From a virus: DNA of 34,968 nucleotides. The stretch lies in IMG/VR virus record IMGVR_UViG_3300019468_000021; one strand, given 5' to 3'. A model generated the notes under the pieces. That model saw only the letters and a list, made by a program, of their open reading frames with translations, was not told where the DNA came from and ran no database searches. Each line of letters opens with the position of its first letter. Positions within the stretch are counted from its first letter, which is position 1. The position numbers and the translations under genes are program-made. Shown here piece by piece: positions 1-34,968 of the stretch.

Positions 1-127
1 AAGCTGGTCCAGTACTTCCTCCAACTCCTCGTTTCGCTTCTTCAGCTCTGCAATCTGCTCTGCCGGTGTCGGGATGTACTCTGCAGGAGCCTCACCGATA
101 CGGACATAAGTTAACTTTCCTTGCTCA
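1..127. repeat. Terminal direct repeat, copy 1 (identical to 34842..34968)
   Basis: Direct comparison: nt 1-127 (aagctggtccagtacttcc...cttgctca) read identically at 34842-34968. This is a circular-assembly overlap or true terminal redundancy. Confidence 0.95.
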
Positions 128-348
128 TCCCTCATCTCTTTCGTTTTGAGGTTATGGAAAGTGCCGTCTTTCACGATTGCCGGGAGCTGTACATCGTACT
201 GTGAGCTTTCCTTGGCGTATGCGGTAGCTCCGTAAATCGCCCTCGCCGCCATGTCGGCTTCGGTCGGATTCCCGAAAAGCGTGATAGTCTGTATCTCATG
301 CTCGCCCGTTTCGGGATTTGGTTTTACAAGTGCAAAATCTCGTTTCAT
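1..348 (-). CDS. Hypothetical protein (124 aa), split by the window edge; coiled-coil-like C terminus
   Basis: ATG at 348-346 with GGAG-type SD upstream (rc: aaaagagaggagaaaaaATG). The frame stays open to nt 1 and continues through the repeat to a TAA at 34817-34815. Hand translation MKRDFALVKPNPETGEHEIQTITLFGNPTEADMAARAIYG...PTPAEQIAELKKRNEELEEVLDQLMLKSLGGE. Absent from the ORF track because it crosses the junction. Confidence 0.7.
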   Translation of the reverse strand, partial: MKRDFALVKPNPETGEHEIQTITLFGNPTEADMAARAIYGATAYAKESSQYDVQLPAIVKDGTFHNLKTKEMRDEQGKLTYVRIGEAPAEYIPTPAEQIAELKKRNEELEEVLDQL

Positions 349-373
349 TTTTTCTCCTCTCTTTTTGATATAT

Positions 374-403
374 AAAAAGAGGAAGCCTATTAAAGACTTC
401 CTC
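374..403 (-). terminator. Rho-independent terminator after the RelE-like gene
   Basis: Minus-strand RNA gaggaagtc-tttaata-ggcttcctc (9-bp stem including one G.U) followed by uuuuuauaua. Confidence 0.7.
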
Positions 404-423
404 CGTAGGACTGTAGTAAATAT

Positions 424-687
424 TTAGTTGTAAATCTCGCTTCGGTGTCCGACCGACAAAGCATACACTATGACTTCTTTGTCTAGTATCTCACAAATCA
501 CTCTGTAATCCCCTATCCGATACCGCCACTGTCCACCTTTATCTCCCACCAAGCCTTTTCCTTTAGCTCTAGGATTGTCTGTGTTGTCGATATTTTTCTC
601 TAACCAATTGATGATGAGCTGTTGAGTATGCTTATCGAGTTTCTTTATGTCCTTAAATGCTTTTTTACTAAAGACCAATCGATACAT
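424..687 (-). CDS. relE: RelE/ParE-family type II toxin (mRNA interferase)
   Basis: 87 aa. MYRLVFSKKAFKDIKKLDK...WRYRIGDYRVICEI.DKEVIVYALSVGHRSEIY matches the RelE/StbE pattern. Start overlaps the antitoxin stop. Confidence 0.85.
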   Translation of the reverse strand: MYRLVFSKKAFKDIKKLDKHTQQLIINWLEKNIDNTDNPRAKGKGLVGDKGGQWRYRIGDYRVICEILDKEVIVYALSVGHRSEIYN

Positions 688-914
688 TATTCAAGCCCCA
701 ATCTTTCCTTCATTTCATCAAGCGTATAAGTGGTAGAGTCTTTCTTGAAATCGTCTACGGCTTCTCTGTATACCTTCAAATCGTACTCGTCTTCAATTCG
801 CTCAAGAACGGTGTTACGGATAAATTCGGACAGAGTCATACGATTACTCTTTGCGTAGGATTTAAAAAGCTTTTCATCTTCATCAGATAATCTTAGTGAA
901 ATAGTCATGAGCAC
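687..914 (-). CDS. RHH antitoxin partner of RelE (RelB/DUF6290-like)
   Basis: 75 aa. ISLRLSDEDEKLFKSYAKSNRMTLSEFIRNTVLERIEDEYDLKVY is a typical ribbon-helix-helix antitoxin with a C-terminal toxin-binding tail. Lies upstream of and is translationally coupled to the toxin. Confidence 0.8.
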   Translation of the reverse strand: MLMTISLRLSDEDEKLFKSYAKSNRMTLSEFIRNTVLERIEDEYDLKVYREAVDDFKKDSTTYTLDEMKERLGLE

Positions 915-924
915 ACCTCTCTTT

Positions 925-945
925 CTGTATTACAGAATAATACAG
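925..945 (-). promoter_or_regulatory. Inverted repeat upstream of the antitoxin; candidate TA operator
   Basis: ctgtatta-cagaa-taatacag, perfect 8-bp arms, 11 nt upstream of the antitoxin start. A TTGACT -35-like hexamer lies further upstream on the minus strand. Confidence 0.5.
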
Positions 946-976
946 ACAACAAAAGAAGTCAATAATGTTTTAGTTA

Positions 977-2260
977 TTAAGTGCCATCATTCATTAGGCT
1001 GCCCCAAGCGACGTAGATACAACCGGTGCCGCCACCGCCACCATGAGTAAGTACCGAACTTCCGCCAGCTCCTTCGCCACCTTCACCTAAGCCGTTTGTA
1101 CCATATTTACCAGTGTTTCCAGTCGCATATGAACCACCGGCGCCACCGGAGGAGTACAAAACGCCATTAAATCCTATAGTACTTACATGGGAACCCTTTC
1201 CAGCAACTCCGATAACCGGCTTCCTTCTATATCCGTATGGATATGTACCGCCACTAGAGCCATCAGAACCATCTGTTCCTCCTGCTCCACCAAGTCCTCC
1301 TCCACCACCGGAGCCGCCATCACCTCCGTAAATCTCTGTAGTATCTGAGATAGCAATATACGTCAAACCCGGTTTCCCGTGTTGCGCTCTTATTCCAGAA
1401 AAAACAGTGTCAAGTCCGGGGATATTCTTCTGTTTATAATATTCCGAATATTTTTCATTGGAAACAATGGTATTACCAATGGTACGGAAAAGTCCTTCTT
1501 GATAAGATGGTACTACATAGTTTAGTTGCTGTCCGGGTGTTACATTCATGTACCCCGTAACAAAATAACCACCACCGCCACCAGCTCCGGTATTCCAATA
1601 ATTACGCCCACCATCATTTCCTGCACCGCCTTGTCCAACAAGAATATATCGAATTTTGTCCACCTTGTCTGGTACGGTCCACACACCTGCACCAACACCA
1701 AGAGTTACAGAACCGCTGATTCCGGTTACCGTGATTCTGGCACTTACCTTCCCTTCATCGTACCACCGACCGTCCTTCACAGTGACATAGCTGTAGGCTC
1801 TTACAAACAGCTCTCGTTCTTCCAGTTTCGACGTTTCATAGTGCACATCGGCGCTGTCATAAACCATAAAACCATCTGTCTCACTCGTCGGCATGCTTCC
1901 GTACTTGAAGACGAAGTGCACACCGCTAAACAAGCCCGTACTCGGTTTTGCCCATGTAAGCCGGACTTGTCTGTGTGCATACATGGTTAAGCTAAAATTT
2001 GTGATACTTGCAATTCCGAAGGTTTTTATGGCCTGCTTCTTTAGGAATTCCTTACTCATCGAGATAACGGCATCCCCTCCGTCAGCAGACGGGAAAGCTA
2101 CCTGTCCGTCCGGTGTCACAAATTTCTTGTATACTCCTGCAGGAAGTGGGGTAATGATTCTCCCTAAAATCTCTGCTGTTGGTGCTGTATCAGATATATA
2201 AAAGCTGTTTCCCCTATTCTTCCCTCCTGCACCGCCTAAAGGAATAAAAACCTCGCTCAT
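977..2260 (-). CDS. Tail fibre / receptor-binding protein with FN3-like segment and C-terminal glycine-rich domain
   Basis: 427 aa, last gene of the tail module. LTWAKPSTGLFSGVHFVFKYG...is FN3-like. IRYILVGQGGAGNDGG...GGGGGYFVTGYMNVTPGQQLNYVV followed by long GGxGG runs resembles the glycine-rich domain family. Confidence 0.6.
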   Translation of the reverse strand: MSEVFIPLGGAGGKNRGNSFYISDTAPTAEILGRIITPLPAGVYKKFVTPDGQVAFPSADGGDAVISMSKEFLKKQAIKTFGIASITNFSLTMYAHRQVRLTWAKPSTGLFSGVHFVFKYGSMPTSETDGFMVYDSADVHYETSKLEERELFVRAYSYVTVKDGRWYDEGKVSARITVTGISGSVTLGVGAGVWTVPDKVDKIRYILVGQGGAGNDGGRNYWNTGAGGGGGYFVTGYMNVTPGQQLNYVVPSYQEGLFRTIGNTIVSNEKYSEYYKQKNIPGLDTVFSGIRAQHGKPGLTYIAISDTTEIYGGDGGSGGGGGLGGAGGTDGSDGSSGGTYPYGYRRKPVIGVAGKGSHVSTIGFNGVLYSSGGAGGSYATGNTGKYGTNGLGEGGEGAGGSSVLTHGGGGGTGCIYVAWGSLMNDGT

Positions 2261-3270
2261 TATTTACTCACCCCCTTTAGCTTTACTTTAAAATCTTTAC
2301 TAGGCTTCTCTGCGGCACAGTAGAAGGTCACATAGCCGTCCGTAACCTCTGCTGCAGTTATTAGTCCTGCCATCTCGTCATAGGTCTCAATATCGGTTAC
2401 AGAGGAGTCTTTTGTATGTGTCTTTCCCATTGTTACCGAGTCTGTAGCTTTAACAGAAGGAACAGATACCTTCTGGCTATATGGTGCGGAATTACTCCAG
2501 GCATTAGCCGGAATGGTCACGATAGTCTCACCTTTTATCCTATCAATCTGCGCTAAAAGATTTCCAACCGGTGTATCCGTGAGAGTTTGCTCCACCCGAT
2601 TAAACCATGATTGAAAGTTTTCTTGTAAGGCATCCTCAATCCCATCCATCTTCTCAGTATGCTCACTATAGTTATGCTCTATCCTATGGGTAAAGTCCTG
2701 ATAAAAACCGTTTAGTTGCGCGTAGAATGTTTCCGTAGAAAGATGGTCTATAAGCTGCGTAATAAAACCACAAACCGAACTGTCTCCGCGGGTATCAGTT
2801 ATTGCTGACTGAGTAATGGCTGTCGCATTTGACTGAATATAAATTGTAGCTAAAGATAGTTCGTAGTAATCTCCTCGCGCCGGAGTCAGAAGCTCCGGAG
2901 CCACAGGATTCACTGCAGCAGTTCCTTCCTTTACAATGATTTCACAACAGCGGTTTTTATAGTTTGCTCTTAGCACAACCCTATCAATTCTCGCATACTG
3001 CTGTGGCGCTTTCCCTAAGGTATGTGTGCTCTCTAAATCATCATAGGCAAAGGCACCCTGAATCAATCCGAATCCCGGGCGTACTTTAACAGTTAGCCCT
3101 TCAGATGCAAGAACCTGAAAGCAATCCCCGGGCTGAGCAAGAACTCCATTACTGACAAGCTTTGCAAATAGTAATCGAAATAGGTCTGACGTTTCTGCCC
3201 TGTCGAATATCGGCATCCCTTCCGGATCCGTACCGATAATCTCTGAATCGAAATAGCCAAATCTTAGCAT
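2260..3270 (-). CDS. Baseplate/tail fibre protein, BppU-N-like N terminus
   Basis: 336 aa. FDRAETSDLFRLLFAKLVSNGVLAQPGDCFQVLASEGLTVKVRPGFGLIQG matches the DR..y.a.df...f...i.NGV...lqV N-terminal pattern of upper baseplate/fibre proteins. Position fits. Confidence 0.5.
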   Translation of the reverse strand: MLRFGYFDSEIIGTDPEGMPIFDRAETSDLFRLLFAKLVSNGVLAQPGDCFQVLASEGLTVKVRPGFGLIQGAFAYDDLESTHTLGKAPQQYARIDRVVLRANYKNRCCEIIVKEGTAAVNPVAPELLTPARGDYYELSLATIYIQSNATAITQSAITDTRGDSSVCGFITQLIDHLSTETFYAQLNGFYQDFTHRIEHNYSEHTEKMDGIEDALQENFQSWFNRVEQTLTDTPVGNLLAQIDRIKGETIVTIPANAWSNSAPYSQKVSVPSVKATDSVTMGKTHTKDSSVTDIETYDEMAGLITAAEVTDGYVTFYCAAEKPSKDFKVKLKGVSK

Positions 3271-4380
3271 TTAGTTTGCCTCCCTTTTTATAATCTTCGT
3301 GATAGTCGTTGCCTCGTCTGTGCCAAAGGTAACATTCAAGGTCATTTTTGCTCCTTCGTATACCTCTTGGATTGCTGTTATTCTTTCGTCGCACTCGATT
3401 CCTACATCCATATTTTGATATGTACAAAGGTCTCCTAGGTCGAAGTCCTTCATATATACAAGATTAGCGCCGGCATCAATATCTGAATGAACTGTCTCAA
3501 TCTTTGAGTATTCCGAAAGCTTCTCCAGTCCTCTTTGCCTAAGAATTGCGCGGTATTGAGAAGAATCATAGGTGTGTTTTGCCCCACTTCCGTCCTGATA
3601 CTCGCTTTGCAAATCTCTGGCATCCACATATATTTCTCGGCGTTCTTCTGCCGGATCCGTGCGAATATCTACTTCGACAATAGTTCTTGCATTTCCTTCA
3701 CCTTCACCGGCAACATAAGCGACATTCGCATAAGAACTCTCATCTCGGCCATATATCGCGGATTTCACATTATAAAAACGATTGGAGAAAATCGCAGGAG
3801 AGTTTTCTTCCTGGTTCTCCGTGCGGTTACGCCCCTTCCAGCACTCAAAGGTGAGTGTGTTCCTCTCATAGTCATATAGAATACGGTGAGATAGCTCCTG
3901 TGTTTGCTCTGTCTCATACAGTTTTTCCCCCAGCTTGTCTCCCGTTGTCTGCAATGTAATTCTTGATCCAAGTCCTTTGCGAGTCCCAAGGACTAGCCGT
4001 GGAATAACTCGCCCGGAATTTGCCGGATGAATGGCCATTTCATCCACAAGAGCAAGCGCAATTTCTTCCGGAGTTCCAGATATATTTACTGACGCCTGAA
4101 GAACTCTATCATCCAGTAGTTTCTCTGCAAAGTAGCCCTTGCAGTAACCTGAGCGCTCTCCCTTATCTGTCTGTGCATAATTCACTTCCCGGATTACTCC
4201 GAGTTCGGAGCGATCATTACGGCATATATACTTGCCGGAGTTAAATAAGGGGAAAAAGCTTGAGGATGTGTGAAACTCAAATACTCCCGGCTCATAGTAG
4301 CGGCGGGTCCATATCAGCGAATTAAAAACCTTTATGGCTCCAATAGTCTGAAAATCCTTATCGAGAATATATACTTGCAT
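3271..4380 (-). CDS. Tail-associated protein in the Tal position (Siphovirus Gp37-like)
   Basis: 369 aa immediately after Dit. N terminus MQVYILDKDFQTIGAIKVFNSLIWTRRYYEPGVFEF resembles the ReqiPepy6 Gp37-like family. Confidence 0.5.
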   Translation of the reverse strand: MQVYILDKDFQTIGAIKVFNSLIWTRRYYEPGVFEFHTSSSFFPLFNSGKYICRNDRSELGVIREVNYAQTDKGERSGYCKGYFAEKLLDDRVLQASVNISGTPEEIALALVDEMAIHPANSGRVIPRLVLGTRKGLGSRITLQTTGDKLGEKLYETEQTQELSHRILYDYERNTLTFECWKGRNRTENQEENSPAIFSNRFYNVKSAIYGRDESSYANVAYVAGEGEGNARTIVEVDIRTDPAEERREIYVDARDLQSEYQDGSGAKHTYDSSQYRAILRQRGLEKLSEYSKIETVHSDIDAGANLVYMKDFDLGDLCTYQNMDVGIECDERITAIQEVYEGAKMTLNVTFGTDEATTITKIIKREAN

Positions 4381-4381
4381 A

Positions 4382-5287
4382 TCACACCCCCAAATACTTA
4401 GGCGTATAGTAGATATTTACGTCAAGATTGACATAGTTCGTATCTGCAGCATATTCAAGATAATTCTCTCCTACATCCAGCTGGAACGGCTCAGACCGTC
4501 TATCCACACGCTGATAACAATTCACTCCGTTAAGTTCAACAATCTGATGGCGTTCGTTGGTGTCAATTACGAGAACATCCCCTTTGGCCATTTCCACCTT
4601 GACTCTCATAAATTGCCCTGTTCCTGTTCTTGTAATCTTAGGATTACTTACTGGTCCCCTTGTAGCCACAAACTTGATAATCACACCGGTAGATACATCA
4701 CCATCATTAGAAAGCGCCACTTCCTTATGCAGCGTTCTATATCCTGCTGCACGCCCTCCTAATGCAAGCCCGGAATACGGTCTTTTCAGTCCTGTAACCT
4801 TTTTAGCGGTGATTACCCAAGGAAAAGCAAACAAAGGTGTGTATGCTGCCATGTTTTTTCCGAAGTTATCAATATTCAGCATGTATGGATCAGGGCAGTA
4901 TAAATCCACAACAATGGCCAGCCTTGCATCCAGTGAAGCCTTTGCTTTAAAAGTCCAGCCTTCGAGCCTGTATTCAATGTTCCTTGAGACACCCATATAT
5001 TCAATGAGCGCTTTCCCCGTGTACTTTGGATTGAAGAACTTAATCAGGTTTTGCCTGTTCTCTTTATTGTTCCTTAAATCCCGAAAAGAGGCCTCAATAT
5101 GTATTGGTCTGCCCTTTATCTTCAGTCCGTCTACGGTTTCACCGTCTACAAGGGCGTTATCGCTTTTACTGATTTCAATATCCGAACTCTCTAGCCCGGT
5201 TATCTTCGTGATGTCGATATCACAGTCCTTGCCAAAAGTAAGGGTCCTCCCGTTACACGAGAGAATCACTCTAATCTGATTTGCCAT
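4382..5287 (-). CDS. Distal tail protein (Dit-like)
   Basis: 301 aa directly downstream of the tape measure with a TAATG overlap, the conserved TMP-Dit-Tal order. Confidence 0.6.
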   Translation of the reverse strand: MANQIRVILSCNGRTLTFGKDCDIDITKITGLESSDIEISKSDNALVDGETVDGLKIKGRPIHIEASFRDLRNNKENRQNLIKFFNPKYTGKALIEYMGVSRNIEYRLEGWTFKAKASLDARLAIVVDLYCPDPYMLNIDNFGKNMAAYTPLFAFPWVITAKKVTGLKRPYSGLALGGRAAGYRTLHKEVALSNDGDVSTGVIIKFVATRGPVSNPKITRTGTGQFMRVKVEMAKGDVLVIDTNERHQIVELNGVNCYQRVDRRSEPFQLDVGENYLEYAADTNYVNLDVNIYYTPKYLGV

Positions 5288-7944
5288 TATTTCACACCTC
5301 CGACGATGTTACGAATAGCCTCGCGCTGATTTTTTGCCACAACGGAAGGAGCAGGAACTGCCTCATGGTAGTTGTTCGTCTGTTCAATTCGGTTATCGTA
5401 ATATACCGATGTTCCCCCGGCAGAAAATGCCCTTCGGCTTTCTGACGCTCCGGCAGATAGCGCAATCTCTCCGCTATAAGCCGATACGGTGCCTTTCATT
5501 TCATTTAGGAGTGCTGTTGCACTTTCCCTCATGGTTTTTAAGGCACTTGGCATAGATTTTTCTATACCTATCTCTGCTCCGGGAAGAATCCAGCGTCCGA
5601 ACTCATCACGGAAAGCCCTTGAAGGTGAAGCAATGCCGAGGGCATCCTTTGCACCTTCCAGAAGAGATTCCGCAAGGCTTTGAACCTTACTAGTCAGCCA
5701 GTTCCAGCCGTCCGAGATTCCGTTCCAAATGCCTGAAACTATATCTTTACCAATAGAGATCATCTTATCCGGAAGGCCTTTGATTCCATCGACTACCGCA
5801 TTGAACAGTCCTGTTGCCGCCTCAGTACCTTTGGAAACAAGGTCTTGCTTCCATTGATTCAGCTTATTTGCCGTATCTACCAACCACGTCCAAACTTTCC
5901 CCGGCAACTGCTGCATAAAGGTGATTATTGAGTTAATCATAGTCTGAATCGCGGTAGAGGCCTTCTGTTGCATCTCTATGCCCCACTGCACGATTTTCGT
6001 CACCGTATTTACAAGCCAAGTCCAAATCTTACTGGGAAGCTCGGAGAAGAACTTCGTTATGCTCTCAATCCAAGTAGGTACATTTGTTGATATCCATTTC
6101 ACAACATTTGAGCCCCACTTTACGATTGAACCGATTGCATAGCCAAGGGCGTACGCTATACGTTCAGGAAGCTTACCATACCATTTTAAGATACTTTCAA
6201 TCCACTCCGGTACATTTGTGGTAATCCACTCTAATATTGAGGCGCCCCAATCACCGAATTTTGTAACTACATCTGTAAGCCAAGTCCAAATCAATCCGGG
6301 GAGCTTCGCAAACCACTCACCGACCGACTGAATCCATCCCCCAATCGTAGGAGCCACCCATTCGAATAGCTGAATGGCAAGTTCTCCCAGTTCTGTAACA
6401 ATAGCCAGGATAATCTCACCCATTGCCTGTAAGATGAGTGGGATTCCGGTTATAAGGGCATTGACAATGGCCATGATAATCCTTGGCAAGCTTTCAATCA
6501 GTAAAGGAAGCGCCTCGATTATTCCCTTTGCCAAAGCAACTATAATTTCCACGGCACACTCTATGAGTGCCGGGAGTTGATCTAGAATCGTTTCACCGAT
6601 ATAAAGTACAAGCTCAACCAATGCCGGAACCAGGTCCGGGAGCATTATAATTAATCCTTTTGCAAGGCCAACAATGATGTTCTTTGCCGCCTCTATAAAC
6701 TTCTTGAACCCGCCACTGGATATGAACCCTGAAATGCCATTTACGATAGTGTCCGCTAGGCTTGCGAAATCAAAGGACGCTATACCGTCAGCAATCGTGT
6801 TCATAAGGTCAAGCCCTACAGAAGCAACAGTAGAAAGAAGAGACGGCAGTACAGCCACTAACTCCCCAATCACCGAAATAGCTCCGGCAATAAGAGGAGG
6901 AACAAGGCCTTGTATCAAATCCGGAAGAACAGCCACTAGCCCGTTTATCAAGATTACCGCTCCACTAATGAGAGACGGTAATATCTGATTAAAAAGACCG
7001 GGTATCATATCTCCAAGCTTAGATACGAGCGTTGGCAATCCCGCAGCAAGCCTCGGAATGATTTCTGATAGGTTATTTACAACGTTATTTGCCAGTGTCG
7101 CAACAGATTCCGCAAGCTGGTCTACATCCCCTGTGCCTGTGAGAAAGTTATCCCACGCCGCCTTTGCGGCATTCATAGAGCCCTCTATAGTTGTTGAGGC
7201 TTCCTTTGCGGTCGTTCCGGTGATTCCGAGTTCTGTTTGTACCTCATGAATCGCCGTATAAACATCTGAAAGATTGTTTATGTCGTAATGTGTAATCTCT
7301 CCGGTTGTTTGCTGATGGATTTTCTCCGCATCTTGAAGAAGACGCTCCATCTCGCTTTTTGTGCCACCATAACCAAGCTTTAAGTTATCGAGCATTGTGT
7401 AGTTTTGCTTTGCGAAACCCTGATATGCATTTTGGATGCTCTCCATAGAGGAGCCCATTTTATTCGCATTATCACTCATATCTCGAATTGCCTGATCGGC
7501 GACATTTGCCGCCTCAACCTCATTCGAGGTACTTTGCTTTAGGGCTGCCGCAAAGCTTGTGACCGTCTCCATGTACTGGTTTGCCGACATGCCGGCTGTC
7601 CGGTATGCATTATTCGCATTGTCCAGCACCGTGGTTTGAGCCTTTTCAAGGGTAGAAAACTGCCCCTCGACTTCAGACACGGATTTCCCCATGCTTGCAG
7701 CGTATTCTTCAATTGTTGCACCGCCGGCACCAAAAAGCGTCTCTACTCCGCCGACTAACTGCTCATAGCTTGCGACATTTTCAAGAGCACTTTTCGTCAG
7801 TGCAGCGAATGCAACTGTGCCGGCACCAACTGCAGCAGTCACTCCGGCAAAAGCTTTCCCGGCTATTCCACCGAGTTGTCCAACTGCCCCGGAAAACCCC
7901 GAGGAATCGACTTTTGTATCAAAATTTAGTGTTCCATCTGCCAT
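5287..7944 (-). CDS. Tape measure protein
   Basis: 885 aa. Helical Ala/Gly-rich N-terminal part, long hydrophobic middle, and about four 44-aa W-rich tandem repeats (LPxxIWTWL..VTK...WG). Lies between the chaperone genes and Dit. Confidence 0.9.
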   Translation of the reverse strand: MADGTLNFDTKVDSSGFSGAVGQLGGIAGKAFAGVTAAVGAGTVAFAALTKSALENVASYEQLVGGVETLFGAGGATIEEYAASMGKSVSEVEGQFSTLEKAQTTVLDNANNAYRTAGMSANQYMETVTSFAAALKQSTSNEVEAANVADQAIRDMSDNANKMGSSMESIQNAYQGFAKQNYTMLDNLKLGYGGTKSEMERLLQDAEKIHQQTTGEITHYDINNLSDVYTAIHEVQTELGITGTTAKEASTTIEGSMNAAKAAWDNFLTGTGDVDQLAESVATLANNVVNNLSEIIPRLAAGLPTLVSKLGDMIPGLFNQILPSLISGAVILINGLVAVLPDLIQGLVPPLIAGAISVIGELVAVLPSLLSTVASVGLDLMNTIADGIASFDFASLADTIVNGISGFISSGGFKKFIEAAKNIIVGLAKGLIIMLPDLVPALVELVLYIGETILDQLPALIECAVEIIVALAKGIIEALPLLIESLPRIIMAIVNALITGIPLILQAMGEIILAIVTELGELAIQLFEWVAPTIGGWIQSVGEWFAKLPGLIWTWLTDVVTKFGDWGASILEWITTNVPEWIESILKWYGKLPERIAYALGYAIGSIVKWGSNVVKWISTNVPTWIESITKFFSELPSKIWTWLVNTVTKIVQWGIEMQQKASTAIQTMINSIITFMQQLPGKVWTWLVDTANKLNQWKQDLVSKGTEAATGLFNAVVDGIKGLPDKMISIGKDIVSGIWNGISDGWNWLTSKVQSLAESLLEGAKDALGIASPSRAFRDEFGRWILPGAEIGIEKSMPSALKTMRESATALLNEMKGTVSAYSGEIALSAGASESRRAFSAGGTSVYYDNRIEQTNNYHEAVPAPSVVAKNQREAIRNIVGGVK

Positions 7945-8570
7945 TTCTTACTGTCTCCTTCAACATTTAATAGCGCGGAAGGATTTCCGCCATTCATAAG
8001 GATTTCAGTAAGGTCACTTTCGGCCTTCGTTTGCTCATATCTTCCCGGAAGAGCATACATACGCTTCATACGCTTATAAAGCTCCTTCTGCTCTTTTGAG
8101 AGTTTAGGAGAGATTTTCATAGACCTGTAGCCTATGATTTTCATTATCTGCGTATCTTCCGGTAGCGAGCGAAAAAGGGCCCGAAACTGCCACCAATGGA
8201 GTGATTCTTGTGCGAGGTCTATCCGATAAGCGGACATAAACCCGGCATAAATGTAATCGGCGTCGTACTCGTAGGAAAAAACTGTTTCACCGCCCTCATC
8301 TCCGCCGGCTGTCTGCCGTGGTTCTGAACCGCAGCGGTAAAACCAAAAGATTTTTTCGATTGCCTCCCGAATTGTTGTTTCATCAAAAACTATTCCGGGA
8401 TAGTAAAGTTCGAGCATTGTGAGGAGCTTTTCTTCGTCAGACAACTCTGCGTCCGAGAGCATTTCCTCAAATATGATCCCCGTGCGGAAAGATGTTTCGA
8501 TTTTTACCTTGTTGCCAGCAATATCAACCATCTCCGGGAGGCCGTCTAATATAAGATTCATCAGATTCAA
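7926..8570 (-). CDS. Phage Gp15-like tail assembly protein
   Basis: 214 aa. LILDGLPEMVDIAGNKVKIETSFRTGIIFEEMLSD resembles the Gp15 family found before TMPs in A118/SPP1-like siphoviruses. The track start at 8570 is TTG; an ATG at 8561 is an alternative. Confidence 0.65.
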   Translation of the reverse strand: MNLMNLILDGLPEMVDIAGNKVKIETSFRTGIIFEEMLSDAELSDEEKLLTMLELYYPGIVFDETTIREAIEKIFWFYRCGSEPRQTAGGDEGGETVFSYEYDADYIYAGFMSAYRIDLAQESLHWWQFRALFRSLPEDTQIMKIIGYRSMKISPKLSKEQKELYKRMKRMYALPGRYEQTKAESDLTEILMNGGNPSALLNVEGDSKKWQMEH

Positions 8571-8941
8571 TGCCTTTTAGCAGATACGACCTGGCCGAAA
8601 GACTTAGACCGCTGAGTATACTTATTCGTAAGGTCGTTAATCTCTTTCTTAGCCCCTGCCGCACATTCTGTAAGTTCTGCAATGGCTTCCATGTGGTTCC
8701 TTAGGTTCATTTTGTCCCCAAAGAGTTCTTTAGAAGTGCCCTCCCCGAAAATCCTGTCGAAGTATTCCCTCGCTACCGCACACTGCTCACGGAATGCGTC
8801 TGCTACCTTCTCATACTTACGATCGCGGGCATCTGTCGCCTTGTTATGCATATCACGTGTAGCGGTCTCATATCGCTCCATAAAGTCGGCATCGAAAAAA
8901 TCTCCCTCAAGTTCCTTGCCTAAAACTACGATTTTCGCCAT
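8567..8941 (-). CDS. Tail assembly chaperone-like protein (start trimmed to Met30 of the track ORF)
   Basis: ATG at 8941 has the SD aaaggagaaaataatATG. The upstream extension of the track ORF is occupied by a terminator hairpin. Acidic helical 124-aa protein between the major tail and Gp15-like genes. Confidence 0.6.
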   Translation of the reverse strand: MAKIVVLGKELEGDFFDADFMERYETATRDMHNKATDARDRKYEKVADAFREQCAVAREYFDRIFGEGTSKELFGDKMNLRNHMEAIAELTECAAGAKKEINDLTNKYTQRSKSFGQVVSAKRH

Positions 8942-8969
8942 ATTATTTTCTCCTTTGGTCGAGGCCATG

Positions 8970-9009
8970 AAAAAAGGAGAAACAATCCGCCTCGTTAGAT
9001 TGCCTCTCC
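8970..9009 (-). terminator. Intrinsic terminator/attenuator after the major tail gene
   Basis: Minus RNA ggagaggcaauc-(10 nt loop)-gauuguuucucc, a 12-bp stem with two G.U pairs, followed by uuuuuu. Confidence 0.6.
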
Positions 9010-9054
9010 TCTGACCAGCTTCTGCCATGAGGTCAGAATACTGTAATCAGTTCA

Positions 9055-9576
9055 TTATGCGTCGTAGGCTCCCTTGAAGTCTCCGGCGGTAAATGTCTTT
9101 GTTACTGTGTCAAACTTCCCCTGAATAGGGTCTCCAACAGCGTGCAAGGTACCGGATACAGATACCTTCTCTCCACCATCGCCCTCATAATCAGAAACCT
9201 CGTTCGCCACGATGAATTTACGCGCTTTGAAAAGCGCTGCTGTTTCTGTAGGGTTCCCGATAGGATTATACAAATCAACACGAATATACTCGTGCTGTGC
9301 GTCTCCTCCGGTGTGATGATCTCGCCCATCCTTCCATAATGCGGTAATAGCCGCCTGAGAAGGAATGTGGTCTGCTTCATAGGAGAACTCAGTCTCATAT
9401 CCGATAATGTCGGTAGAGCTTGAAGTCTCATTGATGTAAGTGGTTGAATCGGTCTGTGCGGAAGGGCTTTCATTTACACTCTTAAATCCCGTTCCCATAA
9501 GTTCAAACTTGTCCCCAACCTTGATATAATCCGCGATTTTACTACGGACTAATGCCTTTCTGTCTGCACTAGCCAT
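9055..9576 (-). CDS. Major tail protein
   Basis: 173 aa, strong SD, located between the neck genes and chaperones, and followed by an attenuator. Confidence 0.7.
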   Translation of the reverse strand: MASADRKALVRSKIADYIKVGDKFELMGTGFKSVNESPSAQTDSTTYINETSSSTDIIGYETEFSYEADHIPSQAAITALWKDGRDHHTGGDAQHEYIRVDLYNPIGNPTETAALFKARKFIVANEVSDYEGDGGEKVSVSGTLHAVGDPIQGKFDTVTKTFTAGDFKGAYDA

Positions 9577-9579
9577 GTC

Positions 9580-10005
9580 TTATACCTCCTTAAAATATTG
9601 TAGTGTTAATTGAATCTGATACCTTGCTGTCGTCATAGTAGCGTCGAACATGTAGCCCGGTGCATCTACAATTAGTTTTTCCGCCTCGCATTTCTCCGGC
9701 ATTTCTGGCAATACTCCAGCCTTACTTTGAGATTCTATCCAGTTACAGAGATTCTCATAAAATGTACTGTTCTGAATATTCTCAAGCCTGTCCAGAGAGT
9801 AATACTCACGGGATCCGAAGTTAAACTTGTATTGGCGAATACTTGAGCCGTCAAGGTACTCTTGAATAACCGGAGATACTACTCCGGTCTCTATCGTGTA
9901 TTCCACAGCTTCATTTCCAAGGGCATCCACTCGGAACACTCCGTCTTTTAGTAAGGGGCATTTCATGAAATAATCGGTCAAGCCCTGTATGATTGAGTCT
10001 ATCAT
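9580..10005 (-). CDS. Neck/tail-completion protein (Minor_capsid_3-like position)
   Basis: 141 aa, SD ggaggggcatttggaaaATG, third of the neck genes preceding the major tail. Confidence 0.5.
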   Translation of the reverse strand: MIDSIIQGLTDYFMKCPLLKDGVFRVDALGNEAVEYTIETGVVSPVIQEYLDGSSIRQYKFNFGSREYYSLDRLENIQNSTFYENLCNWIESQSKAGVLPEMPEKCEAEKLIVDAPGYMFDATMTTARYQIQLTLQYFKEV

Positions 10006-10400
10006 TTTCCAAATGCCCCTCCAGCAGCCTTGAATATTGAATCTCGATAAGAAGCTTTCATGCTCTCAAACCACCTTCCTCTCGCTTGAGGATGTGCCGG
10101 GGAACCTCCGGAATTGTTGTAATACTGCCGTCTCGCGTATGGCGCAAGGTAGTTTATTTCTCCGGATCCTATGACGGTACCAAGCGTGGCACTCTTAATC
10201 ATCATTCCTGTACGCATAGGAGTCAGCTTGTCCATATACCTAAGACACTCGCTATCAACTATTTCCTGCGCCTTTACGAAATCAGCACGTTTCTGTTTTC
10301 CGAAATGCTCATTCCACTTGAACCCAAATTTAAGATTTTCACCTTCTTGAACAAATGAAGCCGGAGTGCTGACATCCGGGAAATTTCTCTTTGTGCCCAT
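10002..10400 (-). CDS. Neck protein (Minor_capsid_2 / HK97 gp10-like)
   Basis: Start moved to the ATG at 10400 (SD ggaggataggaggcgcataATG, TAATG overlap). MRTGMM...INYLAPYARRQYYN...WFES matches the family pattern. Confidence 0.55.
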   Translation of the reverse strand: MGTKRNFPDVSTPASFVQEGENLKFGFKWNEHFGKQKRADFVKAQEIVDSECLRYMDKLTPMRTGMMIKSATLGTVIGSGEINYLAPYARRQYYNNSGGSPAHPQARGRWFESMKASYRDSIFKAAGGAFGK

Positions 10401-10825
10401 TATGCGCCTCCTATCCTCCAATGCTTTACGATATCGCTCCCTCGGACTGTGTTATCAGCGTATTCTGTCACAGTAATCAGCTTAAGCCCCAGCTCTTCCG
10501 AAATCTTAGCAATTTCTTTGGCTGTATATTCTTCCTTTTCGCCATCTAAGAGAGTAAGAAGGATAAAGTCTCCTTTCCGGATAGTCCAGTATCCATCCGT
10601 ATTTTCTACTTTGCGATACTTTCTCTCCGGGAGATATTCCTTCCTAATCTCTGAGCCGATTAAAGGCACTCGCAACTTATATATGCTTTGATTCGTCCAA
10701 ACTCCGTCATTTGCGCTGACGCCTTCACTTTCATAATAAGAGGCCCCTCTAATCCCTGTCGGAATATATACATCAGTTCTAGTATTCGCGTTATATCGTG
10801 CATTGAATAATGTGATGTCTACCAT
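10400..10825 (-). CDS. Head closure / neck protein (Minor_capsid_1-like position)
   Basis: Start at the ATG at 10825 (SD ggagtgtaacATG). 141 aa. Confidence 0.5.
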   Translation of the reverse strand: MVDITLFNARYNANTRTDVYIPTGIRGASYYESEGVSANDGVWTNQSIYKLRVPLIGSEIRKEYLPERKYRKVENTDGYWTIRKGDFILLTLLDGEKEEYTAKEIAKISEELGLKLITVTEYADNTVRGSDIVKHWRIGGA

Positions 10826-10826
10826 G

Positions 10827-11201
10827 TTACACTCCAAAATCCATCAAGCCTGTTTGAGACAGATATGCATACGCTGCCTGATATAGGCTTTTCTCTGAAA
10901 ATGCCGCCATATCCATCTCACTGGATCCTCCGAAGGATACGGAGTACCCATCATTGGATTCGCTTGATATCTCTCGCCCTTCATGGGCGTTTTTCCGCTT
11001 TTCTTCCCAGAACAGAATCTCAGCCATAGAACAAACAGCCAGCCGGACCGCAATTCCACAATCCGTCTGACTGATTCTCCCCATAGTGTAGTGATCCAGC
11101 TTAGCGCTGGCTCTTGTGGCGAGCCGATTAAAGGTACTTTCGTCCGTTATACGGTCACCGAGATACTCGCTCCGGTAGAACGCATGCTCGGCGTATTGCA
11201 T
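10827..11201 (-). CDS. Head-tail connector (gp6-like)
   Basis: 124 aa directly after the capsid gene. The YRSEYLGDRI...tfnrl N terminus is typical of gp6-like adaptors. Confidence 0.55.
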   Translation of the reverse strand: MQYAEHAFYRSEYLGDRITDESTFNRLATRASAKLDHYTMGRISQTDCGIAVRLAVCSMAEILFWEEKRKNAHEGREISSESNDGYSVSFGGSSEMDMAAFSEKSLYQAAYAYLSQTGLMDFGV

Positions 11202-11210
11202 AGGTTCTCC

Positions 11211-12068
11211 TTACTGTGCTGTGTGTGCGTAGACACCGGGAAGCTTGTTGTCTCTTACTTCTGCAATTCCGGCAGTACGATAACCGAACTTCCAAGCATC
11301 TGCATCCTGATTTTGATCAGGAGTAATGATCTTGTTTACGGTGTGCTTCTGGAACTGGATAACCGCTCTCTTATCTACCGCAAGGAAGTTGATTGCTCCG
11401 GCTCCCTTGAATCCTCCGGCTTCCTGTCCACTTGTAGTCCCATTGTTCAGGGTAATGGTCTTAAAGAAACGGGAAGAAGGAACTTCAATAATGCCAGCCC
11501 ATCCGTCAAGTGCAGCGCGGCTTGCAGTGGTATCGAGCCCATCAATCATGTCCTTAAGAGGGGACTTAATGAACAGATAAACCGTATCCAAGCTTGCTTC
11601 CGCGTCCTTGATTGCACTCTTTGCCGCCATAACCGCATCAATCGCCGCCTTACCATTTGCCAAGGCACCAGCAGCAGAACCAATTCCTGCCTTCGAAGCA
11701 TAAGTACCTAAGCGGTATGCGTCGAGCTCCGGAACAACCTTAGTACGAACGAACTCCGCAGATAGTGCGGAGAATACCGGTGTAGCCTCCATCTCATCCA
11801 AAGCATCTACAGTGAACATTCTTCCGCGGTCATATCCGATTTTCTTAGTCTCATACTCGAAAGTCACGGATCCGTTTACATACCCGCTGTTTCTTCCGTA
11901 GTTCGCAAGCCCATCCATGGACATCTTAGGAATGAGCAGCTCGTTTGCATTCGCTCCTTCTTTTACCAGAGTGTTGTCTCCGTCGAGGACACTTGTTAAA
12001 GACGCAAGCTTATAAACCTCGTCCAGTGCCTCGGAATAGAACTTTCTTAACTGAATTGCATTTGCCAT
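11211..12068 (-). CDS. Major capsid protein
   Basis: Start at the ATG at 12068 (SD ggaggaaaaaacaATG). 285 aa following the scaffold gene. LRKFYSEALDEVYKLASLTSVLDGDN...resembles A118-type capsid proteins. Confidence 0.8.
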   Translation of the reverse strand: MANAIQLRKFYSEALDEVYKLASLTSVLDGDNTLVKEGANANELLIPKMSMDGLANYGRNSGYVNGSVTFEYETKKIGYDRGRMFTVDALDEMEATPVFSALSAEFVRTKVVPELDAYRLGTYASKAGIGSAAGALANGKAAIDAVMAAKSAIKDAEASLDTVYLFIKSPLKDMIDGLDTTASRAALDGWAGIIEVPSSRFFKTITLNNGTTSGQEAGGFKGAGAINFLAVDKRAVIQFQKHTVNKIITPDQNQDADAWKFGYRTAGIAEVRDNKLPGVYAHTAQ

Positions 12069-12091
12069 TGTTTTTTCCTCCATCGATTAAT

Positions 12092-12646
12092 TTAATTTTT
12101 CTCTTCCGGGAGTCCCATGAGCGCTCTCATAGTGGAGAAATCAGCGGAATTACCGCTTTCGCTACCTCCGGTTCTCCCAACTGCGTTTTTGTGTGGCTCT
12201 TCTGAGCCGAACATATAGGAATCAGACTTCCGAATAGCCTCAAGCGCTGTCTTAATGTCAGCACTCTGGTCTTTAGATGCCTTAAGAGAATCAATATCTA
12301 GCATTGCCATGATGGCCTTTGCATTCTTACCGCCTGCAGCAGTAATCGCTCCGGACAGAGTATCATTGAAAGCACGCTCTGCTTCTTTGGCGGTGTACTC
12401 ATCATCCTTTTTCTTTAGGTCGCTTTGCAAATCAGTGATTTGTTTCTTAAGCGCTTCAACATCCACACCGTCAAACTTCCCTAGGCTTTCTTTTGCGGTA
12501 TCAAGCTGGGATTCGTAATTGTCCCTCTCCCCTTCCGCCTTTGTCGCCTTGGCTTTCTCCGCAGCAATATCTTTTCCGTTCTCAGCCATAATCTTGTCAA
12601 TCTGTTCCTGTTCGAGCCCAAGCTCCTTCAAAAATTCGGTTTTCAT
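12092..12646 (-). CDS. Scaffolding protein (GP20-like)
   Basis: Start at the ATG at 12646 (SD gaaaggagagactATG). Highly charged coiled coil: MKTEFLKELGLEQEQIDKIMAENGKDI.... Confidence 0.8.
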   Translation of the reverse strand: MKTEFLKELGLEQEQIDKIMAENGKDIAAEKAKATKAEGERDNYESQLDTAKESLGKFDGVDVEALKKQITDLQSDLKKKDDEYTAKEAERAFNDTLSGAITAAGGKNAKAIMAMLDIDSLKASKDQSADIKTALEAIRKSDSYMFGSEEPHKNAVGRTGGSESGNSADFSTMRALMGLPEEKN

Positions 12647-12733
12647 AGTCTCTCCTTTCACACATAGGTTGTTTTAGGGCTTTAACCAGCGCCCCGTGAA
12701 TAATCCGCCTTTAAGGTCTCGGATTCTAGACCA

Positions 12734-12766
12734 ATAAAAAGACACCCTCCCAAATGGGAAGGTGCC
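12734..12766 (-). terminator. Strand-specific intrinsic terminator after the DUF4926-like mini-gene
   Basis: Minus RNA ggcaccuuccc-auuu-gggaggguguc pairs at 11 bp with two G.U pairs (two mismatches on the plus strand), followed by uuuuuauugg. Confidence 0.7.
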
Positions 12767-12790
12767 GATTTAACGAAGTATAGAATGGAA

Positions 12791-12985
12791 TTAAATATGT
12801 TCGAGTTCTTCGGACATACAATCAAGAATGGCGTAGTCGTTTTCTCCGCCTATCCCTCCTTCAATCTTGCCTTTATTATCAGCCTCTACCACAAGGCATT
12901 GTCTTTCCCCATGTTGGGTTACATCGACAATCACTCCAGTAATATTCTTGTTCCTTACTCTAACCTTATCAAATAATTTAAACAT
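12791..12985 (-). CDS. DUF4926-like small protein; candidate immunity/antidote partner of the MuF C-terminal module
   Basis: 64 aa, SD ataggaggttaatgaaATG. MFKLFDKVRVRNKNITGVIVDV...CLVVEADN...DYAILDCMSEELE fits the small SH3-like DUF4926 pattern. The overlapping plus-strand ORF 12785..12976 lacks an SD. Confidence 0.55.
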   Translation of the reverse strand: MFKLFDKVRVRNKNITGVIVDVTQHGERQCLVVEADNKGKIEGGIGGENDYAILDCMSEELEHI

Positions 12986-12989
12986 TTCA

Positions 12990-14501
12990 TTAACCTCCTA
13001 TCCTATAAGCGGTTATAAATCTCGGCATTGCACCACTCTTGTCTATTCTCCAAACAGTTCTAAACGTTCTTTTTTTTCTACCTACGCCAAGCATCATAGA
13101 AATTGTATACTGCCGTCCTCCTTCTGGCAAGACTTCCGTAGTCTCTATTTTGCTTTGGTCATATTGTCCTAGAATATTTCTCCTTAGCCGCTTCTGGTCG
13201 CTTATACTGTTCGTATAGCCAACTGAAAAGAACTCATCGGCATGTTTTGCTCCAGGCTTTAAACAAAACTCGGAAATTTTGCGATTATCTATAACGACTA
13301 TATTTTTATTAACCTCCGCTATTTTCCACTCTTTGTAGGTGGCTTGGCTAGGAGATATTCGCCCTTTTAGATCATAGTATATCCTTTCCCGCTGTTCAAG
13401 AAATCCGAAGTAATTACAAAATTCCTTGTACTCATCAAGCTGTGCCTGATATTTGCACCGCTCGATAGTAATATCCTCGGAATCTGCTCCTCCCTCTTCT
13501 AAGAGTTGAACCTCTTCTCTCTGTGCGCGCATATTGGTTTCCATACGGCGCTGTTTCTGCGTGGCTTCATAGGCGTTGTACTCTTTACCACGGAAAGTCT
13601 TCTTTCGTGCCTCTCTTGCGTTTTGTTCTGCAAGCCACTTATCTGTATACGTTCGCTCAGAACCCTCAAAGAATGGGTAATACTCGTGCCGGCAATTCCA
13701 ACCGAGCAATCCTCCTCCGCTTCCAAGGCCGCAGATACTCTCAAGCTGTTTCTTGGAGTATACCTTTCCTTGCCATGCAGCGTGGTCTGGTCTCGCTCCG
13801 GCATGCCAGGATACCTCGAATTTTTCAACACCAAGACTTTCGGCATTCATATCCATAATTTTACCGGATAATTGCGATGCTCCTGTTAATACCGCTCTGC
13901 GCGCTGCAACATCTACTCTGTTGTGCCAGCCGGAGGCATAGTCTACTGTTCTAAGCCCGCTGTCTGTAAGTTCCTTACACACCCTGCGAATCAGAGTATT
14001 GTAATCATACATTCCTGATGTAAGTCCAATCATTGCCTGGTCAAGGTATCCATTGTATATCTCAGAAAGAGGTGTGTATACAGACTTCCCTTTCCCAATC
14101 ATGAACCCCATAGATCTAGTTATCCCGGAAAGCTCCTGCTCAGTCTGAACCGTAATAGCTTTCACCGCCTGTTGAAGCTGGTAGTTTTCCGCGTAGGGTA
14201 TAAAGTTTCCCGTGATTCTTTCATACTGTGGCTTGTAGATTGTGTACTCATTGGCTATCACCTCCTCATAAAGCCTCTTTACCTCCTTGCCGTTGTACCC
14301 AACAGCCGAGGCTATTATCTTCTCTATGTCGCTAGTGCTTTTCCCGAGCATAAGCATTCGGTTTAACTGCCAGTCTGCCATACTGGTTATCTTACCGGCT
14401 TTTTTTATCCTGCGGACTACATCCGCCATGACATCCTGCTCAAGCTTTCGGTATTTAGCCTCTAATCCTACCGCAAGAGAGGAACTATAGCTTTCTCTCA
14501 C
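12990..14501 (-). CDS. MuF / SPP1 gp7-like head morphogenesis protein with C-terminal DUF6883-like module
   Basis: 503 aa, GTG start overlapping the portal stop. MuF core (...WHNRVDVAARRAVLTG..., WNCRHEYYPF), then a helical linker. The last ~104 aa, VVIDNRKISEFCLKPGAKHADEFFSVGY...TFRTVWRIDKSGAMPRFITAYRI, match the DUF6883 pattern. Confidence 0.8.
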   Translation of the reverse strand: MRESYSSSLAVGLEAKYRKLEQDVMADVVRRIKKAGKITSMADWQLNRMLMLGKSTSDIEKIIASAVGYNGKEVKRLYEEVIANEYTIYKPQYERITGNFIPYAENYQLQQAVKAITVQTEQELSGITRSMGFMIGKGKSVYTPLSEIYNGYLDQAMIGLTSGMYDYNTLIRRVCKELTDSGLRTVDYASGWHNRVDVAARRAVLTGASQLSGKIMDMNAESLGVEKFEVSWHAGARPDHAAWQGKVYSKKQLESICGLGSGGGLLGWNCRHEYYPFFEGSERTYTDKWLAEQNAREARKKTFRGKEYNAYEATQKQRRMETNMRAQREEVQLLEEGGADSEDITIERCKYQAQLDEYKEFCNYFGFLEQRERIYYDLKGRISPSQATYKEWKIAEVNKNIVVIDNRKISEFCLKPGAKHADEFFSVGYTNSISDQKRLRRNILGQYDQSKIETTEVLPEGGRQYTISMMLGVGRKKRTFRTVWRIDKSGAMPRFITAYRIGG

Positions 14502-15856
14502 GGCATTATAGTGGACGGCTGCTCAGGCAGATTGGCGGCAGCAGTCTCCTCGTCCTCTTGGTACCACTTCGCCCTATACTCAGCAAGCCCCATAACACCC
14601 ATAGCCACATCCTTGCGATCCTGTTCGCGTTCGCTCTCTTCGTCGGTAAGGATGCTGTCATTGAATGCACAGGAGAATTCATACTTAGTCGTATATAGCT
14701 CGCTGTAGAAGGCGAGGGCATCCACAAAGTCAGAAAGACAATCTCGGAGATTCTCTTGGATTGCATTCACTCGGTTATACTTCCGCTGCTTAGAGGCTCT
14801 AATTTCTGTTGCTGTCTTATCTACCTCTGAGGCGTCTGACAAATCCCCATAAGCAAGGCCTACAATGAACTCAATATTTCGGTAAGTCTTTTCCAGTCCC
14901 CTAATATAGGCTTCGTCCCTCATAGCCGGAGAGTATTCCTTATAAAGTTCTCCTTGGTTTTGCTCAAGGTTAAGTCCTCGGTATAGCCTCTGCTTTCCTT
15001 CCGGAAGCTTTACTCTTCCATCCTTGTGGCGGAGGGCTCTCTCATCTACATGGACGGCTCTTTCTCCGGAGCTGTACTCCCAATCAAGACGGCCGTACTG
15101 GATATCCGCCTTTCTAATTGCCGATACGGCAGCTGAATAGATTGACACTCCACACGGAGAGCCGTCTACTCTGTTCTTAAGCGGCACCCGGAAATATCCG
15201 TAATCGTTCTTTGTCATTCCGGGAAAGACAACGGGCCCTGGTTCAATGTTCGCCCACTCGTCTATGTCCGCAAGATTCCCGGGCGATCCTATCATGCTTT
15301 CCGAACTGGAGCGATAGCAACGATTCTCAATAACAAGATTGTGGTTATTGTCAAAATAGTGTCGTTCTACTCTTGTAAACCAGCTGTTCTCTCCTACCTT
15401 CTTACGGGTAAAGAACATAATGTCCGAAGGCTTGCCCTCATCATCAAAGGCAATAGGCACGAATTTATCTGCCGATACGAATTCCGACCGCCCTTCTCCT
15501 AGCGGCTTAAGGATAAAAGAACCTAACGCAAGGCCATCTTGCAAATTCTCGTTAAGGTCTCGAATGGCGTTCTTGAGCACGGCGTCCAATACCGGATTAT
15601 CAATACTGGCCTCCATCTCTCCAAGAGCAATATCCGCAAATTCTCTACAGATACACTCCTCCAGCTTAAGAGATGTAATTCCTTTATCTTCGTTAATCCA
15701 ATCCGCTGCGCCGCATATCATATCCTTCCACAGATTGATCGCGTCAATCATAGGCTGGGACATTGTGATATCTCGCCCGGCTATGCCTTTCATAATATTG
15801 TAACCGAACATCTTACCCATTACTCCTTTCAGCCAGTTTGTTAGATTTTCAAACAT
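14498..15856 (-). CDS. Portal protein (SPP1 Gp6-like)
   Basis: 452 aa between TerL and MuF. Acidic C terminus. Size and order are typical. Confidence 0.85.
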   Translation of the reverse strand: MFENLTNWLKGVMGKMFGYNIMKGIAGRDITMSQPMIDAINLWKDMICGAADWINEDKGITSLKLEECICREFADIALGEMEASIDNPVLDAVLKNAIRDLNENLQDGLALGSFILKPLGEGRSEFVSADKFVPIAFDDEGKPSDIMFFTRKKVGENSWFTRVERHYFDNNHNLVIENRCYRSSSESMIGSPGNLADIDEWANIEPGPVVFPGMTKNDYGYFRVPLKNRVDGSPCGVSIYSAAVSAIRKADIQYGRLDWEYSSGERAVHVDERALRHKDGRVKLPEGKQRLYRGLNLEQNQGELYKEYSPAMRDEAYIRGLEKTYRNIEFIVGLAYGDLSDASEVDKTATEIRASKQRKYNRVNAIQENLRDCLSDFVDALAFYSELYTTKYEFSCAFNDSILTDEESEREQDRKDVAMGVMGLAEYRAKWYQEDEETAAANLPEQPSTIMP

Positions 15857-15857
15857 A

Positions 15858-17159
15858 TTAAACCCCTATCAGTTCTTTGATATCGCGTTCATACGTATAC
15901 TCCATAGCGTCCAAGCTATCTATGTCCGTAGAGCCGTCATCCAAACGTATATCATTTTCCTCTGTTTTATCCCATACAGCATCAGAGAGCGCATTTTGTA
16001 CTGTCTCTGCATCGTCAGTAATCCAAAAACGCCCTACTCCCATAAGACGAAGTGTGCAGTTAATACGGTCATTTATCCGTTCTTTCTTTGCCGGGCGAAC
16101 AATGATAAACGGGAATTCCTTTTCAACCGCGTTACGAATAGACATGCCGAGCACACTTTCCGCATTGTCCCAATACACGCTTTCCAAGTTATGATATCCG
16201 TCATAAGAGGTCATGCCGTAGGTCTCTTCTACATACCGGACAAAATCAATAAAGAGCCTGTCCAGCTTGTTGCTATCTATCGCCTCGCCGGTATCCGTTG
16301 CCTTTATTCTTCTAGAGGCAAGAATGATTAGATTCTGGTATCCGTCTGCATACCCTCTGGCCACAAATGCGTGTCCCGATTGATTTCCTCCGAAGTCAAG
16401 CCCAATCTCAATGCTGTTTATATCCTCCTTGCGAAACTGCTTACGATTCGCACCGGGGTCTATATTATTTACTATCTCGCACTTAAATGATGCGGGCTCA
16501 TCAGCAAACTTTCTGTAGATTGCCCCCTCTGCTCTCTTCCAGCGACCAAGGATTAAGCGGTCATAATAAATTGTTCCGCTGTATTCCTTACAGAGATTGT
16601 CCACAAATTCCTTGGACAAGTGCGGATTATCAAAAATCGTGTATTCCTGTAAGTACATATCTACATCGGAATCTATAAACTTCTTAAGCCAGTGCGTAGG
16701 GTGTTCCGGGTTACAGGCACCATCAAAACACGAATAAGGTTTATCTAGTCGAGACTGTAATATCCGGAATACTTCCTTGTTCCACTTAGCAATCTCGTCC
16801 CCGTAGGCATACTTTATCGAGGCACCCTGTATCTTTGCCACCTGTGATATCTTCTCTGCTCCAAGGCAGTAAACATCCTCGCCGAATAGCCTGGCAATAT
16901 TTCGGGAATTAATCATCCCGACTCGCTTTAGTGTGTATACCTCCCTCATAGGTTCTAGGACGTTTCGCTCTATTGTATCTCGTGAAACTCCCAGTATTAC
17001 CGTAAGTCCCAGCTTTCCTAGTCTCTCTATGATCCTTTCTGGTATTACTGCTGTGATATCCACGAACGATTTACCGGAACGCACCGCTCCGGATTTAATA
17101 TTCCACCGCCTTTTTGCTTGCTCAAGATATTCAGTTTGTTTCGTGCTTAAATTTATCAC
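15858..17159 (-). CDS. terL: Terminase large subunit (PBSX/Terminase_3-like)
   Basis: 433 aa. Walker A GAVRSGKS near the N terminus and a C-terminal nuclease-like region. GTG start overlapping the terS 3' end. Confidence 0.9.
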   Translation of the reverse strand: MINLSTKQTEYLEQAKRRWNIKSGAVRSGKSFVDITAVIPERIIERLGKLGLTVILGVSRDTIERNVLEPMREVYTLKRVGMINSRNIARLFGEDVYCLGAEKISQVAKIQGASIKYAYGDEIAKWNKEVFRILQSRLDKPYSCFDGACNPEHPTHWLKKFIDSDVDMYLQEYTIFDNPHLSKEFVDNLCKEYSGTIYYDRLILGRWKRAEGAIYRKFADEPASFKCEIVNNIDPGANRKQFRKEDINSIEIGLDFGGNQSGHAFVARGYADGYQNLIILASRRIKATDTGEAIDSNKLDRLFIDFVRYVEETYGMTSYDGYHNLESVYWDNAESVLGMSIRNAVEKEFPFIIVRPAKKERINDRINCTLRLMGVGRFWITDDAETVQNALSDAVWDKTEENDIRLDDGSTDIDSLDAMEYTYERDIKELIGV

Positions 17160-17496
17160 GGTTCTTCATCCCTTCAATAAACTGCAACACTACATCGTTA
17201 TCTGTCGTCTCCACCTCGTACTTATCACGCTGGCCAAGATACTGCTTGCCTAGCCATATCGCCATAGCTGCATTCTTTTCCGCCAGTCTGAACTGTGCCC
17301 GGCGGAGTGATATTTTCCCCGGACTCCGCTTTTTGTTGTAAACTTCGGAATAACTTTCGTCGTATGTTCTTTTTGCCCACGCATCTAAGGTCTTGTCCGT
17401 TATGTTAAACCAGCCGCAAATTTCTTCTTTGCTGCATTGCAGTCCACACAGCTTTTCAAACTCCGTCTGATTTATTTCTTTTCTTGGTCTTGCCAC
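17131..17496 (-). CDS. terS: Terminase small subunit
   Basis: 121 aa, GTG start with AGGAGG 7 nt upstream. N-terminal HTH (FEKLCGLQCSKEEICGWFNITDKTLDAW) and the AAMAIWLGKQYLGQRD motif. Confidence 0.8.
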   Translation of the reverse strand: MARPRKEINQTEFEKLCGLQCSKEEICGWFNITDKTLDAWAKRTYDESYSEVYNKKRSPGKISLRRAQFRLAEKNAAMAIWLGKQYLGQRDKYEVETTDNDVVLQFIEGMKNRDKFKHETN

Positions 17497-17520
17497 ACTC
17501 CACCTCCTTTCTTAGGCATA

Positions 17521-17548
17521 CAAAAAGCCCGAGGATTTCTCCCCGGGC
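17521..17548 (-). terminator. Intrinsic terminator between the late regulator and terS
   Basis: Minus RNA gcccgggg-agaaau-ccucgggc (8 bp, one G.U) followed by uuuuug. It lies 25 nt upstream of the terS start. Confidence 0.6.
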
Positions 17549-17615
17549 ACGAGTCCTCCTCCGATATGGAGGAATAGAACCAATTTCGTCATTTTACATT
17601 TTATCACACTAAAAG

Positions 17616-17640
17616 CGGACAGAACGGGACAAAACGGACA
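17616..17640. repeat. Three phased CGGACA/GGGACA repeats
   Basis: cGGACAgaacgGGACAaaacGGACA with GGACA at 17617, 17627 and 17636 (spacing 10 and 9 nt), just 3' of the late-regulator stop and ~120 nt upstream of terS. Confidence 0.5.
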
Positions 17641-17645
17641 AAGTT

Positions 17646-18059
17646 TCAAAAATTCTCTTTAAGGTACCTCTCCAGTTCCTTACGCACACTTTCCCCGCTG
17701 CATCCGGATAGTCGCATCCCGACTTCCTCCCAAGTGTAATTGTCGAAGTATTTAAGATGTACGATTCTCCGAATCCGCATGGGCGTAGTGGAGAGCCATT
17801 TCTCTACCTTTAGTTTCAAATTACAGGCATCGGCTTTTTGGATATAGAGGAGGTACTCTTCTCTACTGATGAGATCCATTTCCTCCTCCGGGAATCCCTC
17901 GAGTTTAAAGCTCCTTTTTATCCAAGGATACTCGGGGCTGGATCCTTCCGTTTTGTCGATAATGGTTGTCCGTGCCTCTTTTAACCCGGCTATCCTTTCC
18001 TCTGTCTCCTTTATCAGCTCGCAAGCGTCTAAATATTGTTCAAGTGTCTTCTTCTCCAT
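17646..18059 (-). CDS. Sigma-70 region-4-like late gene regulator (DUF1492/RinA-like)
   Basis: 137 aa. The C terminus RIRRIVHLKYFDNYTWEEVGMRLSGCSGESVRKELERYL looks like a sigma r4 HTH. Located immediately before the packaging genes. Confidence 0.6.
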   Translation of the reverse strand: MEKKTLEQYLDACELIKETEERIAGLKEARTTIIDKTEGSSPEYPWIKRSFKLEGFPEEEMDLISREEYLLYIQKADACNLKLKVEKWLSTTPMRIRRIVHLKYFDNYTWEEVGMRLSGCSGESVRKELERYLKENF

Positions 18060-19410
18060 TGCCCGCCTTTCTAAGCCTTGCCTTTAAGGCTCTAAGTACA
18101 TCCTCTTGATTCTGTCCCTTTTCAGAGAGGGACTTTTTAATGTCATGGTCTACTGTATCCGTACAAAGCAGCTCATGCACGATAACCGGCTTTTCTTGTC
18201 CTTGCCGGAAAAGTCGAGCATTGGCCTGTGCATACAACTCATAGCTCCAAGGTAGCGAAAACCAAATAATGCTTCGTCCGCCATACTGGAGGTTGATTCC
18301 GTAAGCCGTACTTGCAGGATGAGCAAGTAATATATCTATCCGCCCTTTGTTCCAGTCTTCCTCATCCTTAGGGCTTTTAAACTCTCTAACTTCTAAACCT
18401 GACTTCTCCAATGCTTTCAGAATCCTATCCTTGTCATGCTTAAAATTGTAAAATACTAAAGCGGATTCCCCATTTAATTCTTCCACAAGCTCTGTAAAAC
18501 GCTCCAGCTTGCAGTCATGGATATGGTTCACTACTTTATCCTCATCGTAGATTGCCCCATTGGCACACTGGGATAATTTGTTTGTAAGCACTCCGGCAGA
18601 TACTGCGGTTATCTCTGACTCCTCCAAGGATAGAACCATGTTCTTTTCTAGGTCTTGGTAGGCCTTTAGGGCTTTCTTATCCAGTTCAACCGGTACCTCG
18701 TTATAGACGATAGAGGGAAGCTCCAGATAGTCTTTCGCTTTCAGGCTTATGCAGATGTCGGAGATTTTCTTTGTGATTGCTTCTTTCGCTCCGGGCTTTA
18801 AAGTGTACCCAAATCCTGAATAATCCTTTGTAAAATACCTCGTTCTATAGTGGGTTATATATTCCCCCAGTCGCTCTCCCCTATCCAGTAAATAGATCTG
18901 GCTCCAAAGGTCTTCCATACTTTTAGGATTCGGTGTACCGGTAAGGGCTATTAAGCGATTCACAAAAGGTAGCGTTCTTTTTAAAGCTTTGAAACGCATA
19001 GCCTGAGGGTTCTTAAAGCTGGAGCTTTCATCTACTACAACCATATCAAAGAACCACTTCCTCCCAAGGGTTTGACAAAGCCAAGCCACATTGTCACGGT
19101 TCGTAATGTAAATATCTGCGGCTTGATTGATAGCAGCTATACGCTCTTTTGCGGATCCTAAGACCTTAGATATCTTTAGGTCCTTAGTATGCTCCCATTT
19201 TTTAGATTCCGTGGTCCAGGTCGATTCCGCTACCTTCTTCGGAGCAATGACCAGAACCCTAAAAATATCTAGTCTGTCCTTTAACTCCATAATAGCCGAC
19301 AGGGTAATAATCGTCTTTCCAAGTCCCATGTCTAAGAAGAGGCCTACGGACTTGTCTTTGACAATGCGGTCTATACACATGGTCTGATAGTCATGCGGTA
19401 TAAACTCCAT
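18040..19410 (-). CDS. SNF2-family helicase
   Basis: 456 aa. Motif I LDMGLGKT, motif II VVVDESSSFKN, and C-terminal helicase motifs (RLFRQGQ). Confidence 0.9.
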   Translation of the reverse strand: MEFIPHDYQTMCIDRIVKDKSVGLFLDMGLGKTIITLSAIMELKDRLDIFRVLVIAPKKVAESTWTTESKKWEHTKDLKISKVLGSAKERIAAINQAADIYITNRDNVAWLCQTLGRKWFFDMVVVDESSSFKNPQAMRFKALKRTLPFVNRLIALTGTPNPKSMEDLWSQIYLLDRGERLGEYITHYRTRYFTKDYSGFGYTLKPGAKEAITKKISDICISLKAKDYLELPSIVYNEVPVELDKKALKAYQDLEKNMVLSLEESEITAVSAGVLTNKLSQCANGAIYDEDKVVNHIHDCKLERFTELVEELNGESALVFYNFKHDKDRILKALEKSGLEVREFKSPKDEEDWNKGRIDILLAHPASTAYGINLQYGGRSIIWFSLPWSYELYAQANARLFRQGQEKPVIVHELLCTDTVDHDIKKSLSEKGQNQEDVLRALKARLRKAGNGEEDT

Positions 19411-19426
19411 AAGATTTCGCCTCCTC

Positions 19427-19738
19427 TCATTTATACTCCGTTCCGGATAGGCAGTTGTTTTGAAAGTCTTCTACAAACTTCCGAACTCCCTCCATGCCGT
19501 AGATAACATAAACTTCCTGCTTTAATGCTTTAAGTTTTTTTATTTGAATCTCCTGCAGAGAAGACAGCCTACCCTTTATGGTTTTCAGTTCGGCAAAAAA
19601 TACCTTGCCCTCTTCCGTAATGAATAGCCTGTCCGGAACACCCCTGCAATTTGGAGACACGAATTTATACGATTCACATCCAAGGTTCCAAAGCATCCGC
19701 ACCAATGCTTTTTCCACTTTCCTTTCCTGTTCTACCAT
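19427..19738 (-). CDS. VRR-NUC domain nuclease
   Basis: 103 aa. GVPDRLF...FFAELK is a PD-(D/E)xK core. Typical neighbour of SNF2 and VirE in this replication cassette. Confidence 0.8.
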   Translation of the reverse strand: MVEQERKVEKALVRMLWNLGCESYKFVSPNCRGVPDRLFITEEGKVFFAELKTIKGRLSSLQEIQIKKLKALKQEVYVIYGMEGVRKFVEDFQNNCLSGTEYK

Positions 19739-19765
19739 TTCACAAACCTTTCAAAAAAAATTAAG

Positions 19766-20114
19766 TGGTAACAATGGTAACCAACTTTTTGATTTTCCTA
19801 ACATATATAGGAAAAGAAGAAGATACATATTTTATCTATTAAATACGCGTATATATATGGCTTATTTAAGTATTTAAGGCTATAAATAGCTAAGTTCTTC
19901 TTTAAATAAAATATTTTCTTTTTTAGTAAAATAATGGTTACCATGGTTACCAGTAGCTTATAAACCCAGTATTTAAGCCGTTTTTTAGGATTTATACCGG
20001 TAACTAACTAGCTAAAAACTGGTAACCATGGTAACCAACTTTTATATAGTTTATTATTTTTAACTTAATTGTTAAAAAATAGATGGTTACCAGTAGACCA
20101 AGTTGGTTACCAGC
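19766..20114. repeat. Iteron cluster in a 390-bp AT-rich non-coding region; candidate origin of replication
   Basis: Perfect GGTAACC at 19776, 20021 and 20030, and its reverse complement GGTTACC at 19936, 19945, 20085 and 20105. Degenerate GGTAACA at 19767 and GGTAACT at 19999. Three 9-bp-phased dimers, e.g. tggtaaccatggtaaccaactttt at 20020 and, with one a/c difference, at 19766. The 14-mer atggttaccagtag occurs at 19944 and 20083. Confidence 0.6.
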
Positions 20115-20130
20115 AAAACGCTATTTTTGA

Positions 20131-22590
20131 CTACCTGTCCGGCGGCCTATAGCATCTTTGCTTTCCATAATTCACATCTCTAACAGTGCTTTTTTTCCAT
20201 CCCTTCATCTGCTTAATTATCTTGTTGTATCTATTCGATTCCTGCTTCTTTAGACTGCTTATTTCCAGTCTAAGCATCTCGCAATGGATATTCTGCGCAG
20301 ATAGATAAGGCATAGGCATAAGTGGCGAATCCTCCTTGTCCTGCTCTCCTCTTTCCAGCTTATCCAGATACACTCGCCTGCCCATAAGGTCCATTTCCAG
20401 CCAGTTGCTAGGAACCATAATTTCGGAAAACCGCTCTACCAAAGACTCATAAGGATCCTTTTCGGAATACTCCTCGTGCATCTTTGCCAGAGTTTCCGTG
20501 CTTTCTTTGGAAAGAACTTGGTAACGAAGTTCATCATAGTGTCCATCGCATAGGTTCACCATAAAGCAGATTTCCGCCCATATCTGATCAACCTCTTGCT
20601 CCGTAAGCTCATCCCAGATATCTTTCTTTATCTTCTCAGCATTAACCGGTAAAGGATAAAATCTTCGGTTTCCCGTAGTATCCTTTAAAAACTCATCTTC
20701 ATTACTGGTACCGAAGAAAACGCATTTTCTTGGATGCTCCTTACTGCGCCTTGCGTAAGACTCTCGGTAGTTCGAGCTTCTCGTTGATAAGAACTGCTTA
20801 ATTTCCGTAGACTCCTGCCGGTTCAAGGCTGTAAGCTCTGAAACCTCCACAATCCACTTTCCGGCAATCGTGTCCTCCGCTTCCTTACCGCTAAACTTTA
20901 CAAGGGAATCAGTAAACCATTCCTTCCCAAGCTTCTTAAGAATCGTACTCTTTCCTATGCCCTGCGCTCCTACTAAGATAAGCATATTGTCGTACTTCGC
21001 ACCGAACTTGAAGGCTCTTATAACACAGGCCTCTAAGGTCTTTAGCGTAATTTCCTTTGTGTAATCACAGTCTTCTGCACCTAGGTAATCGATAAACAAC
21101 CTTTCTGCCCTGCTTTTTCCATCCCAGCGAAGAGCATTCAGATAATCAGCTACCACATTGATCCGATGGTCTTTAAAGACTAAGGAAAGGGCTGCATTCG
21201 CCTTCTTCTCGTGGTGTATCTTGTAGAACAACTCCAAGTACCAAAACAAGCCGTTATCATCTTCATCAGTCCACTCGTGATTGCCACTTTTATCCCAAGG
21301 CACTGCTCCGCCGCAAAACTTCTTATCTGTAAAGGAGTCGGAGTAAATCTTCCCTTTTAGGTTGTGATCGTTCTCCATAACCTTCTTAAAGTTGTCAATC
21401 GTTGGAAGAACTCGCCCTTCTTCATTAACCAGAAGCTTATTCATCCAGTCTGTATTTACTTCGCCCTTGGATACCTTTTCAATCTCTCCTTTAGAGTGCT
21501 CGCTGTCGTCTTCTTCAAAGGCTTTCTGTGCTTCTAATATTCGCTCCTCATGTAAGCACTTCATAGCCTCAGAGTCGGACATAACGAGCTTCTCCATCTC
21601 TTTAAAAGACGGCCTATTGCTCTCCAGCATGGTGCTCCGGACACTTTCGTCTAAATCCCCGAACTTGTGAATACGTACTAAGTCAAAGGCATTCACAAGG
21701 ATTCCGCTGCACGGATCCGTAGCATGATGGGAATAAAGAAAAGTATCGTTGTCATAGAGCACCGCTCCTCCGGTGGTAGAGCCGTCTGCATAAGTCCAGC
21801 GGTCTGCCTTATCGGTTGGAACATAAATCCCTTTAAGGAATTTCGCTATCGCCGAAGGAATATCATAGGTCTTACAGAAAGCACCTATAAGGCCGTTTTT
21901 CTCTAAAGGGTTCCCTTGCTTTGCGATGTGCTTCCGGATAAGAAGATTTTCGGTCTTGCAAGTTGGCCACTCCGATACATTTTGCCAGTCATGGTACAGG
22001 CCTAAGACTTCTTCCTTCTTAACCATCTCCCCCGTAAAGACCTTGAATAGGTAGTCCGCACCTTTACAGATGGAGGGGAAGTACATCAAGCGGTTTGCTT
22101 CGAAAGTAGTCGGGTCTGCATAGTCTATCCCTATCTGACTTGCCAGCATTCTGGCTAAGGGCTCGTACTCCTCAACGCTTGAAGGTTCCGCCAATGGAAA
22201 AAGGATTCTAAGCCTCGGCTTATCCTTTGTGTGTTTTCTGGTGCTGTAGAGTAATGCAGCATAGCCAAGCTTCTCTACTGCCTCCAAAATGCCGTCTAAG
22301 TCAGTTCCCGGGATATTATCAAGGTCGAGGGTTACAAGTTCCCGGCTTAAAACATCTGTAGCCTTTCTTGTTGCGCCTTTCAGCGTTCCTCCTACGAAAC
22401 CGCCTACGTCCTTTAATTCGTCTTGCTTATCCTTAGACAAGGCCATATATTCCGAAAAGCTTTCCGCCCCCTCTTTAGGAGTAGCGAATAAGGCGGTAAA
22501 ATCATTCCAGCTATATTCTTTTTCTTTCCATTGCTTAGATTTTCTGTTGTTCGCAATGGAAACTTTAATCTTTCTGATAGAACTGTCCAC
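20131..22590 (-). CDS. Primase/helicase, VirE-family (N-terminal primase-like, C-terminal P-loop NTPase)
   Basis: 819 aa. Walker A VGAQGIGKST with ...FFGTSNEDEFLKDTTGNRRF typical of VirE/D5-like NTPases. GTG start overlapping the polymerase 3' end. Confidence 0.8.
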   Translation of the reverse strand: MDSSIRKIKVSIANNRKSKQWKEKEYSWNDFTALFATPKEGAESFSEYMALSKDKQDELKDVGGFVGGTLKGATRKATDVLSRELVTLDLDNIPGTDLDGILEAVEKLGYAALLYSTRKHTKDKPRLRILFPLAEPSSVEEYEPLARMLASQIGIDYADPTTFEANRLMYFPSICKGADYLFKVFTGEMVKKEEVLGLYHDWQNVSEWPTCKTENLLIRKHIAKQGNPLEKNGLIGAFCKTYDIPSAIAKFLKGIYVPTDKADRWTYADGSTTGGAVLYDNDTFLYSHHATDPCSGILVNAFDLVRIHKFGDLDESVRSTMLESNRPSFKEMEKLVMSDSEAMKCLHEERILEAQKAFEEDDSEHSKGEIEKVSKGEVNTDWMNKLLVNEEGRVLPTIDNFKKVMENDHNLKGKIYSDSFTDKKFCGGAVPWDKSGNHEWTDEDDNGLFWYLELFYKIHHEKKANAALSLVFKDHRINVVADYLNALRWDGKSRAERLFIDYLGAEDCDYTKEITLKTLEACVIRAFKFGAKYDNMLILVGAQGIGKSTILKKLGKEWFTDSLVKFSGKEAEDTIAGKWIVEVSELTALNRQESTEIKQFLSTRSSNYRESYARRSKEHPRKCVFFGTSNEDEFLKDTTGNRRFYPLPVNAEKIKKDIWDELTEQEVDQIWAEICFMVNLCDGHYDELRYQVLSKESTETLAKMHEEYSEKDPYESLVERFSEIMVPSNWLEMDLMGRRVYLDKLERGEQDKEDSPLMPMPYLSAQNIHCEMLRLEISSLKKQESNRYNKIIKQMKGWKKSTVRDVNYGKQRCYRPPDR

Positions 22591-24496
22591 TGAATCCCGC
22601 CCCTTTCAAAATTAAGCCTTTTGCCCACGGTATAGGCTCTGCCATAATGCTGCATAACTCATCAACTGTTAAATCCATTCCCGCATCCACAATCACTTCA
22701 TCATGAACATGGAAAACGATTCTGTAGCCTTTACTTGTTATCCTGTCCAGCGTTTCGCAAAGGCAGTCCCTTGCTATGCCTTGAACAATGTTCTCTACCA
22801 ATTTTCCTCCGAAGGTGCTGGACTCTTCCCACTTCTTTGTAGTTTGGTTCTGCGTGTAAAAGTATAAGGACTCGCTTCCGAACTGGTTTAAACCGATGTA
22901 CGGCTTACAGTAGAAAAGCTTCCGTTTGCTTGGAAGTTCTATGGTTAGGAACCTTAAGCCGTTCTTTAGATCCTGCTCCATACGGAAGATAAGCCCATTC
23001 ACTTGCCTTGCCCTTCCGTCTCGTACGGTCCTTAGTGTATAACTGCCTACAGAAGACCATAAAGCCACGATCCTTTGATTAGCATTCCGCCATCTAGTCA
23101 CGATTTCCGGAAGTTCATCTTCTGAAAGCCCCATCTTTAAGGCTCCCATAGAGATTAGAGCGTTCGTCCCTCCTTGATAGCCTAGTGCTAAAGTCGCAAC
23201 TTTTCCTTTTTGACGGAGAGCGTATTCCGGATTCCCTTTTGCTATCTTTTCAATAGGGACATGGAACATCTGAGAGGCTGTCGCTTCATAAATCTTTCCG
23301 TGAGTCGCAAAAACCTCCTGTACCCATGTTTCCTTTGCAAGCCAGGCGATAACTCTCGCCTCAATGGCGGAGAAGTCTGCCACAACAAATTGATTCCCTG
23401 TACTCGGAATAAATGCTGTTCTAATAAGCTGTGAAAGCGTGTCCGGAATACTGTCGAAAAGAAGCTTTAAGGTTTCATAGTCCTGCCTTTTTACGCAATC
23501 TCTAGTTTCGGCTAACGGCTCTAAATAGTTCCTTGGAAGATTCTGCATCTGCACAAGTCTACCGCTAAAGCGCCCTGTCTTACTGGCTCCGTAGAATTGG
23601 GAGATACCTCTTACCCTATCCCCTTCTCCTATGGTGTTCGTCATGGCTTCGTACTTCTTAACGGAGGTCTTTCCTAACTGCTGCCTTATCTCTAATACCC
23701 TTCGCACCTTTAGAGGCAAATCTTCTTTCAAAGCGCTTTCTATCGTCGCTTTCTGGGTATTCTTTAGGGGATAGCCTTGCGCATTTACCCAATTAAGTAA
23801 TTGCGTAGGGCTGTTAGGGTTCTCAAGCTGTGTAAGTCTTATCGCCTCAGTCAAAAGCTCCTCTTCACACCGCTCTTGAATCTTTATTGCACCGTTTACA
23901 AGCTCGGTATCTACTTTTACACCGTAGTCGTTCATAGCAATATCCTGTCTCCAGCGCTCCCATTCAAGCTCCGGAACAGGGAAGCCTGAAAGCCTGTTCT
24001 CTATCTCCATTTCTGAAACAACGTCCTGTCGGTTATACTCTTTAAAAGCTTTCCACTTTACGGCATCCGGCTTATAAGGCTTTACGCAGAAATACCGGAT
24101 TAGCTGTTTACCTACAGCGGACTTCTTTTTATCCTCCGGTATTCCTAAGGCTTCTCCGGTGTTGGCAAGCCCTGCCGGAAGGCTTAAATACATTGCATGG
24201 ATCATAGTGCATTGCCACTGATCAAGCGGAGTCTTTATGCCGGCACGGTTTAAGCAGTACCACTCAAAAGCCGCATTGTAAGCGTGCTTTATAACTTCCT
24301 TATCCTGTAAAGCAGTTAAAATAAAATGGGGAATTTCTTCCCCATTCTCAAGATCAATGACTTGCACTTCTTCTCCGTCAAAGGAATAGGCAAAAAGCAT
24401 GATTCTAAACTGCTCTGATTGTGCGTATCGGTACGCTCCGGCCTTTTGGATATCGATATCCGAAAAAGTCTCTATATCAATGCTTAAATGCCTCAT
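22565..24496 (-). CDS. Family A DNA polymerase with 3'-5' exonuclease domain
   Basis: 643 aa. Exo I SIDIETFS; pol motifs ...RQKGKVATLALGYQGG... and HVHDEVIV. Confidence 0.9.
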   Translation of the reverse strand: MRHLSIDIETFSDIDIQKAGAYRYAQSEQFRIMLFAYSFDGEEVQVIDLENGEEIPHFILTALQDKEVIKHAYNAAFEWYCLNRAGIKTPLDQWQCTMIHAMYLSLPAGLANTGEALGIPEDKKKSAVGKQLIRYFCVKPYKPDAVKWKAFKEYNRQDVVSEMEIENRLSGFPVPELEWERWRQDIAMNDYGVKVDTELVNGAIKIQERCEEELLTEAIRLTQLENPNSPTQLLNWVNAQGYPLKNTQKATIESALKEDLPLKVRRVLEIRQQLGKTSVKKYEAMTNTIGEGDRVRGISQFYGASKTGRFSGRLVQMQNLPRNYLEPLAETRDCVKRQDYETLKLLFDSIPDTLSQLIRTAFIPSTGNQFVVADFSAIEARVIAWLAKETWVQEVFATHGKIYEATASQMFHVPIEKIAKGNPEYALRQKGKVATLALGYQGGTNALISMGALKMGLSEDELPEIVTRWRNANQRIVALWSSVGSYTLRTVRDGRARQVNGLIFRMEQDLKNGLRFLTIELPSKRKLFYCKPYIGLNQFGSESLYFYTQNQTTKKWEESSTFGGKLVENIVQGIARDCLCETLDRITSKGYRIVFHVHDEVIVDAGMDLTVDELCSIMAEPIPWAKGLILKGAGFSGQFYQKD

Positions 24497-24504
24497 TGCC
24501 CCTC

Positions 24505-25077
24505 CTATCCGAAAATACTGTCACCAGCTAAATCTTCAAAAAATTCATCTCCGAAAGCCCCATCCACAGATACTCTGGTGCCGCCTAATGGCTCTCCATC
24601 CCTTGTCTTCTGAATAGCATTCAGCCCGCAAGCTACCCCTTTGTTTCCGTTCGAGTTGTATGCATAAAAGCTGATGTTTGCTCTTGCATAGCATCCGGAA
24701 TAAACTTCTGACTGATCTAAGATCTCCTGTCTGTTTCTATCTACTACCTTTGGCGGATAAGAAGGATTAGCCTTGGCATTAATAAGATAATGTCCGTGGC
24801 ACTCCTCTCCGTAAGGCTCTCCGTCTGTAGGTCTTACGCCGTCTCCGTCCTGCAGAGGGCTTGTAAGCTTAGCGGGAATCTTTCCTTGGAACTTCTTATC
24901 CTTTCCTAATACCGTAGCTTCTTTGATGGCCGTTTCTATAGCGGCAATAGTCTTGGTATCGGACTTTGGAATTAAAAGCATTGCGCTGTACTTAAGGTTC
25001 CCTGATGGATCTGCAGACGGCTCAAAAATATTTACATAAGAAAGTCTTACTTCTCCGGTGGTGATTACTGTACTCAT
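24505..25077 (-). CDS. DUF2815-family protein (phage ssDNA-binding-like)
   Basis: 190 aa. MSTVITTGEVRLSYVNIFEP...is the typical DUF2815 N terminus. Conserved partner of DUF2800 and PolA. Confidence 0.75.
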   Translation of the reverse strand: MSTVITTGEVRLSYVNIFEPSADPSGNLKYSAMLLIPKSDTKTIAAIETAIKEATVLGKDKKFQGKIPAKLTSPLQDGDGVRPTDGEPYGEECHGHYLINAKANPSYPPKVVDRNRQEILDQSEVYSGCYARANISFYAYNSNGNKGVACGLNAIQKTRDGEPLGGTRVSVDGAFGDEFFEDLAGDSIFG

Positions 25078-25079
25078 AA

Positions 25080-26234
25080 TTAATTTTCTCCTTCATCATT
25101 AAACATAGTTTCTACGCTGTTATATGCCGGTCTTTCGTCCGACTCTAAAGTAAGGGTTGGCTTACCTTTAGATTTGGTTACATACTTCTCCGCTATGGGC
25201 GTAAAGCGCTTCTTCCCAAGAAGCTTCTCTACCTTGGAAAGAGTAAGCGGAACGGTTTCATAGAGCTCTTCTTCCTTAGCTTCTTCGCTGTCAACGATGT
25301 ACTTAAAGGCTTCTTTTTCATCAGTCCACACTCTTGTAGACCGCCCTTCTACTATCTTCCAACCTTTTATTTCTTCTCCAAGTAGTAGCTTGTCTTTAGC
25401 GCACTCCCCAACATCTGCGAGCCACGTAGGGAAGCCTGAGCACTTTGTTAGGATATCCCCTAATTCATCATTGCTAAGAAGCCGTGGATCCTGCTCCTCT
25501 AAGAACATGAGTGCAAGATTCTTTTCTGCTCTCGCCCGGCAAGTTGCTTTTACTTTGCAAAATCTGCAAGTATCCTCCTCCGGACAAAATTCCCCTTCTC
25601 CCTTGAAGGCTACTTCTGCTTTCTTTTTAACTTCTTCCCCGAAGGCTAAGAGATCCTCAACGGATAACTCCCAAGAAGAAGGCTCCTCGTCTATCCTAGG
25701 CTGCACAATCGTAAGTCTTACAGTCTTAAAGTCCTGCATGAATGAATACAAATCGTATGCTCCTAAGGCGTAAAGCATAAGCTGGGGATTCTCTACAGGA
25801 GATACCTTCACGCCTCTGCCATACTTAAAGTCGATAACATGGAGTAGCTCTTCCCCTACTATGATGCAGTCAGCTGTACCAAAGCCCTCCGGTACATAAG
25901 CGGACAGGTCTAGGGCCTCCTCTATCCTTATGTCTCCATTCTCCTCAAGCATTGTCTGATAGCAGTAATCCGCATAATCCTGCGTAAAACGCTCCATCTC
26001 CGGAGAATAGAACTCCGATTCCTTTACCTTCTTAGTTGCTTCTTCTACATCATCTCCTAGAAGCCCCCTAAGCTTGCATTCGCATAGTTCATGAGCAACA
26101 GTCCCTTCCTTAGCTGCTGTGCCTTCCTCTACCGCTACTTCATCCTCTAGCCTTGCGGATGGTGTGCAGTGCATCCATCGGTGCGCAGAACTGGCGGATA
26201 GTAAGGCGTGTGCTCTTTCTTCATGGTTAGGCAT
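25080..26234 (-). CDS. DUF2800-family PD-(D/E)xK nuclease (Cas4-like, Cys cluster)
   Basis: 384 aa. LSASSAHRWMHCTPS N terminus; DFKYG core; C-terminal CPEEDTCRFCKVKATC cysteines. Confidence 0.8.
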   Translation of the reverse strand: MPNHEERAHALLSASSAHRWMHCTPSARLEDEVAVEEGTAAKEGTVAHELCECKLRGLLGDDVEEATKKVKESEFYSPEMERFTQDYADYCYQTMLEENGDIRIEEALDLSAYVPEGFGTADCIIVGEELLHVIDFKYGRGVKVSPVENPQLMLYALGAYDLYSFMQDFKTVRLTIVQPRIDEEPSSWELSVEDLLAFGEEVKKKAEVAFKGEGEFCPEEDTCRFCKVKATCRARAEKNLALMFLEEQDPRLLSNDELGDILTKCSGFPTWLADVGECAKDKLLLGEEIKGWKIVEGRSTRVWTDEKEAFKYIVDSEEAKEEELYETVPLTLSKVEKLLGKKRFTPIAEKYVTKSKGKPTLTLESDERPAYNSVETMFNDEGEN

Positions 26235-26602
26235 TAAATTTTCCCTCCGATGGCTACGAACTTCTCCACGAACTGACTGATTAAATCACCCTCTAACTGA
26301 GACAGCTGTTCAATCCCCATCCCGGATAGGATTTCTTTTGCCTTTGTCAAGTTATCCTGATTGTTTCTTGTGAACTCCATGACGGCTTTTCTAAGTTCTG
26401 CAGTAGTGATTTGAGGTTTAGCTGCAGCTTCTTCTTTTACCGGCTCTACCTTCTTTACCGGCTCCTCTACTTTTACGGGCTCCTCCGTTTTCACCTTTTT
26501 CGGCGGATCCGGAATTGCTTCTGTAGGTATTGCCGCCCTGAGATATTCCACAATTCTTTTAGCTAACCCGTCTACGTCTGCATCTGTTAATTTGACTTCC
26601 AT
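26234..26602 (-). CDS. Hypothetical protein with (E)EPVK repeats
   Basis: Start at the ATG at 26602 (SD gagaaggagaaagaaaaATG). 122 aa. Central KVKTEEPVKVEEPVKKVEPVKEE linker. Confidence 0.6.
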   Translation of the reverse strand: MEVKLTDADVDGLAKRIVEYLRAAIPTEAIPDPPKKVKTEEPVKVEEPVKKVEPVKEEAAAKPQITTAELRKAVMEFTRNNQDNLTKAKEILSGMGIEQLSQLEGDLISQFVEKFVAIGGKI

Positions 26603-26795
26603 TTTTCTTTCTCCTTCTCTTTTCTTCAAACTCCAGTAAATCTATGTAATAGGCCAGAAGTACGCCGAGTACTAAACCTAGAAGCATACACTCTACTAAT
26701 GTGGCTGCTGAGAATGCTCCATAGTCAAGAGCGGCTACTATGGCCATAAGGAACAGCATGTCAATGCCGAGCAAGCAATTCGCAACCAGCTTCAT
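26559..26795 (-). CDS. Small membrane protein
   Basis: 78 aa, SD cggagaggagcaaagaaATG, ATGA overlap with the upstream gene. Two hydrophobic helices then a basic tail. The 3' end overlaps the next gene by 44 nt. Confidence 0.5.
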   Translation of the reverse strand: MKLVANCLLGIDMLFLMAIVAALDYGAFSAATLVECMLLGLVLGVLLAYYIDLLEFEEKRRRKKNGSQINRCRRRRVS

Positions 26796-27040
26796 TTCTT
26801 TGCTCCTCTCCGAAAAACCTTTGCAATTTTCTCATCTGAAAACTGCAAACGGTCAAATACTGTCATTAGATCCGTGAAGGAATACGTTCCGTGCTTACGC
26901 TTATAGCAGAGCCCTCGCTCGGACACTCCAAGCCAATTAGCCATGTCCTTGTTGGTTATCCTGAACTCGGCTTTTTTCTTTCTTACTTCCCTGTCCAACT
27001 GTGCTGCAGGATAGGATTTATCTAACTTTACAAGTGGCAT
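26792..27040 (-). CDS. HTH DNA-binding protein
   Basis: 82 aa, SD gaacggaggtagtcaATG. ITNKDMANWLGVSERGLCYKRK is an HTH-like segment. Confidence 0.55.
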   Translation of the reverse strand: MPLVKLDKSYPAAQLDREVRKKKAEFRITNKDMANWLGVSERGLCYKRKHGTYSFTDLMTVFDRLQFSDEKIAKVFRRGAKK

Positions 27041-27251
27041 TGACTACCTCCGTTCTAAATGCGAATCTTCTGTACCAGTTCAGATATCCCGGAAAGAACT
27101 CCCTGATTGTTTGCTCCGGAGTAAGGCGCATGTAATTTGCTATAGTAGCAATCTGTCCGAGATTTAATGAGTTGGTTTTATACTTCTCTTCCAGATCCTC
27201 CGGAGGAATACCCAGAATTTCTGCAAGCTTTATTGTTGATGGCTGTATCAT
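27018..27251 (-). CDS. Hypothetical early protein, possible HTH
   Basis: 77 aa, SD aaaaggagggcaaATG. KLAEILGIPPEDLEEKYK...LGQIATIANYMRLTPEQ. Confidence 0.5.
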   Translation of the reverse strand: MIQPSTIKLAEILGIPPEDLEEKYKTNSLNLGQIATIANYMRLTPEQTIREFFPGYLNWYRRFAFRTEVVNATCKVR

Positions 27252-27262
27252 TTGCCCTCCTT

Positions 27263-27478
27263 TTAATCATCATCCGGATCCCAGCAGTCCCCACCGTGTA
27301 AATTCTCTTTCCTGCAAGCTTCCTCGAAGTCTTCTTCTCTCCACTTCTCTTCAAGAGCATTGCAGTAAAGCGCTTCCACTTCCCCTGCAATTAGTGTTCT
27401 AACCGGTATTCCTTGTTCTTTTGCTTCATTTGAGAAGTGTGTAAAGGCTGATTGACTGATGTCTATGTAAACTCTCAT
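27263..27478 (-). CDS. Hypothetical acidic early protein
   Basis: 71 aa, SD ccataggaggcaaatctaATG. The competing ORFs 27178..27390(-) and 27172..27402(+) lack SDs. Confidence 0.55.
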   Translation of the reverse strand: MRVYIDISQSAFTHFSNEAKEQGIPVRTLIAGEVEALYCNALEEKWREEDFEEACRKENLHGGDCWDPDDD

Positions 27479-27483
27479 TAGAT

Positions 27484-27522
27484 TTGCCTCCTATGGCCGT
27501 TCGTGCTATAATTTGCACGAAC
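27484..27522 (+). promoter_or_regulatory. Near-consensus sigma-70-like promoter antisense to the early operon, embedded in an 8-bp-stem hairpin
   Basis: TTGCCT (27484-27489), 17 nt spacer, TATAAT (27507-27512) on the plus strand. Hairpin gttcgtgc-tataattt-gcacgaac at 27499-27522. A transcript from here would be antisense to the RHH and ant genes. Confidence 0.3.
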
Positions 27523-27585
27523 TAAATATTTTGGTTTAGGTTTGAGGGGTTACCTGTCGTGGTGGGCGGTAATCCCATTTTCTTT

Positions 27586-27729
27586 TTAGATTTCACCTTC
27601 ACTCTCCATCTTGAAGTAGTTCCATGCCGCCAAAGCGATAAACTCCTCAACAGTCTTGTTACAATCCTCTGCCTGTGCCTTAAAATAGTTGTAGGCTTCC
27701 TCTTCAATCTTGATAGTTACTTCTTTCAT
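27586..27729 (-). CDS. Arc/Mnt/CopG-like ribbon-helix-helix mini-protein (47 aa, not in the ORF track)
   Basis: Hand translation MKEVTIKIEEEAYNYFKAQAEDCNKTVEEFIALAAWNYFKMESEGEI. ATGA overlap with the ant stop, SD ggaggaaatcgcATG. Beta-strand plus two helices gives an RHH layout. Confidence 0.6.
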   Translation of the reverse strand: MKEVTIKIEEEAYNYFKAQAEDCNKTVEEFIALAAWNYFKMESEGEI

Positions 27730-28445
27730 GCGATTTCCTCCTTATATCCTCCGCAGTAGCGGTTAACAAAATAGATTTGTCCTTTTCCGGTAACCTTTGT
27801 TGTCTTGCTGACGCGGATACTGCCGTCCGGATTATTGATTACCGTTTCTTTGATCTCAAAGAGTCCGAGCTCCATAGCTTTCTGAGTAGGCATGTTATAA
27901 TCAGAGCCATTTCTCTTAATCAGGAATCCGTCTTGCCTGAATGTTTCAAAAAGTCTCTTCTGGCCAGTTTCATAGCCGTTGGCCTTTAGAATCTTTGCCA
28001 GCTCTCCGATTAAGATAGTGCTTTGGGAACTTGCAACGCTGTCTGCGAAGATCTCTTTGGGTTTCATCCTCTCCACATCAAGCTTCAAGGTGCTCAGTTC
28101 CTTCTCTGCAATCCTGAGTGCTCTTGCCATAATCTTCTCCGGGCTGTTGTAGTCCTTCTCTACTTGAATGAAGTACTGTCTCGCTTGCTTCCCTACTTCG
28201 GTTCGCTGTATCATGCAGATTTCTTTGGCCATGTCGATAGTGAGGAGATGGTCTGTGCTAGGTCTGCCTCCGGTACTTTCCGACAAAAATGTCGAAAAGT
28301 CTTTTCCCTCTGAAAATCCGTATTCGGCCATTCTTGGGAACCATTTGTCGTATGGTGTTGCCACCTTTAGAAAATCATGCAGCTCTCTTCCTAGAACCGT
28401 AGGCTCTCCTACCTCGTTCGTTGTGATTTTGATTAGTTCGTTCAA
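27726..28445 (-). CDS. ant: Phage antirepressor (AntA N-terminal + KilAC/ANT C-terminal domain)
   Basis: 239 aa. TVLGRELHDFLKV...YDKWF..M..YGF.EG.DF matches AntA. The C-terminal ILIGELAKILKANGYETGQKRLFETFRQDGFLIKR matches KilA-C/ANT. Confidence 0.8.
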   Translation of the reverse strand: MNELIKITTNEVGEPTVLGRELHDFLKVATPYDKWFPRMAEYGFSEGKDFSTFLSESTGGRPSTDHLLTIDMAKEICMIQRTEVGKQARQYFIQVEKDYNSPEKIMARALRIAEKELSTLKLDVERMKPKEIFADSVASSQSTILIGELAKILKANGYETGQKRLFETFRQDGFLIKRNGSDYNMPTQKAMELGLFEIKETVINNPDGSIRVSKTTKVTGKGQIYFVNRYCGGYKEEIA

Positions 28446-28460
28446 TTCTTTTCCTCCTTG

Positions 28461-28916
28461 TTAGCCGCCTACCGTAGGGCAAATACATTCCCATTCGTAG
28501 TCTTCAAATTTAATTTCCTCGTCCTTGCGTATTTCTCCGTCCTCTATCAAGATGTCTTGGTTGAACTCCATCCCTTTCTCAAAGGCGTAAAGATTCATAT
28601 CTACGCTGTACTTCTTGCATAAGGTCGAAAGCTCCTCTGCATCTGCGGCCCAGGCAAACTTTGCGTCAAATAAAGCTATGAAAGTTTCACCATCTTCACA
28701 GTCCGAAAAATCTACGCACAAGTTTTCTACAAAGCCTCTGGTTGTTCCTTCAATCCAGCAACCCTTGTCAGACTCGACCTCTTCAAAGTCTGATAGTTCC
28801 AGTTTGTGAAGTTCATTGCCAAAGAAATCAACAGGCTTCAGACCTTCCAAAACGAACTTCTTTACGTTGGCTGCCTTTCCTCTTACCTTCAAACATCCTT
28901 CACTCCAATTAGGCAT
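28461..28916 (-). CDS. Hypothetical protein, DUF1281/Api92-like N terminus (MPNW..G.L.V.G)
   Basis: Start at the ATG at 28916 (SD ggaggaggaaaaggaaaATG). 151 aa. The family call is tentative. Confidence 0.5.
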   Translation of the reverse strand: MPNWSEGCLKVRGKAANVKKFVLEGLKPVDFFGNELHKLELSDFEEVESDKGCWIEGTTRGFVENLCVDFSDCEDGETFIALFDAKFAWAADAEELSTLCKKYSVDMNLYAFEKGMEFNQDILIEDGEIRKDEEIKFEDYEWECICPTVGG

Positions 28917-29145
28917 TTTCCTTTTCCTCCTCCATTCTTTCAATTTCCGCTTTCATAGCACTAGCCAGCACCTCGATTACGGAATACTCTGCCCTGAGCG
29001 TTTCTAATACGTTTGGATCGTTTTGCACCGACTTCTCAAAGACCTCCAAGGTTTCCATTGCACTCGCCCCTTTCTCCCCTCCTGATTTGATGTAATCAAG
29101 GTGTCTACTGGCGAGGTTTTCTATAGCTTCTTTCCAAAAGTCCGT
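28909..29145 (-). CDS. Hypothetical small protein; canonical ATG at 29058 (49 aa) or SD-matched in-frame ACG at 29145 (78 aa)
   Basis: Frame is open from 29193 with no ATG/GTG/TTG before 29058. AGGAGGAAAAGGAAAA followed by CG at 29145 has the same 16-nt leader that precedes the ATG at 28916. C-terminal part METLEVFEKSVQNDPNVLETLRAEYSVIEVLASAMKAEIERMEEEKENA. Confidence 0.4.
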   Translation of the reverse strand, partial: TDFWKEAIENLASRHLDYIKSGGEKGASAMETLEVFEKSVQNDPNVLETLRAEYSVIEVLASAMKAEIERMEEEKENA

Positions 29146-29162
29146 TTTCCTTTTCCTCCTTT

Positions 29163-29336
29163 TTAGTTGTCTTCCAACTGCACTTCTGACCTTCTAATTT
29201 CTAAAGTTGGTATAACATTAGGGTTTAAAAACCCATTGAATATCAGCATTGCGGCTTTATGCCTAGCACTTTCTGCGTCGTCAGCTTCGACACGAATCTC
29301 AACCTCTACGGTATTTTTAACTTTGTAGTGCGCCAT
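29163..29336 (-). CDS. Hypothetical small early protein (57 aa, not in the ORF track)
   Basis: SD gaaaggaggaaaaataaATG. Hand translation MAHYKVKNTVEVEIRVEADDAESARHKAAMLIFNGFLNPNVIPTLEIRRSEVQLEDN. Confidence 0.5.
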   Translation of the reverse strand: MAHYKVKNTVEVEIRVEADDAESARHKAAMLIFNGFLNPNVIPTLEIRRSEVQLEDN

Positions 29337-29450
29337 TTATTTTTCCTCCTTTCTTTCATCTCCTGAATCCTCGTCACCTAGTAGCGCTATGATGTATGCT
29401 ATGACCATTCTCTTTTGCTTCTCATTTAGCTTTTCAAATAGCTCAAGCAT
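29337..29450 (-). CDS. Hypothetical mini-protein (37 aa, not in the ORF track)
   Basis: SD gaaaggaggaacaaaATG. MLELFEKLNEKQKRMVIAYIIALLGDEDSGDERKEEK. The stop abuts the next start. Confidence 0.4.
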   Translation of the reverse strand: MLELFEKLNEKQKRMVIAYIIALLGDEDSGDERKEEK

Positions 29451-29469
29451 TTTGTTCCTCCTTTCAAAT

Positions 29470-29682
29470 TTAATTTGATACCTGGGCAAAAAAAATAATG
29501 CTGTCTAAGGGAATCTTATACAATTCCGATAAGGTTCTGGCCTGAGAAATTGAAGGCTCTGCCTTTCCTTTTTCCCACGCTACTACAGTATTAGGGCTAA
29601 CATGTAGCATTTTAGCCACTTCTGACTGGGTAAATTCAGCATTCACCCTGGCCGCTGCGAGGCTAATCCTCAACTTTTCCAA
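29470..29682 (-). CDS. Cro-like XRE-family HTH regulator
   Basis: 70 aa. FTQSEVAKMLHVSPNTVVAWEKGKAEPSISQARTLSELYKIPLDSI is an XRE HTH. Divergent from the cI-like gene. TTG start with SD gaaggtga. Confidence 0.8.
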   Translation of the reverse strand: MEKLRISLAAARVNAEFTQSEVAKMLHVSPNTVVAWEKGKAEPSISQARTLSELYKIPLDSIIFFAQVSN

Positions 29683-29737
29683 TTCTGAATCACCTTCTTT
29701 CCACTGCTTATTTTTTACATATTTTTGTTACAACGCA

Positions 29738-29766
29738 ATCATAATTCGAATTTAATTTTAAGTCAA
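29738..29766 (-). promoter_or_regulatory. Early (Cro-side) promoter
   Basis: Minus strand TTGACT (rc of 29761-29766), 17 nt spacer, TATGAT (rc of 29738-29743). The 9-bp palindrome TTGTTACAA (29725-29733) sits at the predicted transcription start. Confidence 0.6.
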
Positions 29767-29798
29767 TAGCTTTTTTCAAAAATATTTTGAATTTACTA

Positions 29799-29827
29799 TT
29801 GTTACTAATCAAATAATATTGTAATAT
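29799..29827 (+). promoter_or_regulatory. Repressor-side promoter
   Basis: TTGTTA (29799-29804), 17 nt spacer, TAATAT (29822-29827), ~35 nt upstream of the cI-like start. Back to back with the Cro-side promoter. Confidence 0.5.
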
Positions 29828-29861
29828 AGCTTACATAAACATAAGAAGGGGGTTAATCAGT

Positions 29862-30299
29862 ATGTCAGACGAACTGCAAAAGAAAATATTTTCTGAGAAT
29901 CTAAACAGACTGTTACAGGATAGAGACAAAACTCAGTCCGAAGTCGCTAAAGAGATTGATGTGTCTCCTCAGACTTTTAATACTTGGACTCAGGGAATAG
30001 CAATTCCTCGGATGGGAAAAATTCAAAAGCTCGCAGACTACTTTCACGTTGAAAAATCGGCCTTAGTTGATAGGCAGAGAAACGGTTTTATAGATGCGAT
30101 ATCGTTTGTCAACGTTAACACACCTCAAGAGCCAGTCAGCTACTACACCAATCCGGAGACTGCAAAAGTAGCACAGGAAATATTTGATAACTCCGATTTA
30201 CGAATCCTGTTCGATGCCGCCAAGGACTCCACACCGGAACAACTGAAACTCGCTGCCGAAATGCTTAGACAATTCAAAAAGACAACTGGGGAAGACTAA
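29862..30299 (+). CDS. cI-like repressor (XRE HTH N-terminal domain + C-terminal domain)
   Basis: 145 aa. KTQSEVAKEIDVSPQTFNTWTQGIAIPRMGKIQKLADYFHVEKSAL. SD gaagggggttaatcagtATG. Confidence 0.8.
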   Translation: MSDELQKKIFSENLNRLLQDRDKTQSEVAKEIDVSPQTFNTWTQGIAIPRMGKIQKLADYFHVEKSALVDRQRNGFIDAISFVNVNTPQEPVSYYTNPETAKVAQEIFDNSDLRILFDAAKDSTPEQLKLAAEMLRQFKKTTGED

Positions 30300-30577
30300 T
30301 GATTGATTTAGACGATTTATTCGTAAGGCTCGTACCTAATCTATCAGTGAACGAAATGATTACACCTTGCGAAAATGGGTATTCGGTATATATCAAGGAG
30401 GAATTACCGGAAGAAAAGAAAGTAGAGGCTTTATATCATGCCTATGTTCATAAGAAGAACAACGACTTTACTAGAAGCGATATACAAGATATAGAAGCAA
30501 GGGCGCATTATAACTTAGAAAGCCTGGCAGAGTTTAGGAAGGCTCTCAGGGAAGCACAGGCGCAGTACGAATGTTGA
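30299..30577 (+). CDS. Short ImmA/IrrE-like protein with degenerate metal motif (HAYVH instead of HEXXH)
   Basis: 92 aa, TAATG overlap with the repressor gene. GYSVYIKEELPEEKKVEALYHAYVHKKNNDFTRSDIQDIEARAH parallels short ImmA-type proteins (y.I.in..l..eek..al.HEl.HI...Df....iE..A), but Glu is replaced by Ala. Confidence 0.4.
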   Translation: MIDLDDLFVRLVPNLSVNEMITPCENGYSVYIKEELPEEKKVEALYHAYVHKKNNDFTRSDIQDIEARAHYNLESLAEFRKALREAQAQYEC

Positions 30578-30637
30578 TAGGGTAACGATTCGTTACTCCA
30601 TTACAAAAGCACACAAAGCACCAAAAGGAGAAAATCT

Positions 30638-30922
30638 ATGAAACATGGCTATCCGGCAATTTTCTATAAAGAAGAGGACGGGAGATATTCCGTTTTATTC
30701 CCTGATTTTGATGCGGCCACCTGCGGAGACGACCCGGACGATGCTGTAGCGATGGCTGAGGAGTGCCTTGCTTTACAGCTCAAAGGGTTAAGGCAAGACG
30801 GGGATGATTTTCCTGTGCCCTCTCCTCTCGACAAAATAGATCCTGCTGCCTATGTTAATGATTTAGGTGACAGCGTTCCGCATATTCGTCTCATCAGTGT
30901 CGACCTTAATGATTATAACTAG
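30638..30922 (+). CDS. HicB-like antitoxin N-terminal domain only (no DNA-binding domain, no HicA nearby)
   Basis: 94 aa. YPAIFYKEEDGRYSVLFPDFDAATCGDDPDDAVAMAEECLALQL fits the HicB/UPF0150 fold pattern. Confidence 0.7.
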   Translation: MKHGYPAIFYKEEDGRYSVLFPDFDAATCGDDPDDAVAMAEECLALQLKGLRQDGDDFPVPSPLDKIDPAAYVNDLGDSVPHIRLISVDLNDYN

Positions 30923-30936
30923 GAGGCTTTGAAATC

Positions 30937-31173
30937 ATGAGTATTCCTAAGTGGATTGTTAAAGATGTTCAGGCGACGGAAAACCACGAACTCCTGCTTA
31001 CTTTTATGGACGGCAAAAAGGGAATCTTCGACTTTCTTCCACAACTTCAGAAGCCCTTTTATGAAAAGCTGAAAAATATAGACTTCTTTTCTACCGCCCA
31101 TGTCGAAGACGGAACCGTTGTTTGGGATGACGAAACAGACATAGCACCGGAATATCTATACGAGAATTCGTAG
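30937..31173 (+). CDS. DUF2442-family protein
   Basis: 78 aa. LLLTFMDGKKGIFDF...F..KL.N.DFFSTAHVEDGTVVWDDETDIAPEYLY is the DUF2442 pattern. Confidence 0.7.
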   Translation: MSIPKWIVKDVQATENHELLLTFMDGKKGIFDFLPQLQKPFYEKLKNIDFFSTAHVEDGTVVWDDETDIAPEYLYENS

Positions 31174-31235
31174 TAGACAGGGACCCTACATCAACCTTTT
31201 ATTTAGTTTGCCAATTTTTAAGCAGGAGGGATACT

Positions 31236-32315
31236 ATGGCGATAGAAAGACTGAGAAGCGGGCACTATAGAATCCGCTTCGAAAAGGACCGGAAGAAATA
31301 TTCCATAACCACCGATAGAAAGCCTACAAAGCATGAAGAAGCAGCTCTGATTCAAGAATACATGGAAAATCTACTGGAGCAACAGAATAGAAAAAAGAAT
31401 GGCTCTTTCCTGGATTTTGCAAATGAATATATAGACAGTAAAGAAAAGGTACTTTCTGCCAGTACCATTAGAGGATACAAAGCCACATTAAGAGGAATAC
31501 CGGAATCCTTTACAGGCCTTCCCTTTTATGAGATAGAGCAACACGATATTACTAAAGTAATTAACGATATGATGGATAAAGCTAAGCCAAAAACGATATA
31601 CAATAGGCATGGTCTGATTGTTTCCGTGCTAAAAGAATTCCGACCGGCTTTTGTTGTTCATACCAAACTCCCCAGGAAAGAACAGAATGATATATATACC
31701 CCGGGAGAAGCAGAGGTGAAAGCCCTTTTTGACTACATTGAAAATACACCAAGGGCGAATAAATACTATGTACCGCTCTGTTTGGCCGTGATGGGATTAA
31801 GACGGTCAGAGATAGGGGCTTTAACTGTTGAAGACCTCTCTAAAGACAATATGATTACCATAAATAAGGCTAAGGTTATCAATTCTGATAAAAAATGGGT
31901 GATTCAACCTTATACAAAGACGGAGAAGAGTAATAGAATTATTCCCGTACCTGCTAAGTTAGCCAAAGCAATACGAAGACAGGGGTTTGTATTTAATGGG
32001 GATTTAAACAGCTTCTACAAAAGAATAGTGAATATAGAGAAACGTTTAGGATTACGCCCTTTCGGAATCCATAGACTACGTTCCTATTTCGCCAGTAAAG
32101 CTCATGCACTTGGAATGCCGGATTCCGTTATTCTGTCTTTAGGAGGATGGAAGTCGGACTATGTAATGAAAAGCATTTATAGAAAAGCTCTTAAAGAGGA
32201 TATAAAAAAAGGTACACAAGCTTATCTGAAACACATTGCCACAATGGAGAAATCAAAGAAGAAAAAAAGCACAGAACCGCCCACGAAACCGCCCACGAAA
32301 ATTAAACAATGTTGA
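31236..32315 (+). CDS. int: Tyrosine recombinase / phage integrase
   Basis: 359 aa. Catalytic signature LAVMGLRRSEI (Arg), HRLRSYFAS (H-x-x-R), GGWKSDYVMKSIY (Trp/His position, Tyr). The C-terminal tail TEPPTKPPTKIKQC is encoded by the arm-type repeat. Confidence 0.9.
   Translation: MAIERLRSGHYRIRFEKDRKKYSITTDRKPTKHEEAALIQEYMENLLEQQNRKKNGSFLDFANEYIDSKEKVLSASTIRGYKATLRGIPESFTGLPFYEIEQHDITKVINDMMDKAKPKTIYNRHGLIVSVLKEFRPAFVVHTKLPRKEQNDIYTPGEAEVKALFDYIENTPRANKYYVPLCLAVMGLRRSEIGALTVEDLSKDNMITINKAKVINSDKKWVIQPYTKTEKSNRIIPVPAKLAKAIRRQGFVFNGDLNSFYKRIVNIEKRLGLRPFGIHRLRSYFASKAHALGMPDSVILSLGGWKSDYVMKSIYRKALKEDIKKGTQAYLKHIATMEKSKKKKSTEPPTKPPTKIKQC
32277..32297. repeat. 21-bp arm-type repeat, copy 1 (ccgcccacgaaaccgcccacg; internally a tandem of CCGCCCACG)
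   Basis: Perfect copy of 32486-32506. Lies inside the int 3' end, 44 nt left of the tRNA-like core. Confidence 0.7.
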
Positions 32316-32340
32316 TTTATAGCCATTTTTAGGTATTTTT

Positions 32341-32367
32341 CCGTGGGTTCAAGTCCCATCTCCCGCA
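32341..32367 (+). other. Candidate attP core: 3' fragment of a tRNA (T arm + 3' acceptor strand + discriminator)
   Basis: ccGTGGG-TTCAAGT-CCCAT-CTCCCGC-A gives a T stem-loop with a TTCAAGT loop, a 7-nt acceptor strand and an A discriminator. No D or anticodon arm upstream, so it is not a complete tRNA. Confidence 0.65.
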
Positions 32368-32373
32368 GAAAAT

Positions 32374-32420
32374 AAAACGCTAGGAATTAAGCCAAGAACG
32401 GCTTGAAACCTAGCGTTTTT
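32374..32420. terminator. Bidirectional intrinsic terminator between the convergent int and endolysin genes
   Basis: aaaacgctagg...(inner hairpin aagcc-aagaac-ggctt)...cctagcgttttt, with T-runs on both strands. Confidence 0.7.
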
Positions 32421-32485
32421 ACTTGTTTTTGAAGTCTTTTCATGAAACCCGATTACACCAAAAAGTAACTATTTTTCATGGTGAG

Positions 32486-32506
32486 CCGCCCACGAAACCG
32501 CCCACG
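32486..32506. repeat. 21-bp arm-type repeat, copy 2
   Basis: Identical to 32277-32297. Lies immediately 3' of the endolysin stop codon and 119 nt right of the tRNA-like core. Confidence 0.7.
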
Positions 32507-32507
32507 C

Positions 32508-33446
32508 TTATTCCACTATTTCTATGCTGCTATCTCTTCCTATTAGAAGAGACTTCACAGGATCATACACTCCATCTGCACCTACAAAGTCATAGCCGTC
32601 ACCCTTCGCTTTTCTGACTTTGGCATCGGTCGCCATTAAGCCGGACTTAGTCAAGTAGTACCACTTACCTTTATCCTGGAGCCACTGTTCGGAAAGCATA
32701 GCTCCGTCCTCCCCAAGGTAGTACCAGTCGTCTGCAGATTTGAACCATCCCTTAATCATTTTTCCGGAATCATTGAACACATACCAGCGACCATTTATAA
32801 GGCACCACTGTCCTTTCACAGGAACGCCGGATTCATCATAATAGAACCATGCCTCTCCATCCTGCTTCCATCCAGTAAATAGATTCTTTTGGTGTTGATT
32901 ACAAGCTGTATAAGCCACCCACGATACAAAGATTTGACACCAATACACTCCATTCATGCCGTACCACTCGCTGTACTTGGTGAAATTGTTCATGCCGGCA
33001 TTTCCCGTCTTACTGCCAAGGTCTTTATTACTACCCTTTTCAAGGTATCCTACTTCTTCCAATGCAGCTTGGATAAATTCATCTACTGTACAAGTATCAG
33101 CATCGAAGAACGGTCTTCCGAAGCCGTCAATAGTCCTATCCTTTCCAGGGATGAATGTGTAAGTCTTAATAGCTACTGATCCTCCATTCCGAACCACACC
33201 GGGAGCGGAGGAGGTGTTACCCTCTACGGTCTTAATGGTATACTGACCACTCTTAAGCTTGGTTACTTCGATTATGATTCCCACATGGGCAACTCTCTTT
33301 TTCACACTACTATAAAAGTAGACAATGTCCCCACGCATAGGAGTTTGGTAATATCTCTTGTGCTTTACGAAGTATCCTTTGCCATCTACTGTGAAAGAGG
33401 TATATCCTCCGCCTAAAAGCTTCTGCCCTCTTTGGTAGCTATTCAT
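32508..33446 (-). CDS. Endolysin: apparently permuted CHAP-type amidase/peptidase + C-terminal cell-wall-binding (CW_binding_1-like) repeats
   Basis: 312 aa. His half first (GDIVYFYSS..RVAHVGIIIEV...TIKTVEGNTSSAPGVVRNGG...DGFGRPFF), then the Cys half (ALEEVGYLEKGSNKDLGSKTGNAGMNNFTKYSEWYG..GVYWCQIFVSWV). Then GW/WYY repeats (GWKQDGEAWFYYDESG, NGRWYVFNDSGKMIKGW, DDWYYLGEDGAM, GKWYYLTKSG). Confidence 0.85.
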   Translation of the reverse strand: MNSYQRGQKLLGGGYTSFTVDGKGYFVKHKRYYQTPMRGDIVYFYSSVKKRVAHVGIIIEVTKLKSGQYTIKTVEGNTSSAPGVVRNGGSVAIKTYTFIPGKDRTIDGFGRPFFDADTCTVDEFIQAALEEVGYLEKGSNKDLGSKTGNAGMNNFTKYSEWYGMNGVYWCQIFVSWVAYTACNQHQKNLFTGWKQDGEAWFYYDESGVPVKGQWCLINGRWYVFNDSGKMIKGWFKSADDWYYLGEDGAMLSEQWLQDKGKWYYLTKSGLMATDAKVRKAKGDGYDFVGADGVYDPVKSLLIGRDSSIEIVE

Positions 33447-33463
33447 TTTTTTTACTCCTTTCC

Positions 33464-33500
33464 AAAATAAAAAAAGGGCAATACATTTCTGTACTGCCCC
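33464..33500 (-). terminator. Intrinsic terminator immediately upstream of the endolysin RBS
   Basis: Minus RNA gggcaguac-agaaau-guauugccc (9 bp, one G.U) followed by uuuuuuuauuuu. Confidence 0.65.
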
Positions 33501-33518
33501 TAATGGTTGCTGTTTTCC

Positions 33519-33773
33519 TTATCTCTTTCTCGGAACAGGACTCGGAGAATTATCAGCCGCATTCCCAGTCAATCCGATTCCTGGGCCTGTGGTCCTATCG
33601 GGACTCGGTGTCACTCCCGGACCGTGCTCCTTATCCTCCTCACCTTTACCGTGATTGTAGCCAAGAGGTCCTTTGCTATTATCTACTTTACCTTCACTCG
33701 GTACAGGAACAGTCTGATTCTTCTCATCCTCTTTGATTCCGTTATACGTCCAACTTGCTTTTTTCTTAATCAT
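33519..33773 (-). CDS. Small Gly/Pro-rich, predicted-disordered protein between holin and endolysin
   Basis: 84 aa, SD agagaggagaaaagattATG, no hydrophobic segment. The competing plus-strand ORFs lack SDs. The coding call is uncertain because of low-complexity composition. Confidence 0.4.
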   Translation of the reverse strand: MIKKKASWTYNGIKEDEKNQTVPVPSEGKVDNSKGPLGYNHGKGEEDKEHGPGVTPSPDRTTGPGIGLTGNAADNSPSPVPRKR

Positions 33774-33796
33774 AATCTTTTCTCCTCTCTATAAAA

Positions 33797-33900
33797 ACAA
33801 ATTTTTCAATGTTGGCCAAACTCAAATTCCTTGAAAGTGGCTCCCAGTCTTGCGGGCCAACATCTTGACTTCCACAAATTTTCCAATGTTGGCCAAACTC
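33797..33900. repeat. Two 27-bp direct repeats flanking an inverted 9-mer in the holin-downstream intergenic region
   Basis: acaaattttYcaatgttggccaaactc at 33797-33823 and 33874-33900 (26/27 identical, each containing the palindrome TTGGCCAA). ggccaacat at 33855-33863 is the inverse of atgttggcc. Confidence 0.8.
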
Positions 33901-33904
33901 TAAA

Positions 33905-34162
33905 TTAAAATAGTTTCTTGCCGACCTGATTTGCACCCGTGCTGGCCAAACCGGATACAATCCCGATTGCGATTGCATTGATAACATCTTTTGCCGGAAA
34001 GTCCGGCATAGTCATCATGGCGATAACGCCTAAGACCGCTCCGATAACACCGCACACAACAGGGATGTACTTGTCATTAAGTGTATCTGCCGCTTTCCAT
34101 CCCATACCCACAAGGTATGCGATAACCGTAATACCAACTACACTTGTAATTCCAAAATCCAT
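33905..34162 (-). CDS. Holin (three-TM, Hol44 / phage_holin_5-like)
   Basis: 85 aa. Three hydrophobic helices (GITSVVGITVIAYLVGMGW, YIPVVCGVIGAVLGVIAMM, INAIAIGIVSGLASTGANQV), a basic C terminus, and a lysis-cassette position. Confidence 0.75.
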   Translation of the reverse strand: MDFGITSVVGITVIAYLVGMGWKAADTLNDKYIPVVCGVIGAVLGVIAMMTMPDFPAKDVINAIAIGIVSGLASTGANQVGKKLF

Positions 34163-34180
34163 TTTCTTTTCCTCTCTTTC

Positions 34181-34660
34181 TTAATATGAAAAATCATTTT
34201 TTCTTGACCGCTCATCATACGCATCATTGATAAGCTTTTGCGCACTCACGGTATTATGATTCTTAAAATCCAGATGGCTTCGACAATACCTGTCATAAGT
34301 GTCAATATCCGTAAATATTTGCACATAGCTTTCTCTGCTGTGGACCTGTTTCCCTATAATTTCATCAGCGAAACGCAAAATCCTAACCCTTGCGGCTATA
34401 GCTCTTGTTTCTGCAACCGACTCAGCAACCGCTTCAATCTTGTCACTCAGTACATCAACTCGGTCAACTAAAGCTTTCTGAGATTCTGAAAATTCCTTTG
34501 TCAGTATCTTCCCGATAAAGGTAAAGAGTGCCGTCCAAGGTTTCTTGTCCTTCGGTCCAAACTTTTCCACAAAGGTGATAATACCGAGAAATATCCACCC
34601 CAACGATTGAATAATTACACCAAAATCCACCAAACTGAAAAAAGCATTAAAATCTATCAT
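34181..34660 (-). CDS. Membrane-anchored coiled-coil protein, function unknown (lysis-cassette neighbour)
   Basis: 159 aa. N-terminal hydrophobic segments (FFSLVDFGVIIQSLGWIFLGIITFV), then a helical region. ATGA overlap with the upstream XkdX-like ORF. Confidence 0.6.
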   Translation of the reverse strand: MIDFNAFFSLVDFGVIIQSLGWIFLGIITFVEKFGPKDKKPWTALFTFIGKILTKEFSESQKALVDRVDVLSDKIEAVAESVAETRAIAARVRILRFADEIIGKQVHSRESYVQIFTDIDTYDRYCRSHLDFKNHNTVSAQKLINDAYDERSRKNDFSY

Positions 34661-34812
34661 TCATCTCTTACTCCTTTCTCAGCTACCTCTGCTGCGATTT
34701 TTAAAATTTCAGCTTCTTCCTCCTTGGAAATCCAACCTTCCGACACAGCCTTATCCAAGATTCGTTTATTTAGTTTCCCTCTGCCGGCCATTCTTTTTAG
34801 ATACTCAAGCAT
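34657..34812 (-). CDS. XkdX-like small protein (51 aa, not in the ORF track)
   Basis: SD aggaggtgagtaagtATG. Hand translation MLEYLKRMAGRGKLNKRILDKAVSEGWISKEEEAEILKIAAEVAEKGVRDE. The G.l.k..l...V..G.Is.ee..eI pattern and the position after the tail fibres resemble XkdX. Confidence 0.5.
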   Translation of the reverse strand: MLEYLKRMAGRGKLNKRILDKAVSEGWISKEEEAEILKIAAEVAEKGVRDE

Positions 34813-34814
34813 AC

Positions 34815-34968
34815 TTACTCACCTCCTAAGCTCTTAAGCATAAGCTGGTCCAGTACTTCCTCCAACTCCTCGTTTCGCTTCTTCAGCTCTGCAATCTGCT
34901 CTGCCGGTGTCGGGATGTACTCTGCAGGAGCCTCACCGATACGGACATAAGTTAACTTTCCTTGCTCA
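34815..34968 (-). CDS. 3' end of the junction-spanning gene (same gene as 1..348)
   Basis: 34842-34968 duplicates 1-127. The frame continues ...LDQLMLKSLGGE to a TAA at 34817-34815. Confidence 0.7.
   Translation of the reverse strand, partial: EQGKLTYVRIGEAPAEYIPTPAEQIAELKKRNEELEEVLDQLMLKSLGGE
34842..34968. repeat. Terminal direct repeat, copy 2
   Basis: Identical to nt 1-127. Confidence 0.95.

What the first reader, a model, noticed from the sequence alone, without database searches (positions are those of the whole stretch)
12734..13304. MuF head-morphogenesis protein ends in a DUF6883-like module, followed by a DUF4926-like mini-gene with a private terminator: candidate virion-associated toxin/immunity pair
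Seen in the sequence:
- The 503-aa MuF/SPP1-gp7-like protein has an ordinary MuF core and helical linker.
- Its last ~104 aa (NIVVIDNRKISEFCLKPGAKHADEFFSVGY...RTFRTVWRIDKSGAMPRFITAYRIGG) look like a separate module.
- The next gene (12791-12985, 64 aa, strong SD) is a tiny SH3-like ORF. A strand-specific terminator follows it, before the scaffold gene.

Established knowledge: temperate Firmicutes phages encode MuF polymorphic toxins, meaning a MuF N-terminal domain, a variable C-terminal toxin and a downstream immunity gene.

Inference: the C-terminal module matches my memory of the DUF6883 pattern (kl.dY.L.p...g..KA.fF...Gf ... tvWi.....PrliTAyp). The mini-gene matches DUF4926. As I recall, these two families of unknown function co-occur as free-standing gene pairs. 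If that holds, this phage packages a DUF6883 effector on a head protein and carries its antidote. That would give a functional handle on two uncharacterised families.
Basis: partly seen in the sequence, partly recalled or inferred. Interest (0 to 1): 0.75.

Follow-up and report, generated by a model that had tools for sequence, protein, structure and literature searches.

The report
Phage head-protein toxin with antidote gene
A temperate gut-bacterial phage carries a probable RNA-cutting toxin domain fused to a head protein, followed by a tiny probable antidote gene; the arrangement is real and strongly conserved, but this type of system has already been described.

Summary
On the minus strand, the gene after the portal gene encodes a 503-aa MuF-type minor capsid protein. 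Residues 2-363 match Pfam Phage_min_cap2. Residues 400-500 match DUF6883 above Pfam's curated cut-off. Four bases later comes a 64-aa ORF with an AGGAGG ribosome-binding site, then a one-directional terminator, then the scaffold gene.

The 64-aa protein is not a detectable DUF4926. Pfam gives no hit, and a profile-profile comparison with real DUF4926 proteins gives 31% probability. It belongs to an unannotated family of about 60-aa SH3-like barrels (300 representatives).

A member of that family immediately follows every relative of this DUF6883 subfamily that I could check: 78 viral and 13 genome loci. The carrier varies: MuF1, MuF2, VG15, a DUF7211 tag or none. The closest cultured phages have the same MuF core but a different toxin, or no toxin at all.

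This is the pattern of a MuF polymorphic toxin with its immunity gene. A 2026 preprint already links DUF6883 ("BECR-Tox3", a predicted RNase) to MuF fusions and to downstream DUF4926. So this is a new member of a known kind, with a divergent antidote family. Toxicity, RNase activity and packaging into virions remain untested.

The parts
13413..14498 (-). MuF-superfamily core (Phage_min_cap2 / 'MuF2'), residues 2-363 of the 503-aa protein. It is the presumed head-associated carrier.
   Evidence: Pfam PF06152, E 6.5e-102. PHROG 581 'minor head protein'. Residues 1-399 are 61% identical to the MuF of Acutalibacter phage Fontainebleau, and residues 1-393 are 55% identical to that of Ruminococcus phage RG-TP1.
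13305..13412 (-). Linker, residues 364-399, between the MuF core and the C-terminal module. The recombination breakpoint lies at its end.
   Evidence: It lies between the two Pfam envelopes. Similarity to the MuF proteins of cultured phages ends at residue 393-399.
12990..13304 (-). C-terminal DUF6883 / 'BECR-Tox3'-type module (residues 400-503 plus the stop codon). It is the predicted RNase-like toxin/effector domain.
   Evidence: Pfam PF21814, 36.9 bits (39.8 bits alone) against a cut-off of 27. hhalign against canonical plasmid DUF6883 gives 97% probability, E 1e-10. The AF2 model has pLDDT 94.1, with three helices followed by a four-stranded sheet. H420 is invariant, and K408, K415, K419, E423, T482, R494 and T497 are at least 93% conserved in 44 unique homologues.
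12994..12999 (-). Shine-Dalgarno sequence AGGAGG for the mini-gene, embedded in the last MuF codons, 8 nt upstream of the ATG.
   Evidence: Read directly from the sequence.
12791..12985 (-). 64-aa SH3-like small-barrel protein, the predicted cognate immunity/antidote. It belongs to an unannotated family, not to Pfam DUF4926.
   Evidence: AF2 model pLDDT 95.3, five strands. The family has 300 representatives at E<=1e-3 in 1.84 billion proteins. A member is always the next gene after the DUF6883-like module: 78 viral and 13 genome loci. Toxin and mini identities co-vary, r=0.92. No DUF4926 hit.
12731..12766 (-). Intrinsic-terminator-like hairpin plus T-run that closes the MuF/mini unit before the scaffold gene.
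   Evidence: Consensus scan found 11 pairs, 7 of them G-C, then TTTTTATTGG. Comparable hairpins with different sequences follow the mini-gene in 33 of 51 non-redundant related loci, against 30 of 199 other ORF ends.
13102..13130 (-). Promoter-like site (TTGCCA-17-TACAAT) inside the toxin-coding DNA, 117 nt upstream of the mini-gene. This is a hypothetical promoter for immunity expression in lysogens.
   Evidence: Consensus match of 10/12. The number of promoter-like sites in the region is not above the shuffled expectation (6 against 4.4+-2.1). The hexamers are unchanged in relatives, but the region is ~95% identical throughout, so this is uninformative. It is a lead only.

Best explanation
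The window is a temperate siphovirus-type phage or prophage of gut Clostridia. Its post-portal head gene encodes a MuF polymorphic toxin. This has three parts: a MuF2 (Phage_min_cap2) core that associates the protein with the capsid or portal, a linker, and an exchangeable ~104-aa C-terminal DUF6883/'BECR-Tox3' domain.

The C-terminal domain is most likely a metal-independent endoribonuclease of the barnase/EndoU/colicin/RelE kind. The candidate catalytic residues are H420 and T497, with K415, K419 and R494 also conserved.

The 64-aa SH3-like protein encoded 4 nt downstream is its cognate immunity protein. It is translated from the same late transcript and binds and blocks the toxin domain in the producing cell. 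Toxin domain, immunity gene and, usually, a terminator travel together as one cassette. That cassette has been grafted onto several different head-protein carriers.

**Shown here**
- Domain identities.
- Strict gene linkage.
- Co-divergence of the two proteins.
- Swapping of the C-terminus among close relatives.
- Recurrence of the terminator.

**Inferred**
- Toxicity.
- RNase chemistry.
- Physical neutralisation.
- Delivery of the toxin with the virion into the next cell.
For: **Membership and context**
- Pfam hits for both domains are above the curated cut-offs.
- The gene sits directly after the portal gene in a temperate phage. PHROGs identify portal, large terminase, scaffold, capsid, integrase and repressor.

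**Polymorphism**
- Acutalibacter phage Fontainebleau has a MuF core 61% identical but a Gln_amidase papain-fold toxin domain at its C-terminus, plus an unrelated 78-aa downstream ORF.
- Ruminococcus phage RG-TP1 has the core only, at 397 aa.

**Portability of the module**
- The same DUF6883 subfamily sits on Phage_min_cap2, Phage_Mu_F, VG15 and DUF7211-tagged carriers, or stands alone.
- It is homologous to stand-alone plasmid DUF6883 genes paired with DUF4926.

**Linkage**
- All 78 viral loci and all 13 genome loci that have downstream DNA carry a mini-family ORF at -26 to +5 nt.
- Four of six mini-family members examined in the reverse direction have a DUF6883 gene immediately upstream.
- Pairwise identities of toxin domains and mini proteins correlate at r=0.92, with 0 of 999 permutations reaching that value.

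**Active-site pattern**
- H420 is invariant and sits at the N-terminal helical part. T497 sits in the last strand.
- This fits the common BECR configuration described in PMC5512222 section 19.

**Literature**
- MuF toxins: PMC5576092.
- Experimentally toxic MuF C-terminal domains neutralised by immunity proteins: PMC12226406.
- DUF6883 = BECR-Tox3 with MuF fusions: bioRxiv 10.64898/2026.08.28.747851.
Against: - No solved structure matches the toxin model significantly. Foldseek against PDB gives nothing at E<=1e-3. HigB2 and RelE appear only at TM 0.34-0.40. The BECR/RNase assignment therefore rests on the preprint and on residue patterns.
- The invariant lysine of canonical DUF6883 (the K in 'KAxFF') is not conserved in this subfamily, and H420 is present in only 2 of 5 canonical proteins. 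The active site is not obviously shared across the family.
- The mini protein has no detectable similarity to any characterised immunity or antitoxin family.
- Gene linkage and co-divergence would also arise for any two adjacent genes that move together.
- No complex prediction could be run.
- Nothing here shows that the domain is retained on MuF in virions.
Confidence: 0.7

Rival explanations
1. Phage-benefit early effector rather than an interbacterial toxin. The DUF6883 domain is injected with the DNA. It cleaves host or defence RNAs (mRNAs, tRNAs, CRISPR RNAs) to help take over the newly infected cell. The 64-aa protein is only an assembly-time inhibitor or chaperone that keeps the domain silent in the producing cell. 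The anatomy is the same as in the best explanation; the biological role differs.
For: - Iyer et al. 2017 propose exactly this for MuF- and portal-fused PBECR RNase domains.
- A structural match in BFVD has the same fold fused to a Zn metallopeptidase, an architecture typical of polyvalent proteins (A0A8S5MSY7, TM 0.76).
- The mini-gene lies in the late operon, co-translated with MuF.
- Some carriers sit next to ParB and ADP-ribosyltransferase-like genes.
Against: - Stand-alone DUF6883-DUF4926 pairs on plasmids of non-phage context look like toxin-antidote modules.
- Orphan mini genes and remnants with a disrupted toxin but an intact mini gene occur in bacterial chromosomes. That is the pattern expected of immunity against a harmful toxin.
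- The closest relatives do without the module, so it is not needed for infection.
Confidence: 0.3
2. Toxin-antitoxin-like addiction or abortive-infection cassette that merely hitchhikes in the head module. The pair stabilises the prophage or excludes other phages from inside the lysogen. Fusion to MuF is incidental, and the domain is not delivered by virions.
For: - Canonical DUF6883-DUF4926 pairs are two-gene units on plasmids, some next to other TA genes.
- Prophage remnants keep the pair next to RelB/ParE and a recombinase.
- A terminator closes the cassette in about 65% of lineages, in the manner of a moron.
Against: - In most viral loci the toxin domain is translationally fused to a head-protein carrier (MuF1, MuF2 or VG15) and so is made only with late proteins.
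- The small protein has no DNA-binding domain typical of type II antitoxins.
- No independent promoter for the pair is demonstrated.
Confidence: 0.12
3. Non-toxic structural or nucleic-acid-binding appendage. The C-terminal domain is a catalytically inert RNA/DNA-binding module of the head protein, as proposed for the MuF-C domain of phage Mu gp30. The 64-aa barrel is a small head-assembly accessory.
For: - Iyer et al. 2017 regard the PBECR-like domain of Mu gp30 as inactive.
- There is no significant structural match to an active RNase.
- The active-site lysine of canonical DUF6883 is not kept.
Against: - His, Thr, Lys and Arg residues are invariant or nearly so across homologues only 33-47% identical.
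- The domain is dispensable and is swapped for a deamidase toxin in close relatives.
- It occurs free-standing and on plasmids with a partner gene.
- The partner is retained as an orphan in chromosomes.
Confidence: 0.08

Closest known systems
MuF polymorphic toxins of temperate phages (Jamet et al. 2017, PMC5576092; Zhang et al. 2012, PMC3482391). Characterised examples are the Apk2 (p)ppApp-synthetase MuF toxins (PMC12226406).
   Same: - N-terminal MuF-superfamily domain (here MuF2/PF06152).
- Gene directly after the portal gene.
- Variable C-terminal domain shared with other contexts.
- Small ORF (<150 aa) immediately downstream.
- Temperate Firmicutes phage.
- C-terminus swapped among close relatives.
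   Different: - The C-terminal domain is DUF6883, which was not yet a Pfam family in 2017. The passages of that survey read here do not mention it.
- There are no experimental data for this toxin type.
- The immunity candidate is a ~60-aa SH3-like barrel from an unannotated family.
DUF6883 / 'BECR-Tox3' with downstream DUF4926 (bioRxiv 10.64898/2026.08.28.747851). Stand-alone pairs occur on plasmids of Nitrosococcus, Stanieria, Meiothermus, Nostoc and Gloeothece.
   Same: - The toxin domain is homologous: Pfam above the cut-off, and hhalign 97%.
- A small beta-rich partner gene lies immediately downstream.
- MuF fusions are noted by the preprint.
   Different: - The partner here is not recognisable as DUF4926. 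It lacks the 'dlPE.gL' insertion and differs in the C-terminal half.
- The subfamily has its own conserved motif, LKPGAKHxxEFFxVGY...FRTVW...PRFITAY, with an invariant His in place of the canonical Lys.
PBECR (phage BECR) RNase domains fused to MuF, portal or polyvalent proteins (Iyer et al. 2017, PMC5512222).
   Same: - A small alpha+beta domain at the C-terminus of MuF proteins.
- His in the N-terminal helical part and Thr in the last strand.
- Predicted to be packaged and injected.
   Different: - Membership in any of the six PBECR families was not tested because their profiles are not available here.
- PBECR domains were not described with a dedicated downstream inhibitor gene.
RelE/HigB-type ribosome-dependent mRNA interferases (type II TA toxins).
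   Same: Weak structural resemblance: HigB2 (5ja8, 8a0x) and RelE (1wmi) rank among the top PDB matches. The toxin gene precedes the antidote gene, as in higBA.
   Different: - TM-scores are only 0.34-0.40 and no hit is significant.
- No sequence similarity was found.
- The partner is not a DNA-binding antitoxin.
- The toxin is fused to a virion protein.

Membership tests
MuF polymorphic toxin (Jamet 2017) | N-terminal MuF-superfamily domain (PF04233 or PF06152) | tested here: met
   PF06152, residues 2-363, E 6.5e-102, 341.6 bits against a cut-off of 26.3.
MuF polymorphic toxin (Jamet 2017) | Gene immediately downstream of the portal gene in the packaging/head module of a temperate phage | tested here: met
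   Portal (phrog_533, E 3.5e-112) at 14498-15856 overlaps the MuF start. Large terminase lies upstream; scaffold and major head protein lie downstream. Integrase, repressor-like and anti-repressor genes are present.
MuF polymorphic toxin (Jamet 2017) | C-terminal extension that is variable among relatives and shared with other protein contexts | tested here: met
   Fontainebleau has the same core with a Gln_amidase domain, and RG-TP1 has no extension. The DUF6883 module also occurs on MuF1, VG15 and DUF7211 carriers, free-standing, and on plasmids.
MuF polymorphic toxin (Jamet 2017) | Small ORF (<150 aa) immediately downstream (candidate immunity) | tested here: met
   A 64-aa ORF lies 4 nt downstream. 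A homologous ORF is present in 78 viral and 13 genome loci.
MuF polymorphic toxin (Jamet 2017) | C-terminal domain is toxic and is neutralised by the downstream protein | not testable with these tools
   This needs expression assays. There is only indirect support: co-divergence at r=0.92, and orphan or remnant copies of the small gene.
Pfam DUF6883 (PF21814) / BECR-Tox3 | Score above Pfam's gathering threshold | tested here: met
   36.9 bits in the full protein and 39.8 bits for the isolated domain, against 27. hhalign against five annotated DUF6883 proteins gives 97% probability, E 1.1e-10.
Pfam DUF6883 (PF21814) / BECR-Tox3 | BECR fold (N-terminal helix followed by a 4-5 stranded sheet) with RNase active site | tested here: inconclusive
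   The AF2 model (pLDDT 94.1) has helices followed by four strands. H420 and T497 are conserved. However, Foldseek against PDB gives no hit at E<=1e-3, and HigB2/RelE reach only TM 0.34-0.40. Only three viral predicted structures match, at TM 0.72-0.76.
Pfam DUF4926 (PF16277) | Score above Pfam's gathering threshold | tested here: not met
   The window protein has no DUF4926 hit at E<=1. Only 2 of 49 and 4 of 83 family members give hits, all below threshold, best E 0.011 and 0.0072.
Pfam DUF4926 (PF16277) | Profile-level homology to bona fide DUF4926 proteins | tested here: inconclusive
   hhalign of the 83-sequence mini family against 10 RefSeq-annotated DUF4926 proteins gives 31% probability, E 5e-4. 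It covers 34 columns of the N-terminal half only and needs an 8-residue gap.
Pfam DUF4926 (PF16277) | Position immediately downstream of a DUF6883 gene | tested here: met
   The mini-gene is 4 nt after the DUF6883-bearing gene. This is the same position as DUF4926 in L096, L097, L098 and L103.
Type II toxin-antitoxin system | Autonomous two-gene operon whose antitoxin carries a DNA-binding domain and autoregulates | tested here: not met
   The toxin domain is fused to a late structural protein. The partner is a 64-aa all-beta barrel with no HTH, RHH or AbrB match.

The most novel reading that the evidence does not exclude
The ~60-aa SH3-like proteins form a previously unrecognised immunity family dedicated to a phage-borne DUF6883 RNase subfamily. 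The immunity gene behaves as a moron-like unit: an internal promoter inside the toxin-coding DNA plus its own terminator. It is therefore expressed in lysogens and protects kin against incoming virion-borne toxin. Hosts also capture orphan copies, some lying directly against CRISPR repeats, as a form of protein-level 'vaccination' against these phages.
Probability: 0.2. Interest if true: 0.6.

Novelty: new member of a known kind. Interest (0 to 1): 0.35.

Why it matters
If the prediction holds, a widespread group of human-gut Clostridia phages ships an RNase on its capsid and carries the antidote next to it. The phage family was seen in more than 300 blocks of the assembly index. Such a system would affect lysogen-versus-competitor dynamics in the gut.

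It would also give experimental access to DUF6883, for which I found no experimental data, and to a partner family that no database annotates.

The strict, carrier-independent linkage makes this pair a clean test case. The cassette is domain, ~60-aa gene and terminator. It can show how toxin-immunity cassettes are grafted onto virion proteins.

The concept itself is already in the literature: MuF toxins, DUF6883 as a BECR toxin, and a small downstream partner. The gain is incremental.

Tried and rejected
**Dead ends**
- Direct Pfam, NCBIfam and PADLOC scans of the mini protein for DUF4926 or any immunity family gave nothing usable.
- I tried to obtain a DUF4926 reference from the Enterococcus phage paper. 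The accession PV491271 is not in the collection. The equivalent gene in phage LG62 scores as DUF4314-like, not DUF4926. I abandoned that route and used plasmid RefSeq annotations instead.
- Megablast of the head module against cultured phages found no match.
- A sequence search of the toxin profile against PDB found only a spurious capping-enzyme hit at E 0.31.
- Foldseek against PDB gave no significant neighbour for the toxin model, so I do not claim a demonstrated BECR fold.

**Uninformative**
- Conservation of the promoter-like hexamers in relatives cannot discriminate, because the region is ~95% identical throughout.

**Considered and rejected**
- That the 96-aa protein P0009 is a genuine free-standing toxin. 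It is a truncated, frameshifted remnant of the MuF gene next to bacterial genes.
- That the short 121- and 178-aa carriers are all genuinely solo. At least the 178-aa form is identical to the C-terminus of a 612-aa MuF.
Full report
**1. What is in the sequence**

All relevant genes are on the minus strand. PHROG searches give this order:
- large terminase, 15858-17159
- portal, 14498-15856, phrog_533, E 3.5e-112
- the 503-aa protein, 12990-14501
- a 64-aa ORF, 12791-12985
- head scaffolding protein, 12092-12661
- major head protein, 11211-12083
- tape measure protein, 5287-7944

The window also encodes an integrase (31236-32315, plus strand), a repressor-like regulator, an Ant anti-repressor, a DNA polymerase, a primase-helicase and an endolysin. 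It has no tRNA genes. It is therefore an essentially complete temperate siphovirus-type phage or prophage.

The 503-aa protein has two Pfam domains:
- Phage_min_cap2 (PF06152) at residues 2-363, E 6.5e-102.
- DUF6883 (PF21814) at residues 400-500, 36.9 bits against a gathering score of 27. The isolated 104 aa score 39.8 bits.

The mini-gene starts 4 nt after the MuF stop codon. Its AGGAGG site lies 8 nt upstream of the ATG, inside the last MuF codons. A hairpin with an 11-bp stem at 12766-12741 is followed by TTTTTATTGG on the minus strand only.

**2. The C-terminal module**

An AlphaFold2 model built on 18 homologues is confident, with pLDDT 94.1. It shows three helices followed by a four-stranded antiparallel sheet.

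Foldseek finds no significant PDB neighbour. HigB2 and RelE are among the top hits, but only at TM 0.34-0.40. Among predicted viral structures it matches the C-termini of two other 'minor capsid proteins' and a domain fused to a Zn metallopeptidase, at TM 0.72-0.76 and E about 2e-5.

A profile of the module matches five RefSeq-annotated stand-alone DUF6883 proteins from plasmids at 97% probability, E 1e-10.

I compared 44 unique domains that are 33-97% identical to the window:
- H420, F425, G428, Y429, L439, L471, G472, F480 and W484 are invariant.
- K408, K415, K419, E423, T482, R494 and T497 are at least 93% conserved.

Iyer et al. 2017 describe the commonest active-site layout of BECR RNases as a His in the N-terminal helical part plus a Ser/Thr in strand 4 (PMC5512222). 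The pattern here fits that layout.

A 2026 preprint reclassifies DUF6883 as 'BECR-Tox3', a Colicin-like BECR ribonuclease toxin. RNase function here rests on that literature plus residue patterns. I did not demonstrate it.

The canonical DUF6883 lysine (the K in 'KAxFF') is not kept in this subfamily, and H420 is shared by only 2 of 5 canonical proteins. The catalytic set may differ within the family.

**3. The mini-gene**

The model is a five-stranded SH3-like barrel with pLDDT 95.3. Its nearest structures are CAP-Gly and Tudor domains, at TM 0.6-0.77.

It is not a recognisable DUF4926:
- The window protein has no Pfam hit at E<=1.
- Close relatives carry no Pfam annotation.
- A profile search found 96 clusters, none annotated.
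- An exhaustive HMMER search of 1.84 billion representatives found 300 at E<=1e-3, nearly all 55-70 aa.
- Of 49 and 83 members scanned, only 2 and 4 touch DUF4926, all below threshold (best E 0.011 and 0.0072). The MutS2/Smr SH3 model is touched more often.
- I retrieved 10 genuine DUF4926 proteins from plasmids. hhalign of the two families gives 31% probability, E 5e-4. It covers only the first three strands and needs an 8-residue gap.

The mini protein occupies the DUF4926 position and probably shares its general fold class. Membership fails the family's own test, and remote homology is unresolved.

**4. Evidence that the two genes form one functional cassette**

*Conservation in the same phage family.* The arrangement of a 503-aa MuF carrying DUF6883 followed by a 64-aa ORF appears in all eight metagenome contigs examined. 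The mini protein P0003 is indexed in 334 blocks of the collection.

*Carrier independence.* More distant relatives of the toxin domain (41-53% identity) occur in several contexts:
- As 133-160-aa proteins with an N-terminal DUF7211 motif, between the large terminase and portal genes.
- As a 156-aa protein elsewhere in a head module.
- Fused to Phage_Mu_F, Phage_min_cap2 or VG15 carriers.

*Forward linkage.* In 80 viral contigs, all 78 loci with downstream DNA have a mini-family ORF starting at -26 to +4 nt. The same holds for 13 of 13 bacterial genome loci, at -17 to +5 nt. These are mostly Oscillospiraceae, Ruminococcus, Gemmiger and other Clostridia MAGs.

*Reverse linkage.* Four of six mini-family members I looked up have a DUF6883 gene directly upstream.

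*Co-divergence.* Pairwise identities of toxin domains and their mini proteins correlate at r=0.92, with 0 of 999 Mantel permutations reaching that value. The loci are phylogenetically related, so this shows joint inheritance and divergence. It does not prove contact.

*Polymorphism.* Among cultured phages, the MuF of Acutalibacter phage Fontainebleau is 61% identical over residues 1-399. It then continues into a Gln_amidase papain-fold toxin domain followed by an unrelated 78-aa ORF. The MuF of Ruminococcus phage RG-TP1 is 55% identical over residues 1-393 and ends at 397 aa.

A conserved N-terminus with a swapped C-terminus and a swapped small downstream gene is the signature that defines polymorphic toxins. 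Jamet et al. 2017 describe it for MuF proteins of temperate Firmicutes phages. For another MuF toxin class, toxicity and specific neutralisation by downstream immunity proteins have been shown experimentally (PMC12226406).

**5. The terminator**

A strong hairpin (dG <= -12 kcal/mol) plus a T-run lies within 100 nt after the mini-gene in 33 of 51 non-redundant loci. The same test finds one at 30 of 199 other ORF ends in the same loci (Fisher p about 1e-11; the loci are not independent).

The hairpin sequences differ between lineages and between insertion sites. The main exception is the Phage_Mu_F-carrier group.

A terminator in the middle of a late head operon is reminiscent of phage morons. 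A promoter-like site (TTGCCA-17-TACAAT, 13130-13102) lies inside the toxin-coding DNA. Promoter-like sites are not enriched in the region, and conservation is uninformative. Separate expression of immunity in lysogens is only a hypothesis.

**6. Mechanism proposed**

*Shown:* the domain architecture, the linkage and the modular exchange.

*Inferred:*
- MuF places the toxin in or on the capsid. Head association is literature knowledge for Mu gpF and SPP1 gp7, as summarised.
- The DUF6883 domain acts as an RNase.
- The 64-aa barrel binds and blocks it in the producing cell.
- The toxin enters the next cell with the DNA.

It remains open whether the payoff is competition between lysogens and non-immune neighbours (Jamet 2017) or help in host takeover and counter-defence (Iyer 2017). 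I rank the competition/immunity reading higher, for two reasons. Intact partner genes persist where the toxin is lost or broken. Close relatives also manage without the module.

**7. Comparison with what is known, and novelty**

- The class, MuF polymorphic toxins, is established (2012, 2017).
- MuF-fused BECR RNase domains were described in 2017.
- The specific statement that DUF6883 is a BECR toxin, is often fused to Phage_Mu_F and is often followed by DUF4926 is in a preprint dated 29 Aug 2026.

The window is therefore a new member of a known kind. This analysis adds four points:
- The gut-Clostridia phage subfamily of DUF6883 is paired with a distinct, unannotated ~60-aa barrel family, not with a recognisable DUF4926.
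- The pairing is strict across at least four head-associated carriers.
- A terminator usually travels with the pair.
- Orphan partner genes exist in host chromosomes.

None of the functional claims is tested, and no complex prediction was possible with the tools available.

Noticed in passing
L126:1460-2683; L125:413-2683; L131-L134:2443-2683: An orphan mini-family gene (P0060/P0066, 60 aa) plus an 87-aa Cys-rich ORF forms a ~600-bp segment. The segment begins with the last codons of a toxin gene ('HREDEK*') and directly abuts a CRISPR repeat (GTTTTAATCTATCCATATTGGAATGTAAAT). In L125 and L126 it follows arrays with 31 and 15 exact copies of the repeat, and in L126 Cas1-Cas2 lie just upstream of the array. 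In L131-L134 it follows a single perfect repeat, with no cas genes nearby, between a polysaccharide deacetylase gene and a radical-SAM gene. No toxin remnant lies upstream.
   Followed up: partly
L009:6001-6543: A prophage remnant lies next to bacterial Rrf2, aldolase and PTS genes. Only the last ~80 codons of the MuF-DUF6883 gene survive, with a frameshift before the FRTVW...TAY strands. The 64-aa gene is intact and 97% identical to the window's.
   Followed up: partly
L135-L138 (for example L135:1689-2683): A truncated VG15-DUF6883 gene (256-270 aa) plus an intact 60-aa mini-gene sits between a bacterial LytTR response regulator and a large serine recombinase, with RelB/ParE beyond in three of the four loci. 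It looks like a decayed prophage end that retains the pair.
   Followed up: no
L010:1869-2237 and L010:4001-4483 (also L011, L013, L014): The short DUF7211 motif (YLGGVLxHxGVKGMKWGVRR) heads both the free-standing 160-aa toxin and a second small protein just upstream of the large terminase gene in the same phages. It might be a capsid-targeting tag that replaces MuF as the carrier. This was not tested.
   Followed up: no
L106:2501-4637 (Acutalibacter phage Fontainebleau, ON453893.1): The closest cultured relative's 'minor head protein' is itself an unannotated MuF toxin. It combines Phage_min_cap2 with a Gln_amidase domain (PF15644, papain-fold toxin 1, E 4.8e-14) and is followed by a 78-aa ORF with no Pfam match.
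   Followed up: partly
L099, L105, L100, L101 (plasmids of Thermus, Shinella, Simplicispira): Bona fide DUF4926 genes also occur without an annotated DUF6883 neighbour. One lies between cas3'' and cas6 in Thermus brockianus. Others lie next to HicB or MbcA/ParS/Xre antitoxin genes. The PLSDB gene tables are incomplete, so absence of a toxin gene is not proven.
   Followed up: no
BFVD A0A8S5MSY7: The DUF6883-like fold (TM 0.76) also occurs in a 316-aa viral protein named 'Zinc-binding metallo-peptidase'. That architecture is typical of the polyvalent proteins of Iyer et al. 2017.
   Followed up: no
window:13102-13130 (minus strand): A sigma-70-like promoter match (TTGCCA-17-TACAAT, 10/12) lies inside the toxin-coding region, 117 nt upstream of the mini-gene. 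Together with the terminator it could define a separate immunity transcript. The evidence is a consensus match only.
   Followed up: partly
P0008 (NCBI genome contig, 169 kb): This is a 107-aa variant of the mini protein. Its first ~46 residues match the family; it then diverges into an unrelated tail. It is probably a frameshifted copy in a bacterial genome.
   Followed up: no
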